A stretch of 64,000 nt of DNA from a virus. Position 1 is the first letter of the stretch. Every line of letters begins with the position of its first letter. The stretch is taken from positions 1-64,000 of IMG/VR virus record IMGVR_UViG_3300027771_000011, one strand, 5' to 3'. The notes beneath the pieces were generated by a model that was given only the letters and a program-made list of their open reading frames with translations, was not told where the DNA came from and did no database searches. Made by a program: the position numbers and the translations under genes. Shown here one piece after another: positions 1 through 64,000 of this stretch.

Positions 1-304
1 GGTTAGTGTTCACTAACATAATCAAGATATAGGGGGGCCAATCAGCGACCCCGTTCACCTGCCGACCCCCCCATGGTCACTCAGCGACCCCCCCTATTAC
101 AAAGATTGCCGATTACCTTGCTTTTAGTCCATGGTAAAAGACCCTCAATCTACCCACCAAAACCATCCTAATCACACCCATAAAACCACCCTAGTAATGG
201 ACGTAAACTGCAGTCATTTATGGCCGTAATTGTTTGGACTTACATTCTTCCGCGACTCTGCTTAATTACCTACGCTTAGTAACGTTTGGATACGTTAGGT
301 GACA

Positions 305-345
305 GGGGTAACTAACTCCAAATATATGGCATGGTTAGTTACCCC
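305..345. repeat. 12-bp perfect inverted repeat (GGGGTAACTAAC / GTTAGTTACCCC, 17-nt spacer)
   Basis: Read directly: 305-316 is the reverse complement of 334-345. Confidence 0.85.
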
Positions 346-468
346 CCCCATCCAGAGCTTTCCAAAAAGTATATAGAGGTATTACCAAAAAGTTTTGTGT
401 ATTCATCTATAACTTGTTGTTTTTTATACAGTAAAAAGGGTAACCATTACCAAGTAGTTTTGTGTATG

Positions 469-534
469 ACCCAAACGGTACAGTTTCTGAACCCAAACGG
501 TACAGTTTCTGAACCCAAACGGTACAGTTTCTGA
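469..534. repeat. Three exact tandem copies of a 22-bp unit ACCCAAACGGTACAGTTTCTGA (iteron-like)
   Basis: Units at 469-490, 491-512 and 513-534 with no spacers, next to an AT-rich stretch (~365-435). Confidence 0.95.
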
Positions 535-596
535 ACGGTATCATAGGAATCGGTTGTCAAGTAACTGAATTAGTTGAAGTTTTTTTAAATAAGCAC

Positions 597-623
597 TTGA
601 CGGAGTGCGCACGAATCTATAAT
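597..623 (+). promoter_or_regulatory. Putative late promoter (TTGACG ... TATAAT) with palindrome GTGCGCAC in the spacer
   Basis: -35 at 597-602 and TATAAT at 618-623. The 15-bp spacer is suboptimal. It lies upstream of the whole morphogenesis operon. Confidence 0.5.
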
Positions 624-669
624 AAAGGGGGTAGATTCAGATTGTAGTGACTGAGTCTCTGCTTGATGG

Positions 670-772
670 GTGACCACAAATTTCGTGGGTGGTTACACTG
701 TCGCAGTATACCTACAGCGATTCCTCCTAGGTCGTAGTAGTTGTCCTCACCGGATTCCTAGACCGGTGAGGA
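670..772 (+). ncRNA. Structured late-leader RNA / candidate sRNA (three hairpins)
   Basis: Stems 670-677/689-696, 712-720/732-740 (loop UUCCUCCUAGG) and 744-753/763-772 (loop AUUCCUAGA). G-U pairs favour the + strand. Confidence 0.5.
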
Positions 773-801
773 TCCCCCCCCAAATTTAAAAGTAAATCTT
801 T

Positions 802-1482
802 ATGGCTGACTCATATTCAGTTCAAAGTCGTGAAGGCGCTACTAAAAGAGAAGTGCCTTTAACCCCTGACGAAAAACAGGCTTGGTCTGAGAAACTCTCA
901 AAGCAAAAAGAAGAAGACGCCATCATCGCTAAACACAAGGCGAAAGAAGATGTGCGTAAAGATAAATTCAAACGCTGGTGTAGTCGTAACGGGCTAAAAA
1001 GTCAGCAGCAGCGTCATGGTGGTCAGGTCTTAGAAGAGACTGGAACACTTATCACGGTGCGACAAGAACACTTCCTTATGGAGTACATGATTGATTTTGA
1101 TTTGGCTAGAGCAATGGCGAAGGCACAGATCATTCATAAGAAGGTCGCTGTAAGGATATTGAATAAACATCACTCAAGGCTATTTATGCAAGAGCGAATG
1201 AACGAGCTTAAAGAAAAATCTTTAGTGGACGAAGAGATGGTTGTCCGAGGGCTTATCAAAGAAGCAAAGGATATGGAGTTCGGTTCGCCCGGATCTAGGG
1301 TAACAGCTTGGACTCAGTTGGGTCGTCACTTAGCCATGTTCACTGACAAGAGGACTGTTGATTCAAAGATTGCTATTGAATCTGTTATCGCTGATCTACC
1401 TGCATTGGACGATGACGCCATTGAGGGTGATTACATTGAGTCATCCACTGTCGTCAACATCGAAGACATTGATCGGATATGA
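802..1482 (+). CDS. terS: Terminase small subunit
   Basis: Immediately upstream of and overlapping terL. Carries RQEHFLMEYMIDFD and AWTQLGRHLAMFTDK, typical Terminase_2-like motifs. Confidence 0.8.
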   Translation: MADSYSVQSREGATKREVPLTPDEKQAWSEKLSKQKEEDAIIAKHKAKEDVRKDKFKRWCSRNGLKSQQQRHGGQVLEETGTLITVRQEHFLMEYMIDFDLARAMAKAQIIHKKVAVRILNKHHSRLFMQERMNELKEKSLVDEEMVVRGLIKEAKDMEFGSPGSRVTAWTQLGRHLAMFTDKRTVDSKIAIESVIADLPALDDDAIEGDYIESSTVVNIEDIDRI

Positions 1483-3071
1483 CCCCTGCTGAAAAACAAA
1501 AGCTTCAGGCGTTAAAAACTAACTTCCCTTATTTTGCGAAGTCGTGCCTCAACATCAGGACAAAGAAAGGTGATGAGAAGCGGTTTGTGCTCAACAAAGC
1601 CCAGCAGTTCATTCATGAGAAATTAGAGAAGCAGATTGTTGAGACTGGAAAGGTGAGGGCACTTGTTCTTAAAGGTAGGCAACAAGGCTGCTCAACTTAC
1701 ACTGAGGCTCGTTTCTATCATAAGGTGAGTCAGAACCGAGGCAAGCGTGCGTTCATCCTTACACACGAGCATGAAGCCACGGCCAACTTGTTTGATATGG
1801 TAAGACGTTATCACGAAGGCAATCCTTTCAAGCCATCCGTCTCTAGTTCAAACGCCAAAGAGTTGATGTTCGACAAGATAGACTCTGGTTACAAGGTGGG
1901 TACTGCAGGTAACAAAGCAGTAGGTCGATCTCAAACCCTACAATTATTTCATGGATCAGAAGTTGGTTTCTGGCCCAACGGTGAAGAGCATCTAGCTGGT
2001 GTATTGCAAGCCGTTCCATCGGAGGATGGTACTGAAGTTATTCTTGAATCAACTGCCAACGGTGTTGGTGGTGTGTTCTATGAAATGGTTCAGGCAGCAC
2101 AGCGAGGCGAAGGCACATACCAATTAATATTTGTGCCTTGGTACTGGCAACCTGAATACGTCATGTTATCTCCAGTAGATTTCGTTAGGACAAAACAAGA
2201 AGAGCAGATGGTAGAGAGCCTTGGCTTAACAAACGATCAGCTTTATTGGAGGCGCAATAAAATCATGGAGCTTCGCTCTGATGACTTGTTCCGTCAAGAG
2301 TACCCCATTTCAGCAAACGAAGCGTTCATCTCATCGGGTCGCAGTGTGTTTGTCTCTTCATGGCTTATGGCCGCAAGAGATGAGTGCTACTCCCCAATGA
2401 TGAGAGCTGACCTTCAGATTGAATCGCAGACACTGATTGAAAAAGATGATGGCTGTTTAAGGGTTTGGGATTTACCTCAATCGAATTCTCGTTACGTTAT
2501 AGGCGTTGACGTTGCAGAAGGCTTAGAGAAGGGTGACTTCTCGTGTGCAGATGTCTTAGACCAAAACGGTAATCAAGTAGCTCAGTGGCATGGAAAAATT
2601 GCTCCTGATCATTTTGGTGATTTGCTCTACGCCTTGGGCATGCTATATCGCAGAGCCTTTATGGGAGTTGAGCGAAACAACCACGGGCTTACTACCCTAA
2701 CCATATTAAAGAATAAAGGTTACCCCAACCTTTATATGCAAGAAGAATTAGAACGTGAGTATGACGGCAAACAATTTAAGAAAGTTGGCTGGCTTACAAC
2801 ATCTCGTTCCAAACCTTTAATCATCGACAACCTCGCATCCATTATCCGAGATTCTGATTCTGGCATTGTCTGCCAAGAAACAATTGATGAAATGGAAACT
2901 TACATCGTTCAGTCAAACGGTAGCACTAATTCAAGACATGGTTATTACGATGACCGCGTCATGTCTTATGCCATCGCTTGTGAAATGTATCGGAGGATGC
3001 CAAGAAATTATGGCCACTCCGTAGTAAGTATACGACAGTTTAAGGCCGCTCAAGCGGGTGTAGGGTATTAA
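1479..3071 (+). CDS. terL: Terminase large subunit
   Basis: Walker A LKGRQQGCST, Walker B LFHGSE, coupling motif ESTANG, RNase H-like nuclease IGVDVAEG ... DDRVMS. Confidence 0.95.
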   Translation: MTPAEKQKLQALKTNFPYFAKSCLNIRTKKGDEKRFVLNKAQQFIHEKLEKQIVETGKVRALVLKGRQQGCSTYTEARFYHKVSQNRGKRAFILTHEHEATANLFDMVRRYHEGNPFKPSVSSSNAKELMFDKIDSGYKVGTAGNKAVGRSQTLQLFHGSEVGFWPNGEEHLAGVLQAVPSEDGTEVILESTANGVGGVFYEMVQAAQRGEGTYQLIFVPWYWQPEYVMLSPVDFVRTKQEEQMVESLGLTNDQLYWRRNKIMELRSDDLFRQEYPISANEAFISSGRSVFVSSWLMAARDECYSPMMRADLQIESQTLIEKDDGCLRVWDLPQSNSRYVIGVDVAEGLEKGDFSCADVLDQNGNQVAQWHGKIAPDHFGDLLYALGMLYRRAFMGVERNNHGLTTLTILKNKGYPNLYMQEELEREYDGKQFKKVGWLTTSRSKPLIIDNLASIIRDSDSGIVCQETIDEMETYIVQSNGSTNSRHGYYDDRVMSYAIACEMYRRMPRNYGHSVVSIRQFKAAQAGVGY

Positions 3072-5198
3072 ATGATAATTGATTACAAAGAAGGTGAAGA
3101 GCCTCAAAACGATGAATCAGAGAACAACGAAAGAGTTGCTGATTCATTAGGCGGAACGCTGCGTAATCGTTTTGAAGAATGGAGCGATGCCCGTAAAGAC
3201 ATTGAAGACGATTGGGTTAAAGATCTGCGTGCGTTCAATGCTCAGTATGACGAAGACACACAGGCTCGTTTGTCTGCTGACCCCAACCGATCACAGATCT
3301 ATGTTCGTCTAACTCGTGAAAAAACAATGGCGGCTTATAGTCGCATCATTGATTTATTGTTTCCCAGTGGAGACATGCCTTGGAGTATAGAACCCACCAG
3401 CGTCCCCGAGATGATGGATGAACCTTCTATTATTGAGCTTAACCAAAAGGCCATGTTTGAAGTAGAGGCCATCATGCAGCAGTTACAAGCTGAAGGTGGC
3501 GAGTTACAGATAGATCCGATGGAGTTAGCAAAGCAGCGCGTTGCAGAAGTGATGGAAGAGGCTGCAGCAGAATCTCGAAAAATTGCTAAAAAACGTGCTG
3601 AGCTGATGACTCTCGAAATGAAGGATCAGTTAGAAGAATTGAATTATGAAGGTGTGTACAAGAAAGCCATTATGGAATCTTGCATGCTGGGTACAGGTTG
3701 TGTGAAAGGATCCACTGTAAAAGTGGAAAATAAACAGAGATGGTCAGAAACTCCTGATGGCTGGACAATGTCCTCAGAAGAAATCGCTAAACCAAATATC
3801 GAGTATGTATCAATTTTCGATGTTTATCCTGATCCTTATGCAATTGACTTGAGTGATTTATCTGGTGTGTTTCACCGCCATGTAATGACGAAGCATCAGT
3901 TTCGTGCGCTAAAGAAAATGACTGGATTTAGTACAGAAAACATAGATGAAATCGTTTCCGATAATCCTGATGGAAACCATGTTGAAGAAACCCACGAACA
4001 GTCAAGACGCCACATTGCTGGTCAGTTAATGAAGACCACATCAAATCGCTATGAGGTCATTGAGTGGTGGGGTTTAGTCGATGGTCTTGAACTTCAAAAG
4101 GCTGGATTAGAAATAGAAGATGAAACTGAAGAGTATGAGGCTAACGTCTGGATCTGTGGATCTAAAGTTATTCGTGCTCGATTGAATCCACACCAAGGTG
4201 GGGAGCTTCCCTATCAGTTATTTCCTTACGAACGCACTCCCCATCAGTTGTGGGGCACAGGCGTTCCTAAGATGATGCGTGATTCGCAAGACACCATTAA
4301 CGCTGCAGTAAGAATCTTCATTGATAACCAAGCAATTTCTTCTGGCCCTCAAGTTGAGGTCAATACCAACATGCTTCCAGCTGGAGCGGATGTTACTGAC
4401 ATTCACCCATGGAAGATTTGGTTACGTGAGGGTGGTGATTCAGCCACACCGATGCTCAGGTTCTATCAGCCGCAGAATGTATCTCAGCATCTAACCACTG
4501 TGATCGAATTGTTCAGACGCTTCGCTGATGAAGAAACATCAATGCCATCTTATAGCCACGGACAGAATACTCCGGGCATGACTAAGACAGCATCAGGCAT
4601 ATCCATGATGATGGGTGCAGCTTCTATTGCAGTTAAATCAATAATTAAGAACATTGATGACTATTTGACGCGTCCTCTAATTGTCAGTTTGTACAACTGG
4701 AACATGAGATGGAACATTAAAGAAGAAATCAAAGGTGATATGAAAATTGTCGCCCGTGGTTCTACCGCATTATTGGCTAAGGAAGTCCAATCTCAGCGTC
4801 TTATTCAGTTTGCTCAGATGACAACCAACGAAGTTGATCTGCCGTTAACAGATAGACGCGTTGTGCTGGGCGAAGTAGCCAGATCTCTTGATCTAGACCC
4901 TGATAAGTTCATGCCAGTGCCTGATGACGAGTCGATGCAAGCTCAAGAAGCAAGGCAAACAGCAGATGATCAGATGCGAGAAGCTCATATGGAAGCTGAG
5001 ATGGCTGAACAAGCGGCCACAATCGCTAAACTTCAGGCTCAAGCTAAGAGAGAACAGTCACAAGCGATGCTCAATATGGTTGATGCTGAGACATTACCTG
5101 CAGAACGAGAGGCAGAAGCTGCTCGAGACAGGGCATATGCGGCTCAAACAGTTCAATCTGTACAACAAGGCAAGACCCCAGATGGGTTTAGTCAGTAA
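3072..5198 (+). CDS. Portal protein
   Basis: 708 aa directly after terL. Contains VSIFDVYPDP, WGTGVPKMMRDSQ and KTASGISMMM, plus a coiled-coil C-terminal barrel as in P22/podovirus-type portals. Confidence 0.9.
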   Translation: MIIDYKEGEEPQNDESENNERVADSLGGTLRNRFEEWSDARKDIEDDWVKDLRAFNAQYDEDTQARLSADPNRSQIYVRLTREKTMAAYSRIIDLLFPSGDMPWSIEPTSVPEMMDEPSIIELNQKAMFEVEAIMQQLQAEGGELQIDPMELAKQRVAEVMEEAAAESRKIAKKRAELMTLEMKDQLEELNYEGVYKKAIMESCMLGTGCVKGSTVKVENKQRWSETPDGWTMSSEEIAKPNIEYVSIFDVYPDPYAIDLSDLSGVFHRHVMTKHQFRALKKMTGFSTENIDEIVSDNPDGNHVEETHEQSRRHIAGQLMKTTSNRYEVIEWWGLVDGLELQKAGLEIEDETEEYEANVWICGSKVIRARLNPHQGGELPYQLFPYERTPHQLWGTGVPKMMRDSQDTINAAVRIFIDNQAISSGPQVEVNTNMLPAGADVTDIHPWKIWLREGGDSATPMLRFYQPQNVSQHLTTVIELFRRFADEETSMPSYSHGQNTPGMTKTASGISMMMGAASIAVKSIIKNIDDYLTRPLIVSLYNWNMRWNIKEEIKGDMKIVARGSTALLAKEVQSQRLIQFAQMTTNEVDLPLTDRRVVLGEVARSLDLDPDKFMPVPDDESMQAQEARQTADDQMREAHMEAEMAEQAATIAKLQAQAKREQSQAMLNMVDAETLPAEREAEAARDRAYAAQTVQSVQQGKTPDGFSQ

Positions 5199-5201
5199 TG
5201 T

Positions 5202-5531
5202 ATGGAATACCATACTGAAAGATACGAACCAGATCTTTGGTATCTCAGTATAGGTGGTGATCCTAAAAAGTTTTATACCTTATCCAAGGTGATTAGAGCT
5301 GAGCTAGCTGTTAAACACATTCGTAAAGGACTGCAACTCAGTCTCCCAGAAAATCGCCTAGCGTTTGCTGTCATTAAGCAAGCGGTGGCGGATTTAGCCC
5401 ACATCAAACCAAACATTCAGGACAGTGCATGGGATTACCTGCAGTGTCCCGATGCTCTATTCCTTGATGCCATCGAACTTGATGCAGGTTATGTCCGACT
5501 TGTGGCTAAGCAATATGGGCTAACCAAATGA
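5202..5531 (+). CDS. Hypothetical protein (RLAFAVIKQAVADL motif)
   Basis: Fills the gap between portal and the next gene in operon orientation. Confidence 0.6.
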   Translation: MEYHTERYEPDLWYLSIGGDPKKFYTLSKVIRAELAVKHIRKGLQLSLPENRLAFAVIKQAVADLAHIKPNIQDSAWDYLQCPDALFLDAIELDAGYVRLVAKQYGLTK

Positions 5532-5767
5532 ATCGAAAACAATTACAGCGATCAGAAGTTGAAGCTGTCATGTACCTCACATATAGCAACCCCGATCAAT
5601 GGGGTCGCTTCAAAGAATACCTCCAACGCATGTATGACATTGCGAAGGAAGACATGGAGACGAACCCTCACGACCTTGGTGCTTATCGCACGTTACAAGG
5701 TGAATGTGCGGTGCTTCGTAAGCTGCTGCAGATCGAAGAGACTGCGCAGAAACTCCTCAACACATAG
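5528..5767 (+). CDS. Small portal-adjacent helical protein
   Basis: ATGA overlap with the previous gene. YRTLQGECAVLRKLL resembles small proteins commonly found between portal and scaffold. Confidence 0.7.
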   Translation: MNRKQLQRSEVEAVMYLTYSNPDQWGRFKEYLQRMYDIAKEDMETNPHDLGAYRTLQGECAVLRKLLQIEETAQKLLNT

Positions 5768-5781
5768 CTTTATTTTTTTCT

Positions 5782-5989
5782 GGCTGGATAAGCGATTTCG
5801 CCCCAGCTGAATTGGAGCGGGTGAAGGAATTCCCGAATAAGTGCCCCCGAACAGGACAAGGCGCGGATCGGCCTGATACCCATCATTGCGGAGAGAGCAA
5901 GTGACACCAGAGCAAATAGACCGTTTAGAAGCGGAAGCAGACGAGGCTTTAAGACAGGCTACATCAGCCCCCGAACAGGACAAGGTTGA
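5782..5989 (+). promoter_or_regulatory. Three copies of an RNA stem with GG-AYAA / single-C asymmetric internal loop around the scaffold start
   Basis: Copies at 5782-5808, 5841-5864 and 5964-5989. Copies 2 and 3 share a 19-nt core but have different, still-pairing outer stems. Confidence 0.6.
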
Positions 5990-6908
5990 AGTGACTGAGT
6001 TGGCAGAGGCGCAAGCTGAAGCTGATGGTATTGAATCCCAAGTGGTTGAACCAGAAGTAACAAACAAAGCAGAACCCAAAGCAGAAGAAGCGGCAGTGGC
6101 AACTGAAGCAGAACCTGAAGAGGACAACTCAGCTAACTTTGAAACTGATGGAGTGAGTATAAAGAATGCGCAAGAGCGTATTCATAACGCGCAAGCCTCT
6201 TACGAGAACGCACGCAAGAAGATGACGAAAGCTTCGATGGAAGCCTCAGAACTTCGCAAGCAGAATGAAGCCCTTCAAGCTCAGCTAGAAAGCGCCAAGA
6301 TGATGGCTACCATGCCAGCATTAGCTCCTAGTGGAGACGCTCCACCAAGGCCATTAGTGGCTGAGGCGGATGACCTAACATCCTTTGTGGATGAATACGG
6401 TGAAGACTTTAATCCTCTCGTAAATACCATGCGCACCCAAAAACAACTTATCGACAAGATGAGTGGGCAGCTATCCCAAATGGAGCAGTCACAGAAATCT
6501 ACGGACGCTAATAAAGCAGAAGTAGAACATCGTGAAGCCATCATTGAAGGACATGCAGACGCCTACGAAGTTGTTGATACGCCTGATTTTCAGGGATGGG
6601 CCTCACGCCAACCTAAAGAAGTTCAAGACATCCTCCGTTCTGGCAGCCCTCAATCGGTTATTTGGATGCTCTCCTCGTACAAAGAGGCTGTAGGTGCTAG
6701 TCCCGTGAACGCTAAAGCGGATAAGCAAAAGCAGCTTTTGGACGATGCAAAGAAGGCGGCTGATCCGGCTGTTTCATCTGTTCGTTCCAACAACACTGGC
6801 CAAAAGACTACTCAGTTTACTCGTGAACAAATTAAAAACATGAGTCTTTCTGAGTATGAAAAGCATGCCGATCAAATTGATCAGGCCATGTTATCCGGTC
6901 AGTTATGA
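5901..6908 (+). CDS. Capsid scaffolding protein
   Basis: Acidic coiled-coil protein just before the capsid gene, ending FTREQIKNMSLSEYEKHADQIDQAMLSG. GTG at 5901 with GGAGAG RBS preferred over TTG at 5886. Confidence 0.85.
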   Translation: MTPEQIDRLEAEADEALRQATSAPEQDKVEVTELAEAQAEADGIESQVVEPEVTNKAEPKAEEAAVATEAEPEEDNSANFETDGVSIKNAQERIHNAQASYENARKKMTKASMEASELRKQNEALQAQLESAKMMATMPALAPSGDAPPRPLVAEADDLTSFVDEYGEDFNPLVNTMRTQKQLIDKMSGQLSQMEQSQKSTDANKAEVEHREAIIEGHADAYEVVDTPDFQGWASRQPKEVQDILRSGSPQSVIWMLSSYKEAVGASPVNAKADKQKQLLDDAKKAADPAVSSVRSNNTGQKTTQFTREQIKNMSLSEYEKHADQIDQAMLSGQL

Positions 6909-6939
6909 CGAGTTAGGATTGATTCCCTTTCCTGACTCG
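6909..6939 (+). other. Intergenic hairpin between scaffold and capsid (possible processing/stability element)
   Basis: CGAGTTAGGA (6909-6918) pairs with TCCTGACTCG (6930-6939). Confidence 0.5.
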
Positions 6940-6970
6940 AAAATTTATTTTCTAAATAAGGAGAAGGGCA

Positions 6971-7882
6971 ATGGCACTTCCATTTGCAGACGGCGCAGGC
7001 GGTCGATTTATACCTGAAGTATGGAGCAAGAAGTTACTTGCTAATTTTTATAAAACCACAGTGTTAGACGCAATTTGTAACACTGACTACCAAGGCGATA
7101 TTTCTGGCCATGGTAGCAAGGTTCATGTTCGTCACACACCAACTGTGGGCATCTCGGATTACGATCCAGCTCACGCAACACCAATCACTAGCTATGCGGA
7201 TCTTAACGATACCGAGCTAGAGTTGTTAATCGACAAAGCTAAAATGTTTGCTTTCAAGGTTGACGATGTGTTGATGGCTCAATCTGATATTCAGCTAGTT
7301 AACGAGGCAACTCGTGATGCTGGTGAGCGTATGAAGATTGCTGTTGATAGCGATGTATTAAATGGTATTTACAGTGGCGTTGCTGCTGGCAATATCATTG
7401 GTGGTGCATTGTATGCTAATGCCATACAGATCACTTCGGCTAATGTTATTGACCATATCATTGATATGGGTAACAAGTTGGACGAAGCTGATCAGGCTGA
7501 ATCTGGCCGTTGGTTGGTTCTACCACCTTGGATCTGTTCAATGATCAAGAAGTCTGATCTTCAGAACGCTAACCAGTCAGGTGATTCTACCTCGATTGCG
7601 CGTAATGGAAAGCTAGGCATCATTGATCGCTTTACGATCTATCAGTCTAACAACGTGCCGATTCGTGGTGACGATGCCGCAGCCGCAGCCGTAGCTGACG
7701 CTGATGCTCAGTATAAGATCTTGGGTGGTACTACCCAGTTCGCTACGTTTGCTAGCCAGTTTGTTAAGACTGAAACCCTACGTTTGGAAAGCCGTTTCGG
7801 TGATGCCATCCGTGGTTTAAAAGTATACGGCTACAAAGTCGTTCAACCTACCTCTGCTGTTTTGTTAAACGCTAAGAAGTAG
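6971..7882 (+). CDS. Major capsid protein (P22 coat-like)
   Basis: FIPEVWSKKLL N-terminus and FGDAIRGLKVYGYKVVQP C-terminus. Strong AGGAG RBS, followed by a terminator. Confidence 0.92.
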   Translation: MALPFADGAGGRFIPEVWSKKLLANFYKTTVLDAICNTDYQGDISGHGSKVHVRHTPTVGISDYDPAHATPITSYADLNDTELELLIDKAKMFAFKVDDVLMAQSDIQLVNEATRDAGERMKIAVDSDVLNGIYSGVAAGNIIGGALYANAIQITSANVIDHIIDMGNKLDEADQAESGRWLVLPPWICSMIKKSDLQNANQSGDSTSIARNGKLGIIDRFTIYQSNNVPIRGDDAAAAAVADADAQYKILGGTTQFATFASQFVKTETLRLESRFGDAIRGLKVYGYKVVQPTSAVLLNAKK

Positions 7883-7888
7883 ATCATA

Positions 7889-7926
7889 GCCCTCATCTCG
7901 ATTCGCTCGAGGTGGGGGTTTTTTTT
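7889..7926 (+). terminator. Intrinsic terminator after capsid gene
   Basis: 13-bp GC-rich stem (7889-7901/7907-7919) followed by a T run. Confidence 0.85.
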
Positions 7927-7937
7927 GAGGAGAAATC

Positions 7938-8291
7938 ATGTCTAAAGGTAAAGCCCTAAAAATGCAGACGGCAATATCTAAGGAAGACTTAGAATTTATT
8001 GAAACCATGTCTAAAGATGATCTTGAAAGCTATGTTAAGCAGCATTTCAGTATCGACATGGATAAGCGCAGCAAGGCCAGCACCCTAAGAGCCGATGCTA
8101 CGAAGATGATTAAAGACCATTTAGGTCTCACCGAACCAAAGGTTGAGAAGAAAGAAACCAATAAGGCAACTAAGGAACCCACTATTAAGTTTGTTCGTAA
8201 TCCTGTTGATGGCTTTCCTTATCCAACCATTCCATGGGGTGAGATGAACCCTGATTGGATGCCATGTGATTCAAGCGGTAAATTAATCTAG
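7938..8291 (+). CDS. Hypothetical head-associated protein
   Basis: GAGGAG RBS; position after the capsid gene. Confidence 0.75.
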   Translation: MSKGKALKMQTAISKEDLEFIETMSKDDLESYVKQHFSIDMDKRSKASTLRADATKMIKDHLGLTEPKVEKKETNKATKEPTIKFVRNPVDGFPYPTIPWGEMNPDWMPCDSSGKLI

Positions 8292-8300
8292 GAGTAATCC

Positions 8301-9011
8301 ATGGCCGTCACGTTAGCCAAAGAAATTATCAGTAGAGCCAAGATTGTTTTGCAGGACACAAGCTCGTCTGGCACGCGGTGGCCAAACTCTGAACTTCAGT
8401 ACTGGTTGAATGATGCTCATAAAGAAGTAGTCCTGTATCGGCCTGATGCCAATACTATTAATGAGGAGTTTACGCCTGTCGCAGACTCTTCCAAACAGAC
8501 TCTTCCAGCTGATGGATTGAGGTTGATGGAAGTTATTCGTAACACAGCAGCAACTTCTACCTATAAGGCAACTCGATTGATTCAGAGATCCGTTCTCGAT
8601 GACCAAGTACCTGCATGGCATAACGCAACGGCTGGCGTGAACATAGATCATTTTGTCTATGACGAGCGGGATCCAAAGACATTCTACTTGTATCCCCGAC
8701 CTAATTCTTTAGCAAGATTAGAGATTATATATTCAAAATTGCCTACTGAGATTTCGATTGTAAATGCAGACGAAACATTAAATTCAGCAGCATCAACCAC
8801 GAAGATAGGCGTAGATGATATTTATGCCAATGCTCTGTTGGATTTTATTCTCTATCGTGCCTATAACAAAGACGCGGAGTTTGCAGGTAATGCGACTCGT
8901 GCTCAAGTTCACATGATGGGCTTTGCTTCTTCATTGGGTGTTAAGTCAAAGATTGATGCTTCTAGTGCACAGATGAGAGCAGTACAAGGCGCAGATGCAG
9001 TTAACTCTTAG
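8301..9011 (+). CDS. Head-tail adaptor (DUF6682-like)
   Basis: RWPNSELQYWLNDA ... YRPDA, FYLYPRP and YRAYNKDAE motifs recalled for podovirus adaptors. Confidence 0.75.
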   Translation: MAVTLAKEIISRAKIVLQDTSSSGTRWPNSELQYWLNDAHKEVVLYRPDANTINEEFTPVADSSKQTLPADGLRLMEVIRNTAATSTYKATRLIQRSVLDDQVPAWHNATAGVNIDHFVYDERDPKTFYLYPRPNSLARLEIIYSKLPTEISIVNADETLNSAASTTKIGVDDIYANALLDFILYRAYNKDAEFAGNATRAQVHMMGFASSLGVKSKIDASSAQMRAVQGADAVNS

Positions 9012-9020
9012 GAATAACCC

Positions 9021-9665
9021 ATGGCTGATATAAAGTTAGAGACCCTTGTTCCTGATGTAGTAGTTGAGATTCAAGGCGCACCATCATTTACGATTATACA
9101 TTCTCTACGCAGAGCGACTTCTGAACTGTGTGAGCGAACCCTCATTTGGGAACATACAGAAGACACTCTTGATACAGAGGCTGGAGAGATAGAGCATGAC
9201 TTGCCTATTCCAAGGAATGCAGAGCTGGTTCAGCTTATTTCTATTTCTAGAAAAGGCGTGGAGTTAATACCCATTTCAGTTCGTAAGATGTCTCAGCTGC
9301 AGGGTGACGTTGAAGATGAAACCCGATGGGCCACTCCACTTTATTACTCCACCGATGGAATATTAACCACTCGCATGGCACCCATACCTAAAGTATCTGA
9401 AGAGCTTGAGTGTCGTATGGCATTAAAGCCGAAACAAAATGCAACGAGCATTCCTTATGAGCTGGGTGTTCGATGGCGAACTGCCATTGAAACTGGAGCG
9501 AAACACTTCCTTTGCATGATGGCGAATACAGAATGGTATGACCCTAATCGTGCGGCCTATTACAGGCAACTATTTGATCGTGAACTTGCTAGGGCCAAGG
9601 TTGCTCAGATGCAAGGTTACGACAGTACAAATCTCCGCGTTAAGTCAGTTCGATTTGGAGCGTAG
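9021..9665 (+). CDS. Second adaptor / tail tubular A-like protein
   Basis: Position; ELCERTLIW and ALKPKQNAT motifs typical of the paired adaptor. Confidence 0.65.
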   Translation: MADIKLETLVPDVVVEIQGAPSFTIIHSLRRATSELCERTLIWEHTEDTLDTEAGEIEHDLPIPRNAELVQLISISRKGVELIPISVRKMSQLQGDVEDETRWATPLYYSTDGILTTRMAPIPKVSEELECRMALKPKQNATSIPYELGVRWRTAIETGAKHFLCMMANTEWYDPNRAAYYRQLFDRELARAKVAQMQGYDSTNLRVKSVRFGA

Positions 9666-9724
9666 GGGCGCTGGCCCAATCCTGCACTATTTAGTGCAAC
9701 TTAAAACCTTATTTGGAGTTAGCA

Positions 9725-10114
9725 ATGTCTAAGTTTTCTGATTATCTTGAGCAGCATATTCTCAATGCCACCTTAAAGGGTGGTGACTTTCCCGATATTT
9801 CTCAGGCCTATTTAGCTGTATTCATCGGTGATCCTACTGACGCGGCTTCTGGTGGCGCTGAAGGTGCATGGACTAACTATGCCCGTCAAGCAATGTCGTT
9901 TGGCACTATTTCTGGTGGAGCCGTTAACAGCTCAACCCAGATTCAGTTTCCTGCATTGGTAGGGTCTAACGTTACCATTAGTCACATCGGCATTTTCGAT
10001 GCGGCATCCAGTGGCAACATGCTTTATCACACCAATTTGGCAACGTCCAAGACACTAACCGCTGACGATGTACTGTCGTTTGCTGTCAGTGGTGTTACGG
10101 TGACACTAGACTAA
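9725..10114 (+). CDS. Tail/fibre-associated structural protein
   Basis: MSKFSDYLEQHILN, YARQA, THIGIFDA-like SHIGIFDAASSGNML motifs common in phage tail modules. ATG at 9725 has a GGAG RBS. Confidence 0.75.
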   Translation: MSKFSDYLEQHILNATLKGGDFPDISQAYLAVFIGDPTDAASGGAEGAWTNYARQAMSFGTISGGAVNSSTQIQFPALVGSNVTISHIGIFDAASSGNMLYHTNLATSKTLTADDVLSFAVSGVTVTLD

Positions 10115-13100
10115 ATGAACTTTTCCGCACTCAATACACACGCGATTGGTGTTATCTCTGCTTCGGCAGAGGTGACAACAGTTGAGGGTGCGGCATCATT
10201 AAGTGCAGGGGCATCTGCTTCTGCTCAAGCAACTTTACACTCTCATGCTACCGCTGCTGTAATCAACTCAGTCGCATTAACAACAACGCAATCTGTTGTT
10301 CGTTTTGCCATGGCTACTGCCACACTAGGTTGTAACGCAGCTGCAAACGTAGAAGGGTATAGAGTTAAGTTTAGTAACGCTGAAATAGTTTGTGCAGCAA
10401 GCAGTGATGCTAATGCTGTGGTTCACAGGCAAGCAGTCGTGTACGTTACGGCTCAAGCAACGAATGTTGCTGTAGGATCGAGGGTGGCCTACGCGTCTGC
10501 TTCATTACAAGCAGAGTGTAACCTAACCGCTAACTCAGGTAAGGTCACTTTCTCCTCTGGAACATTGGTTGCTAATGCAGCTATGTCCTCTAGTGCAAAT
10601 GTTCATCGAGGCGTGCAGGCATCTATCAATGCGACTGCCGATTCTTCCTCATCTACCTTTATAGTCACTCCAGCAACAGCCAGTGTTATCAGCTCTTGCT
10701 CAGTTCTATCAGAAAGCTCAGCGCAAGCCTCAGCCCAATGTTCTGTAGCGGCACAAGCTAATCTAAGTTCATCTGCACACTGTATTCTTCAATCAAGTGC
10801 TGGTGTATCCGCATCAAGTGAAGTCGATTCATCAACTTATGTCGTATGGGATGCCTATGGTGTCTTTATTGGCTCAAGCTTAGCGATCTCAGTCGGTGAA
10901 AAGAAAGCGGTGGCACAGACCACTTTGGTTGCAAGCGCTGCATTAACTGCCGTTGCAACTTCAGGAGCGTTCTCTTATGCCACTGTTACTGCTCAATCTA
11001 ACATCATCGCAACCTCTAGTATTATTCATGGCTTAAATGCTAGCGTTACTGCAAGTAGCTCACTATCTAGATCTGACACCCAAACTTTTGTGGTTACTGC
11101 TTCTGGCGGTAACTATGTCATTGCTAGCCAATCTAATAGACCATTAGATTTCAAAGTCGGATCTACATATACATTCGACTTATCAAGCTCTAGCAATGGT
11201 TCTCATCCTTTACGGTTCAGCACCACTAACAATGGCACACATGGTGGTGGCAGCGAGTACACTACTGGCGTAACCATTACTGGTAATCAAGGTCAGGCTG
11301 GCTCTTCGATTTCCATTGTTGTCACTGAAGACACCCCATCTACTCTTTATTATTATTGTGCTTACCATTCCGGTATGGGTGGCACTGTATCTGTTTCAAG
11401 TGCTGACGATGTTTCAGCCAGTATAAATTCTTTTGCAAGCGCAGCCCTTAATGGCTCCGCCTTAATTACTGCATCATCAAATTCTGTTATTGAAGCCTCA
11501 GTTACGATTGCTTCTGTATCAGAGTTAACGGCTGCTGCTCATGCAGTTGTAGATGCTGGTGCAGCATTTGATTCAACGAGCAATGTAACTGCTGAAGCCA
11601 TAGCGATTTCTGGTGCTCAAGCAAGTGTTTCTGGCTCTAGCTCACTATCAAGTGTTAGCTATAATGTATCCTCGGCTAGTGCAACCTTTATTGGCTCCAG
11701 TATTGCCATCTCAGTTGGCCATAAGAAGTCAGTCGCTCATACAACCATCAATGCTAACGCAGCCGTTTCTAGCGCGGCTAACTCTGAGGTTTACAACGCA
11801 GCTTCAGTAGCAGCGTCAGCTGTTGTGAGTTCGATTGCAGTTAACTATTCATCTGCTCAAGCCAGTTGTGTCGCTCAGAGTTCTGTTTCAAGTTCAGCAT
11901 TTAATACTGCTAATCCAAATGCAGCTATTATCGCTCATGCAAATACATCGGCTACGACTGCTACTATACATTTTGCAACAGCTAATGTTGATGGCTCTTG
12001 CGTCATTGCTACTGCGCCATATCGTGTTATTGATGTATCCGCAGCGTTGTCTGCTTTTGCTGTTTCCATATCAGTTGGTAATAAGATTTCAGTTGGAAAT
12101 GCTCAGTTTATAGGCACTGCCAACCTAACAGCTGTAGCACAGGCTAGTAGTAATGGTCAGGCAACAGTTACTTGTAGCGCCTCGGTTTCAAGTTCGGCAA
12201 TCGCAGCGAGAATTATTCAAGCTGAAGCCTATGTGCTGGATAGTTTTGAGGTAACCCCCGCCTACACGATACCTGAATACGATACTTACACCTATACAAC
12301 AGCTACGTCAGTTTATGGGTATTACTCTCCTGTACCTTCGTTTCAATCTCGAACTAATCCGGGCGGAGTTACATACTATTATTCTGGTAGTTATTACTTT
12401 TATCATGGTATGTACCCTGCTGGGTCAGATTACACATGGACTTTTACCCCTCAGAATCAAAACTCTTCTCCACCTACAGAGTCTTCAACTTGGGGAAGCT
12501 TTGGGCCTGCTCCAGCTGCAAATACATCAGGCCGTTATAAAGGCGCTGTGATTGGAAGTATTAACCATCAAGACTCTGTGTATATTCCCGGTCTGAACCA
12601 AGTAACTGTAACTCACTACGCTACTCGTTACCAAATACTAGAAGACACTGTTACTACACACACGACCACTCATCCTGCTGTTTACGTTGAAGCAGTATCT
12701 GTACCAACAGGTTACACACCTAATGCTCAGGTTGTGGTTTCAGATGTAAGTGTCCTTAGTGGTAGCTTTGCATACTCAACAGCATCAGCTGAGGTTACTG
12801 CAACAGGTACTCGAGTTTGTATAGGCATAGCAGACGTAACCAGTGCAGCATCAGCTACGTCAACAGCGTTCACAGTAAGGTACATTGACGCATCAGCAAC
12901 AGTTAATGCTACGGCAGACTTATCGTTAAGTGTCACTGTTGACATATTAGGGTCAGCCCAAGTATTGGCAGATGCTGAAGCAACAGCTGAAAGCTTCAAC
13001 ACTTTACTTGCTACTGGATCGTTCAGTGGATCTAGTCTGGCGATTTCTGTAGGTAATAAGAAAGCTGTAGGCCAGACTGATATTGTGGCTACTGCTTCAG

Positions 13101-14242
13101 TCTCTGTCGCTTCATCAACCTATGTGATATTTGACGCTTCAGCAGCAATCAATCCATCTGTAACCATAAGTGCTGTTGGAGACCTTACAATTATTACTGC
13201 GGGGCTATCAACAGCTACCGCAACAGCCAGCATTGTTGCCTCTGGCTACCTATCAGAATCAGTTGCCAGTGCTTCAGTCAATGCCTCAGCCTCAGCCACA
13301 GCTGATGGCGACAACTTAATCGGTGCCGTAGCAAATGTTATTACCACACAGTTCTATACAGAATCTGTATTCCATCCTGCCGTAATAACTGCGGGGTATT
13401 GGGTTCCTGCTGTGTGGGAATGGGCAGTCGTAGGATCCACAGTATATGTGAATGGGTCTTATAGTTATGGCCCTGTCGGATCAGGATATAGATTCGTATA
13501 TCCCGGTACAACTTCTTATCAAGGAAGTGACACATACCTAACTTATGCTACGGAACAGTATACACAGACAGCAGCAACTTACTATGTAAACCCTGTAACC
13601 GTTAGCGAAGCCTATACCACTCCAGCGTTCTGGACAAATACAGGATATACCCCTTCTGCAAATGTTGCAGCTGAAGCCACCGTACTATTTAGCTTCAGCC
13701 TCACTGCGTCATCTGAACTGTCTGCCACAGCTGGAGCAATACAAACTGCTTCTGCTCAGATCTCAGCGTCAGCAGATACCACAGCCGCTTCTTACATTGA
13801 GAGTTCTGCAACCTGTACGTTAAATGGTACAGGTTCCATATCTCCAGTTAACACAAACTTCCTTAAATTCACCAGTGCTGCACTATCAGCTTCGTCTGAT
13901 GTTGTGTCATTAGCTGATAAGGAAATTTATGCCAAGGCGGATGTAGTTGGAACGGCTGACATAACTGTTTCAGGAACAGGAATAAACGCTGCGTTTGGTT
14001 ATTCAAATGCCGCAGCTTCAGTAGAAGCAACAGCCTTCCGAATGAGGGTTCCTTCTCCGATAAACGCCATAGCAACAGCTGAAGTAGTAAGCAGCTTTAC
14101 TTATGTTTCACAGACGGGTGAACGCAGTAACGGCATTCTCATATTGGTTGAGGCAGAAGTCCGATCTATAACGGTTGAAGCGATTGACCGAGTAATCATT
14201 GTAGATGCAGAAGATAGAACCATCTTTGCCGAAGCAGCTTAA
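10115..14242 (+). CDS. Large Ala/Ser/Val-rich repetitive virion fibre/appendage protein with inserted domains
   Basis: 1375 aa of short beta-type repeats, a recurring GSSLAISVGxKK motif, one cupredoxin-like insert and two Tyr/Thr-rich inserts. Confidence 0.7.
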   Translation: MNFSALNTHAIGVISASAEVTTVEGAASLSAGASASAQATLHSHATAAVINSVALTTTQSVVRFAMATATLGCNAAANVEGYRVKFSNAEIVCAASSDANAVVHRQAVVYVTAQATNVAVGSRVAYASASLQAECNLTANSGKVTFSSGTLVANAAMSSSANVHRGVQASINATADSSSSTFIVTPATASVISSCSVLSESSAQASAQCSVAAQANLSSSAHCILQSSAGVSASSEVDSSTYVVWDAYGVFIGSSLAISVGEKKAVAQTTLVASAALTAVATSGAFSYATVTAQSNIIATSSIIHGLNASVTASSSLSRSDTQTFVVTASGGNYVIASQSNRPLDFKVGSTYTFDLSSSSNGSHPLRFSTTNNGTHGGGSEYTTGVTITGNQGQAGSSISIVVTEDTPSTLYYYCAYHSGMGGTVSVSSADDVSASINSFASAALNGSALITASSNSVIEASVTIASVSELTAAAHAVVDAGAAFDSTSNVTAEAIAISGAQASVSGSSSLSSVSYNVSSASATFIGSSIAISVGHKKSVAHTTINANAAVSSAANSEVYNAASVAASAVVSSIAVNYSSAQASCVAQSSVSSSAFNTANPNAAIIAHANTSATTATIHFATANVDGSCVIATAPYRVIDVSAALSAFAVSISVGNKISVGNAQFIGTANLTAVAQASSNGQATVTCSASVSSSAIAARIIQAEAYVLDSFEVTPAYTIPEYDTYTYTTATSVYGYYSPVPSFQSRTNPGGVTYYYSGSYYFYHGMYPAGSDYTWTFTPQNQNSSPPTESSTWGSFGPAPAANTSGRYKGAVIGSINHQDSVYIPGLNQVTVTHYATRYQILEDTVTTHTTTHPAVYVEAVSVPTGYTPNAQVVVSDVSVLSGSFAYSTASAEVTATGTRVCIGIADVTSAASATSTAFTVRYIDASATVNATADLSLSVTVDILGSAQVLADAEATAESFNTLLATGSFSGSSLAISVGNKKAVGQTDIVATASVSVASSTYVIFDASAAINPSVTISAVGDLTIITAGLSTATATASIVASGYLSESVASASVNASASATADGDNLIGAVANVITTQFYTESVFHPAVITAGYWVPAVWEWAVVGSTVYVNGSYSYGPVGSGYRFVYPGTTSYQGSDTYLTYATEQYTQTAATYYVNPVTVSEAYTTPAFWTNTGYTPSANVAAEATVLFSFSLTASSELSATAGAIQTASAQISASADTTAASYIESSATCTLNGTGSISPVNTNFLKFTSAALSASSDVVSLADKEIYAKADVVGTADITVSGTGINAAFGYSNAAASVEATAFRMRVPSPINAIATAEVVSSFTYVSQTGERSNGILILVEAEVRSITVEAIDRVIIVDAEDRTIFAEAA

Positions 14243-14254
14243 AGAGAGATATTT

Positions 14255-14527
14255 ATGGAATCGTATACCAAACAGCCCACTGAAAGATTGGACTATGACA
14301 TTGATTTTACTGCATGGCTTCCAAGTGGGGACGCGATAATTTCCACTGTGACTGCTTCAGCTCCAGCGGGCTTAACGATTTATGTGACTGATGCAACGAC
14401 CATCATACCTAAAGTCTGGGTAGCTGCGGGTGTGGATAAAAAGAGCTACATCGTTTCTGTCACAGTTGAGACCAACCAAGGCCGAACTAAAGAAGTCAAC
14501 TTTAAAGTTAAAGTAAAGGATACATAA
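14255..14527 (+). CDS. Fibre-tail adaptor protein
   Basis: KQPTERLDYDIDF ... W ... TNQGRTKE motif typical of this ~90-aa family. Confidence 0.75.
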   Translation: MESYTKQPTERLDYDIDFTAWLPSGDAIISTVTASAPAGLTIYVTDATTIIPKVWVAAGVDKKSYIVSVTVETNQGRTKEVNFKVKVKDT

Positions 14528-14528
14528 A

Positions 14529-15794
14529 ATGGCTTTCGAGAATAACGTACAAGGTACGCTACAGGCAAACTTAGCTATCGGTGCAACTACTGTTGATGTG
14601 GTTAAAGCTGTTGCCCCAAATAAAGATGTTCCTACAAGTGGCCGTTTAACTCTATCTGCCACAGACAAGACTGAGATCATTACTTATACAGCGCGTACTA
14701 ATCCTACTAATAGCCAAACTTTTGCAGTTACTTCAGTTAGTACGGAGTCAGGTAATAAGTATTACATCAATGGTGTACGACAACAAACGCTAACTTTAAA
14801 AGTTGGATCTACTTATATATTCACTTATCCATCAGGCCATCCGTTTCGATTTTCTACTACTGCTGATGGTACACATGGAGGTGGGTCAGAATACACCACA
14901 GGTGTAACCCACAATAGCGCAACACAAACTACGGTTGTCGTATCTGATAGCACTCCAGCAGCTTTGTATTATTATTGTTCTTATCACGCAGGCATGGGTG
15001 GGAGTGCATCAGTTGTTAGTTATTGGACACTGACTGGAGTTGCTAAGAATGCTGAGTCTTCTTTTGGAGATCAAGCATGGTCAGCAGGTGATTCATTTTT
15101 CCAAGCACTAACTGCAGCTGATGTAGTTAATTTTACAACAATACAATCAGCTACAGCGCCTACTAATCCTTCTATTGGTACTAAATGGTTTAATACTACT
15201 ACAGGCGTTCTTCAAGAATATTTAAGTGACGGCACTGATTCAGCTTGGTTAGACATATCAGCAGGTGCTGTCTTGATGGCAGCATCAACTTCTGCAACAG
15301 TAATTGCCCCAATAGCACAAGGCCGTATTAGCACAGAAGCGTCAGGCACAGCAGCAGGCTGTAGTTATAGTGCCTACTCTAGTGGTAATACAACTGTAAC
15401 TTTTAACACAGCTATGGCAGATACTAATTACTCTGTCATTACAGATAAAGAAAATTTTGATGCACATCAAGTAATAGTAAGTAGTAAAACAACTACTTCT
15501 TTTGTCCTGCAATCAAAAGACACCGCAGGCACTGGAAATATGTCACCTTCTAGCTGGCCTTACGCATTTGTTGTCTATGCAAGTGACCCAGTACAAAATG
15601 TAATAGCAAATAAAGGCGACACAGGCGACACAGGGGGAACAGGCCCAGCTGGAGCAGCAGGCCCAGCAAGTCTTTCCTTTGGTGAATTCAGCATAGAACC
15701 AGTTACAGGAATGTTATCAGTAAACTACTACGGTGCAGCATACGAGGAAGATTTTTCAATAAACTCAAACGGTGAACTAGAGGTAACAACCTAA
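14529..15794 (+). CDS. Tail fibre protein with cupredoxin-like insert
   Basis: N-terminal EIITYTART ... TLTGV anchor interrupted by an HPFRF ... YYYCSYHAGM module; short collagen-like segment. Confidence 0.75.
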   Translation: MAFENNVQGTLQANLAIGATTVDVVKAVAPNKDVPTSGRLTLSATDKTEIITYTARTNPTNSQTFAVTSVSTESGNKYYINGVRQQTLTLKVGSTYIFTYPSGHPFRFSTTADGTHGGGSEYTTGVTHNSATQTTVVVSDSTPAALYYYCSYHAGMGGSASVVSYWTLTGVAKNAESSFGDQAWSAGDSFFQALTAADVVNFTTIQSATAPTNPSIGTKWFNTTTGVLQEYLSDGTDSAWLDISAGAVLMAASTSATVIAPIAQGRISTEASGTAAGCSYSAYSSGNTTVTFNTAMADTNYSVITDKENFDAHQVIVSSKTTTSFVLQSKDTAGTGNMSPSSWPYAFVVYASDPVQNVIANKGDTGDTGGTGPAGAAGPASLSFGEFSIEPVTGMLSVNYYGAAYEEDFSINSNGELEVTT

Positions 15795-16444
15795 TGCCAA
15801 CTTTAAATTTAGGCAAAGTACGCTTTGCTTTACAAGGCACATGGGATTCAGCAACTGCCTATGCAATTTTAGATGCTGTTCTTTACAACGGCAGTACATA
15901 TACTGCTATTGCAGCTTCTGCTGCAGGTACAGTTCCATCTAGCAATGCAGCTATCTGGCAGTTACTTGCTGAAAAAGGTACTAATGGCAATGATGGTACT
16001 GATGGCAATGATGGTACTAATGGCACTACTTTTACAGCAGGTACAGGGTTAACTCTTTCTGGTACAACACTTATTTGTGACATCAATACTCCGTCTGAAG
16101 TAGGTCTTAGCAACTTATCAAACAATGGTAATAACTTGTCAGGTAGTTTCACAGCTTCAGGCAACATTACAGCTTACTCAGATGAACGCCTTAAAAGCAA
16201 TGTAGAAAAAATTCCTAACGCACTAGATAAAGTTCTTAATGTTCGTGGTGTTACTTTTGATATGAATAGTGAGAGAGCAACTGGTGTTATCGCACAAGAG
16301 TTAGAAAAAGTGTTACCAGAAGCTGTGTTTGATAATAAAGATGGCATGAAATCTGTAGCTTACGGAAACATTGTAGGACTTCTTATTGAAGCAATTAAAG
16401 AACAGCAAGTTCAAATTAATAAGCTAATTGAGGAAAGTAAGTAA
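15794..16444 (+). CDS. Tail fibre protein with C-terminal intramolecular chaperone (peptidase S74-like)
   Basis: NITAYSDERLK ... GVIAQELEKVLPEAV ... LIEAIKE signature; GTNGND collagen-like repeat. Confidence 0.85.
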   Translation: MPTLNLGKVRFALQGTWDSATAYAILDAVLYNGSTYTAIAASAAGTVPSSNAAIWQLLAEKGTNGNDGTDGNDGTNGTTFTAGTGLTLSGTTLICDINTPSEVGLSNLSNNGNNLSGSFTASGNITAYSDERLKSNVEKIPNALDKVLNVRGVTFDMNSERATGVIAQELEKVLPEAVFDNKDGMKSVAYGNIVGLLIEAIKEQQVQINKLIEESK

Positions 16445-17403
16445 TGGCTCTTCCGTCTGCTGGTGCAATATCTTTTAGCCAAGTTAATATAGAACTTGGG
16501 CGTCCTTCTACACAGAATCTTAGTATGTCTGATTCAGCATTACGAACGCTATTTAACAAAACTAGTGGTTATATCAGCATGTCTTCAGGTTGGGGCCAAT
16601 CTAGTTTTTCTGCGTATCCTTATAGTATGCAGCATCTAGTTATTGCTGGAGGAGCTGGAGGATCTGGTTATGTGGGTTCAGGAGGAGGAGCTGGCGGTAT
16701 GCTTGAAGGTACTTACTCAATAGATGCATCACGTACTTACTCTATAACAGTTGGTGCAGGCGGTGGAAGCGGGTGGGGCAATGGAAATGAGAGTCGCCTT
16801 GAAGTAAATGGAATCATGATTTCCAATCCTACTGGTGGTGGTTTTGGAGTAAGCAATAACAGCATACAAAGTGCTATACAAACAGGTAATAGCGGTGGTT
16901 CTGGAGGCGGCTCTTTTTATGGAGGCTCAGTTGGTGGTTCAGGAATAGCTGGTCAAGGACATGCAGGCGGGAACGGAGCCAGTACTTCTTTGTATAAATC
17001 TGGCGGTGGAGGTGGTGCTGGTCAAGCTGGGGCCAATGGTGGCTACTCACCTGCTAACGGTGGCAATGGAAGAACGTCAACCATTACTGGTACTAGTGTA
17101 ACTTACGCAGGCGGTGGTGCAGGTGGCACTTTCTCTCCGGGCACTACTGTAGGTCAAGGAGGAACTGGAGGTGGTGGACACGGTGGTGGTTGGGGCGGAG
17201 GCGTACCATCGTTAGGCGGGCAGGTAAACACAGGTAGTGGTGGTGGCGGTGGTGGTGCCGGTAATGCAGGCGGCTCTGGTGTAGTTATTATTAGAATGCC
17301 AACTGTTTATTACTCTGGCTCATATTCAGGAACACCAAATGTATCTACTTCGGGCACAGACACAATATTAAAATTTACAAGTTCTGGTACGTACATTTCA
17401 TGA
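16444..17403 (+). CDS. Glycine-rich tail/receptor-binding protein
   Basis: MALPSAGAISFSQVNIELG N-terminus typical after S74 fibres; VIAGGAGG ... GGSGVVIIR glycine-rich domain. Confidence 0.75.
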   Translation: MALPSAGAISFSQVNIELGRPSTQNLSMSDSALRTLFNKTSGYISMSSGWGQSSFSAYPYSMQHLVIAGGAGGSGYVGSGGGAGGMLEGTYSIDASRTYSITVGAGGGSGWGNGNESRLEVNGIMISNPTGGGFGVSNNSIQSAIQTGNSGGSGGGSFYGGSVGGSGIAGQGHAGGNGASTSLYKSGGGGGAGQAGANGGYSPANGGNGRTSTITGTSVTYAGGGAGGTFSPGTTVGQGGTGGGGHGGGWGGGVPSLGGQVNTGSGGGGGGAGNAGGSGVVIIRMPTVYYSGSYSGTPNVSTSGTDTILKFTSSGTYIS

Positions 17404-17443
17404 GAGCAGTAAATAATACATTTATTAAAAGCGGGATTTTAAA

Positions 17444-19501
17444 ATGACAGCTTACGTTTATACATCAGGCGGTTTCCCATCATCACCCGTATCAGGTGAT
17501 ACGTTGGCTATTAATTCTGCTCAGTATCAATGGAATGGTACTACTTGGGTAGCTAATACTGCGCCTGCTGGCCCAACTGGGGCTACGGGAGCCGCAGGTG
17601 GAGCAGGTACAGATGGTACAGATGGTACGGATGGAACTAATGGAACCAATGGTACAGACGGTACGAATGGAACCAACGGTACCAACGGTGCAGATGGAGT
17701 AGGTGGTGTTAGAGATTTCGTAGCTAGCGGTACTTTGCCAAACGGAACTCCTGTTATTTTAAAAAGTGACGGAACTGTTGAAGCTGTAGAAATTCCAGTA
17801 ACAACTATTGCTACAAATATGCCAGCAGGTAGCGAATATGTATTTAACTCAAGTGCAACATTTGATTTCAATATAGATTTTGATCCAAATACCGCAAATA
17901 CTTTTGTAATAACTTATAGAGATGTTGGAAATGGACACGCTGGTACAGCAATCGTAGGAACTATTGCTAGTAACACTATTACTTTTGGCTCCCCAGTTGT
18001 GTTTAATTCAGGCGATTCTTATTGGAACTCAATATCCTTTGATCCTAACACTGCTGGTAAGTTCATATTAGCGTTTAGAGATGTTGACAATTCATACTAC
18101 GGCGTTGTGATGTTAGGCACAGTTTCAGGAACTTCGATTAGTTTTGGTTCTAAGTATGTATTTAGTTCTGCTACAACAAGCGAAATTCATGTATCTTTTG
18201 ATCCTCACAATTCAAATAAGTTTTTACTTGCTTACAACGATGGCAACGGCAAAGCGTTAATTGGCACAGTTTCAGGAGCCTCGGTTACTTTTGGAGCTGT
18301 GAATACATTTAATAGTGCCTCATCTTATGAAATAGACTTACGTTTCCATCCAAGTCAAACAGGTAAATTTGCAGTTGTTTATAAGACTGCAAGTGGCAAC
18401 AGCGGTTATGCAGCAATAGCGACAATTTCAGGTAATAATATTACTTTTGGTACTCCAGCTTATTTTACAAATGCTTCCTATAACTACTCAGTAGCGTTTG
18501 ACCCAAATTCATCAAATATTGTAGTGGCTTGGAGCGACAGCACTAACGGAATGTATGGCACAGCTATAGTTGGCGCAGTCTCAGGCACCACTATTACTTT
18601 TGGTACTAAGGTTGTACACGCAACAGCATATTCCGCCGGCATTAAAATAATCTTTGATCCGTATGGCACGACAGGTAAGTTTGTAATTTCTTATCATGAT
18701 GAAACTGGTGGATCGCCTTATACTGGCATGATGGTCACGGGTACAATTTCTGGTACTACTCTTGTCTTTGATGCTGCTAATGCGTACTCAGCAGCAGTAT
18801 GGACGCCTACCTTTGCTTTCAACCCTAATAACATTGGTGAGTTTGTAGCGGTTTTTCCACCAGCACACAATTCAAATGGTAAAGCAGTAGTAGGACAGTT
18901 GGGAGGAAATGTATTAGGGACAACAAACTTAACCGCAACTAACTTTATAGGTATGTCTTCAGCAGTTTATGTAGATGCAGACACAGCTTCTATAGTGCTA
19001 GCGGGAGGAGTGTCTTCTAACCAAACAGGTTTAACTACTAACTTAATATATTATGTTCAGACTAACGGTACTATTTCCACTACTGCTGGAACACCTAGCG
19101 TAGAGGCAGGCCGAGCTTTGTCTGCCACTACTTTACTTCTAACAAGTGAAGCAGGTACTAATGGCACTAACGGAACCGATGGAACCAACGGTACTAATGG
19201 TACTAACGGAACCAACGGTACTGACGGGTCTGATGGCACTGATGGTGCTGACTCAACTGTAGCTGGCCCAACAGGATCGACAGGAGCAGCTGGAACACCC
19301 GCCTTAGTCTTAATAAGCCAAGCATCAGCCCCAACTTCACCAGCCCAAGGACAGCAGTGGTTTGATACTTCTCAAGGTGTTCTTTATGAATACCTGTCGG
19401 ATGGTACAGACAATGCTTGGTTAGACAAAGGAGCAGCAAATAGTACTACATCCACAGCTGTTGCTGGGGCAACTATAGCCAGAATCTTAATGTATACATA
19501 G
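17444..19501 (+). CDS. Collagen-repeat tail fibre with beta-propeller-like repeat domain
   Basis: GTD/GTN triplets flank ~50-aa repeats (GTVSGTSISFG ... FDPN ... KF). Confidence 0.75.
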   Translation: MTAYVYTSGGFPSSPVSGDTLAINSAQYQWNGTTWVANTAPAGPTGATGAAGGAGTDGTDGTDGTNGTNGTDGTNGTNGTNGADGVGGVRDFVASGTLPNGTPVILKSDGTVEAVEIPVTTIATNMPAGSEYVFNSSATFDFNIDFDPNTANTFVITYRDVGNGHAGTAIVGTIASNTITFGSPVVFNSGDSYWNSISFDPNTAGKFILAFRDVDNSYYGVVMLGTVSGTSISFGSKYVFSSATTSEIHVSFDPHNSNKFLLAYNDGNGKALIGTVSGASVTFGAVNTFNSASSYEIDLRFHPSQTGKFAVVYKTASGNSGYAAIATISGNNITFGTPAYFTNASYNYSVAFDPNSSNIVVAWSDSTNGMYGTAIVGAVSGTTITFGTKVVHATAYSAGIKIIFDPYGTTGKFVISYHDETGGSPYTGMMVTGTISGTTLVFDAANAYSAAVWTPTFAFNPNNIGEFVAVFPPAHNSNGKAVVGQLGGNVLGTTNLTATNFIGMSSAVYVDADTASIVLAGGVSSNQTGLTTNLIYYVQTNGTISTTAGTPSVEAGRALSATTLLLTSEAGTNGTNGTDGTNGTNGTNGTNGTDGSDGTDGADSTVAGPTGSTGAAGTPALVLISQASAPTSPAQGQQWFDTSQGVLYEYLSDGTDNAWLDKGAANSTTSTAVAGATIARILMYT
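17606..17698 (+). repeat. Collagen-like (GTD/GTN)n 9-bp repeats; similar tracts at ~15977-16027 and ~19154-19252
   Basis: In-frame Gly-X-Y triplets read directly. Confidence 0.85.
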
Positions 19502-19510
19502 GAGCCTCTC

Positions 19511-20692
19511 ATGGCCGAGCAAGTCAAAGTATTTAAAAACGTAGTAGATCAGGTAGTGCCAGTAACGGCTACAGAAGTAGTTCTGCACACAACATCATCT
19601 ACACAACGGGCAGTTCTAAAAGATCTAGATTGCATTAATTTAGGTGATGGAGTTACGCTAGATCTTGATGGAAGAACAATGAATACGGGTACTAGTGCGG
19701 GACAGTTGGAGCGAACTAAAAGTTTAATTATGGGGCCGTCTTCTACTTTAAAGTTAAAGTTTCCAGCGGAAGATCCTGTTGGTTTTAATGGTATGTTCTT
19801 TTTTAGTGGAACAGAGGGAATAAATTTAGTTAGTGATGCAACAGTTATTACTGCACCATCTATTACTAGCCTTAGTGGCTCAAGTATAGAAAGGACTGAT
19901 GGATTTGTTCACAAACCTTTAGCTGCTGACACTCCATTTTATTTTGCTATAGCAAGTGGAGTTATTTACAAACATGATGAGACAGGTGCAGTAGTTTCTA
20001 CTAGTAATCTTGGCCACACTGGTGTACATCAAATGTGTACTGACGGAACTTATATTTACACCGTTAAATCAGGCACTCTATTAGGAAGAAAAAATATTGC
20101 TACCTATGTTGATAATGACATTACAATGACTGGGGATACTATGGCACAACCCGGACTTAACCAAGGATCTTGGGCAATTTATCATAACGGTAAAGTGTAT
20201 TCTAAAACAAGTGGTGGCAGTACTACTGTAACTATTTGTACTATAGCTACAGGAGTTGTAACTAGTAAAAATTCCGGTGAGTTAAATGTAGGTGGTTATG
20301 ATGATGGAGGCTGTCTTGTTGTTAACAGGGCAGGCGTACCTTTTATTGTTGCTCAAGGCAGTTCCGCTATGATGTATTGGAATCTTAATACCGACATAGT
20401 AATTAAAATAGCAGGAGGCGGGGGTTCTACTGAATATGGCAACGGAGCGTGTGAAGTTGAAGCAGGAGTTGCGTTAATACTAGGTGAGGCAAGTGACCGA
20501 GTAACGATTATTGATACAAACTTAGCTGTTCCATCAGTAGTTAGGTACCTGTACCCCAACAATCCGTATCAACTTGTTGAGGGCTCCAATGGCAGCTTTG
20601 GAAATCGTATAGCAGCTGCTGGAGGTTTAGTGCCTGTACCGCAAAGAACATTTAGCGCGTATGTTGCTGGCATAGACATTACTGAGGATTAG
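19511..20692 (+). CDS. Putative tail-associated beta-rich protein
   Basis: AGGAG RBS; lies within the fibre cassette; beta-strand-rich composition. Confidence 0.65.
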   Translation: MAEQVKVFKNVVDQVVPVTATEVVLHTTSSTQRAVLKDLDCINLGDGVTLDLDGRTMNTGTSAGQLERTKSLIMGPSSTLKLKFPAEDPVGFNGMFFFSGTEGINLVSDATVITAPSITSLSGSSIERTDGFVHKPLAADTPFYFAIASGVIYKHDETGAVVSTSNLGHTGVHQMCTDGTYIYTVKSGTLLGRKNIATYVDNDITMTGDTMAQPGLNQGSWAIYHNGKVYSKTSGGSTTVTICTIATGVVTSKNSGELNVGGYDDGGCLVVNRAGVPFIVAQGSSAMMYWNLNTDIVIKIAGGGGSTEYGNGACEVEAGVALILGEASDRVTIIDTNLAVPSVVRYLYPNNPYQLVEGSNGSFGNRIAAAGGLVPVPQRTFSAYVAGIDITED

Positions 20693-20695
20693 AAG

Positions 20696-22006
20696 ATGAC
20701 GGATTATTTGTACACATCAGGCGGATTTCCCGCTTCTCCTAGTTCTGGTGACTCGTTGGTTATCAATGGTCTGTTCTACGATTGGACAGGTACAGCTTGG
20801 AAAGTTAGGTCTGTAACATCTAAGCGAGTTGAATTTACAGCTACTGCAAACCAAGCGACTAAAACAGGGCTTACTTATTTTGTTGGCAGTATAGATTGTT
20901 ATATTAACGGGGCTAAGATGTTGTTGGGTTCAGACTTTACAGCAACCAATGGTACGTCAGTCACATTTACCCCAGCACTTGATTTAGATGATGAAGTGCA
21001 ATTAATCCTAGGTTCAAACGCATCGTTTTCAGGCACGACCACAGGTACCACATTGCCTGACCCTGTTACAGCTGCTGGATCATTGTTCTTCAAAACAGAT
21101 ACAACTGACCTATATGTCAGTAATGGCACTGCTTGGGAACAAGTAACTTCTACTGTACTAAGCTCAACAGGTGGAACAGTAACAACTACAGCTACTCATA
21201 AAATACATACATTTACTTCATCTGGTTCTATTAATGTTAGCGGCTCAGTAGTTGCTGATATTTTAATAGTTGCTGGCGGTGGTAGCGGAGGTGCAGCAGG
21301 TGGTGGTGGTGCAGGCGGCATGTTAGTAAGTACAGCTACACTTGCTAATAATAATTACACAATTACAGTAGGCGCAGGAGCAGCCGCTGCGGTGGGTACA
21401 AATGCTTCGGGTATTGATGGTGCTTCTAGTTCAATAGGATCTTTATCTACTGCTATAGGTGGTGGTGGAGGAGGAGCGTACTGGTCTACTTCAAACGCAC
21501 CAGCAACTATCGGCAGGTCTGGCGGTTCAGGTGGTGGTGGTGGTTGGCCTGCAGGTGTTGGCGGATCGGGTACTTCGGGCCAAGGTAATGCAGGAGGTAC
21601 TACTACTGATACAACTGCCAATCCATGGACTGCTGCTGGTGGCGGAGGTAAAGGTGGTCAAGGATTAGCAGATTCTGCGAACAGCGGAGGTAATGGGGGT
21701 ATTGGTCTAATAAATACTTGGCTAGGTTCTTCTTACTATTTTGCTGGAGGTGGCGGAGGTGGCGCTCAAAGTGGAACAAAAGGTGGTGATGGTGGGCTAG
21801 GTGGAGGTGGAGGCGGTGCATTTGCCAATAGTGGTGCTGCTAGTTCTGGTGGCGGAAGCGCATTGAACTCTGGTGGTGCAGGCACAGACCGCTTAGGAGG
21901 TTCTGGTGGAGCAAACACTGGAGGAGGTGGAGGCGGTATGGCTGTGACTCTTGATACAAGTGGTGCCGGTGGATCTGGCATTGTAATAATCAGATATGCA
22001 TTTTAA
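20696..22006 (+). CDS. Glycine-rich tail fibre protein
   Basis: YTSGGFP N-terminal module shared with the 17444 gene; HTFTSSG ... IVAGGGSGG ... GGSGIVIIRY glycine-rich domain. Confidence 0.75.
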   Translation: MTDYLYTSGGFPASPSSGDSLVINGLFYDWTGTAWKVRSVTSKRVEFTATANQATKTGLTYFVGSIDCYINGAKMLLGSDFTATNGTSVTFTPALDLDDEVQLILGSNASFSGTTTGTTLPDPVTAAGSLFFKTDTTDLYVSNGTAWEQVTSTVLSSTGGTVTTTATHKIHTFTSSGSINVSGSVVADILIVAGGGSGGAAGGGGAGGMLVSTATLANNNYTITVGAGAAAAVGTNASGIDGASSSIGSLSTAIGGGGGGAYWSTSNAPATIGRSGGSGGGGGWPAGVGGSGTSGQGNAGGTTTDTTANPWTAAGGGGKGGQGLADSANSGGNGGIGLINTWLGSSYYFAGGGGGGAQSGTKGGDGGLGGGGGGAFANSGAASSGGGSALNSGGAGTDRLGGSGGANTGGGGGGMAVTLDTSGAGGSGIVIIRYAF

Positions 22007-22018
22007 GAGGTAGTAAAG

Positions 22019-22369
22019 ATGGCACATTATGCAAAAGTAAATTCAGGTGTAGTTGAGCAAGTTATCGTAGCAGAGGCTGACTTCTTTGATACATTTGTGG
22101 ATACATCTCCGGGCCAGTGGATTCAAACATCTTACAACACCCACGGTGGTGTTCATGCTGATGGTGGAACTCCGCTGCGTATGAACTACGCTGGCATAGG
22201 ATTCGCATATGATTCTTCTAAAGATGCGTTTATTCCGCCTACGCCTTATCCATCATGGACTCTTGTGGATGCTACCTGTCTATGGGAAGCACCTACTGCT
22301 TACCCTTCAGATGGTGAAGAATATGTATGGGACGAGAGCACAACTGCATGGGTGGCTGTAGATGAGTAA
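22019..22369 (+). CDS. Conserved small protein paired with glycine-rich fibres (possible fibre chaperone)
   Basis: MAHYAKV ... WIQTSYNT ... NYAGIG ... DAFIPP ... PSW ... WEAP, recalled as a common aquatic-phage family. Confidence 0.75.
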   Translation: MAHYAKVNSGVVEQVIVAEADFFDTFVDTSPGQWIQTSYNTHGGVHADGGTPLRMNYAGIGFAYDSSKDAFIPPTPYPSWTLVDATCLWEAPTAYPSDGEEYVWDESTTAWVAVDE

Positions 22370-23927
22370 AGCAAGAAATTTAGCAACGTTACTAGGCTCA
22401 GACGGCTCAGTTAAAACAACGAAGGGCGGTAGCGGGCAATCTACTTTTGTGGCTTCAGGTGCTTTACCGAATGGAAAGCCTATCATTTTAAACTCGAATG
22501 GAACCGTGTCGGCAGTCGGGAATACTATTGTAGATCAAACTTTAACACTTGCTTGGCCTGCAGGGGGTTACACGACTACCTCCAATAAAGGGCCGGTAGG
22601 CTTAGATTCTGATTTTAATCCGAACGTTGCTAATCAATTTGTAATTGTTTACGGAGACAACAATAACAGTAATTACACTACGTGTGCAGTAGGAACTGTT
22701 AGCGGCACCACAATTACATTCGGTACTCCTGTAGTGGTAGTTTCTGCTCATAACGGTGGTGCAGAGATTAATTTTAATCCAAATAGAGCTAGTCAGTTTT
22801 TGTTATTTTATCAAGATAATGGTGACAGTTATAAACGCAAACTAAAAGTTGGAACAATATCTGGGACTACTCCTTCATTTGGTTCTGCAACCAATGTTAC
22901 TACGTCGTATGGTAATACTAGTTTCCGAGGTTGTATGGAGTTTGACCCCTTTACCACTGATAAATTTATTGTATTTTATCAAAATAATAATAACGGGCCA
23001 TTGGAAGTGCGGATTTCTACTGTTAACAGTGGAGGCACAATAACTCTTGGATCTGCAGTGCAAGCCGTTGCATCAGGCTCAGCTAATTATCCGAGTTTAA
23101 CTTTAGATAAAAATACTGCGAATAAGTTTTTAATTACTTGGCGTGACGCAAATAATGATGGGGCTGCGAGAGCTGGAACAATATCAGGAGTCACTTGTAG
23201 CTTTGGCACCTCAATGGTTTGGGATAGTGCTAATCCTTATTACATAGTCACAGCCAGTGAAAAAGGAAGAAGTGGAAAGTTTTTAGTTGCTTCTTATGAC
23301 CAACCTAATAGTGGAAGAACACAATTAAGAGTGCTAACAGTTTCAGGCACTACGGTAACTGCTGGCTCTCCAGTAAATATCTCTAACGGGCCTTTCTACA
23401 CATCTGGCATACAAAATGATCCTAACGCTGCAGGTAAGTTTGTATTGCATGGAGGAGATGGTAATGCTCCATACGGACATAAAGCATACGTTGTAACTGT
23501 TTCTGGCGATGTGTCATCAGTGTCATCAGTTTATGACATGACAAATACTAAGAGAGGTGGGACAGCTGAAGGTGTTATTTGTTTTGATCCTAATAACAAC
23601 GGCAAACTTATATTTGGTGCTGGATATAGTCCGTCACTAGGCCATGGAACTCAGTTTGCGGTTACACAACTGGGAGGCACATATCAAGGAGTTACAACTA
23701 ATTTGACAGCGACTAACTTTATCGGCATACCGAGCGCAGCTTTTGCAGACACAGCTTCTGCAACCGTACAATTGCAGGGAGGTATTGCATCTAATCTTTC
23801 TGGATTAACAGCTGGTGCCACATATTATGTGAAAACTGACGCGACTTTTTCTACTACCGCAGGCACACCGAGCGTTGTGGCAGGCAAAGCATTATCAGCA
23901 ACCTCAATTTTATTAAAAGGTATTTAG
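22362..23927 (+). CDS. Tail fibre/receptor-binding protein with propeller-like repeats (paralogue of the 17444 gene)
   Basis: Shares FVASGxLPNG ... and TTNLTATNFIG ... AGTPSVxAGxALSAT with the 17444 gene. Confidence 0.75.
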   Translation: MSKARNLATLLGSDGSVKTTKGGSGQSTFVASGALPNGKPIILNSNGTVSAVGNTIVDQTLTLAWPAGGYTTTSNKGPVGLDSDFNPNVANQFVIVYGDNNNSNYTTCAVGTVSGTTITFGTPVVVVSAHNGGAEINFNPNRASQFLLFYQDNGDSYKRKLKVGTISGTTPSFGSATNVTTSYGNTSFRGCMEFDPFTTDKFIVFYQNNNNGPLEVRISTVNSGGTITLGSAVQAVASGSANYPSLTLDKNTANKFLITWRDANNDGAARAGTISGVTCSFGTSMVWDSANPYYIVTASEKGRSGKFLVASYDQPNSGRTQLRVLTVSGTTVTAGSPVNISNGPFYTSGIQNDPNAAGKFVLHGGDGNAPYGHKAYVVTVSGDVSSVSSVYDMTNTKRGGTAEGVICFDPNNNGKLIFGAGYSPSLGHGTQFAVTQLGGTYQGVTTNLTATNFIGIPSAAFADTASATVQLQGGIASNLSGLTAGATYYVKTDATFSTTAGTPSVVAGKALSATSILLKGI

Positions 23928-23928
23928 C

Positions 23929-24183
23929 ATGAAGACAATCATCGAGAATGATACAAACATCAGCAAGTATATGTTTGCTAATTCAGTAGCTATTACTATG
24001 GGTGCAGACTTTATTACAACTCCTAATTTTATTATTGGAGATATGAATACAAGTAACTGTATCTTAGTCGAAGGTGTAACAGCTCCTGCTGGTTGGGTAG
24101 GATGTAAGCACACATTTGACGGCACAACATGGGCAGTAAACTCAGCCTACGTTGCTCCTGAAGAAGAATCAGATCCTGAGTAA
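23929..24183 (+). CDS. Small tail-fibre-associated protein
   Basis: P.GW.G.K.TFDGTTW motif typical of fibre assembly helpers; last gene before a terminator. Confidence 0.65.
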   Translation: MKTIIENDTNISKYMFANSVAITMGADFITTPNFIIGDMNTSNCILVEGVTAPAGWVGCKHTFDGTTWAVNSAYVAPEEESDPE

Positions 24184-24202
24184 CTCTGGCTGAGCCGGAC
24201 TA

Positions 24203-24227
24203 GAGCCTCGATTGTCGGGGCTTTTTT
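24203..24227 (+). terminator. Intrinsic terminator closing the fibre cassette
   Basis: AGCCTCGA-TTG-TCGGGGCT stem followed by a T run. Confidence 0.8.
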
Positions 24228-24251
24228 ATGCCTGTAATAAAGAGAGCCAAC

Positions 24252-24479
24252 ATGTATCTAATCGTGATAGCCACTATGTTAGCAAGTGCAGAGCCTACGC
24301 TTCCTGTACTTATGGCAGGCTATCCAACACTAAGTAAGTGTCGATTAGAGTTAGTGGACATTGCCAAGATAAATGGTTTCGATCTTGTGATCAGCCCTCT
24401 TGTCGGCTACTCAGTTGTAAACATGAAGGACAATAAATCAGTCTTGGCTTTTTGTGTTAAGGATATTAGGAACATTTGA
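24252..24479 (+). CDS. Hypothetical secreted/membrane protein
   Basis: Hydrophobic N-terminus from ATG 24252; two Cys. Confidence 0.5.
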   Translation: MYLIVIATMLASAEPTLPVLMAGYPTLSKCRLELVDIAKINGFDLVISPLVGYSVVNMKDNKSVLAFCVKDIRNI

Positions 24480-24664
24480 TGTGGTCTTCACCTGTGGAAC
24501 TTTATCCTATTAACCTAGCCCCTACTCAAGCACCGCAGGGGCAGGGTCATGTTATTGAACCACAGACTGAATATCGGCTACAGAACTACACCCCAGTTCA
24601 TCCGCCTACGGCTCCTTATGAGCTATCTGAACATTATTATTCTCGGAGGTTATGGATATGCTAG
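24476..24664 (+). CDS. Hypothetical protein
   Basis: Overlap-coupled to both neighbours. Confidence 0.4.
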   Translation: MMWSSPVELYPINLAPTQAPQGQGHVIEPQTEYRLQNYTPVHPPTAPYELSEHYYSRRLWIC

Positions 24665-25101
24665 CAGAACTTGCTATAGCAAACGCTGCCTTCGCAGTGA
24701 TCAAAACCACTTTGGCCAACGGAAAGGAAATTGCTGACGCTGGTGTATCTCTAGGGAAATATTTTGGAGCGGAAAAGGCGATAGCTAAACAAGTAGCTAG
24801 TGGATCTGGCAATGTACTCGAGGCTTTTCAAGCAAAAGAGGCACTTGTTAGGCAGGAAGAAGAATTAAGATTCATGCTTAATAAACAGCGTTTGCATGGG
24901 TGGAAGGACTTTGTGGCATTTAAAGCTGCATACACTAGAGAATTAAAAGAAGCTCAGCAGGCCGAAGCTAAACGGAAATTATTGAAAGCTAAAAAACTTG
25001 AAGCCAATCTTACAATAGGAATTACTGTCGGATTAATAATGATTTTAATCATGGGTGCGTTATTCGGGGTTGCTATTTATATCAAACAGGGTCACTTATG
25101 A
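24652..25101 (+). CDS. Membrane-anchored coiled-coil protein (lysis region)
   Basis: GGAGG RBS; C-terminal transmembrane segment. Confidence 0.7.
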   Translation: MDMLAELAIANAAFAVIKTTLANGKEIADAGVSLGKYFGAEKAIAKQVASGSGNVLEAFQAKEALVRQEEELRFMLNKQRLHGWKDFVAFKAAYTRELKEAQQAEAKRKLLKAKKLEANLTIGITVGLIMILIMGALFGVAIYIKQGHL

Positions 25102-25406
25102 GTGTTGTTAAAGCAAAGAAAAAGGAAGTGTTAATGGACACCGATAAAAGATTTGATCGGATAGAAGCTAAGTTAGACAAGCTTGTGGATGCTCTCTCTC
25201 AGTTAGTCGCAGTGGAGACAAAGATCGACCACCTCAATCTTCATCAAGCCACCCAAGATAAAAGGTTAGATGTACATAGCAACCGCTTAGATCAATTAAA
25301 CACGGCTGTAATAAAAGCTGGTGGCGTTGCCAGAGTGTTAGAACGGATAGGATTTATTATCGTAACCTGCGCTGTGGGTTATTTCTTTGCAAACTATAAC
25401 GGTTAA
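25098..25406 (+). CDS. Holin-like / coiled-coil membrane protein
   Basis: RFDRIEAKLDKL coiled coil plus a C-terminal TM helix, directly upstream of the endolysin. Confidence 0.6.
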   Translation: MSVVKAKKKEVLMDTDKRFDRIEAKLDKLVDALSQLVAVETKIDHLNLHQATQDKRLDVHSNRLDQLNTAVIKAGGVARVLERIGFIIVTCAVGYFFANYNG

Positions 25407-25411
25407 CTAAT

Positions 25412-25777
25412 ATGAATTACTTTTCTGAAGACGAACTCAAGTGCTCCCACTCAGGTGAATGTGAAATGGATGAAGCCTTTATGGAAAAGGTGAATGCCAT
25501 CCGTGAAGTATGTGACTTTCCTTTCACAGTGACTTCTGCTTACCGCCATCCCACTCATCCTATCGAAGCAAGAAAGAAGAAGCCCGGAGCACACGCTTCA
25601 GGTCATGCTATTGATATAGCGGTTAGGGGTGACAAGGCTCACCGTCTGATTGAGATCGCTCTCAAGTACGGTATGACTGGTATCGGTGTTGCTCAGAAAG
25701 GCGGTTCAAGATTTATTCACTTGGACGATTTAACAGCGGAAGATGGCTTCCCTCGTCCTACCGTTTGGAGTTATTAG
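25412..25777 (+). CDS. Endolysin, peptidase M15A-like
   Basis: YFSEDELKC, VTSAYR, GAHASGHAIDI and FIHLD zinc-peptidase motifs. Confidence 0.9.
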   Translation: MNYFSEDELKCSHSGECEMDEAFMEKVNAIREVCDFPFTVTSAYRHPTHPIEARKKKPGAHASGHAIDIAVRGDKAHRLIEIALKYGMTGIGVAQKGGSRFIHLDDLTAEDGFPRPTVWSY

Positions 25778-25785
25778 GAGGTTCT

Positions 25786-26220
25786 ATGTGGGGTTCAATC
25801 ATTGGTGCGCTATCAAGCAGCGTAGGTGGCTACTTCAAAGGTAAACAAGAACTAGCAGGGGCCAAGTTGAAAGGCCAGCTGATCGCCATTGAAGCAGAAG
25901 CTGAAACTACCTTGGCGATTGCTAAAGGTAAGGTTCGCATGGCTGCAGAAGGCCAGTCTCAGAACTTCAACCTTGACATGGTTGCTATGCAAAACATGGA
26001 GAAGTCCTATAAGGACGAGATAATTCTTATAGTGTTTATGACCCCCATGGTACTAGCCTTTATACCGACCATGGATGTATACGCTCTGCGTGGATTTGAG
26101 GTCATCAGCAAGATGCCTCAGTGGTATCAGTACACTCTGGTTGGAATGGTCGTGGTGATCTACGGTATGAGAGGCATGCTTGAGAAAGTTATCTCTTCAA
26201 AAGTCCCTAAGTTTAAATAG
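25786..26220 (+). CDS. Holin (3TM-like)
   Basis: AGGAGG RBS; KDE plus hydrophobic segments, MPQWY ... IYGMRG. Confidence 0.7.
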   Translation: MWGSIIGALSSSVGGYFKGKQELAGAKLKGQLIAIEAEAETTLAIAKGKVRMAAEGQSQNFNLDMVAMQNMEKSYKDEIILIVFMTPMVLAFIPTMDVYALRGFEVISKMPQWYQYTLVGMVVVIYGMRGMLEKVISSKVPKFK

Positions 26221-26237
26221 TTAACAGAGATAAGATC

Positions 26238-27884
26238 ATGGCCCTTATAAAAATAGATGTATTTAAGGGCATAGCCCCTAAGTTATCAGCCCGTTTGTTG
26301 CCTAGCGGTTCTGCAAAAACTGCTGTCAACTGCCGTCTAGACTCAGGGGACTTGGCCCCCATACGAGGACTTAGTGACATTGCCAGTACTGCGGAAACTG
26401 CTGGAACCGAAAACAGTCTTTATAAGTACGATACAGTTGGTGGTGTAGACCAGTGGTTTAGGTGGGATGAGGACGTAGATGTAGTTAGGTCTCCAATCGC
26501 TGCAAACACTTACAACCGTGTTTACTATACAGGTGATTCATTAGATGGTAAGCGGCCTAGAGTGACATACAATTCTATAGCTGTAGGAGGTGGCACTGTA
26601 TATCCTTCTGCCTCATTCAGATTGGGACTACCTGCACCAACTACAGCCCCCACTATGACAGTTGTCGGTTCAGTTCCTGCCGATACAGAAAACGCGATAA
26701 AAGAATCCAGATCTTACGTCTATACTTTTGTATCAGTTAATGGTGAAGAAGGGCCACCCTCTGCACCTAGCGCGGTACTTGATCTATATCCTTCAGCTCA
26801 GACAGTCAGTATTTCAACAATGGACAATGGTATACCTGCTTCCTCTGACGTCACACACAAAAACATTTACCGAACTGTCACTTCAGCGGCAGGAACTTTT
26901 TACATGTACGTTGATGTAGTTTTACTTTCTCAACAAGTATATCCAGATAGTAAAACCGCATTGGAAGTAGGTGGAGTTCTACCGTCTACTGATTGGGTCG
27001 CACCTCCTGCTGAAATGATTGGGCTGACGTCATTATCAAATGGCATATTGGCCGGATTTAAGGACAACGAAGTCATGTTTTGTGAGCCATTTATGCCTCA
27101 TGCGTGGCCTACAAAATATAGATTGTCTACAGACTTTTCCATCGTGGCTATTAAGGCAGTAGGAAGTAGCTTAATTGTTACCACTAAAGCTTATCCTTAT
27201 GTAGTTCAGGGTTCGCATCCAAGCAATATGACGATTGTAAGGATGAGAGAAAATCAAGCCTGCGTATCTAAGCGGTCTATTGTCAACATGGGTAGCCATG
27301 TTATGTATGCCTCACCAGATGGTCTTGTGTCAGCTTCTGGAACAGCGGCTACTCTGGCTACAGATAAGGTCTTTAGTCGCTCTCAGTGGCAAGCCTTGAA
27401 GCCTGAGACTATACATTCGTACATGTACGAAGGTAATTACGTTGGATTGTATACGGTTAGTGGTGTTCAAAAAGGATTTATATTTAATCCACAGACTCTT
27501 CTATTGTCTGACCTTACCCAAGTGACGACTTTGACTGGAGGTTATTCTGATCCAGAAGCTGATGCCCTTTACTTTATAGATTCTTCTAGCCAGATAAAAC
27601 AATTCGACTCTGGATCAGAGGCTACTTATGAGTGGCATTCCAAACAGTACAAAATAGAAAGGCCCATCAACATGGCTGTGGCTAAGGTTGAAGCAGAGTC
27701 ATATTCAAACATAACTATATCAGTTTACGCTGAAAGTGGTTTAGTGCACTCACAAGCCGTATTAAATGAACGTGCTTTTAGGCTCCCTTCTGGGTACAGA
27801 TCTAACCAGTATGAAGTAAAGGTTGTGGGTACTGATATTATTAATAGTGTAGTAGTCGCTACTAGCATGAGCGAGATTGTCTAA
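26238..27884 (+). CDS. Tail tubular B / nozzle-like protein
   Basis: FKGIAPKLSARLLP N-terminus, YVYTFVS ... EEGPPS, EPFMPHAWP, ACVSKRS and YASPDGLV motifs of podovirus tail proteins. Confidence 0.8.
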   Translation: MALIKIDVFKGIAPKLSARLLPSGSAKTAVNCRLDSGDLAPIRGLSDIASTAETAGTENSLYKYDTVGGVDQWFRWDEDVDVVRSPIAANTYNRVYYTGDSLDGKRPRVTYNSIAVGGGTVYPSASFRLGLPAPTTAPTMTVVGSVPADTENAIKESRSYVYTFVSVNGEEGPPSAPSAVLDLYPSAQTVSISTMDNGIPASSDVTHKNIYRTVTSAAGTFYMYVDVVLLSQQVYPDSKTALEVGGVLPSTDWVAPPAEMIGLTSLSNGILAGFKDNEVMFCEPFMPHAWPTKYRLSTDFSIVAIKAVGSSLIVTTKAYPYVVQGSHPSNMTIVRMRENQACVSKRSIVNMGSHVMYASPDGLVSASGTAATLATDKVFSRSQWQALKPETIHSYMYEGNYVGLYTVSGVQKGFIFNPQTLLLSDLTQVTTLTGGYSDPEADALYFIDSSSQIKQFDSGSEATYEWHSKQYKIERPINMAVAKVEAESYSNITISVYAESGLVHSQAVLNERAFRLPSGYRSNQYEVKVVGTDIINSVVVATSMSEIV

Positions 27885-29875
27885 TGAGCAAAAAACCAGA
27901 CACACCCAATATTTCTGCAGACTTAATTGACGAAGGATCTCAACGCCTATTCAATGAATCTGTAAAAGAATGCCTTGAAGTTCTTGAAGGTAAGAGAGGT
28001 GATGGTTTAGATAGAGCACTCACTGCTAGAGACCTATCCCAAGCTGGGGTAATTAAAGTAACAACCTCATCAAGTGCTGTAGCTGGTGAGATAGGTATCG
28101 CACCTTCACCAGTGGTCACTGAAGTAGTAGAATTCCCGACAACACCAACTGGTCTAACTGTCTCAGGAGCGTTTACAAACATACTCCTTGTGTGGGATTC
28201 CCCTACTTTTAAGGGGTTCACAAGCACTGAGGTCTGGAGGTATGAGACTAATCTTCTGGCTTCATCAGTTCTTGTGGCCACAGTTGAGCACCATATGTAC
28301 AGTGAGCCAGTCAACCCAGCATCTACTTACTACTACTGGATTAGGCATGTCAATAAACTCAATCAAAAGGGTAGCTTCAATGCTAGCTCTGGAACCCTTG
28401 GACAAACTAATCAGACAGTAGCATCTATTCTAACTGACCTAAATGAATCCATTGGATTAAGTTCCTTAGATACTGCTTTGTCAGCAGAAATTGCCACCAT
28501 TGGTACCATTGGTACATCAGTTACCGCACATACGTCTACACTGGGAGATCTGGTTGGTGAGCAATACGTTAGGATTAATGGCGCAGGAGAAGTCGCAGGA
28601 TACGGTATTTCTGCTGGCCCAACCTCAAGTGAATTTGCGGTCAACGCTGGTTTGTTTAAGGTAGGTAATGGGGTTGGCTCAACGGCACCCTTCTTTATTG
28701 TCACAGGCGATGGCATGGCGATTGGTCAAGATGGGACAAGGTACACCAACCAAACTAAAGCGTGGCAAGAAAGTGGGGGTGCAACCACTCCACTAGATAC
28801 AAATATATCTTTTGGAAAGTGGTTTGCTGCTGGCACATACATGGAATCGGCAATGATTGCTGACGCGTCTATAGATGTAGCAAAGATTAACAATCTTACG
28901 GTTGATTTTGCAAATGTTACTGGAGTCTTGACGGCAAACCAAATAGAAGCAATTCAGCTGGACGCATCGAATATAGACATAAACCATTATTTGGATTTTA
29001 CTTCAACAACTTCTGGGGTGAGATTTCAAAAAACTACTCTTGCTGATAAACAGGCAGGTGCTTTTTATGGACGAGAGGGCAATGTTGCTGGATTCCGTGT
29101 GGGTGGAACAACTGGTGGAATTTATGCGGATTCAACGGGTTTAGTCGAGTTAAATAATGTTCGACTATATTCTGGTGGCCCCGGAACTCCAGTTGAGTTT
29201 TTCCAAGTAGGAACAGTTCTTACGCAAGGTATTAGTAGCACAGGGACAGTGACCATATTGATAGTTGGTGGTGGAGCAGGTGCTCCGAATAGTGGTCTTC
29301 CCCAAGTTAATGGTTATATATATCCACAAAACCCAACTGCGGGTGGTGCTGGAACGGCCTCATGGTTAGAGTTTCGCAATAGCTCTGGAACAAGAGTAGG
29401 TTCAAGATACACAGCCGCTGGAGGTGCGTCATCAGCCATAACTCACCGATCTAATAGTCAATACTACAATGGCGTTTCAGGACAGGCTTCATCACAACCC
29501 AACTCAGCAGGTGCTGGGGGAACTCCAGCACCCGGAGATGGTTACAGAGGTGGTGGTGGTGGCAGTCCGGGTGGTGGTTATCAAACCTATTCTTCTACGG
29601 CGGCTGTAACAACAGTAGCTAATGCAGGAGCAACCATATCTCAAGAGGTCACAGTGCCTGCTGGTGCGACTCAGATTGCAGTTTACTTAGGTGCAGGAGG
29701 AGCGGGTGGTCATTTCTATTATGGCGGAAGTCCTAATGGAAACCAAGGTGTCGTTAGTAGTACAGATGGTGGTGATGGTGGTGATGGTTATGTGACTTAT
29801 GCTGACCCTGAATCAGGGGGAATAGAAATTGATTTAACATCAATACTAACCCGCCTAAATGCGCTAGAAGCATAG
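27884..29875 (+). CDS. Tail tip / host-specificity protein
   Basis: Fn3-like YYYWIRHVN region, ADASIDVAKI motif, glycine-rich C-terminal domain. Confidence 0.75.
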   Translation: MSKKPDTPNISADLIDEGSQRLFNESVKECLEVLEGKRGDGLDRALTARDLSQAGVIKVTTSSSAVAGEIGIAPSPVVTEVVEFPTTPTGLTVSGAFTNILLVWDSPTFKGFTSTEVWRYETNLLASSVLVATVEHHMYSEPVNPASTYYYWIRHVNKLNQKGSFNASSGTLGQTNQTVASILTDLNESIGLSSLDTALSAEIATIGTIGTSVTAHTSTLGDLVGEQYVRINGAGEVAGYGISAGPTSSEFAVNAGLFKVGNGVGSTAPFFIVTGDGMAIGQDGTRYTNQTKAWQESGGATTPLDTNISFGKWFAAGTYMESAMIADASIDVAKINNLTVDFANVTGVLTANQIEAIQLDASNIDINHYLDFTSTTSGVRFQKTTLADKQAGAFYGREGNVAGFRVGGTTGGIYADSTGLVELNNVRLYSGGPGTPVEFFQVGTVLTQGISSTGTVTILIVGGGAGAPNSGLPQVNGYIYPQNPTAGGAGTASWLEFRNSSGTRVGSRYTAAGGASSAITHRSNSQYYNGVSGQASSQPNSAGAGGTPAPGDGYRGGGGGSPGGGYQTYSSTAAVTTVANAGATISQEVTVPAGATQIAVYLGAGGAGGHFYYGGSPNGNQGVVSSTDGGDGGDGYVTYADPESGGIEIDLTSILTRLNALEA

Positions 29876-29964
29876 TAGTTTAGAGGCAAAATAACACTGA
29901 TATATTTGTAAAACATAGGTACGTTTAGGGTAGTGATAAACCCTATTATCTATGAGTTTAAACA

Positions 29965-30402
29965 TTGGATTACGAAGTCCTATTAGCACCTACTGAGATA
30001 GTTGAAGACCTGTGGCCACAAGTAGTGCATCACATTGATTCAGCACTCAAACATTCCAATGGAGAGTATCTCTCCAGTGACATTTTAGACCTCATTATTA
30101 ATCGCCAGATACATCTCTGGTGCGTAGTCGATGGCAAAGACATTGTTGCTGCCTACACAACTCAGTTGAGGATTTACCCTCAGTTAAAAACCCTACTCGT
30201 TCTTACCATTGGAGGCTCCGGTCTATTCAAGTGGGGAAGGCTGGTAGAAAACTCATTATACCAGTTTGCTAAATTGCAAAACTGTTCCAGCCTAGAGGTT
30301 TACGGACGAAAAGGATGGGGTAGATTGTTAGCTAGGCAGGCTAATTTTAAACAACAGTACATCGTTCTCACTAAGGAGATACCGCGTGAAGATCCACACT
30401 AG
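29965..30402 (+). CDS. GNAT-like protein preceding the ejection genes
   Basis: GG ... FAKLQNCSSLEVYGRKGWGR motif typical of this position in podoviruses; TTG start uncertain. Confidence 0.65.
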   Translation: MDYEVLLAPTEIVEDLWPQVVHHIDSALKHSNGEYLSSDILDLIINRQIHLWCVVDGKDIVAAYTTQLRIYPQLKTLLVLTIGGSGLFKWGRLVENSLYQFAKLQNCSSLEVYGRKGWGRLLARQANFKQQYIVLTKEIPREDPH

Positions 30403-31045
30403 AGTCGTAACCTGCATGGCCACAGGCGAAGTGCTTGAAGATGAATATTATGAGCATGATGGCCCAGTCGATCTTTGCAAAGGAGGCGGCTATGAAATTG
30501 AAGAAACCGCTGAAGAAAAAGAGCTAGCTAATATCTCCATGGAGAAATGGGAAAGGTACAAGACAAAGTTCCGTCCTCTCGAAGATCAGTACATGGCAAA
30601 GGTGGACGGCATGCGTTCTGATTCCAGCTATGACCGCGTTGGAGGCTTAACTGGTAATGCAATTAATGCTGACGCTGGTAATCAACTCGCCACAGCAAAC
30701 CAAGCTTTGTTTCAGGGTGGAGTTAATCCCAACTCTGGGAAGTTTATGGGAGCTAACTCCACTTTATTGTCCAAGGGATCCAAGGTTCTATCTGCTGCAG
30801 TTAACTCAGCGAACATGGGCTTAGGCAATGAGCAGATCTCTCGGATGGAAGGCATCGTTAACATTGGACAAGGGCAGGCTGCTGGTGCTGTAAAGAGTCT
30901 CTCTGACATTGCAGCAAATAGTGTTGATCAAGCCACTTCATCTGCAGAGAATCGTTATAACAACTACGCAGGAAACCTTGAAGCGATAGGTACTGCTGGT
31001 GGAATGGGACTAAGAACATATATGAATCCAAGAGGTACGCCCTAA
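30386..31045 (+). CDS. Internal virion / ejection protein
   Basis: GPVDLCKGGG processing-like motif, GVNPNSGKF; AAGGAG RBS before GTG. Confidence 0.7.
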   Translation: MKIHTRVVTCMATGEVLEDEYYEHDGPVDLCKGGGYEIEETAEEKELANISMEKWERYKTKFRPLEDQYMAKVDGMRSDSSYDRVGGLTGNAINADAGNQLATANQALFQGGVNPNSGKFMGANSTLLSKGSKVLSAAVNSANMGLGNEQISRMEGIVNIGQGQAAGAVKSLSDIAANSVDQATSSAENRYNNYAGNLEAIGTAGGMGLRTYMNPRGTP

Positions 31046-31563
31046 TGCTAAATAGAGACAAGGATGAAGGTGGAACAGGTAATCCTGTTCATGATGCGTA
31101 CACAAAAGGTATTACCTACGGAAGTGACCGTAACGTAGCTTCGGCTTCCCCTACCACTACAACGAACTCTTTTGGTATTGACTCAGGTGATAAAGAGTAC
31201 GCATCAAAGACTCGAGCTGCGATTACTAGAGAGCAGTGGGAAGACTATAAGGCACGTTTCCAACCTTACGAGGATCGCCTTGCTGCCATCTACAAAAATG
31301 GTGGATTGCTAGAAGGTGAGGCTGAAAAAATCCCAGAAACCGTTAATCAATCGTTTAGCACAATGCGTGGTATTGCAGATAGAAATCTTTCTCGTTATGG
31401 AATTACCCCTACTGCAGATCAAGCAGCCAGTCGTGACCGATCATCTAGCTTAGATCAGGTGTTAGCTCAGGTAGATGCTCAAAATAATTTAATGGCAACA
31501 GCTGATCAAAGGAAAGACAAGATCATGACTGGCGGCATAGACACTATGAATAAGGGAGGCTAA
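31045..31563 (+). CDS. Internal virion protein
   Basis: TREQWEDYKARFQPYE and RNLSRYG motifs; position. Confidence 0.65.
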   Translation: MLNRDKDEGGTGNPVHDAYTKGITYGSDRNVASASPTTTTNSFGIDSGDKEYASKTRAAITREQWEDYKARFQPYEDRLAAIYKNGGLLEGEAEKIPETVNQSFSTMRGIADRNLSRYGITPTADQAASRDRSSSLDQVLAQVDAQNNLMATADQRKDKIMTGGIDTMNKGG

Positions 31564-31567
31564 GCAC

Positions 31568-31912
31568 ATGGCTTATGGATTAATTGGAACAGGTCGTTCT
31601 TTATCAGGTAGTGCTCAAGCTGGATTGGGTCAGGCTGCTAAGTTAGAGGCTTCAAGAAATATGGCAGGGGATCAGCTAGCACAAGCTGCCTCTGGTCAGA
31701 GAAAAGCGTTGATGGGAACTGGTGCGGGTCTTGGTGCTCAGTATGGCTTAACAGCAGCAGCAGCGGCACAGACAGCAGCAGCGGCAGGTGCAACTGGTGC
31801 AGCAGCAGGCGGATTAACAGCTGGTGGTCTAGCGGCAACAGGCGCAGCAGCTGGGCCATGGGGCGCACTTATCGGTGCAGGTATTGGTTTGTTACTTGGC
31901 GAATTATTATAA
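31568..31912 (+). CDS. Gly/Ala-rich internal virion protein
   Basis: GGGAGG RBS; glycine-zipper-like AGPWGALIGAGIGLLL. Confidence 0.7.
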   Translation: MAYGLIGTGRSLSGSAQAGLGQAAKLEASRNMAGDQLAQAASGQRKALMGTGAGLGAQYGLTAAAAAQTAAAAGATGAAAGGLTAGGLAATGAAAGPWGALIGAGIGLLLGELL

Positions 31913-31924
31913 GAGGCAGTACTC

Positions 31925-34216
31925 ATGGCTATATCTGGACAAGGCTTAGCAAGCGGTTTTTCTGGCGGCTTCAAGATGATGGACGATTACTATAATCGCC
32001 AAGAGACACAGCAACTCAATCGGGAAACCGCAGACCGAACAAAGACTGTTTATGATCAGGGTCAGAAAAAGATCAGGATTGAAGCAGCCATAAAGGGCGC
32101 AGCTATGGATATACAAGCAGGCAGGATGCCCTCTCAACAATGGGTAGATACATTACAGAACGATCTAGCTTATGACCTGTATCAAAACTTAGATCCTGAG
32201 TATCGACAGTCTGTAGATAACATTTTAAACCAGACGAATCCTGTGTCTTCTCCTGAGTTTGTTGCAGATGCCAACATTGCCTTTAAAGATTACCTTAATC
32301 AGAACAATACTCAGACAGAATTTACTACTTTCGGAAGAGAGATTGAGACTGAAAGTATGGGTGGCAGTTTTCAAAGTGAGGCTGCTCAGAAATTAGTAGA
32401 TGTTGGATCGTACAGGGGTAAACCTCAAACAATAAAAGGTAAGCGAATTCTTAACAAAGAGTTAGTTGGAAGTATGTATGCCATGGGTGGTGAAACAATA
32501 GGTGGTGATATTGAAGTCACCTATGAGGATATGGATGGAAAGATAAAGACCTATATCGCCCCAATGACTGGTGGGCAAGGAACGTCTGGTGATGGGGACA
32601 ATGGCGTAGGTCAGGATGTCGGCAAATTAATGCAAAACCTCAAGGGTCGAATGATGCTTGCAGATGGCCTGAGTCCATTAATGAAATCTCTCAGTGGCCT
32701 AATGGTAAGTCAAGGCATTGACATTCCAATTAATTCTATAGACAAGGAAAGGCTTAGTAGCTATCAAAATCAAGCTACGAGCTTCATGACCATGGCTAGG
32801 GAAAATGCAAAAGACATGTTCCCCAAGGCTTCAGAATCTGACCAGATGTTCATAGCGATGGCTGCAGGAAAAGGTCAAGACCTCTCTATGCTTAACCTGC
32901 CTGATGGTTCAAAGCCTAATGCACAAGCAGTTGCTGCTTATAAATCTAATATGGCTAAGGCCCAAGGCTTATTCGCTAAGATAGATGTCATTCATAAAAA
33001 ATACAGCTTGGGTGATTTCCAGAACTCAGCTGTTGAACGTGGTGTTCAAGCTAAAATTGGTGAACCTTTTGTACCTTTGAATGAAAGAGTAAAACAGGCG
33101 GCTCAAGGTAACAACGGGGGACAAACTAATGACACTCCAAGTGGGGGTATTCAGCCAGAAAGACTTGATGTAACTGACGATGATACAACTGGCGTTGCGC
33201 CACAAAAGGCTGCATTAAACGCAGCTGTCTCCACAGTAGCCTCTGGTAAAGGCATCAATCCTGCGGCAACTAGAAGAGAGGATGGGTTAGGGATTGATCC
33301 TAATCGGTATCCTTCAGGCAAGGTTGAGCTGCCAATGCTTAACTCAGAGACAGGTAAGCCCTTGTTAGCGGGTTCTGCCAACGACACCAGACGTACTGTT
33401 AGGGACATGAATCAAATCATTGATATATCAGAAAGTGGAAACCTAGGCACATGGCTGGGTGAAAGCTTTGAAAATCAAAAGCAAGCCCAAAATATCTTGG
33501 ACACTGCTAACAAGGATGAATACCTAAGTAAGGAGAATGCGGCAGACATTACCGCGTTTAACCAGCTGTTATCTGACAGTCAAATCCCTATGGATAATCC
33601 TAAGTCTATAAATTATGCAGGCTATGTGCAGGGACTACAGAGTGATCGCCAGAAGAAGGTAGATGGCGCTATCAATTACACCAAGGAGGCTGTCGAAGAT
33701 TCAAGAATTGACCGAGAGATGGTTGACATGAGAGCAGCGCTTAATGATCCCAACATGATGGCGATGATTAGAAAAGAAGTCTCTCGTGATCCGAATGCAC
33801 ATCTTGATCAGGTTGAAAATCTTCTCTCTAGCATACAAGCATTGCCTAAAACCAATAAGACCTATGAGCAATATGAGGCTGTGTACAACTACTGGGAAGC
33901 AATTGGTGGCGCACAACGAATGGCTCCAGCTGTTGCACCATCTGGTGACGGGTTGTTTGATAAATGGGTACAAGGCGTTAAATCCATGATGGGTCAAGCT
34001 CCACCGTCTGTATATGACACGATGATAGCTGATGGATTAATGGATCAAATCAATATGGTTATTGGGCTGGGTGAAATGGGTAAGTTGAAAAAATATGTTA
34101 AGGAGAATGGTGATGAGGCAGTCAAACAAATTTATTCAGCTGCAATATCAAGAGGCTTGATGAAGCCCGAGCTTAAAAGACTTGAATCCGCACTTAAAAC
34201 AATGACGCAACAGTAA
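31925..34216 (+). CDS. Large internal virion (ejection) protein
   Basis: GLASGFSGGFKMMDDYY N-terminus typical of ejection proteins; precedes the giant gene. Confidence 0.65.
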   Translation: MAISGQGLASGFSGGFKMMDDYYNRQETQQLNRETADRTKTVYDQGQKKIRIEAAIKGAAMDIQAGRMPSQQWVDTLQNDLAYDLYQNLDPEYRQSVDNILNQTNPVSSPEFVADANIAFKDYLNQNNTQTEFTTFGREIETESMGGSFQSEAAQKLVDVGSYRGKPQTIKGKRILNKELVGSMYAMGGETIGGDIEVTYEDMDGKIKTYIAPMTGGQGTSGDGDNGVGQDVGKLMQNLKGRMMLADGLSPLMKSLSGLMVSQGIDIPINSIDKERLSSYQNQATSFMTMARENAKDMFPKASESDQMFIAMAAGKGQDLSMLNLPDGSKPNAQAVAAYKSNMAKAQGLFAKIDVIHKKYSLGDFQNSAVERGVQAKIGEPFVPLNERVKQAAQGNNGGQTNDTPSGGIQPERLDVTDDDTTGVAPQKAALNAAVSTVASGKGINPAATRREDGLGIDPNRYPSGKVELPMLNSETGKPLLAGSANDTRRTVRDMNQIIDISESGNLGTWLGESFENQKQAQNILDTANKDEYLSKENAADITAFNQLLSDSQIPMDNPKSINYAGYVQGLQSDRQKKVDGAINYTKEAVEDSRIDREMVDMRAALNDPNMMAMIRKEVSRDPNAHLDQVENLLSSIQALPKTNKTYEQYEAVYNYWEAIGGAQRMAPAVAPSGDGLFDKWVQGVKSMMGQAPPSVYDTMIADGLMDQINMVIGLGEMGKLKKYVKENGDEAVKQIYSAAISRGLMKPELKRLESALKTMTQQ

Positions 34217-34229
34217 GGTAGAAATAAAT

Positions 34230-37200
34230 ATGTCTTCATTATACTTATCCCAGATGCGCCAGAATCCACAGTATCAGAATATTCCTGTTGACCAGTTAGC
34301 CCGTATGGTTTACGACCAAGATGCAGAGCTTCAGGACATATCGTTTGAACAATTCATGCCTATATTTAATGACACAGGTGAAGTGGCTCAGGCCGCACCA
34401 GCTGCACAGCAGATGAACCCAGCTCCTGCTGAAGAGATGGGATATGGCCAGATTGGTTTAGATAGCATTGACGCTGCACAAAGTGGATTCCTTAACGCTT
34501 CTGCTGGTTTAGCTGAAGGTGTGGGTGGTATTTACAAGTGGGCTACTGGCGAAGAGTCAGAGACGGCAGGTGATATTGCGGGGTACTTGAGAGACGCAGG
34601 TGAAGATCAGATACAACAGATGTCTGAGTCAGGTCGAAACCAGATGCAGAACTTTGGTGTTGAATACAGTAGTGAAGACGGCCCTAGTATGAGAGAGGGT
34701 TCCACACTTGTTGGCGGATTGTTGAATATCGCTAGTGGTGTTGGCTCATCTATACCTTACTTAGTTCCGGGTGGATTAGGGGCCAAGGTTCTAAGCCAGA
34801 GTGGTCGAGCGGTAGGTGGAACAATCATTCCAAGTTTAGCTAGAAAGCAAGCAATGAACCTTCCAGCTGGCAGGATTCCTCAATCTCTGTCTATGGCTGC
34901 TGTTGGCGGTACTGGTCTAGGTGGTGAGACAAAGAATCAAGCGTATCAAAAAGCATACAACTCTCCCGCTGAAGAGTTAAATAAAACACCAGCTTATCAA
35001 GCAGCTTACTGGGAAATTGCAGATACCTACAAAGCGCAAGGTACTAAGGTATCTCATGCTCAGATAGAAGAGATGGCTCGTACTGCTGTGGCTGAGGCGG
35101 CTGGTGATGACGCATTCAAAGATGGCTTCCAGCTCGGTGCAGTGAGCATGGGTGCGCTTGGCCCCATGTTCTTGAACAATGTCTTAGGACGCGTTAAAGG
35201 CGGCTTCATAAAGAGAGCTGCCTCTGGTGCTTCTATTGAGGGTACTCAAGAGTTAGTAGAGTCTGGTGGTCAGGCTTATCTTTCTAACTTAGCAGTGAAT
35301 GAGAATGCAAACAGTTCGATACAGCCAATGGATAACGTGGTCAGTGAAGGTCTTACTGGCGCTTTGATCGGTGCAGGAACTGGTGGCTCAATGTCCCTAG
35401 CTGGTGGTTTTGGATCTAAGGCGGTTGGCATCACTAAAGAAAAAGACATGCCCGGATATTTTAGGGAGCAAGAGAGGCTTCGTAAAGAGGGAATCGTTGC
35501 AGAGAAAGAACAAGCTGCCATGGATGCAGAGTCAGTTGAACCTGCAGTAGAGGAAGGTGTTGAGCTTGTTGAAGATACAGAGACTCCTACTGGTGCAGCA
35601 GAGACTCCTACTGAAACTCTGGGTGAAGCACTAGCCGATGCTGAAGAGCAGGCAGCTTTACCTGCAGAAGAGTCAGCTGATTCTCCAGATAGGCCAGAGT
35701 CTTCTGAAGTCGATCCTGTTGAGGAGACCACTGTTGAAGAATCTCCTGAAAAGGCTAACTACAGAGCTGATTTGCAGATAGCTTTAGACATAGCATTAGC
35801 TCAGTCAAAGAATCGCAAGCTTACTCCTGAAGCGCGTCAGGCTGCTTCTGATCGTATTGCTGGTATTCAAGATGAGATAAATAAATTAGATGAGACGCTA
35901 GCATCAACAGAACTTGATCTTGAAATAGAGACTCCTACGCCAGTAACTCCTGCATCAAACCCAGCTTTAACAAAGCGGATACTTGAGTGGTCTAAAGTCC
36001 AGCCAGATAAAGCCAGTGACAGATATGATGAGCAGCGTGTGTACAAAGACGCAATCATTCGTGAGCTAAAGTCTTTAATGAAAATGGAAGTAGGTTCTGA
36101 TCAAGCTTTCCGTAAAGAAGAAAGCATTAGGATGATGGAAGAGAAGTTCGATGCTCTAGCACCAACCCCATTGAATGAAGTACCTCGTTGGCAGCAAGCG
36201 TTAGAAGAAGAGGACGCTGTGACTGAAGCTCAGTTGCAAGAGTATGGACAGATGGAAGCTGGGACTGTTGATTCATCGACTGAGGTTCAAGATGACGTCA
36301 CTGGTGACAACCTATACGGTGTGTTTGCTAATCAAGAGACTAACCCTTTTGCATCTATAGATTTGTTCGGCAGATTGCAGCCTATAAAAGAGGATGGCAT
36401 TGCTATTGATCTTAAGGGTGTTGTGCGCGACAACATGAATAGTCTGCGTGCCAATGGTACTCCTGATAATAAGAATCTAGATCGTAAAACTGTCAACAAC
36501 ATTTTGACTAAAGACGCTGAGCGCATTGAGGCTTTGACTAAAACCTCTGCCATTAATATGGTAGTCAGAAGCCAATACAAAAAGATAAATAAGGAACTAG
36601 GTAAGGCTTCAGCTGACTATTACATTGAATCGTTAGGCCGAGGCATGGGTTTGTTTTCAAATCCAACGCCTACTAAGTTAGCGATGTACGATGAGTACGT
36701 TGAAGGACTTAACGATAACGTAGTGCCTTTGACCTACGAGGTATGGGAGTCAACGATACTTCAAAAGGGAAAGGCTCCGAGCTTAACGGCAAAAAAGCCT
36801 AGTCCTCAACCGGTTGAAGAGCCAGTTGAGGCATCCGAATCGGTATCTGCTGAAGTAGCGCCAATACAGAAAACAGCAGATGACTTTCAGGATGATGGAA
36901 CCTATTACAGAGTTGTTGTTGGAGACACATCTTTCCAAGACATAGTTGATAGTGGAGAAGTTAGGACTAATGCGTCTTCAAAGAAGCCAAGAAAGGCAGA
37001 TGGAAAAATTGACCTCTCATCTCGTCCAACGAAATGGCCTTCGTTCAGCAAAGATTCTGCGTCAATGGATTACGCTGGTAAGAATGAAGACCATTACATT
37101 GTGGTTACAAACGACCCATCTATACAGCCATCTAAGCAGGGTAGGCATGGCAAGGGAACCACACAGTTCCCTACTGATGCCAATGGCAATCCAATGGAAT

Positions 37201-40200
37201 CTCTTTCTGGTGATGCTATCTCTGTATACAAGCACACGGGTAATGGTAATTACGAGTTGGTGTATAACCGTGGTCAGGTTGTGTCTAAGCCAGACAGCGA
37301 TCCTACTCCTACTAAGAAAGCCATCCCTGCGTCACAGGTAAAAACTGAGGCTAAAGGAACCACTGTTGCTGATAAAAAATCCAGTGGGAATCAAGCTGTA
37401 CTAGAAGAGAATGAAGAATCGGTCATTGATGAACTACCCGTAGATGTTCCTGTGTTAGGTAAGCAGGTAGTTGAAGTGCTAATATCTGACCTTACTCTCA
37501 GTGAAGATGTGCCTCAATTTAAAGATGGGGCAGACAGCGAAGGAGTTGTTGACCCTCTTGGTGGCACGTTTGATCGGACAGGTGTTGCACCTATTCAGAT
37601 CTGGTTGCGTGAAGATGGCCGCAAGGAAGTTATCAGTGGAAGGCATCGTCTTGACCTAGCCAAACGCAGCGGCGAGACAACCATACCTGCACAGTATCAC
37701 CTAGAGTCAGAAGGGTTTGGTGCAGCCGAAGCCAGTATACTAGATGCTTTATTAAACATACGCGAAGGACAGGGGAAGGTAAAAGATTATGTCGGATTCA
37801 TCCAAGCAAGAAACCTCACCGAAGAAGAAGCTGACGCAGAAGGAATTCTGGCAAGACCAACGGGAAAAAGGGCATACACGATTGCAAGTCAAGGAAGTCC
37901 TGCGCTTGTTGCCGCCCATCGTGCCGACCAAATAGGAGACAACGCTGCATCCCTGATTTCCCAAGCCGCACCTAATAACGAACCACTTCAAGCTGTTGGA
38001 CTCAAAGCCTTACAAGAAGGCAAGTCTATTACTGTGTCTGTCAATATTGTAAAAGCAGTCAACAGTATGACCAGAGATACTGCTCAAGAGAGTGGGGATC
38101 TGTTTGGGTTTGATGACTCAGCTATGAAAGAGGCTGAGAATCTAGCGCGTAAAGCTGGACAGAAGCAAGCTGAAATACAACGCACGTTGACAGCAGTTAC
38201 AGGTGCAGCAAAGAATCCAGAGTTAGCTGCGGCTGAAGGGGTTGACGTACAAGATCCTGAAGCTGTTCAAGCTAGGGTTGCCGAACTAAAAGACCAGAAG
38301 CGTGAATGGCAAAACTGGCACACCAACCCTGCACTCGTTGCAGAACTCACAGGTAATGAGGTAGCTGCGCCAGTAGTAGAAGTTACAGCTGATGAAGTAT
38401 CTGCGCCCGCAGTAGAAGCTACAGACAGTGAAGTAACTGAACCAATAGTAGCAGAAGCTACAGATGATGAAGTAGCTGCGCCAGCCCTTGAACTATCTAA
38501 TCAAACCGAAGAAGAACTTGCTACCAAAGCAGGGCGAGACCTTGATGCGGGTGAAACTAAAGAACAGGTTGACCGAGAGGTTGACGGTTTCAGTCTTGAT
38601 GGTGGCGTAAGTTTAACCACTCAGGCAGACCCAGCACAGAACCCACAATCTAATGATTTATTTGAAGGTAATCCAGATGTTAACGAAGTTGAAGTTGAAG
38701 TTGAAAGTACTCCTAGTACAGATGAAGTTGTCAATCCAAGTGTGGCTGATCCGGTTGCAGATACAACTGAAGTTGTTGCTGAAGAAAATACGGACGTAGA
38801 AAATGATGTACTGAATGATGTTGTACCAGCAGATAGAGGTGCAGTACCAGAAGGTGAACAGGAGTCGATTACTCTCTACGGATTAGAGGCGGATGGATCA
38901 ACTTCAAATAATGATCCAACAGATCTTATCAATGACGTCAGAGTTCTACAGTTTGTAACAAGAGACGATGGTTTAAAGCTTGCCCTCTATGTGGGTGATA
39001 AAGACACAAGTGATACTGACGCTGTTGTTTATAAGTCAATGGATAAAGCAGAGGCTGCATCTAAAGATTTAGAGAGTAAAGGGTTAGGACTATACCGTCC
39101 GACTATGTATAAGAAACGCTTTGCCCTCAACGCATTGATTGTGGCTAAGAATCAGTCAACCGATGTGCCCATGGTTTACAGCAACAAAGATTCATCTGAT
39201 CAAGCAAAGAATCGCATGAAGTCTAAAGAAGCTTATGACATTCAAGAGTCAGGAGCAGGTAAGTTCTACATTGTTACAACCCGAGACTCTATGGATAAGG
39301 AGGGTAAGAAGGATAATGAAGCCTCTAATTATGATTCAATAACCGAAGTTAGAAATAACCTTCAAGAAGACATCGAAGAGAATGTCCCGTCATATGTCCT
39401 ATCTCAAACGACTAATGAAAAATTCCCTAACCAGCCTCAGCTATTCATGCTCGAAGGTAAAACTGACAACTTATTAAAGTATGTCCAAGGCAATCAGATT
39501 GATGACTTGAGTAATGTTGCAGAAGAATTGCTGGATGTTAAGTCTAAAGAAAAATCAAAGACATTAATTGCTGCTGTTGAATTTGCAACTGGCCGTATTG
39601 ATACTATCAATGCTTCACTTAAAAAGAAGGAGCAGCAGAACAAGATAGTTCTTGAAGACGGTAAGAGCGAACTAAAAGCTGTGTCTATTATGTTTAGGTC
39701 AGTGAATAAGTTTGAATCTAAAGTTAATGAGGATGGATCTTTAACCTTGTTTGGAAACAATAAGGACTTAGAGCGGTTCTTGTCAAAAAATAAACTTACT
39801 GAAGGTCAGCAACCTGTGTATGGCACCCTTAATGAGGGAGAATTTTCTGTAAGCGAAGAGCAATCAGGGACAGTCATTGGCATTAAAGTTCCCAAGACAA
39901 CTGCAACAAAGTTAAAAGGCAAGCTGGAAAACAAAGCGCTTTATTTTGTTGATGGTGAAGTGGAAGGTGCAGCCTACGTTGTCAATCCAAGTAAACCTCT
40001 GCTTCAGAAAAAAGATCTTACTGTTAATTTAGAGGAAGGCCGAGTAGTTATTCCTGAAAAGGAGGGAAGGAGTGAGGACGAAATTCAAGAGGACATTGAG
40101 ATTGGAAGAGCTAATGCAATGGAGAGCAAGGCTAGTGACCCAGTAGTTGATCGTCAATCTTATGAATCTGTGAGGGATGAATTAGCAGGGATGCGAGATG

Positions 40201-43200
40201 CCGAAACTCAAGAGATTTCAAATTTCTTAGATGGAACTGCGACTTCAGACGTTGGAGGTGCAAGCACTAAAAACGCCACAGAATTCTTCGATAGCATTGG
40301 TGATGGAGACTATGGTTTTGTCTCTCAAGATGAAGTCACTAACTCAGCTGAAAAGTCTGCACAAAAAGACAGTGATGAGAAAGTAGAAGCAGATCCTGCT
40401 GATGCTGATCTGATAGAAGAATTACTAGGAGACTTAAGAGAGGCTACGGGAATTATTGACGACCCTAAAACAACTGCGGCTGACCGAAAGACAACTGAAG
40501 GTCTTGCCAGAAAGATTGAAGAAGACTTAGTGGCATTAAACGCTGGCGATCAATTCATTAAAATCTCAGCAAAAGGATCAGTAACCGAGGCGAAGAATCA
40601 ACCGGTAGAAAAGCCAAAGAAGAAAAAGGTAGCCAATCCAAAGAAGAAAACAACTGAGGACAATAGTGAATCTCCTTTTGATATGTTTAATACCCTTCTC
40701 AATGACTACCCCCCACTCTATGTATCTAGGCGTCAGCTAAAAGGCATGACGGGTATGTCCGTTGAGGATGTCCAAGCAGTCATTGATAAGTTTGAAGCTA
40801 AGTACAACGGTATACCTGACATTAAGTATATGGTCGCTGATATTCCTCTTGATGGAGGACAGGCTTCTTTAAGTGGTATGGCTGGTGGTGTTCCTACAGG
40901 AAGCTTTGATGCCAAGAATAAGCTAGTCACTCTTAATTCTGCTGGTCTTAATAACGTTGCTGAGGTTGAGTCTGTTCTTCGTCATGAGATTCTTGCTCAC
41001 TATGGATTATCTGTGTTCCCTACTCTTGAAGAGAGGATGGACATCTTAACTAAGGTCTCTAAAGCTGAAGGACAGAATGAAGAGCTAACTAAAATATTCA
41101 AAGAGGTTCGCAAAAGCTACAGCGCCAGAACAGATGCTTGGAAGGAGCGAGGGGCAACTGACGAAAGCATTGAGGCTATGGTGGCAGAAGAAGTCTTTGC
41201 TCGAGTCGCTGAAGAAAGAGACCAGTCTGTTTTCGGAGAGGCTTGGGATGCGATTGTTTCATACGTTATGAAAGCACTGCGCAAGGTAGGCTTCTATGAT
41301 CACTACACTAAGTCAGATGTTCGTAGGACGTTGCAGAGTTTTGGTAAACAGTTTACTCAGGCTGATGTAGAGACTTCGCTTCAAGTAAATGCGCAAGTTC
41401 AAGAGGTTAAGTTCAGCATTCCACCTGAAGACGGTGTGGCTGGAGTAAATAGTTCTTTAGACAAGCTGTTGGCTAAGGTTAATGCCCGAAAAGAGAAAGA
41501 CGATAAAGCTAAAGAAGCGAAGTCAGCCAAGATTGGTGCTCAACAAATATTTGATCAAAGAGCGAGTCTTGAAACTGAGGCTAAACCATCAGCAAGGCCC
41601 ACTGAAAGATTGGAAAAGGATCTTAATCTTGCTGAAGGTAGGGCACCAGCAGTAGAAGTTATGCCTGATCTTATCCCAGATCGGGCGAAGGTCAGTGATC
41701 ATTCATCAGTTTATTCTGACTCATTGGATGCAGGTCAGAGGATGGGTGTTGATCTTGCGATGACGACCATGATGGAGAAAGGATCTCGTGGGTTCTTGTT
41801 GGCAGATGGTACTGGCTTTGGTAAGACTCGACAGATCTTAGCTATGGCTGATCAGTTTAAAAAGGCTACTGGACAGAAGGTTCTGATACTTACAGAGAAT
41901 GAGCCGACCCTCAAGAAGAACTTTGCTGATGATGCTGCATCGATGGGCATAGATATGAAGCAGTTCAAGACTGGAACATACAATAGCTTTAAGGATGGTG
42001 GTCAACGTAACGGAATAAAGCCTGAGTTTGATCAGGAGTGGGGCATGGTTATATTTGATGAGGCTCATAACCTAAAGAACTACAACACGCTTCAAGCTAA
42101 AGCAGCTCGTAGGCTGTCAAAATCCAAGGTAGTTTACGCTACAGCTACGCCGATGGATCGCCCGTCAGCTGGTGCTTACATGTGGGCTGATGTCATGGGT
42201 CAGAGTTATAAAGAAGCTCTTGATAACCTAGGAATGAAGCTAGTCAATGGCCCAAAAGTAAAGGTCGATGGTAAGTATGTAGAGGGCAATAAGGTTGTAG
42301 AACTTAAGAAGGGCATCTCTCCGAAGATGGCTATTGAGAGAGTAGCTATAATGAGAAACTCAGCCATCAAGTCAGGTCGAATGATCAAGCGTTACTACCC
42401 ATTCTTTGGCACGACCAGTGAAATAAAAGTTGAGATGGAACAGCAATCACGGCTCGATCAAGATGACATAGATAACTACTGGCAGGGAGAAATTAATAGT
42501 GGGTCAGGTAGCCCTAAAAACTTAAGAGGTCAGCGCATACTTGAGCTGGTCAAGTGGGAAGAACATCTTAAGATTGATGCGGTAATGGACAAGTTAAAAG
42601 AGGATTTGTCTAAAGGCATGCAAGTGGTTGTTGCAGCTGAGACAGTCTCTGAAGATCTAATAGTTAAAGGTCTTGAAGGCGGCAGAGTGTCAGGATTTAT
42701 TAGCTTAATTGAAGGTCGATTGGATGCAGAGAATATTGATTACGTTTCAATTAAAGGTAAGACCACCCCTGCTCAGAGAGCAAAGTCTGTAGAAGAATTC
42801 CAAAGCGGTAATATTCCTTTGATGGTTATGACTACTCAAGCTGGAGGCACAGGAATTAACCTAGATGATACTGTCGGTGATAAGCCTCGTTCATTAATCA
42901 TGGTGACTAAGAACTGGTCTGGTTCAAAAGTGATGCAGTTGATTGGCCGAGTATCTAGAAAAACCACACAGTCTCCGTCAGTAGTGAATGTGGTTTCATT
43001 GGAGGGTGGTTTAGCTGATGCACACAAGTCAGCTGTAGTTTCCCGTAAGCTAAAAACATTACTCAGCTCTAGTGGTGAGCCATCTATACTGGAAGATCTA
43101 GACGCCACTGAGTGGAATGATGTCCGTGATTCAAATAAGAACTACGTTGGATCTAAAGATGGAAGTCTGATTGATGACGTTGATTCATCAGAGTCTGAAG

Positions 43201-46200
43201 CAACATCTTCCATTCCCCCTGCTGATGCTCAGCCAGAAGTGGATTCATCTATGGGTGATAACTTCATGGCAGTGCTAAGAAAGCATGGCACTAGACCTAC
43301 TCCAGACGAGACGGCAAGTGGTAAGAAGTTTATAAACCTCAAGAGTAGTGTGGCCAATAAGGAAACGATCCAAGCTACGCTGGCAAGAATTCTTCCTAAG
43401 CAAAAAAATGGTGATGATAGTAAATTCTCTAAGCCAATGAAGGTTAAGGGTACGAAGAATGAGTGGTTCTTCTATGTATGGAATACAGATCAAGCTAAAC
43501 AGATAGCTGCTGACTTAGAGAAACGAGGAGTGAACTACTCTCGACAGTCAGTAAATGAAGTGGCTCGTGGCTTATCAGGAAAAAGTGTTAAGGACATTGA
43601 AGGTTGGGTAGGTAAGTCGATCTTGGATAAGATGAATAGTCTTGGTCATAAGGTTGAAGTCGTTCAGTCAGTCGCTGACATTCCACCCATGCCATTAGCC
43701 TATGATCCAATGGTTAAGATGACGGTTATAGATCAAGTTAATGCTGTGTTTGATGAGGTGCGTGAGGTTAAAGATCTAGTATCTGGTAAGGATGCCGTGG
43801 AGGTTGCTGAAGCTGTTGCAGCATCCGCTCCTAACGCCTTACATAGGGACATTGCTGCAAAGGTAGCTGTTCAGCTTAGACAGTTAAGGGACTTAGGTTC
43901 AGACGTTGGGTTCCAAGTCCTTCAAGTAGGGGACTCAGCCCCATCTAATGTTAAGTCTACGATCCAAAGTGGTGCTAAAGGATTAACTGTGTCTGCTGAC
44001 CCTCGGCTAGTGGCTGCGGGTAATCTATCTGGAAAGGTTTACATTGTAGGGGACACTGTCAGTAGCAGTAAAAATGGATTGGATTTTGAAACGATCACTC
44101 ACGAGTTGGTTCATCTTTCCACAGCGGCTTCGCATGTGGCTGGCCGAGTTCCGGCAAATAAAGACACTCCTTATGCCAAGTTATTTGATGATATGGAAAG
44201 CCTAATGAAGGTGGTTAGTGCTCATGGTAAGCGTCAGAAAAATAACATAGAGAACCTACCCAAGTTCCAGCAGGATTTACTGAATGGATATAATAATTCT
44301 GCTGAAAGTGGCAGGGAGATCATGGCGTGGGGTCTAACTAATGGGGACTTCCAGACGTATCTAGAATCTATTCCTCTTAATGATAACAAGACAGCGTGGG
44401 ATTCTTTTGTTCAGAGTGTTCGTGAGTTCTTAGGGATTAATCCTAATGATGGCACAGCACTTTCAGAAATGCTAAGGATCTCTAATGAAACATTGTCATT
44501 AGATCTCAATCAGGTATCTGAACTTCTTAACAGTAACATCTCCCCTGATGACGTTTCGGTTAATAAGCCAATGGCTATTGATCCTAATGCGAAAGGAATG
44601 TTCATACCTTCTAGAGGCATATCATATCTTGTTGCTGACAACCTACACTCCAAAGCGGAGACCCGCAGTACATTCAGTCATGAAGTTGTAGGCCACTACG
44701 GTATGCAGCAGATGATGGGTAATGAGTTTGGTTCATTACTTGATACAGTTCAGGACATGAAGGCTAAGGGTGACCCAGAAGTTGTGGCTGCTGCTAAAGT
44801 AGTTGAGACAAGAAGCGGTAACCTAGGGCGTGAGGAAGAAGCTGAAGAAATAATTGCGGTACTGGCTGAAGACTTAGCCTCTAGATCTTTCATGACTAAA
44901 GTGTATGACGCAATTCGTATGTGGATCAAGCGTACATTCTCCAGCAACTATGTAGTGTCCAACAGTAATCTTAGAGACCTGTTGCTTGATGCGCAACGTC
45001 ATGTGTCTAAAGATGTTAGTAATGAATCTGTAGCACCTCAGACTGCGAGTGAGATCCTTTACTCGAAGGTATCCAAGATGGATTTGCCTAAGCAGTTAGA
45101 GGTATACACTGACGCTCTAGAGAATGTTCACGAATCTCTGGGTGGACTAGCTAAGCAGGACTTTATTAACTCAACAAAGGACGGAGCTAGTGCAATACTT
45201 AATCAGAACAAGACTCGTAATTTCCTACAGTACTGGTTAACAAATACTCAGATACACCGCACTTATAAGTCAGCGTTTGATTGGAAAGGTGGTAACCCAC
45301 TTAAACGAATCAATGATTTACTCGGTGAGTTCCGAGTTGATAAGGAGAGGGCGCTTCATGGTTTCGAGAAAGAAGAAAAGATTTGGGACAAGCTCAGTGC
45401 CAAAGAATCTAACTCACTAGCCAGCTTAATGAGGGACTCTACTATTGCTGGCATTCATCCTAATGTTAGTGTTGAAAACAAAGTACATGACTACGTCCGA
45501 GAAGATAAGAAGAAACTTGACAGAAAGAAGCTAAAGGATAAGCCAACAACAACTGACTTGGATGATATTGTTCGTCTGGAAGAGAGCATTAAGTTCATGA
45601 AGGAGGAGCACGCTCGTCTGTCTCGAGAGTGGAATAAGCTTTCGGTTAACGCAAAGACGGTGTACGAAGACACTCGTATCATGTTGAAGAGTCAGTTTGA
45701 GCAAGAGCGAGAAGAGTTACTTAATCGTATAGATAGACAGATTGAAAGTCCTGTTCATCGTGAGTCAGCCAAGAAAGCATTGGAAACCCGAATGGGTGAT
45801 TTGATTACTCGCGGCCCATACTTTCCTTTATCCAGATTTGGAGATCATGTTGTGATTGCTTTTGCTGACATCAATGGTAAGCGAGAGTTTGTTCGAGAGC
45901 AGTTCGAGAGTCGGAGTGAAGCTGAGCGTGCGCTTAAATGGCACAAGAGCAAGTGGGGTGAGAATAATGCTCGTATGACTTATATGGCTGATATGTCTAA
46001 GACCTCTAAGTCTGACGACTTGTTTGCATTCAGAGACAACCTTTTCACTGCACTCGATGACAACCGTGATGAAACTTTAAGTGATGATCGTATGGATGAT
46101 GATGCCAAGGCAGCTATACGAAAATCAACAGAGCTGCTGAAGAATGAGATCAATGATCTTATGCTCAACACGTTACCGTCTAGTTCAATCATGCAGAGGA

Positions 46201-48155
46201 GACGCCATCGTCATGGCACTAAGGGTGCGTCATCTGATATGCGTAGAAGCGTACAGAATGTCATGCTTCAATCAGCTCAGCAGATTTCTAAAATCAAATA
46301 CGCTGATCGTATACGCTCTGAATTGAATGACATCGGTATTGAGAATCGGAAGTTCGCAACCGGTGATCAGTCTGAAGTTAAACAACAGTACGCTGACGTT
46401 GTCAGTGCCACTCATGCTGAAATGTCTAAGCGTTTCGAGTTGACTATGAATCCAACTGGAGCAGCGTGGGCATCTAACGCAGGTCGCTTAGCTTTCTTCC
46501 AGTACTTAGGTTGGTCTCCAGCCGCAGCGATAGTAAACCTCACTCAGGTTCCAGCAATATCAATACCTGTTATCGGTGCGAGATACGGCATGGCTAAAAC
46601 TACGGGTGTGTTCTTGAAAGTCATGACTGATTGGCACATGGGTAAGAGCGAACTATCGACACGAGAAGCGTACAAGTCTTTTGCTAGAGACGGCAACAAG
46701 AATGTCACGAAAGATGAGCAGAACTTTATCAAGGTTCTAATAGACCGAGGGGATATAGACATCACTCGCGTTGGTTCGATTACTGAAGAAGCTCACTCTG
46801 ATCAAAGAACTCCCAGTGTATTTGGCACGAAGATGCAGAAGCTGATGCGCACAGGTGCGTACATGTTCCATGGTGCAGAAATGTCTAACAGAGAGGTGAC
46901 TGGATTAGCTACATATAGACTGATCAAAGATAAGCACCCTGAGCTTTTTGTTGGATCGACCTTTAATAGTAGTGAGAGCATGTCAGAGAATGAGCTGAAA
47001 GTTTATGAAGAAGTTCGTGAACTTATCGGCACGACTCAGTTCCTGTACGAGTCTGAGAACCGCCCTAGAGCTATGCGTGAGAACAACATTATTCGCACCA
47101 TGACTACGTTTAAGATCTATGGACAGCACATCATATACATGTATGCACAGCTGGGCAGAGAAGCTTTGGGAAGAGATAAGTCTCTCTCACCCGAGAAGCG
47201 TAGAGAAGCACAGAAGGCGCTGGCTGGTCTTGTTGCATTCCAGATGCTGGCAGCAGGTGCAACTGGTGTACTACCTATAGCTGTAGCTATATCTATGATG
47301 AGTGCGGCTTACAACATGTTCGCTGATGATGAAGAAGAGATCGTAAGCCCCGAAGCTTCATTCACCCAGTGGATAGATGACATGGTGAAGGGAGCTTTCG
47401 ATGACGATGAAGCAAAGTTTATGAGTGCTTTACTAAGTAAGGGGATAGGTAATGCCTTGGGTGTAGACGTAAGTAGTCGAGTATCTCAAGACACCAATCT
47501 ATTACTTATGATGCCTGACCGCCCGATGTCTAGCGGCAAAGAGTTGTACAAAGAAGCGTTATTAAGTTTAGCTGGCCCCGTCTTTGGTGGGATCGGTGTC
47601 AACGTAGCTAACTTTGCTCAAGATGTTTACGAGGGGAACCCAACTGAGAATCTAAAGTCGGTACTACCTAAAGCCCTCCGTGATATATATAAGTCGGTTG
47701 ATTACTCGCAGAACGGAGTGAAGACGCGCAATGATCTTGATGTAATTGAATCTCTGGACACGAGTGACATTGTCATTCAAGCGATGGGATTTACACCAGA
47801 AGTTGTTTCCTCTACGTACACCCGAGCATTCGCTAGGCTGAACAAGTCGCAGCATATCGCTGGTGTTAGAAGGGATATTTTAGGGGACGTCTATACGGCA
47901 TTGTCCGATGGAGATAAGGGTTCAGTGGAAGAGTCTCTTGCGCAAGTCACGAAGTGGAATGAGTTTGTCATGGAGAAGCTGAAGTCTATTAAAAGTCCTG
48001 CAATGAAAGCTCTGTTCCTGAAAGAGTTGATCACAAGCAAGACTATATCCTCAAGCCTCAAGACAAAGATGATCAGAAAACTTACGGCTACAGAAGGAGT
48101 TGTTCTTCCGAAGAAGCACATGTATTTAATTGATGATTATACATTCGGGACTTAA
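34230..48155 (+). CDS. Giant polyvalent ejection protein (ParB-like, three zincin-like, strawberry-notch-like SF2 helicase and PLxRFG domains)
   Basis: 4641-aa open frame. Motifs: VISGRHRL (~37630), HEILAH (~40983), GFLLADGTGFGKT (~41790), DEAH (42057), AGGTGINL, QLIGRVSR, HELVH (44100), HEVVGH (44679), YFPLSRFG (~45820). Confidence 0.85.
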   Translation: MSSLYLSQMRQNPQYQNIPVDQLARMVYDQDAELQDISFEQFMPIFNDTGEVAQAAPAAQQMNPAPAEEMGYGQIGLDSIDAAQSGFLNASAGLAEGVGGIYKWATGEESETAGDIAGYLRDAGEDQIQQMSESGRNQMQNFGVEYSSEDGPSMREGSTLVGGLLNIASGVGSSIPYLVPGGLGAKVLSQSGRAVGGTIIPSLARKQAMNLPAGRIPQSLSMAAVGGTGLGGETKNQAYQKAYNSPAEELNKTPAYQAAYWEIADTYKAQGTKVSHAQIEEMARTAVAEAAGDDAFKDGFQLGAVSMGALGPMFLNNVLGRVKGGFIKRAASGASIEGTQELVESGGQAYLSNLAVNENANSSIQPMDNVVSEGLTGALIGAGTGGSMSLAGGFGSKAVGITKEKDMPGYFREQERLRKEGIVAEKEQAAMDAESVEPAVEEGVELVEDTETPTGAAETPTETLGEALADAEEQAALPAEESADSPDRPESSEVDPVEETTVEESPEKANYRADLQIALDIALAQSKNRKLTPEARQAASDRIAGIQDEINKLDETLASTELDLEIETPTPVTPASNPALTKRILEWSKVQPDKASDRYDEQRVYKDAIIRELKSLMKMEVGSDQAFRKEESIRMMEEKFDALAPTPLNEVPRWQQALEEEDAVTEAQLQEYGQMEAGTVDSSTEVQDDVTGDNLYGVFANQETNPFASIDLFGRLQPIKEDGIAIDLKGVVRDNMNSLRANGTPDNKNLDRKTVNNILTKDAERIEALTKTSAINMVVRSQYKKINKELGKASADYYIESLGRGMGLFSNPTPTKLAMYDEYVEGLNDNVVPLTYEVWESTILQKGKAPSLTAKKPSPQPVEEPVEASESVSAEVAPIQKTADDFQDDGTYYRVVVGDTSFQDIVDSGEVRTNASSKKPRKADGKIDLSSRPTKWPSFSKDSASMDYAGKNEDHYIVVTNDPSIQPSKQGRHGKGTTQFPTDANGNPMESLSGDAISVYKHTGNGNYELVYNRGQVVSKPDSDPTPTKKAIPASQVKTEAKGTTVADKKSSGNQAVLEENEESVIDELPVDVPVLGKQVVEVLISDLTLSEDVPQFKDGADSEGVVDPLGGTFDRTGVAPIQIWLREDGRKEVISGRHRLDLAKRSGETTIPAQYHLESEGFGAAEASILDALLNIREGQGKVKDYVGFIQARNLTEEEADAEGILARPTGKRAYTIASQGSPALVAAHRADQIGDNAASLISQAAPNNEPLQAVGLKALQEGKSITVSVNIVKAVNSMTRDTAQESGDLFGFDDSAMKEAENLARKAGQKQAEIQRTLTAVTGAAKNPELAAAEGVDVQDPEAVQARVAELKDQKREWQNWHTNPALVAELTGNEVAAPVVEVTADEVSAPAVEATDSEVTEPIVAEATDDEVAAPALELSNQTEEELATKAGRDLDAGETKEQVDREVDGFSLDGGVSLTTQADPAQNPQSNDLFEGNPDVNEVEVEVESTPSTDEVVNPSVADPVADTTEVVAEENTDVENDVLNDVVPADRGAVPEGEQESITLYGLEADGSTSNNDPTDLINDVRVLQFVTRDDGLKLALYVGDKDTSDTDAVVYKSMDKAEAASKDLESKGLGLYRPTMYKKRFALNALIVAKNQSTDVPMVYSNKDSSDQAKNRMKSKEAYDIQESGAGKFYIVTTRDSMDKEGKKDNEASNYDSITEVRNNLQEDIEENVPSYVLSQTTNEKFPNQPQLFMLEGKTDNLLKYVQGNQIDDLSNVAEELLDVKSKEKSKTLIAAVEFATGRIDTINASLKKKEQQNKIVLEDGKSELKAVSIMFRSVNKFESKVNEDGSLTLFGNNKDLERFLSKNKLTEGQQPVYGTLNEGEFSVSEEQSGTVIGIKVPKTTATKLKGKLENKALYFVDGEVEGAAYVVNPSKPLLQKKDLTVNLEEGRVVIPEKEGRSEDEIQEDIEIGRANAMESKASDPVVDRQSYESVRDELAGMRDAETQEISNFLDGTATSDVGGASTKNATEFFDSIGDGDYGFVSQDEVTNSAEKSAQKDSDEKVEADPADADLIEELLGDLREATGIIDDPKTTAADRKTTEGLARKIEEDLVALNAGDQFIKISAKGSVTEAKNQPVEKPKKKKVANPKKKTTEDNSESPFDMFNTLLNDYPPLYVSRRQLKGMTGMSVEDVQAVIDKFEAKYNGIPDIKYMVADIPLDGGQASLSGMAGGVPTGSFDAKNKLVTLNSAGLNNVAEVESVLRHEILAHYGLSVFPTLEERMDILTKVSKAEGQNEELTKIFKEVRKSYSARTDAWKERGATDESIEAMVAEEVFARVAEERDQSVFGEAWDAIVSYVMKALRKVGFYDHYTKSDVRRTLQSFGKQFTQADVETSLQVNAQVQEVKFSIPPEDGVAGVNSSLDKLLAKVNARKEKDDKAKEAKSAKIGAQQIFDQRASLETEAKPSARPTERLEKDLNLAEGRAPAVEVMPDLIPDRAKVSDHSSVYSDSLDAGQRMGVDLAMTTMMEKGSRGFLLADGTGFGKTRQILAMADQFKKATGQKVLILTENEPTLKKNFADDAASMGIDMKQFKTGTYNSFKDGGQRNGIKPEFDQEWGMVIFDEAHNLKNYNTLQAKAARRLSKSKVVYATATPMDRPSAGAYMWADVMGQSYKEALDNLGMKLVNGPKVKVDGKYVEGNKVVELKKGISPKMAIERVAIMRNSAIKSGRMIKRYYPFFGTTSEIKVEMEQQSRLDQDDIDNYWQGEINSGSGSPKNLRGQRILELVKWEEHLKIDAVMDKLKEDLSKGMQVVVAAETVSEDLIVKGLEGGRVSGFISLIEGRLDAENIDYVSIKGKTTPAQRAKSVEEFQSGNIPLMVMTTQAGGTGINLDDTVGDKPRSLIMVTKNWSGSKVMQLIGRVSRKTTQSPSVVNVVSLEGGLADAHKSAVVSRKLKTLLSSSGEPSILEDLDATEWNDVRDSNKNYVGSKDGSLIDDVDSSESEATSSIPPADAQPEVDSSMGDNFMAVLRKHGTRPTPDETASGKKFINLKSSVANKETIQATLARILPKQKNGDDSKFSKPMKVKGTKNEWFFYVWNTDQAKQIAADLEKRGVNYSRQSVNEVARGLSGKSVKDIEGWVGKSILDKMNSLGHKVEVVQSVADIPPMPLAYDPMVKMTVIDQVNAVFDEVREVKDLVSGKDAVEVAEAVAASAPNALHRDIAAKVAVQLRQLRDLGSDVGFQVLQVGDSAPSNVKSTIQSGAKGLTVSADPRLVAAGNLSGKVYIVGDTVSSSKNGLDFETITHELVHLSTAASHVAGRVPANKDTPYAKLFDDMESLMKVVSAHGKRQKNNIENLPKFQQDLLNGYNNSAESGREIMAWGLTNGDFQTYLESIPLNDNKTAWDSFVQSVREFLGINPNDGTALSEMLRISNETLSLDLNQVSELLNSNISPDDVSVNKPMAIDPNAKGMFIPSRGISYLVADNLHSKAETRSTFSHEVVGHYGMQQMMGNEFGSLLDTVQDMKAKGDPEVVAAAKVVETRSGNLGREEEAEEIIAVLAEDLASRSFMTKVYDAIRMWIKRTFSSNYVVSNSNLRDLLLDAQRHVSKDVSNESVAPQTASEILYSKVSKMDLPKQLEVYTDALENVHESLGGLAKQDFINSTKDGASAILNQNKTRNFLQYWLTNTQIHRTYKSAFDWKGGNPLKRINDLLGEFRVDKERALHGFEKEEKIWDKLSAKESNSLASLMRDSTIAGIHPNVSVENKVHDYVREDKKKLDRKKLKDKPTTTDLDDIVRLEESIKFMKEEHARLSREWNKLSVNAKTVYEDTRIMLKSQFEQEREELLNRIDRQIESPVHRESAKKALETRMGDLITRGPYFPLSRFGDHVVIAFADINGKREFVREQFESRSEAERALKWHKSKWGENNARMTYMADMSKTSKSDDLFAFRDNLFTALDDNRDETLSDDRMDDDAKAAIRKSTELLKNEINDLMLNTLPSSSIMQRRRHRHGTKGASSDMRRSVQNVMLQSAQQISKIKYADRIRSELNDIGIENRKFATGDQSEVKQQYADVVSATHAEMSKRFELTMNPTGAAWASNAGRLAFFQYLGWSPAAAIVNLTQVPAISIPVIGARYGMAKTTGVFLKVMTDWHMGKSELSTREAYKSFARDGNKNVTKDEQNFIKVLIDRGDIDITRVGSITEEAHSDQRTPSVFGTKMQKLMRTGAYMFHGAEMSNREVTGLATYRLIKDKHPELFVGSTFNSSESMSENELKVYEEVRELIGTTQFLYESENRPRAMRENNIIRTMTTFKIYGQHIIYMYAQLGREALGRDKSLSPEKRREAQKALAGLVAFQMLAAGATGVLPIAVAISMMSAAYNMFADDEEEIVSPEASFTQWIDDMVKGAFDDDEAKFMSALLSKGIGNALGVDVSSRVSQDTNLLLMMPDRPMSSGKELYKEALLSLAGPVFGGIGVNVANFAQDVYEGNPTENLKSVLPKALRDIYKSVDYSQNGVKTRNDLDVIESLDTSDIVIQAMGFTPEVVSSTYTRAFARLNKSQHIAGVRRDILGDVYTALSDGDKGSVEESLAQVTKWNEFVMEKLKSIKSPAMKALFLKELITSKTISSSLKTKMIRKLTATEGVVLPKKHMYLIDDYTFGT

Positions 48156-48178
48156 CAAGAAATATTTAAGGAGATTCA

Positions 48179-48457
48179 ATGAGCATTGAATACAGAGGTG
48201 AGAGATTCGAGGGGTATAACAAACCCAAGCGAACACCTAGTCACCCAACAAAATCACATGTGGTTCTGGCCAAAGAAGGATCTGAAATTAAAATGATCAG
48301 GTTCGGTGAGCAGGGTGCGAGTACAGCAGGTAAGCCCAAAGCAGGTGAGAGTGACAAGATGAAAGCCAAGAGAAAAAGTTTCAAAGCAAGGCATGCCAAG
48401 GGTATCCAATCGGGGAAAATGTCAGGGAGTTATTGGTCTAATTTGGTCAAGTGGTGA
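48179..48457 (+). CDS. Small basic protein
   Basis: AAGGAG RBS; YNKPKRTPSHPTKSHVVLAK ... IRFGEQG ... SFKARH ... YWS, recalled as a common aquatic-phage family. Confidence 0.8.
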   Translation: MSIEYRGERFEGYNKPKRTPSHPTKSHVVLAKEGSEIKMIRFGEQGASTAGKPKAGESDKMKAKRKSFKARHAKGIQSGKMSGSYWSNLVKW

Positions 48458-48464
48458 GATAGTA

Positions 48465-48644
48465 ATGAAAGCCAAATCAAAAGTAAATGAAGCGGGTAAC
48501 TACACTAAACCTGCTTTGCGTAAGAGATTGTTTAATAAAATCAAAGCAGGAACTAAGGGTGGTAACGCTGGGCAGTGGTCAGCACGTAAAGCACAACTCT
48601 TAGCCTCTGAGTACAAGAAAGCTGGTGGAGGTTATCGTGATTAA
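48465..48644 (+). CDS. Small basic protein (DUF5872 N-half-like)
   Basis: NYTKPALRKRLF ... GQWSARKAQLLA ... YKKAGGGY. Confidence 0.75.
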   Translation: MKAKSKVNEAGNYTKPALRKRLFNKIKAGTKGGNAGQWSARKAQLLASEYKKAGGGYRD

Positions 48645-48876
48645 GAAGCCACAGAAGTCTCTTAAGAAATGGACTAAGCAGGAGTGGGGGACTAAGAGTG
48701 GTAAGCCCAGTGCTAAGACAGGTGAGCGTTACTTGCCTAAAGCTGCTATCGCTGGTCTAACTAAAGCAGAGTATGCAGCTACCACAGCAGCAAAAAGAGC
48801 AGGTACAAAAGCAGGTAAGCAGGTTGTAAAGCAGCCTAAGAAGATTGCAAATAAAACAGCTAAGTTTAGAAAGTAA
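48637..48876 (+). CDS. Small basic protein (DUF5872 C-half-like)
   Basis: GTG with GGAGG RBS; QKSLKKWTKQEWGTKSGKPS ... GERYLP. Confidence 0.75.
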   Translation: MIKKPQKSLKKWTKQEWGTKSGKPSAKTGERYLPKAAIAGLTKAEYAATTAAKRAGTKAGKQVVKQPKKIANKTAKFRK

Positions 48877-48888
48877 GAGGAAGTTATT

Positions 48889-49068
48889 ATGCCAAATGTA
48901 GGTGGAAAGTTTTTTCCGTATAGCAAAGAAGGGATAGCTGCAGCGAAGAAAGCAGAGGCTAAATTAAAAGCTGATGCAATGATCAAGGCAAAAGCAAAGC
49001 CCAAAGATAAAAATAAGAAAATGGTAAAGCCAAAAGCTAAGGCTAAAGCAATGAAGAAGGGGTATTAG
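48889..49068 (+). CDS. 59-aa Lys/Ala-rich protein (not in ORF track)
   Basis: Hand translation MPNVGGKFFPYSKEGIAAAKKAEAK ... KAKAMKKGY; GAGG RBS. Confidence 0.75.
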   Translation: MPNVGGKFFPYSKEGIAAAKKAEAKLKADAMIKAKAKPKDKNKKMVKPKAKAKAMKKGY

Positions 49069-49422
49069 AATGGCAGCAAATATGAAGCACTTCTTGAAGA
49101 ACGGAAAATTCTAGAGGTAGGGTAATGACAACATCACTGAGAAAGAAACTTGAGAAGGACGCTGCTCGTTATCGCTATTTGAGGGACACTCAAAACAACG
49201 GCTGTAGAGATGTTGATTGGGATAATAGTGATGAGCCGAATAGGGTTGGTGTTATTGATCACATATTTATTTATTTGGGGGATGGTGTGTGGGACAGTGA
49301 TGCTGACATGATGGATGAATCCATCGATAACGCAATGCTTTTATTTCCAAAAGAAGCGGAAGAAAAAAATGAAGAAGGGGTATTAGAATGGCAGCAAAGA
49401 TGAGGCACTTCCTAAAGAACGG
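49050..49422 (+). repeat. 55-bp direct repeat (49050-49104 and 49368-49422) flanking an inserted gene
   Basis: First 31 bp identical (AATGAAGAAGGGGTATTAGAATGGCAGCAAA), then 4 mismatches in the next 24 bp. Confidence 0.9.
49125..49403 (+). CDS. Hypothetical protein with DAARYRYLR motif, lying between the direct repeats
   Basis: ORF track; the motif is recalled from lambdoid early-region proteins. Confidence 0.65.
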   Translation: MTTSLRKKLEKDAARYRYLRDTQNNGCRDVDWDNSDEPNRVGVIDHIFIYLGDGVWDSDADMMDESIDNAMLLFPKEAEEKNEEGVLEWQQR

Positions 49423-49558
49423 CACTGAATGGAAAGGTGACATTCACAAGACCGGTACGATGGCTATGACGGGCGCGAAGCATACGTCTTCTAGCAAGAA
49501 TCTTTTTCACATGAAAGATCTTTCAGCTTCAGCAATGGCTCGTGCAAAAAAGAAATAA
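49388..49558 (+). CDS. 56-aa basic protein (not in ORF track)
   Basis: Hand translation MAAKMRHFLKNGTEWKGDIHKTG ... HTSSSKNLFHMKDLS ... AKKK. Confidence 0.7.
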   Translation: MAAKMRHFLKNGTEWKGDIHKTGTMAMTGAKHTSSSKNLFHMKDLSASAMARAKKK

Positions 49559-50030
49559 CTTGAGACCTGAGAGCAACGAAGATAAGAAGGCGTGGTGCGA
49601 ATACGGAGACCGAACTGAGTTAGAGTTTGTGTCAAAAATGTTGGCATCGAAGTGCAGCGTCTTCATGAATCCCGCAAAGGAAGAGAACAAGTTCACACAT
49701 GATTTTTTCATTGTGATGCCGTCTGATCTCAAGACAATACGAACTAGATTCAGGACAGCAGATCGCTATGGAATTCCTAGTCACTCAGCTATCACTCTGA
49801 ACAAGAAAGATGTGGATAGGTACGATGATAAATACCCACACATCATCATCATCTTTGATGTGAAGTACGAAGATTTTTCTCGGGTGTGTTACGCCCCGAT
49901 AAGAGACATAAAGAAAGCGATTCGCAGGGGTGCCGCAAAGCTGCACACCTACACAAACAGAGTGAATGACACGCAGGGTAATGCAAAAGAATCGTGGGTG
50001 TTAGACTCCATGTGGTTTAAAGAAATATAA
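49542..50030 (+). CDS. Hypothetical protein, possibly PD-(D/E)XK nuclease fold
   Basis: G..E..F ... HD ... DLK pattern; start uncertain. Confidence 0.55.
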   Translation: MQKRNNLRPESNEDKKAWCEYGDRTELEFVSKMLASKCSVFMNPAKEENKFTHDFFIVMPSDLKTIRTRFRTADRYGIPSHSAITLNKKDVDRYDDKYPHIIIIFDVKYEDFSRVCYAPIRDIKKAIRRGAAKLHTYTNRVNDTQGNAKESWVLDSMWFKEI

Positions 50031-50037
50031 GTTCTGC

Positions 50038-50066
50038 TTGACGCGCAGAATGCCAGTGAGTATCAT
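50038..50066 (+). promoter_or_regulatory. Sigma70 promoter pointing into the att core, overlapped by a 19-bp palindromic operator
   Basis: TTGACG-17-TATCAT; palindrome TTCTGCTTGACGCGCAGAA at 50032-50050. Confidence 0.6.
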
Positions 50067-50225
50067 GCGCTTGCTTTACAAGAAGACCAGAAAGTTTTGG
50101 ACTTACTGTAACGTAAGTTACTGTAGTATAACGTGACACAACGTACTGATTGACACGCAGAAATGCAGGTAATATCTATACGATTGTTATATAAATCAAT
50201 GACTTAGCTAAATGGGCTACCCTTT

Positions 50226-50270
50226 TTTACACGCAGAGGGTCGGCGGTTCAAACCCGTCATCACCCACCA
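50226..50270 (+). other. att core = 3' half of tRNA-Val(UAC), from anticodon loop to CCA
   Basis: TTTACACGCAGAGGGTCGGCGGTTCAAACCCGTCATCACCCACCA: anticodon TAC, T-arm GGTTCAAA and CCA end. No D-arm or 5' acceptor strand upstream. Confidence 0.9.
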
Positions 50271-50286
50271 ATTACTTATTAAAATC

Positions 50287-50311
50287 AGACACTTAGCGGT
50301 GTCTTTTTTTT
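50287..50311 (+). terminator. Terminator just after the att core
   Basis: AGACAC-TTAGCG-GTGTCT followed by a T run. Confidence 0.7.
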
Positions 50312-50374
50312 GGCCTAAATTTCTTGGACTTACTTTGGACTTACTTTGGACTTGCGTGCCACGCAGATAATACA

Positions 50375-51568
50375 TCAGGCAGACTTCTTGCTAGGGTTAA
50401 GCGCTTCGATTGATGCACGATTTAATACGTCTAGTGTGGGCGTTGCCTCCTGCCAAACAATATCTTCGTGACCTCTTCCGTAGTTCTCCGTCATCTCTAG
50501 ATTAGCATGACCAGCCAACTGCTGAGGGTACTCTTTAGTTTGCTTCTGAATAAGATATATCCCTAGCGCTCTACCTTGGTGAAATGCTGGCTGTTCATTC
50601 ATTGATAGATCAGGATAAGGGTTAGCTAAGTCTCGTATCCGCTTGAACTCGTCAGACAAATACTTCGGGTACACCTTTGTGTAGTGAACATCATCTTCTC
50701 GTCCTGCGTTGCGGAGCCTCGGCTTCCGGTGAATTAGAAATGGGCTTGCTATGTTATCTCTGCACTGGTTTACAATAGCTCGAAGCTCTGGCGTTATCTC
50801 AATCTTGAGATAGCCCATGTCAGAATATTTCTCGGTCTTCTGCTGAATCACTTCAATAGAAGTGTCAGTCGATTTAGGCATCCGTATATTTAATATGTCA
50901 GCTCTTCGCTGAAGTGTCGTCAGTGCCAAGTTCATCGCACATCGCAACCATAGAGGGCATTCAGGATGGTCATAGATGGCCATCCAACCCTCGAAAGTAT
51001 GACGCTTCATGACACGTTTAGTTTTAACTGGCTTGGTCATATCAACAGGATTAGAATTACCGGTGATGTAACCTTTGGTGAGAGCGTACTGCATCATCAT
51101 CTTTAGGTTTTTACGCGTTGCGTTTCTTGCGTGAGGTGTACCAGAATCCTCATCATCTTCTTCGGGGTCATAGACTAAATCAAACAGCTCGTTTATCTTC
51201 AGGAGTGTAAACTGTTCCAAGGGAAGGTCAGGCATGTATTTAATTACCTTGTTCATCATCGTCTTCCGTTCAGCGATCAACGAGTCAGAGAAGTTGTCTA
51301 TATTTTTCTCGACAACATTAAGATACTTGGCGCACAGATCTCTCAGCTTCATACGAGTGCCGATGATCGACTCTGTTAAGTCAGTGCGTACAATGAGGAT
51401 AGAATTTGCTTGGTTAGCTGCACGAATTGCTTCGCCTCTGTTGGTGCCGAGTGACACATCTTTGCCAGCTGGTGCGTTGACGTAACGATAATAATCTGTC
51501 CCGTTGGAAGAGTTTATTTTCAGATACATTGGAAGTCCCTTAGTCTTACTTGATTGACGTTTCCTCAT
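50375..51568 (-). CDS. int: Tyrosine integrase (lambda Int-like, with arm-binding N-terminal domain)
   Basis: Catalytic R (QRRADIL), K (QQKT), HxxR (FHQGR), H (LAGH) and Y (TENYG); N-terminal YYRY ... SLGT ... EAI. Confidence 0.95.
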   Translation of the reverse strand: MRKRQSSKTKGLPMYLKINSSNGTDYYRYVNAPAGKDVSLGTNRGEAIRAANQANSILIVRTDLTESIIGTRMKLRDLCAKYLNVVEKNIDNFSDSLIAERKTMMNKVIKYMPDLPLEQFTLLKINELFDLVYDPEEDDEDSGTPHARNATRKNLKMMMQYALTKGYITGNSNPVDMTKPVKTKRVMKRHTFEGWMAIYDHPECPLWLRCAMNLALTTLQRRADILNIRMPKSTDTSIEVIQQKTEKYSDMGYLKIEITPELRAIVNQCRDNIASPFLIHRKPRLRNAGREDDVHYTKVYPKYLSDEFKRIRDLANPYPDLSMNEQPAFHQGRALGIYLIQKQTKEYPQQLAGHANLEMTENYGRGHEDIVWQEATPTLDVLNRASIEALNPSKKSA

Positions 51569-51773
51569 TTCTATCTCCTAGAATAATTTTACTAAGTAAA
51601 GGATCAGCGAGTAGTGGGTCGCCAATTTTAAGATCTATGTAATATTTCCTGCCTATTTTTTGAGCAACAAGATCACCCTTTGCAATCCATTCTAACATCA
51701 CTCGTTTAGATGGAGCAGATGATGGTGTGAACCTCACTTCTCTGTACTCATCAAGCGTCATCAACTTTCTCAT
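51546..51773 (-). CDS. xis: Excisionase
   Basis: LMTLDEY ... PS ... WI..G ... KIGRKYYI winged-helix pattern; overlaps the int start. Confidence 0.85.
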   Translation of the reverse strand: MRKLMTLDEYREVRFTPSSAPSKRVMLEWIAKGDLVAQKIGRKYYIDLKIGDPLLADPLLSKIILGDRNEETSIK

Positions 51774-51924
51774 CTGAAATTTCCTCCGAACTTATTTCTG
51801 TAATTATTGTTGACGGGCTTAGACCCAGATCAACGCTGTCTTTTTTTCTCTGACCGCGATAGAACGCCTTGTCATTCTGCTCTCTGTTGATCTGATCAGC
51901 TGTTAACTTTATGATTTTTGCCAT
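51751..51924 (-). CDS. Hypothetical protein
   Basis: Fills the operon gap upstream of xis; start uncertain. Confidence 0.45.
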   Translation of the reverse strand: MAKIIKLTADQINREQNDKAFYRGQRKKDSVDLGLSPSTIITEISSEEISDEKVDDA

Positions 51925-52123
51925 GTTTTTTATCCATTGCTTGTTCAAAAGATCTAGCATTCAATTGAGACGGAGTCAGCCGTTGCGCAAGACTAACCTC
52001 ACCCATCGCCACTTGCTTAATTTCTCCCCCGTCATTAAGAAACTTCTCAACATCATCTGCAATTTTGTTTCTCAAAGTTTTCTTCTTATCTGGTGATTGG
52101 TACAAAGTGTTATCGTCTCTCAT
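51896..52123 (-). CDS. SutA-like putative RNA-polymerase-binding protein
   Basis: KKKTLRNKIADDVEKFLNDGGEIKQV matches the recalled SutA pattern K..R..LA...E.FL..GG.V..I. Confidence 0.6.
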   Translation of the reverse strand: MRDDNTLYQSPDKKKTLRNKIADDVEKFLNDGGEIKQVAMGEVSLAQRLTPSQLNARSFEQAMDKKHGKNHKVNS

Positions 52124-52127
52124 GTGT

Positions 52128-52280
52128 CTACTCAATAAGTGTTAACAATATTTCCAAGGCTTCGATGTCTTCCTTCGACATTTGTTTGAAGCTGGTACTC
52201 GATAATATTTCTGATAGCAAATCAGATTTTTGATCTAGCAATACGATCCTTTGCTCTATCTTTTTCTTTAAATCTTTCAT
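52128..52280 (-). CDS. 50-aa helical protein (not in ORF track)
   Basis: Hand translation MKDLKKKIEQRIVLLDQK ... LLTLIE; ATGA overlap with the upstream gene. Confidence 0.55.
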   Translation of the reverse strand: MKDLKKKIEQRIVLLDQKSDLLSEILSSTSFKQMSKEDIEALEILLTLIE

Positions 52281-52591
52281 GCTAATCTCTCGTTCTCATT
52301 CAGTATGTCAATACGTGATCTAAACCACGCTCTCTTAGCACTCACACTGCGAGGGTTTCTGTTGAACATCTCTGCAAGTTTCTGATTGGAGAGTTGAATG
52401 TTTGATAGAAACTTTACACACTCTTCGTGCGTCCACTCTTTGCGTTTCTGTTTGCGAAGTCCCAGTGTGATCGCTCGTTCTCTGACACTGCGAGGATCTC
52501 TTCCTATTGACATTGCAACGTCAAAATAAGTATTCGTTTTATAATGTTCACGAATGAACAAGTCTTCATCAGCGGTGTAATGCCTAGCCAT
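52277..52591 (-). CDS. Small HTH/Myb-like repeat protein
   Basis: Two repeats: YTADED ... IGRDPRSVRERA and WTHEE ... FNRNPRSVSAKR. Confidence 0.65.
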   Translation of the reverse strand: MARHYTADEDLFIREHYKTNTYFDVAMSIGRDPRSVRERAITLGLRKQKRKEWTHEECVKFLSNIQLSNQKLAEMFNRNPRSVSAKRAWFRSRIDILNENERLA

Positions 52592-52832
52592 AAGGTGTCC
52601 ACCCAATCTTTCCAGTGATGAACGGGTTGTAGTTGCAAGGATTGATTTTTAATTCCTCTTGAGCAAGTCTCCTCTGCGTGCCACCAGTAGGATCTGTTAC
52701 CCCCAATCGTGACGCCAACATCTTCACTGAGGATTCGGGTCTTTGAATCTCATCAGCAATAGATCTCACGGTCATGATGTTGTAATTCGTAGCAACAAAA
52801 GAAATTTCTGCGTCTGTCCAAAACCTACCCAT
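52584..52832 (-). CDS. Small HTH/Myb-like protein
   Basis: WTDAEI ... IADEIQRPESSVKMLASRLG. Confidence 0.65.
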   Translation of the reverse strand: MGRFWTDAEISFVATNYNIMTVRSIADEIQRPESSVKMLASRLGVTDPTGGTQRRLAQEELKINPCNYNPFITGKIGWTPYG

Positions 52833-52833
52833 G

Positions 52834-53262
52834 TTATTTCTCCAACCGATAAAAAATATGAGTGCCCACTTTGACTATTCTCTGAGTTGATTCAGACCTA
52901 GCCCACTTGGGTGAAACGTAATCCGTATGATAGTGAGTCGCCCCCTCCATAAAGTTTCTGTGATCACCTTCCATTACGTTAGACGCAAGAACTTGTGCGC
53001 TTACCCACGCGTCCATGTCTTTTGGTGAGTCATCTAATCCGTCACAAAAAAAGCTGAACTGGCACGCATGCCTGATCATTATTTTTGGATTCCATTTTTG
53101 GGTTCGGCCTTGCGTCACCACGCCACAAACTGAGTCTGGATAACGCTCATCATCGACTCGGTTCAGAATGACGAAGGCGACCCCTAGCTGCCCGACCAAT
53201 GGTTCTGATCGAGCTTCCCAGTAAATGGCAGCAGCAAGGCAAAGAACGGGGATCTCAAACAT
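52834..53262 (-). CDS. Cell wall hydrolase (SleB / Hydrolase_2)
   Basis: CLAAAIYWEARSE, VILNRV ... YPDSVCGVV, CQFSF, GATHYH ... P.W and HIFY motifs. Confidence 0.9.
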   Translation of the reverse strand: MFEIPVLCLAAAIYWEARSEPLVGQLGVAFVILNRVDDERYPDSVCGVVTQGRTQKWNPKIMIRHACQFSFFCDGLDDSPKDMDAWVSAQVLASNVMEGDHRNFMEGATHYHTDYVSPKWARSESTQRIVKVGTHIFYRLEK

Positions 53263-53267
53263 ATTTT

Positions 53268-53639
53268 TTATCCAAAAATGCGGCTGAAAATTCGGGATAA
53301 GAGGGAGTCTTCTTGTCTGTCCGGAGCGACATGCACCACCGGATTGTAAGGAGCATTCTTTCGCAATGGTTTTGGCGCATGAGGATTTGATCCGAGATCT
53401 GATCCGTCAATAAACGCTTGGCTGTGCCGCCTTAGCTCAGCAAGAGTAGGTGACACTCTGCGTCTTTCAAGACTCGAGTAAAGTTTAGGACAGCGCATCT
53501 CACACTCAGAGTGCAGCGCATATCTGACTCGGCCTGTTGACAATCCGACACGAGACGCTGTTGCATTAATGGACACACCCTCGAGGGTGAGGGTAAATGC
53601 TTCAATGTTGAGGCTTGTACTTTTATATTTTCGTAGCAT
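53268..53639 (-). CDS. Hypothetical HTH-like protein
   Basis: CTAGGAG RBS; EGVSINATASRVGLSTGRVRYAL looks HTH-like. Confidence 0.6.
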   Translation of the reverse strand: MLRKYKSTSLNIEAFTLTLEGVSINATASRVGLSTGRVRYALHSECEMRCPKLYSSLERRRVSPTLAELRRHSQAFIDGSDLGSNPHAPKPLRKNAPYNPVVHVAPDRQEDSLLSRIFSRIFG

Positions 53640-53698
53640 GTTAACTCCTAGGCTTTCACCGGCCTTATGACCGGTGGTGTGTTAGTTGAGGCGACTTT

Positions 53699-54187
53699 TT
53701 AAAAAGGGATGTCATCATCAAAGTCATCATCGGCAGGTGGCTGTTGCTGCTGCTGTTGCTTTTGAGGAGCACGCTGTTGCTGAGGAGCACGCTGTTGCTG
53801 AGGAGCACGCTGTTGCTGACCACCACCACCTTCTTTGCTACCAAGCATCTGAATCTTTCCATCAAATCCATCGACAACGATGTCAGTTGAATAGCGATCT
53901 TCACCTGAGTTTTTGTCTTGGTATTTGCTTGTGACGACCTTACCCCTCACGAACAACTTGTCGCCTGAGTTAATGTATTGAGATAAATTTTCTGCTGTCT
54001 TTCCAAAAACTGTGACGCGATGCCATTCAGTTTTTTCCTGACGCTCACCTGACGCTTTATCTTTCCACTTCTCAGATGTGGCTAAGCTAAGCTTCATAAT
54101 TTTACTGCCGTTTTTTGTATCTCGAACATCGGGCTGCTGACCCACGTTACCTATCAGATTGACTTCATTCATTTGGTACTTCTCCAT
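53699..54187 (-). CDS. ssb: Single-stranded DNA-binding protein
   Basis: NEVNLIGNVGQQPDVR, LATSEKWKDK, EKTEWHRV and acidic tail DDFDDDIPF. Start may be 54172. Confidence 0.95.
   Translation of the reverse strand: MEKYQMNEVNLIGNVGQQPDVRDTKNGSKIMKLSLATSEKWKDKASGERQEKTEWHRVTVFGKTAENLSQYINSGDKLFVRGKVVTSKYQDKNSGEDRYSTDIVVDGFDGKIQMLGSKEGGGGQQQRAPQQQRAPQQQRAPQKQQQQQQPPADDDFDDDIPF
53763..53816. repeat. Three exact 18-bp tandem repeats in the SSB linker (QQRAPQ)
   Basis: TGAGGAGCACGCTGTTGC x3. Confidence 0.9.
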
Positions 54188-54364
54188 AATTAAATTAAAG
54201 CTGGTAAGGCCAGCAAATCCTCAAGATCATGCAAGCGGAAACAGTCGCATGTTAGCTACTGAAAGACTCACACTCTTGATGCAGAGGTTTTTCAATGCGA
54301 GGCACTCACTGCTTATCCTCATGCTGCACCTATCCCCGAGGGGCCGTGTGCAGAACGGACACAT

Positions 54365-55258
54365 CTACTTTGTCGCTGCAACTCTAAAATAGCTGCTGCT
54401 CTTTCCGCGATACTGTTCAAGATCGACACCATCTAGTGATGGCACTTTCTTGTAATTTATATTTCCTTTGCGCTCAGCTTGAGTGACGCGAACACCACCA
54501 CCCTCACAGTCTCTGTCTCCAGAGAGATCAATGAGACGCCCACGCGCTTCGTCTACGCGCTCTTTGGCTTCAGCCAGTAATGCGTTGGCTTCAGTCCATT
54601 CGTTTGCGACAGACGTAAACTCAGCGTCCTTGCGTTGCAGAACCCCATCACCTTTCATCTCATCACTCTTAAGCAATGCCCAGAATTCAGCCCACTTTTC
54701 CATTAGACGATTGATGTCTTCTTGGTTTCGATCAATGGTGATCTGAAGGTGCGACTTGTCACGCGCATCGTAGATAAACAACTTGGCTTCTTTGGCATCA
54801 GCGACAAACATCTGCTGCTGAATCTGCCAATAATATTGAGGAGGGCACTCACCCTTCTCAACAAGTAGCCAAGTCTTGCTTTGCTTACCTTGGTAGGGGC
54901 ACTTGATTTCAGAGACATGACCTGTACTGCCATCAAACTCCACAGATTTGCCGTCAAGAGACGCTGATAAAGGGAGGCCATTATGCTCACGGGTAACAAC
55001 AACAGGGGCGTAGAACTCATCGTTGACTTTCTCTGCCGCTATACGCGCCTCGTCCTCGTGGGTGTGACCCCATTCGGTAGCGACATTGCCAACAAAAGGA
55101 ATACCATTGCCTCGATACCAGTTGAGGAGGCTGTCCCAAGTATTTGGAGTGAACGTCTGAACACCCATGATTAAACCAGCAGAACTGGCATTACAGTGAA
55201 CGCGTCTGTGATCCATCCATGCGTCAGTGTTCTGCTCCAGCTGGGCTAAAGAGTTCAT
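54365..55258 (-). CDS. YqaJ-like (lambda-exonuclease family) recombination nuclease
   Basis: EQNTDAWMDHR, WGHTHEDEAR, SASLDG, EIKCP and YYWQIQQQM motifs. Confidence 0.92.
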   Translation of the reverse strand: MNSLAQLEQNTDAWMDHRRVHCNASSAGLIMGVQTFTPNTWDSLLNWYRGNGIPFVGNVATEWGHTHEDEARIAAEKVNDEFYAPVVVTREHNGLPLSASLDGKSVEFDGSTGHVSEIKCPYQGKQSKTWLLVEKGECPPQYYWQIQQQMFVADAKEAKLFIYDARDKSHLQITIDRNQEDINRLMEKWAEFWALLKSDEMKGDGVLQRKDAEFTSVANEWTEANALLAEAKERVDEARGRLIDLSGDRDCEGGGVRVTQAERKGNINYKKVPSLDGVDLEQYRGKSSSYFRVAATK

Positions 55259-55905
55259 GACGCCACCGCCAGCTCATCTCCGTCAGTAGGTGCAACCTTC
55301 TCAGCTACGAGTAAGGTTTTGTGCAACTTTCTAATTGCACGTTCAGCTTGCTCTGAAGTCATGTCGCTGATTGCTTTTAGCTTCAGACCTTTGGTTACGT
55401 TTGCGATGTCTACACCAGCCTCCGCTGCCATATCTTTCACAGATTTGATCTCCAACTTGGACGCCATGCGGATCAGTTCTATAGGCTGAGCTTGTTCGCC
55501 CTCTGGATCATCGTCTGTTCTTATAGAGGCATCGTTGTCAGTCTGTGTTAGTCCCGCAATTGCACTACAGGAGTACCTGCGCAAATAAGTTATCGAGCTA
55601 CCAAGACACTGTATTGCTGAGTTGCCCTTGGCCATTTCGATCTGACAAGAGACTGAATCTTTTATCCATTCTCCAGAGCTGTGTGAGAGCATGGTCGTGA
55701 CACAAGCATTCGCTCCATCGTTACTGGGCGTTTGAATGAGAGCGATCTCATATTTAGGTAGCGTCTGGCGTAGCATGTCCAGAATCACACCGAGATCAGC
55801 GTAGTTATAATTGTAAGCAGCGGTGCCTTTGTATACGTTGATCATTTCGGCTTGTGCTTGAGAAAGGGCGAGGCTTATAGCCCCAATGTTTTCGGAAGTT
55901 TCCAT
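55255..55905 (-). CDS. erf: ERF-family single-strand annealing protein
   Basis: YNYADL, TMLSHSSGEWI and GSSITYLRRYS ... DNDA motifs. Confidence 0.92.
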   Translation of the reverse strand: METSENIGAISLALSQAQAEMINVYKGTAAYNYNYADLGVILDMLRQTLPKYEIALIQTPSNDGANACVTTMLSHSSGEWIKDSVSCQIEMAKGNSAIQCLGSSITYLRRYSCSAIAGLTQTDNDASIRTDDDPEGEQAQPIELIRMASKLEIKSVKDMAAEAGVDIANVTKGLKLKAISDMTSEQAERAIRKLHKTLLVAEKVAPTDGDELAVAS

Positions 55906-55925
55906 TGTAATACTCCTAGTTAATA

Positions 55926-55980
55926 TTTCGTAAATACGAAACGCTTAGTCAAGAATACCATCCGAAATTAATTCCGTCAA
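55926..55980 (-). promoter_or_regulatory. pL-like leftward promoter plus palindromic operator
   Basis: Minus strand TTGACG (55980-55975)-17-TATTCT with a TGn extension; TTTCGTAAATACGAAA palindrome at 55926-55941. Confidence 0.7.
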
Positions 55981-56016
55981 TGGTAGGGTAACTTAGGCTT
56001 GTATTTCTTATAGGCG

Positions 56017-56044
56017 AAAAAAAACACCACGAAGGTGTCTTTTT
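56017..56044. terminator. Terminator ending the repressor transcript (possibly bidirectional)
   Basis: A8-ACACC-ACGAA-GGTGT-C-T5 arrangement. Confidence 0.6.
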
Positions 56045-56063
56045 ATTTTGAATTAAAACCTAC

Positions 56064-56228
56064 TTAATTCTGGGGTTCATTTAGTATACGTTCAATATAT
56101 CTAAGTACAGATAATTTTTGATCTACTTTTAGTCTATCGAATTTTAAAAGAATTCTTATTATTTCTTTTCTTCTTTCGTCATTCTCTGACAAATCATCAG
56201 TGGTTAATCCATTACCATCCTGAATCAT
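56064..56228 (-). CDS. 54-aa protein downstream of the repressor (not in ORF track)
   Basis: Hand translation MIQDGNGLTTDDLSENDERRKEIIRILLKFDRL ... EPQN; ends before the terminator. Confidence 0.45.
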   Translation of the reverse strand: MIQDGNGLTTDDLSENDERRKEIIRILLKFDRLKVDQKLSVLRYIERILNEPQN

Positions 56229-56295
56229 ATCACTATCCTTGGAACCATCTCTTGGCTCGTCATCTATTACTCAAATCATTCAGAATCCCTTAGAG

Positions 56296-56613
56296 TTATT
56301 GTTCATTTGTATCAGTATTTAATGCTGATATAAACTGCTTAACCATTGCTAATTGATTGTCATTCATTCCAGACATTAACAACGAGAGTTCCTGTATCTC
56401 ACTAGGCTGAGAGTTAAAAGTTAATAACTCTTCTGGCGTAGTGCCTAATTTTTTACTCAGTTTTTCTAGTAGCTGAAGACTAAGACCTTGTTGCCCATTC
56501 TCGAACCGACAAAGATTCCCGCTGGAAGTTCCTATTTCTTTCGCTACTTCTTTTTGCTTAAGACCTTTTTCTACTCTTAGCTTTTTTGCTGTTGGCCCTA
56601 TGAGTAATTTCAT
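56296..56613 (-). CDS. XRE-family repressor (cI-like, no S24 peptidase domain)
   Basis: LRVEKGLKQKEVAKEIGTSSGNLCRFENG HTH; AGGAG RBS; divergent from the cro-like gene. Confidence 0.8.
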   Translation of the reverse strand: MKLLIGPTAKKLRVEKGLKQKEVAKEIGTSSGNLCRFENGQQGLSLQLLEKLSKKLGTTPEELLTFNSQPSEIQELSLLMSGMNDNQLAMVKQFISALNTDTNEQ

Positions 56614-56836
56614 AACGTTCTCCTAAACATTCTCGATCAAGGGTAGACGAGGATGCCCAGTTTGTACCAAAGTTAATTTTAATAGCGGTCATAGCATCTC
56701 TTGCTGTCATTATTCTTTTATTTAAACGGCAAAGTCTAAGAAGAGATATATAGCTATTAGATGTAATGTAATTCCATTTGGAGATACATGTTTGTTCACG
56801 ACAAACCCTAAACAAGTGTGTATTAAGTAAGCTCAT
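56558..56836 (-). CDS. Hypothetical protein in the immunity region
   Basis: GGAG RBS before ATG 56836; overlaps both neighbours. Confidence 0.4.
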   Translation of the reverse strand: MSLLNTHLFRVCREQTCISKWNYITSNSYISLLRLCRLNKRIMTARDAMTAIKINFGTNWASSSTLDRECLGERYEITHRANSKKAKSRKRS

Positions 56837-57086
56837 AGAACACTCCATCATACCCTGTGGGTTTTACCTGCAACTGTATTTTTTTAAATTCTTTGCCAAG
56901 GATTTTCATTTGTGTCTCACCCTTAAACGTATCCTTAACTGCAAGATACTTAGGACTAACATCACCCCAGTTATCCCAGTGTGTAATATGCCAAGGCCAG
57001 TTTGATCCAGATTCCATCATCCAGCCCTTATTTTTTACTGGAAATTGACCCGTATTGTGAATGACGCGAAATGATTTATCGATCAT
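56823..57086 (-). CDS. Hypothetical protein, first gene of the leftward immunity transcript
   Basis: Strong TAGGAGGAA RBS before ATG 57086. Confidence 0.65.
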   Translation of the reverse strand: MIDKSFRVIHNTGQFPVKNKGWMMESGSNWPWHITHWDNWGDVSPKYLAVKDTFKGETQMKILGKEFKKIQLQVKPTGYDGVFYELT

Positions 57087-57110
57087 CTTTATTCCTCCTA
57101 TAATTAAATA

Positions 57111-57294
57111 TATCTGCGTGCTACGCATAATATCTGCGTGCTACGCATAACCTACATCAGAACGTGATTACGTTCAATCTTATTACGAAATTAATTCTGC
57201 TTTACTTTTTTCCTCCCTAGGTAGTTTCGTGTAATCGAAATTAATACTTGACATAACTCTGCGTGACTCTCAGAATACTTTCGCGCACACGAAC
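57111..57294. promoter_or_regulatory. Switch region: 20-bp tandem operator duplicate, further palindromes and pR
   Basis: TATCTGCGTGCTACGCATAA x2 (57111-57150); palindromes at 57160-57175, 57225-57240, 57257-57275 and 57279-57294; TTGACA (57248)-17-CAGAAT. Confidence 0.75.
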
Positions 57295-57314
57295 TTTAAT
57301 CTAGGAGTTACACT

Positions 57315-57536
57315 ATGAATAAAAATACACCCTTACGGAACATACGAACACTGAAAGGCTACAGCCTTCAGCATGTGTGCTCACATGTACATATGGATAA
57401 CGGGCATTTATCACGCATTGAGCGTGGAGAAAAAACTTCCACTGAAGTAGCTGAGAAACTTAGTGTCTTTTTTAAGAATGAAATATCTGAGATCGAGATT
57501 CTTTATCCAGAACGCTACATTACTAATGAAGAGTAG
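57315..57536 (+). CDS. cro: Cro-like XRE regulator
   Basis: TPLRNIR ... LSRIERGE ... AEKLSVFF ... ISEIEILYPERY, a lambdoid Cro-position family; CTAGGAG RBS. Confidence 0.8.
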   Translation: MNKNTPLRNIRTLKGYSLQHVCSHVHMDNGHLSRIERGEKTSTEVAEKLSVFFKNEISEIEILYPERYITNEE

Positions 57537-57543
57537 GGGATCC

Positions 57544-58260
57544 ATGATGATGACATTAAAACAATGGCGTCATGGGATTGTTAATTCAGATCTCCAAGCC
57601 AGCACTCGTCTTGTACTTCACACCCTATCGCATTACATGGACTCAGCAACTTGCGTTTGTAATATTTCCCGTTCCAAGTTAATAGAATCCACATCACTGT
57701 CTCGCACTAGCGTACTGGCACATCTTAATCTTGCAGAAAAAACAGGTTGGATAATTAGAACTAAACCAATAGTAGGATCATGGGGTGGAAACAATTACTC
57801 CGCAAAGATTCCTGACGAAACTTACGATGAGCCTGTTAAGGCAGTGGTTAAAGCAGAACCTGTACAAGTAGTTGAACATGTAATTGATCCTCCACATGGA
57901 TCTGTTATCTCAAAGCGTGTGTCTAACACTTGGAAGTGGGGGACGGCAGCTGATCTTAAAGTGGCTGAGTACATATACGGATGTCTCAAGAGGATCGACA
58001 ACCGAGCAAAGCAACCTAACATGGTCATGTGGGCTAACGATGTACGACTCATGCGAGTCCATGATGAACGAACCCCTCGTGAAATTTGTGAAGTATTTAA
58101 GTGGGCCAACGAAGATTCATTCTGGCAATCAAATATTTTAAGTCCATCAAAACTAAGAGAAAAATATACTGCTTTGCACACAAAAATGAATGCAGAAGCA
58201 CCGATTGCATCAGGTAGATTGCGCAAAACAAAAGGGAATATAACAGGAGTTGTTCTATGA
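57544..58260 (+). CDS. Replication initiator (N-terminal winged HTH, lambdoid O-like C-terminus)
   Basis: WANDVRLMR ... ICEVFKWANEDSFWQSNILSPSKLREKY. Start is probably one of the ATGs at 57544-57550. Confidence 0.85.
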   Translation: MMMTLKQWRHGIVNSDLQASTRLVLHTLSHYMDSATCVCNISRSKLIESTSLSRTSVLAHLNLAEKTGWIIRTKPIVGSWGGNNYSAKIPDETYDEPVKAVVKAEPVQVVEHVIDPPHGSVISKRVSNTWKWGTAADLKVAEYIYGCLKRIDNRAKQPNMVMWANDVRLMRVHDERTPREICEVFKWANEDSFWQSNILSPSKLREKYTALHTKMNAEAPIASGRLRKTKGNITGVVL

Positions 58261-60008
58261 GCACATATGCAGATCATGGAATTGACGTTCCAAATAATCA
58301 ATCGGGTGAAGTGAAAGCATTCTGCCCTAGCTGCCGCCACCTGCGAAGCAATAAGAATAAGCATCATAAACCTTTGAACGTGAACTTAGATAAGCAAACG
58401 TGGTACTGCCACAACTGTGGTGAAGCAGGTGGCCTAGGTGGTGATCAGAAGCCTGACTACATTGATCGTCCTAAAGTTTATGTGCCGCCTGTGCCGATAC
58501 CTAGATCTGATTTGCCAGATAAGGTTGTTGCATGGTTCAAGGAAGATCGAGGTATATCGGAAGCTGTACTCATAAGAAATAAGATAGCGTATGAAAATTC
58601 ATGGATGCCTCAGCTTAGTGCAGAGACAGGGACGATTCAGTTCCCATATTTCCGTGACGGTAAGCTGGTCAATATTAAATATCGTGACGGACGCAAGAAC
58701 TTCAAAATGAATAAAGGCTCTGAGCGAATACTGTACGGGCTTGATGATCTAGATAAATCCATCACGATTATAGTTGAAGGTGAGATGGACAAGCTATCCC
58801 TTGAGGAGGCTGGCTATCCAAACTGTATCTCTGTACCTGATGGGGCACCTTCTATTGAATCCAAATCATATTCATCTAAGTTTGATTTCTTGGGCGACCC
58901 TAGGTTAGACGATGTAAAGAGATTCGTCATTGCCGTTGACACTGATGCACCGGGAAAGAGGCTTGAAGATGAACTCAGTAGGCGTCTGGGTGTAGAGCGG
59001 TGTGCCCGAGTGATCTGGCCCGAGGACTGTAAGGATGCCAATGAAACTTTAAAGATGTACGGGGCACAGGAGATTACAAGATCTATAAAAGCGGCTCTTG
59101 ACTACCCTGTTGCGGGTATCTTTGAGGTATCAGATGTTGTTGACCAGCTCGATTATATATATGAGTCAGGTTATGAGTTAGGTATTAGCACAGGTTGGAA
59201 AGATGTTGATCAGTTTTACACAGTTCGTCAAGGCGAGTGGACTCTAGTGACAGGCATACCGTCACACGGAAAGTCTAATTTCCTAGACGCCATGTTAGTG
59301 AGGCTAGCCAAGCAGCATCAATGGAGATTTTGTATCTGCTCACCTGAAAATCAGCCTGTCGCTAGACATATGGCTGGCTTGCTCGAAAAGAAATCAGGCA
59401 AGTCTATTGTTAATGGGCATCCTTTACGCATGAGCAAGCAAGAATACACTGATGCAAAGTCTTGGGTTGATGATCATTTTTCCTTCGTAATGCCTGAACA
59501 TCCAACGCTAGCTGAGGTTCTTAGGCTAATGAGAGTTCAAGTGAAGAGGCGTGGCGTACAAGGCATTGTAATAGACCCGTGGAACGAGATCGAACACTCA
59601 AGGACTGAAGGCATGAGTGAGACTGAGTACATCTCACACGCGCTTACAGAGCTTCGTACATTCGCCAGAAACAATCGGGTTCACCTTTGGATTGTTGCTC
59701 ACCCAACCAAGCTCCAGAAGGATAAGAATGGTGAGTACCCGATACCAACACCATACGATGTTGCAGGTGCAGCTCATTGGCGAAACAAAGCAGACAACTC
59801 AATCACTGTATGGCGAGATATAGCTGACTCGAGTACGCGTGTAACTCAGGTTCATGTACAGAAGGTTCGCTTCAAAGAGATCGGTAAGGTCGGCATGGCA
59901 GAGCTTGCGTACAACCACATCACTGGAGATTACTCTCAGTTGGATGACGCCAACATTGAGATTCCCTCAGTGTATTCAAGTAACTCACCTGTACCAGCAA
60001 CATTTTAA
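58257..60008 (+). CDS. Primase-helicase (Zn finger + TOPRIM + DnaB-like; T7 gp4/Twinkle type)
   Basis: CPSC ... CHNC, IVEGEMD, VDTDAPG, KDANE, Walker A GIPSHGKS, VIDPW and VAHP motifs. Confidence 0.93.
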   Translation: MSTYADHGIDVPNNQSGEVKAFCPSCRHLRSNKNKHHKPLNVNLDKQTWYCHNCGEAGGLGGDQKPDYIDRPKVYVPPVPIPRSDLPDKVVAWFKEDRGISEAVLIRNKIAYENSWMPQLSAETGTIQFPYFRDGKLVNIKYRDGRKNFKMNKGSERILYGLDDLDKSITIIVEGEMDKLSLEEAGYPNCISVPDGAPSIESKSYSSKFDFLGDPRLDDVKRFVIAVDTDAPGKRLEDELSRRLGVERCARVIWPEDCKDANETLKMYGAQEITRSIKAALDYPVAGIFEVSDVVDQLDYIYESGYELGISTGWKDVDQFYTVRQGEWTLVTGIPSHGKSNFLDAMLVRLAKQHQWRFCICSPENQPVARHMAGLLEKKSGKSIVNGHPLRMSKQEYTDAKSWVDDHFSFVMPEHPTLAEVLRLMRVQVKRRGVQGIVIDPWNEIEHSRTEGMSETEYISHALTELRTFARNNRVHLWIVAHPTKLQKDKNGEYPIPTPYDVAGAAHWRNKADNSITVWRDIADSSTRVTQVHVQKVRFKEIGKVGMAELAYNHITGDYSQLDDANIEIPSVYSSNSPVPATF

Positions 60009-60256
60009 TGATGGAGATTTTCCGAATGAATAAAAAAGTTTATCTAGCAGAAGAAGTCCGTTCTGATAACAGGGAGTTGATGCCCGAGTTTACTAAGGCT
60101 TATGACTCGCTCACTGAAGCGTTTGGTCAGATCAAAGTTATCTATGCTCAAGAGAATGATCGAGTGGTTGGGGTTGAGCCAGATGAGTCTGAGTACGTTA
60201 GCATTTTTGTTGAACCTAAACCCATAGGTGATTCATGGGGGCGCATAAAAAGATGA
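60008..60256 (+). CDS. Hypothetical protein
   Basis: Coupled to the helicase stop; NRELMPEF ... FG motif. Confidence 0.6.
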   Translation: MMEIFRMNKKVYLAEEVRSDNRELMPEFTKAYDSLTEAFGQIKVIYAQENDRVVGVEPDESEYVSIFVEPKPIGDSWGRIKR

Positions 60257-60302
60257 GACCTAAAGCTAACAAACATCCCCATACAATTATCAAGAGGACA
60301 GT

Positions 60303-60476
60303 ATGAATAATCATTACACAAAGTGGGGGAAGAACTGGGAAGAACGTAACAAAGAATCCCGTAAAGCCTACCGAGCTAAGTGGTACAAGGATAACCAGAC
60401 ACGAATCCGTGAGCAGCAAAAAGAATACCGATTCAAAAGAGACCTTTCCGAAGTGATGGGAGAATCAGATGAGTAA
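60303..60476 (+). CDS. 57-aa basic helical protein (not in ORF track)
   Basis: Hand translation MNNHYTKWGKNWEERNKESRKAYRAKWYKDNQTRIREQQKEYR; GAGG RBS. Confidence 0.55.
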   Translation: MNNHYTKWGKNWEERNKESRKAYRAKWYKDNQTRIREQQKEYRFKRDLSEVMGESDE

Positions 60477-60876
60477 AATGTCCAGAGAGAAAGGTAAACG
60501 TGGTGAACGCGAAGTGGTTACCTTACTAAGGGATCTACTAGGAGATGGTTATGTGTTCAAACGAAACCTTCTCGATCAATGCCATGACGGGGGGATGGAC
60601 ATATTGGGCCTCCCTGATTGGGCGATTGAGGTAAAGAATTATAAAGAAGCTACACCATCTCTGATCCGAGGTTGGTGGGATCAGACTGTTGACGAAGCGA
60701 TCAAAGCATCACGCCACCCAGTGCTTTTTTGGAAGCAAGCTAGGCGACCTTGGATGGTTGTCGTGGCAGGTAGCCACCTGATCGGCCAACAGCAGACGAC
60801 ATGGGAGAACACATACGAATACACCATCACCATGAGTCCAGAAATGTTTTGCACGTTAGTCAGGGAAAAAATGTAA
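60469..60876 (+). CDS. Holliday junction resolvase-like PD-(D/E)XK nuclease
   Basis: SREKGKRGERE ... DI ... IEVK ... WWDQ motifs. Confidence 0.85.
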   Translation: MSKMSREKGKRGEREVVTLLRDLLGDGYVFKRNLLDQCHDGGMDILGLPDWAIEVKNYKEATPSLIRGWWDQTVDEAIKASRHPVLFWKQARRPWMVVVAGSHLIGQQQTTWENTYEYTITMSPEMFCTLVREKM

Positions 60877-61289
60877 TGAAGCGTGACTTTATCCTGCGTA
60901 CTAAATCAGTTGTCTCATCTGCCCTAGACTATATCAATGGGCTTGAACTCAATGAGGACAAACCTTTGTGGCAAATAACCATTCAACCTTTTAAGAAAGC
61001 TAGATCAAACAAACAGAACCGACTCTACTGGGATTGGATGACGCTTGTGGCTGCTGAAACAGGGTACACAAAACTTGAATCGCATGAAGCGTTCAGAGAT
61101 AAGTTCAAGGACGCATACGGATTGGAGACTACAGGATCTATAGGTGGACACGAATTCACCATTAGAGTTAGCACCAAAACATTAGAGCCAGCAGTGTTTG
61201 CTCAGTACATGTTGGACGTTGAGCGGTTCTGCATAGACACCCTTAATTTATATTTACCTCACCCAGAGGATCAACGACATGAGCGTTAA
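60876..61289 (+). CDS. ninB: NinB-like recombination protein
   Basis: RSNKQNRLYW ... STKTL ... F..Y motifs. Confidence 0.8.
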   Translation: MKRDFILRTKSVVSSALDYINGLELNEDKPLWQITIQPFKKARSNKQNRLYWDWMTLVAAETGYTKLESHEAFRDKFKDAYGLETTGSIGGHEFTIRVSTKTLEPAVFAQYMLDVERFCIDTLNLYLPHPEDQRHER

Positions 61290-61593
61290 ATCTAATGCAC
61301 TACGCCAATCAGCTAGAGATCAAGCCTGTACATTTCAGATCCCTAAGATCTGCAACCACAACAAAGAGACTACTGTACTGGCTCACATACAAACAGAGGG
61401 TGGAATAATGGGAGGCAAGGCTGATGATTTCTCTGCTGCATTCGCATGCTTCGCTTGTCATGTTCACTTAGACCAACACAGGATGACCTATGAAGATGAG
61501 TTGTTCTTTACTCGCAGGGCATTGGTAAGAACTATTTCTTATTGGGTTAATAATGGTTTGATCAAAGTTAAGGGGAACACGAATGACCGATAA
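61279..61593 (+). CDS. DUF1364 (YbcO-like) nuclease-fold protein
   Basis: SARDQACTFQIPKICNHNKETTVLAH ... K.DD ... AFACFACH. Confidence 0.88.
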   Translation: MSVKSNALRQSARDQACTFQIPKICNHNKETTVLAHIQTEGGIMGGKADDFSAAFACFACHVHLDQHRMTYEDELFFTRRALVRTISYWVNNGLIKVKGNTNDR

Positions 61594-62029
61594 AGAAGTC
61601 GATGCACTCTTGCATCATTGGGCTGAGTGGGTAGCTAGAGATAAGGATGCTGGTCTTGGCTTCCCCTCAAAAACTATACTGGGTCGATTATCTGATGGAG
61701 ATATTAGCTCAGCCAGTAGCTTTAAATCATCGACACCACCTCTAAAGAAGAGAGACTTTAGGGCAGAAGCTGTTAACAAATCTGTCATTAAGTTATCTAA
61801 GATTGATGACACCTTGAGTGAGGCTATCACGCTACATTACTGCCAGCAGGGTAGTGCTGAAAAGAAATGCAAGGTGCTTGGAGTCAGCAGAAGAAATTAC
61901 TTCACGATGCTTGACCGAGCAAGGACATGGCTGTCTGGATTCCTCACCGCCATTGCTGAAAAAACAATCAATCCAAGTATCAAGTACAGACTTGATGAAG
62001 ATCGTGGGGTAGGGCGTCCTATCACTTAG
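61583..62029 (+). CDS. Late-gene antiterminator Q-like protein
   Basis: LHHWAEW ... LGFP N-terminus and a C-terminal HTH (LGVSRRNYFTMLDRARTWL); last gene of the rightward early operon. Confidence 0.7.
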   Translation: MTDKEVDALLHHWAEWVARDKDAGLGFPSKTILGRLSDGDISSASSFKSSTPPLKKRDFRAEAVNKSVIKLSKIDDTLSEAITLHYCQQGSAEKKCKVLGVSRRNYFTMLDRARTWLSGFLTAIAEKTINPSIKYRLDEDRGVGRPIT

Positions 62030-62030
62030 G

Positions 62031-62252
62031 CTACGCAATCTCTACGAACTCTGAGTCTGTCTCTATCCAGACCTTAGCGCCACAGCTGAGAGGCTTATCA
62101 GGGCTATACACTAGACGGGATGGCCCATTGATAATAACCTCATGGGCATACCGGTTTTCCTTATACGTTTTAACAGTAATGACTGGATCATTATCACCTG
62201 TCTTCCCATTGGATTTAATGATGTGTTGATTGATATGTATCTTAGTCTTCAT
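62031..62252 (-). CDS. Conserved phage hypothetical protein
   Basis: IHINQHII ... PVITVK ... GPS ... YSPDKPLSCGAKVWIET motif family. Confidence 0.75.
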   Translation of the reverse strand: MKTKIHINQHIIKSNGKTGDNDPVITVKTYKENRYAHEVIINGPSRLVYSPDKPLSCGAKVWIETDSEFVEIA

Positions 62253-62512
62253 GGATTTACCTCTACTAATTTAAAAAATTTATCCGTACTTAAATCTACA
62301 TCAGCGAATGCAATCCTATAGCTTTCATGTCTATAATCTAAACCATCAGCCAGAAAGTAATCGTTATAACCTTTGGCGTAGGCATCTATACGATCTACTG
62401 CGTTTATGTCGTCACTATAAACAACTAGCATTGGTTCGCCATCCTGTAAATACATGTATGACTCCTTAGCAAGAGACCATACTAAGTGTTCATGAAATGT
62501 CATTACTTTCAT
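62249..62512 (-). CDS. Hypothetical protein
   Basis: ATGA-coupled on both sides; GGAGG RBS. Confidence 0.65.
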   Translation of the reverse strand: MKVMTFHEHLVWSLAKESYMYLQDGEPMLVVYSDDINAVDRIDAYAKGYNDYFLADGLDYRHESYRIAFADVDLSTDKFFKLVEVNP

Positions 62513-63498
62513 GCTGCTTCCTCCACGTTAAGTTCGTTAGCCATGAGAACCTGAAATCTAAAGTCGGTTATGGCATCCATTACGCTACCGCTATGATTAC
62601 TTATATAGTCTGTTATCTTCCTGTAAAGGTAATAAGGTATTGGCTTTCCTGCTATCTCATTAATGCGTGTCATTGCAGTAGTCATATAGCGTTCCTGAAG
62701 CTTGTCATTAACTGCTGTTGAGATCCTTAACTCAGATGACGCATTCTTTTTATAAGCAAGGGCTATGTCTTCAAACAGAAATATAAATCCTGACTCATTG
62801 TTATAGTAGGGGAAGTCGTTAGAGGGTTTGATCCACTTAGCTTTGAATACTTTTAAGCCATGTTGGTTGGTGCTTAATAGTTCTGCATACAAGATAATTT
62901 TAGTTTCGATCCTTATAATATTCGAGATGTCTTCTAGCTTTAGGAGTCCATCCATATGGATTAGCTGGCCGTTGAACCCTCCACATTCCAGCTCGAACTT
63001 AGACGAACCAACATTACTGCTAAGATCTTTCCATGCGTCCTTATGATCGTTCCTGCTACCAAAAGACATAGACCATTGTTCTTTTCTTATAGCTAACAAC
63101 TTTTGTCTTGGCGTAATAGAACCATCATATCTATCTTTGTTATAAGAAATTTTGTCGGCCCTTGATTTACGTTCTCTATGTATTCTAGAGCAATGATTTA
63201 CATGGGTGCTTAGAAAATCATGAAGTCCATTCTCGTCAAGGAAACTAAACATATTATGCTGAGCCGCTTGTTCAATGATTTCTTTAGACCAGCTACGCCC
63301 ACCCCGATAACTGAACTTTTCTTCAGATTTACGTTTAGTTATTAAGTTAGCTATACGTTTTAGTTCAGGGGTGAACAACTTGAAACCAGCACTCCTATTT
63401 ATAATGTATTCATTTATTCCAAGAGACAGGTCATTAATAATTTCCCGTCTTCTTGAGATCAATACACGATCTCTTTCTTCTCTTAGGTTCTTATCCAT
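62509..63498 (-). CDS. Hypothetical protein
   Basis: 329-aa ORF with CTAGGAGG RBS. Confidence 0.7.
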   Translation of the reverse strand: MDKNLREERDRVLISRRREIINDLSLGINEYIINRSAGFKLFTPELKRIANLITKRKSEEKFSYRGGRSWSKEIIEQAAQHNMFSFLDENGLHDFLSTHVNHCSRIHRERKSRADKISYNKDRYDGSITPRQKLLAIRKEQWSMSFGSRNDHKDAWKDLSSNVGSSKFELECGGFNGQLIHMDGLLKLEDISNIIRIETKIILYAELLSTNQHGLKVFKAKWIKPSNDFPYYNNESGFIFLFEDIALAYKKNASSELRISTAVNDKLQERYMTTAMTRINEIAGKPIPYYLYRKITDYISNHSGSVMDAITDFRFQVLMANELNVEEAA

Positions 63499-63507
63499 TA
63501 CATCCTC

Positions 63508-63999
63508 CTAGATGTTTATGTTAATCGTCTCACCCCAAGGGGCAACCTTCTCGTTGGTACACGCCCACAAGACAGGATAGTTAGGCTGTCTAGGCATATT
63601 GCAATAAAGATCAGTCAGATAAATTAAACAGGCTGGCTCAACACCTTCCTTCTGTACATGATCAGCTACCCAATCAAACGCTGGCTGGAAGTCTGTGCCA
63701 CCACCTCGAGGGAACTCCCACTTGAATGGAAGATCATCAGGTGTCTTAATGGACTGAACCTTTTGAACTTCCGTGTCACAGAACAAGATGTGAACACTGG
63801 TATTGAAGTTACTTAAGATGCTGTTGACCTCAGAACCAAGTCGAGTAGTCTCTTCAGGCGTAATTGATCCAGAGGTATCATTAACAATAATGATCTCACC
63901 TATCGTCTCGTTATGCAGGGAAGGGCAGTAGATGTCATCATGAATGAACCTACGATCAGGACGCCTCCAAGAGTATTCATCCTTAGCCCACTGAGTAAC
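63508..63999 (-). CDS. VWA-domain protein (DUF2201-like), 5' end outside the window
   Basis: The frame stays open to the window edge: YSWRRPDRR, MIDAS DTSGS, GGGTDF, YLTD. Confidence 0.85.
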   Translation of the reverse strand, partial: VTQWAKDEYSWRRPDRRFIHDDIYCPSLHNETIGEIIIVNDTSGSITPEETTRLGSEVNSILSNFNTSVHILFCDTEVQKVQSIKTPDDLPFKWEFPRGGGTDFQPAFDWVADHVQKEGVEPACLIYLTDLYCNMPRQPNYPVLWACTNEKVAPWGETININI

Positions 64000-64000
64000 G

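What the first reader, a model, noticed from the sequence alone, without database searches (positions are those of the whole stretch)
597..780. Late-leader RNA with two UCCUAG loops complementary to the CUAGGAG ribosome-binding sites of the phage's own early genes
Seen: after the putative late promoter come three hairpins. Loop 2 is UUCCUCCUAGG (721-731) and loop 3 is AUUCCUAGA (754-762); both expose UCCUAG. The complement CUAGGAG is the RBS of int (51575-51581), the 53639 gene (8-nt match, 53645-53652), erf (55913-55919), cro (57301-57307) and the 63498 gene (9-nt match, 63503-63511). The first immunity gene matches 720-729 over 10 nt (57091-57100). One late gene (8288-8294) also has it. Known: lambdoid pR'-tR' leaders can yield trans-acting sRNAs, and anti-SD loops seed sRNA pairing. 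Inference: a phage-encoded multi-target sRNA that damps early/recombination genes through a shared extended RBS. Caveats: CCUCCU pairs with any SD, so only the CUAG extension is specific, and hairpin 3 lacks a U-tail.
Basis: partly seen in the sequence, partly recalled or inferred. Interest (0 to 1): 0.75.

Follow-up and report, generated by a model that had tools for sequence, protein, structure and literature searches.

The report
Phage late-operon leader with anti-RBS loops
Just before its DNA-packaging genes, this uncultured marine temperate phage encodes a conserved folded RNA leader whose exposed loops are the exact complement of the ribosome-binding sites used mostly by the phage's own early genes, so it may switch those genes off, though nobody has yet seen the RNA or its effect.

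Summary
Every coordinate checks, and the leader (625-801) folds far better than shuffles (z -4.6). Six distinct relatives keep the promoter. All six keep loop 2 (UCCUCCUAG) unchanged and mostly unpaired, while stems and loop 3 vary.

CTAGGAG is the commonest ribosome-site heptamer in this phage (11 of 63 RBS-like NNNGGAG) and in a 66-kb relative (10 of 79). Outside the window, a gene for a putative ATPase has an 11-nt perfect match, kept in the relative despite diverged flanks. Early genes match more often than late ones (14 of 53 against 3 of 40).

The case is weakened on five counts:
- In 8 of 18 sites the TAG is simply the upstream gene's stop codon.
- Any anti-SD sequence pairs with any SD.
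- A relative with TAGGAG-rich sites lacks the loops.
- The last hairpin has no U-tail here.
- No RNA evidence was obtained.

My reading is a late-operon leader, probably Q-controlled, that most likely pairs in trans with early-gene ribosome sites (confidence about 0.4). No Rfam family or known phage matches it.

Earlier unchecked notes of this scan report similar anti-SD leaders before the packaging genes of other phages.

The parts
597..623 (+). Promoter-like site: TTGACG (597-602), 15-nt spacer holding the palindrome GTGCGCAC (605-612), TATAAT (618-623)
   Evidence: Read. Invariant in 6 of 6 leader variants apart from two spacer positions. The palindrome occurs once in the window. The consensus scan, which allows 16-18 nt spacers only, does not call it.
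633..658 (+). Hairpin 1, beginning with the -10-like hexamer TAGATT (633-638). Possible promoter-proximal pause element (inferred).
   Evidence: Structure. TAGATTCAG is invariant in 6 of 6 variants.
659..706 (+). Hairpin 2, a variable insert
   Evidence: Structure. Replaced or shortened in L093, L097, L098 and L008.
712..740 (+). Hairpin 3 with loop UUCCUCCUAGG (721-731), the conserved anti-RBS loop
   Evidence: TCCTCCTAG is invariant in 6 of 6 variants. P(unpaired) is 0.69-1.0 in all six.
743..773 (+). Hairpin 4 (11-bp GC-rich stem) with loop AUUCCUAGA (754-762). Terminator-like in relatives; here followed by C8 (774-781) instead of a U-tract.
   Evidence: I12. The stem differs between relatives while pairing is kept. 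The loop varies: ACUCCUAGA, CUUCCUAAG, AUACCUCCUAGUG, or UUAU in L098.
802..1482 (+). terS (small terminase), first gene of the late operon. No Shine-Dalgarno sequence before its ATG in this phage.
   Evidence: Pfam Terminase_2, E 9.2e-5, below the cut-off. Followed by terL and the portal gene. Upstream sequence.
8288..8294 (+). CTAGGAG at the RBS of late gene 8301-9011. The TAG is the stop of gene 7938-8291.
51575..51581 (-). CTAGGAG at the RBS of int (50375-51568)
53645..53652 (-). CCTAGGAG (8 nt) at the RBS of gene 53268-53639
55913..55919 (-). CTAGGAG at the RBS of erf (55255-55905)
   Evidence: Kept in the relative G001.
57091..57100 (-). TAGGAGGAAT (10 nt, complement of 720-729) at the RBS of the first leftward gene (56823-57086)
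57301..57307 (+). CTAGGAG at the RBS of the cro-like HTH gene (57315-57536)
63503..63511 (-). CTAGGAGGA (9 nt) at the RBS of gene 62509-63498. The TAG is the stop of the upstream gene.
61583..62029 (+). Q-like antiterminator candidate, last gene of the rightward early operon
   Evidence: phrog_79 'anti-termination protein Q-like', E 2.1e-8. Pfam PF06530, E 1.2e-3, 19.3 bits, below the cut-off of 26. No solved-structure relative.

Best explanation
Bases 597-801 are the promoter and structured 5' leader of the late (packaging and structural) operon of a temperate marine phage.

Transcription probably starts near 626-631 from a sigma-70-like promoter. Its unusual 15-nt spacer carries a unique palindrome, which I infer to be the loading site for the phage's Q-like protein or a late activator. 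The RNA folds into four hairpins. Two of them display, in their loops, a ribosome-like anti-Shine-Dalgarno sequence extended by UAG(G).

The most likely function of these loops is to pair in trans, by loop contacts of 7-11 nt, with the (C)CUAGGAG(GAA) ribosome-binding sites that the phage uses mainly for its early and accessory genes. These include int, erf, cro, the first leftward gene and a block of leftward genes. Pairing would block their translation once late transcription floods the cell with this leader. The leader could act either as the 5' end of late mRNA or as a terminated or processed short RNA.

Shown here: the sequence, the fold prediction, the conservation, the complementarity and its bias. 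Inferred: that the RNA is made, that it pairs, and that it represses.
For: - Position and context: the leader lies directly before terS, terL and the portal gene. A Q-like gene is present.
- Fold: z -4.56 against 200 shuffles.
- Conservation: promoter, TAGATTCAG and TCCTCCTAG are invariant in 6 of 6 distinct variants (TerS identity 76-95%). Hairpin 2 is replaced and the hairpin 4 stem changes with pairing kept. The motifs are mostly unpaired in all six.
- A 77%-TerL relative (L018) has an unalignable leader, yet both of its hairpin loops carry CCUCC (P unpaired 1.0). The second hairpin is a called terminator abutting the terS ATG.
- CTAGGAG is the top RBS heptamer here (11 of 63) and in the relative G001 (10 of 79). 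It is also the top 7-mer in the -20..-1 regions (8 of 91 and 8 of 97 genes).
- The UAG extension ties for best of 256 variants in both phages.
- An 11-nt perfect match, CCTAGGAGGAA, lies before gene 66057-67040, outside the window. It is kept in G001 inside an exactly conserved 17-mer while the flanks diverge.
- Early genes are favoured over late genes: 14 of 53 against 3 of 40, p 0.029.
- Precedent: late-promoter leaders acting as sRNAs (PMC7547250 abstract), and loop-to-RBS antisense control by c4 and sar (PMC12197685, passages).
Against: - No transcript evidence was obtained.
- Hairpin 4 has no U-tract in this phage, and the scan found no + strand terminator.
- The promoter spacer is 15 nt and the scan does not call the promoter.
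- CCUCC pairs with any SD.
- The TAG of the motif is the stop codon of the upstream gene in 3 of 9 RBS sites here and 5 of 9 in G001. Without those and the doubtful sites the excess shrinks to 6 of 58 (p 1.5e-4) and, in G001, 4 of 73 (p 0.017).
- For CTAGGAG alone the early-late contrast is not significant (8 of 53 against 1 of 40, p 0.07).
- My start-codon choice favoured SD-bearing starts.
- G000 and G001 are relatives, not independent samples.
- G005 (group C) has TAGGAG in 7 of 40 start regions but no complementary loop.
- Loop 3 lost the motif in L098.
- Among 48 distinct terS-upstream regions of TerL relatives only 7 hold CCTCC, about chance.
- Both cro and the first gene on the opposite, leftward side of the switch are predicted targets.
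Confidence: 0.4

Rival explanations
1. This is a plain Q-type, or activator-dependent, late leader. The hairpins serve pausing, termination, antitermination or mRNA stability. The pyrimidine-rich loops and the C8 tract act, if at all, as Rho or Nus factor contacts. Complementarity to RBSs is a by-product of generic anti-SD/SD complementarity plus TAG-stop/SD overlaps.
For: - A Q-like gene is present.
- The spacer palindrome is conserved and a -10-like TAGATT follows the promoter.
- A terminator-like hairpin with a U-tract occurs in relatives: L008 by eye, L018 called.
- The TAG is the upstream stop in 8 of 18 RBS sites.
- Group C relatives have TAGGAG RBSs without matching loops.
- CCTCC is not enriched across the wider TerL family (7 of 48).
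Against: - It does not explain why 9 loop bases, including UAG, are invariant in 6 of 6 variants while neighbouring stems and hairpin 2 change.
- It does not explain why UAG is the best of the possible extensions for this phage's own RBS set in two genomes.
- It does not explain why L018 independently shows CCUCC in both loops.
Confidence: 0.3
2. Control in cis: the anti-SD loops pair with ribosome-binding sites on the same late transcript (terS or downstream genes) to gate late-gene translation, as in RNA thermometers or riboswitch expression platforms.
For: - Relatives L008 and L097 have GGAGG before terS.
- One late gene carries CTAGGAG (8288) and another CTTAGGAA.
Against: - terS of this phage, L003, L092 and L018 has no SD at all.
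- Only 3 of 40 late genes have a match of 7 nt or more.
- In L097 the terS SD is predicted to pair with a different upstream segment, not with the loops.
Confidence: 0.1
3. Protein-binding RNA: the conserved loop is the recognition site of a phage or host RNA-binding protein, for example an antitermination or processing factor. The RBS likeness is secondary.
For: The loop sequence is strictly invariant and hairpin 3's stem is largely conserved in sequence. That pattern is typical of protein-recognised hairpins.
Against: - No candidate protein was identified.
- It does not predict the match to the phage's own RBS set.
Confidence: 0.1
4. DNA-level element: the inverted repeats and the TTCCT(CC)TAG repeats are binding sites on double-stranded DNA, for example for terminase (pac) or a regulator, next to the repeat-rich non-coding region 1-596.
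For: The element lies beside terS and a repeat-rich region with three 22-bp repeats, palindromes and C-runs.
Against: - G-U pairs and compensatory changes keep RNA-type pairing on the + strand.
- U-tracts follow the last hairpin on the + strand in relatives.
- All RBS copies of the motif are in mRNA sense.
Confidence: 0.07

Closest known systems
StxS of Stx phages and lambda 6S RNA (PR'-tR' late-leader RNAs)
   Same: All are short structured RNAs made from the late promoter just upstream of the late genes of a temperate phage with a Q antiterminator. StxS acts in trans by base pairing, including on a phage-borne transcript (PMC7547250, abstract). Lambda 6S is Hfq-bound, is present in lysogenic and lytic cells, and its role is undetermined (bioRxiv 10.1101/2024.10.31.621285, section 8).
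   Different: There is no sequence or Rfam likeness. This phage has no canonical tR'. The Q-like gene is about 12 kb from the promoter rather than adjacent. The predicted seed is an anti-SD loop aimed at many of the phage's own early RBSs, not at rpoS or a toxin transcript.
c4 antisense RNA of phages P1/P7 (and P22 sar)
   Same: These are phage RNAs whose exposed loops pair with the ribosome-binding region of a phage mRNA to block translation (PMC12197685, passages seen).
   Different: c4 and sar each control one antirepressor gene of an immunity operon. The Rfam search found no C4 match. Here there are up to about 17 predicted targets in several operons, and the RNA heads the late operon.
T4 RegB and RegA (recalled, not looked up)
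   Same: Both are a late-phase shut-off of early-gene translation through a sequence feature of early ribosome-binding sites.
   Different: Those are proteins (a nuclease cutting GGAG and a translational repressor). Here the proposed agent is an RNA.
C-rich-loop sRNAs of Firmicutes (RNAIII hairpins, RsaE; recalled, not looked up)
   Same: Several hairpins present C/U-rich loops that pair with SD sequences of multiple mRNAs.
   Different: Those are host-encoded, unrelated in sequence, and not an operon leader.

Membership tests
Lambdoid PR'-tR' late leader (Q-antiterminated) | Phage encodes a Q-family antiterminator | tested here: inconclusive
   phrog_79 Q-like, E 2.1e-8, over 125 of 148 residues. 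Pfam PF06530 scores only 19.3 bits against a cut-off of 26. No solved relative.
Lambdoid PR'-tR' late leader (Q-antiterminated) | Sigma-70 promoter just upstream of the late genes, with a Q-binding element between -35 and -10 | tested here: inconclusive
   TTGACG-15 nt-TATAAT, invariant in 6 of 6 variants, with a unique palindrome in the spacer. The 15-nt spacer is not called by the scan. Binding is untestable here.
Lambdoid PR'-tR' late leader (Q-antiterminated) | Intrinsic terminator shortly downstream of the promoter | tested here: not met
   In the window, hairpin 4 is followed by C8, and no + strand terminator is called. Relatives have U-tracts: L008 by eye (not called, where the scan allows loops of 3-8 only) and L018 called.
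Lambdoid PR'-tR' late leader (Q-antiterminated) | Sequence likeness to lambda 6S or StxS | tested here: not met
   No blastn match of 560-810 in 50,697 phage records beyond a 26-nt chance hit. No Rfam match.
C4 antisense RNA (Rfam family; accession recalled as RF01695) | Match to the family covariance model | tested here: not met
   0 matches at gathering score over the window. No C4 hit at E up to 10 in 1-1000.
C4 antisense RNA (Rfam family; accession recalled as RF01695) | Targets lie downstream in the RNA's own operon (an antirepressor operon) | tested here: not met
   Only 3 of 40 late-operon genes match. 14 of the 17 matches lie in other operons.
Trans-acting base-pairing sRNA (general kind) | Conserved, accessible seed | tested here: met
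   TCCTCCTAG is invariant in 6 of 6 variants, with P(unpaired) 0.69-1.0.
Trans-acting base-pairing sRNA (general kind) | Target complementarity conserved in relatives | tested here: inconclusive
   Kept at 5 of 7 compared ortholog RBSs (8301, erf, 66047, 67040, 9021). Changed at int (CTTAGGAG) and 63498 (GTAGGAG). Newly present at 64970's ortholog. Only one long relative was available.
Trans-acting base-pairing sRNA (general kind) | A discrete, expressed transcript | not testable with these tools
   Only assembled contigs of four metatranscriptome runs could be laid. They say nothing on the leader.

The most novel reading that the evidence does not exclude
This phage lineage marks its early and accessory genes with an extended ribosome-site code, (C)CUAGGAG(GAA). 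It carries, at the head of its late operon, an RNA whose loops read that code. Late transcription would then switch off early translation, as an RNA counterpart of T4 RegA/RegB. If the similar leaders noted elsewhere in this scan are real, this would be a widespread and undescribed way for phages to time their gene expression.
Probability: 0.3. Interest if true: 0.8.

Novelty: new variant of a known kind. Interest (0 to 1): 0.58.

Why it matters
Temporal control of phage genes is usually explained by transcription: repressors, antiterminators and new sigma factors. A late-operon leader that silences a whole class of early messages through a shared ribosome-site extension would add a post-transcriptional shut-off layer.

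It would also give lambda-type late leaders a function; the lambda 6S role is still called undetermined in bioRxiv 10.1101/2024.10.31.621285, section 8. And it would show that ribosome-binding sites can carry class labels beyond the SD core.

The idea is directly testable with reporter fusions and compensatory mutations in a laboratory strain. If the rival reading is right, the finding is an ordinary late leader of a new phage group.

Tried and rejected
- RNA evidence: I laid contigs of four metatranscriptome runs (X15-X18) on 1-3200. Pieces lie only on 899-3200 (terS, terL, portal start) and none on 1-856. These are contigs, and DNA carry-over cannot be excluded, so this says nothing for or against a leader RNA.
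- Known families: Rfam at gathering score over the window gave 0 matches. Rfam at E up to 10 on 1-1000 gave three chance-level hits, none on the leader.
- Known phages: megablast of 1-3000 and blastn of 560-810 against 50,697 phage records gave no real match.
- Coding reading: the 39-codon GTG frame 670-789 crosses hairpin 2, which is replaced by unrelated sequence of other lengths in relatives. I rejected it.
- Opposite-strand reading (GGA loops, CsrA-type sponge): I rejected it because the promoter, the G-U pairs and the U-tracts of relatives are all on the + strand.
- General rule 'anti-SD before every terS': not supported in this TerL family. Of 59 loci with terS and 200 nt upstream (from 78 entered), 48 had distinct upstream regions and 7 of those hold CCTCC, about chance.
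- Loop and RBS co-variation in distant relatives gave nothing usable. G002 to G005 are fragments (23-82% complete) and their top RBS words do not match their leader loops.
- Further leader variants: the promoter word gave one unrelated GC-rich hit. The loop word gave 41 stretches, of which 4 were the known relatives; the other 37 were unrelated contigs, many of them showing the word as the reverse strand of a CTAGGAGGAA site just upstream of a start codon.
- AAA-ATPase homologues: the scan found only G001, so no co-occurrence test was possible.
- Host: the nearest prophages are in Marinomonas, at 51-53% TerL identity and with a different leader. The host stays unknown, so host-wide SD usage could not be compared.
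- Literature: two full-text searches listed no paper on a late-operon leader with anti-SD loops. I read only listings, two outlines or abstracts, one section and passages of one review. Supplements were closed and not seen.

Full report
WHAT THE WINDOW IS. The window is bases 1-64000 of a 73,555-base linear viral record, estimated 93% complete.
- The + strand from 802 to about 50,030 holds terS, terL, the portal gene and the structural genes, including a 4641-codon frame.
- A leftward block runs from int (50375-51568) through erf (55255-55905) to a start at 57086.
- A rightward block runs from a cro-like HTH gene (57315) through replication genes, RusA-like and NinB-like genes to a Q-like gene (61583-62029).
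- A further leftward block runs from 62031 to the record's end.
- Bases 1-800 are non-coding and rich in repeats.
- No cultured phage is close: TerL identity is at most about 37% over the full length.
- The nearest prophages, at 51-53% TerL identity, are in Marinomonas. The host is unknown.

THE OBSERVATION.
- The RNA 625-801 is predicted to form four hairpins: 633-658, 659-706, 712-740 and 743-773. MFE is -66.5 kcal/mol against -48.1 +/- 4.0 for shuffles (z -4.56; 0 of 200 shuffles fold as well).
- The two motifs lie in the loops of hairpins 3 and 4. Three weak pairs are predicted inside the 11-nt loop, so it is only partly open (P unpaired 0.69-0.88).
- The promoter-like site has a 15-nt spacer and is not called by the consensus scan.
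- Hairpin 4 is followed by eight C, not by U.

RELATIVES.
- A TerL scan of viral contigs gave 137 relatives, of which 80 were kept. A TerS scan of metagenome contigs gave 7.
- Six distinct versions of the same leader exist: window/L002, L003/L092, L093, L097, L098, and L008 with five identical copies.
- In their alignment the promoter, the first transcribed bases (AAAGGG), TAGATTCAG and TCCTCCTAG are invariant. Hairpin 2 is replaced or deleted.
- The hairpin 4 stem differs between relatives while pairing is kept.
  - Between the window and L003, which are 95% alike, one U-A pair becomes C-G.
  - L008 and L097 have largely different stems.
- RNAalifold recovers both hairpins, but only 2 of 18 pairs show double changes. 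The alignment is off by a base or two in some arms.
- Loop 3 is less constant: AUUCCUAGA, ACUCCUAGA, CUUCCUAAG, AUACCUCCUAGUG, and in L098 a plain UUAU.
- In L008 the last hairpin is followed by UUUUUAU. The scan does not call it, since it allows loops of 3-8 only.
- L018 (77% TerL) has a leader that cannot be aligned. Yet both of its hairpin loops carry CCUCC, and the second is a called terminator that abuts the terS ATG.
- Group C relatives (79% TerL) show UCCUU or UUCCCCU instead.
- Across 48 distinct terS-upstream regions of the wider TerL family only 7 hold CCTCC. The feature therefore belongs to this sub-lineage and is not a family rule.

THE TARGETS.
- Over the whole record, 16 CTAGGAG occur and 11 of them lie 4-10 nt before a start codon opening at least 40 codons. 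That makes CTAGGAG the commonest of all NNNGGAG at such places: 11 of 63, with TAAGGAG and TTTGGAG next at 5 each.
- Two of the 11 (60538, 64065) are probably internal to genes.
- Three sites lie outside the window: before genes starting at 66047 and 72130 (7 nt each) and 67040.
- The 67040 site reads CCTAGGAGGAA, a perfect 11-nt complement of loop 2. By eye the gene has Walker A and B motifs of a MoxR-like AAA ATPase. No family search was run on it.
- The relative G001 (the 66-kb record of L008) shows the same picture: 10 of 79 RBS-like NNNGGAG.
- In G001 the ATPase site is kept inside an exactly conserved 17-mer while the flanking intergenic sequence has diverged and the spacing to the ATG differs by 3 nt.
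- CTAGGAG is the top 7-mer of the -20..-1 regions in G000 (8 of 91 genes) and G001 (8 of 97). It is not the top in the four more distant, fragmentary records.
- I varied the four bases after TTCCTCC through all 256 possibilities. The real UAG extension ties for the most start regions matched over 7 nt: 16 genes against a mean of 6.8 here, and 14 against 4.3 in G001.
- Loop 3 ranks 2nd of 256 here. In G001 it scores 4 genes against a mean of 0.79, tied from 4th place.
- Matches of 7 nt or more are found in 14 of 53 non-structural genes and 3 of 40 late genes (Fisher p 0.029).

WHAT WEAKENS IT.
- The raw count of CTAGGAG in the window is not above chance.
- The TAG doubles as the stop codon of the upstream gene in 3 of the 9 credible sites here and 5 of 9 in G001. 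Part of the excess is therefore ordinary stop/SD overlap. Without those sites the excess is 6 of 58 (p 1.5e-4) and 4 of 73 (p 0.017).
- For CTAGGAG alone the early-late contrast is p 0.07.
- My gene calls are crude, and the start choice favoured SD-bearing starts.
- G000 and G001 share ancestry.
- G005 has TAGGAG in 7 of 40 start regions without a matching loop.
- Some sites turn over between the two phages: int becomes CTTAGGAG, 63498 becomes GTAGGAG, and the ortholog of 64970 gains CCTAGGAGG.
- The same RBS word occurs in unrelated viral contigs.

HOW IT MOST LIKELY WORKS.
- Several features fit a late promoter under a Q-type or activator-type regulator:
  - the position before terS;
  - the Q-like gene (phrog_79, E 2.1e-8; Pfam PF06530 below its cut-off);
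  - the unique palindrome in the promoter spacer;
  - the invariant -10-like TAGATT just after the start;
  - the terminator-like last hairpin in relatives.
- This step is inferred.
- The loop is invariant while its surroundings change. It is also tuned to the phage's own RBS set. Trans pairing with early and accessory RBSs explains both best, and I hold it at about 0.4.
- The main rival, at about 0.3, is that the leader serves only transcription control and the complementarity is generic.
- Cis control of terS is unlikely, because terS has no SD here, in L003 or in L018.
- A DNA-level role is unlikely, given strand-specific G-U pairs and U-tracts.

COMPARISON WITH WHAT IS KNOWN.
- StxS is a 74-nt sRNA processed from the terminated PR' transcript of Stx phages. 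It acts in trans (PMC7547250, abstract).
- Lambda 6S, from the same position, binds Hfq, is present in lysogens, and has an undetermined role (bioRxiv 10.1101/2024.10.31.621285, section 8).
- c4 of P1/P7 and sar of P22 block one antirepressor RBS through exposed complementary sequences (PMC12197685, passages).
- The present element works like a blend of these, but it is a member of none:
  - no covariance-model or sequence match;
  - no canonical terminator here;
  - targets in other operons, and many of them.
- T4 RegA/RegB and the C-rich loops of staphylococcal sRNAs are functional parallels that I recall and did not look up.

EARLIER NOTES OF THIS SCAN. Unchecked AI notes describe similar 'anti-SD loops in a leader before the packaging genes' in other phages. 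I did not test those. My own check in this TerL family shows the trait only in the close sub-lineage.

VERDICT. This is a new variant of a known kind (a phage regulatory RNA aimed at ribosome-binding sites), with no expression data yet.

Noticed in passing
window 57207-57222: TTCCTCCCTAGG, a near-copy of loop 2 with one extra C, lies on the + strand between the divergent early promoters. On the - strand it reads CCTAGGGAGGAA, with no start codon within 10 nt. It could be a further target-like or decoy site in the leftward leader.
   Followed up: no
window 57107-57150: Two tandem copies of a ~20-bp word (ATATCTGCGTGCTACGCATA) lie just upstream of the first leftward gene. A related CTCTGCGTGAC lies in the spacer of the rightward TTGACA promoter (57249-57254). 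These are probable operators.
   Followed up: no
window 802 and loci L008, L097, L018: terS has no Shine-Dalgarno sequence in this phage, L003 and L018; in L018 the ATG directly follows the terminator's U-tract. L008 and L097 have GGAGG there. How terS is translated here is unexplained.
   Followed up: partly
window 1-596; L093 1-1300: The non-coding region upstream of the late promoter is long: over 1.3 kb in L093. It is full of repeats: three exact 22-bp units (469-536), a 12-bp inverted repeat (305-345), CGACCCC boxes and C-runs. L093 has a different repeat (AGTCCACCTCATGGACTC, several copies) at the same place. This could be a pac or origin region.
   Followed up: no
G000 66035-66070, 67035-67060, 72125-72150 (outside the window); window 63495-63520: Several CTAGGAG ribosome sites sit in small self-complementary words (AUCUAGGAGAU, UUUCCUAGGAGGAAA). 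These are predicted to form weak hairpins with AGG or UAGGA in the loop, which would allow loop-loop contacts with the leader.
   Followed up: partly
G000 63508-67040 (partly outside the window): By eye, the leftward block holds a MoxR-like AAA ATPase (Walker A GKPGVGKS) and a protein with an HEVMH zinc-peptidase-like motif plus a Gly-rich linker. No family search was run on them.
   Followed up: no
window 597-623: The conserved late promoter has a 15-nt spacer, shorter than the usual 16-18. It encloses a perfect 8-bp palindrome found nowhere else in the window. Related palindromes (TGTGCACA, TGCGCA) occupy the same place in group C and D relatives.
   Followed up: partly
window 9005-9020; G001 2342-2360: A late gene (9021-9665) has CTTAGGAA at its RBS in both phages. 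In G001 this is an 8-nt complement of that phage's loop 3 (CUUCCUAAG). G001's int RBS also reads CTTAGGAG rather than CTAGGAG. This is a hint of loop and site co-variation, but it rests on very few sites.
   Followed up: partly
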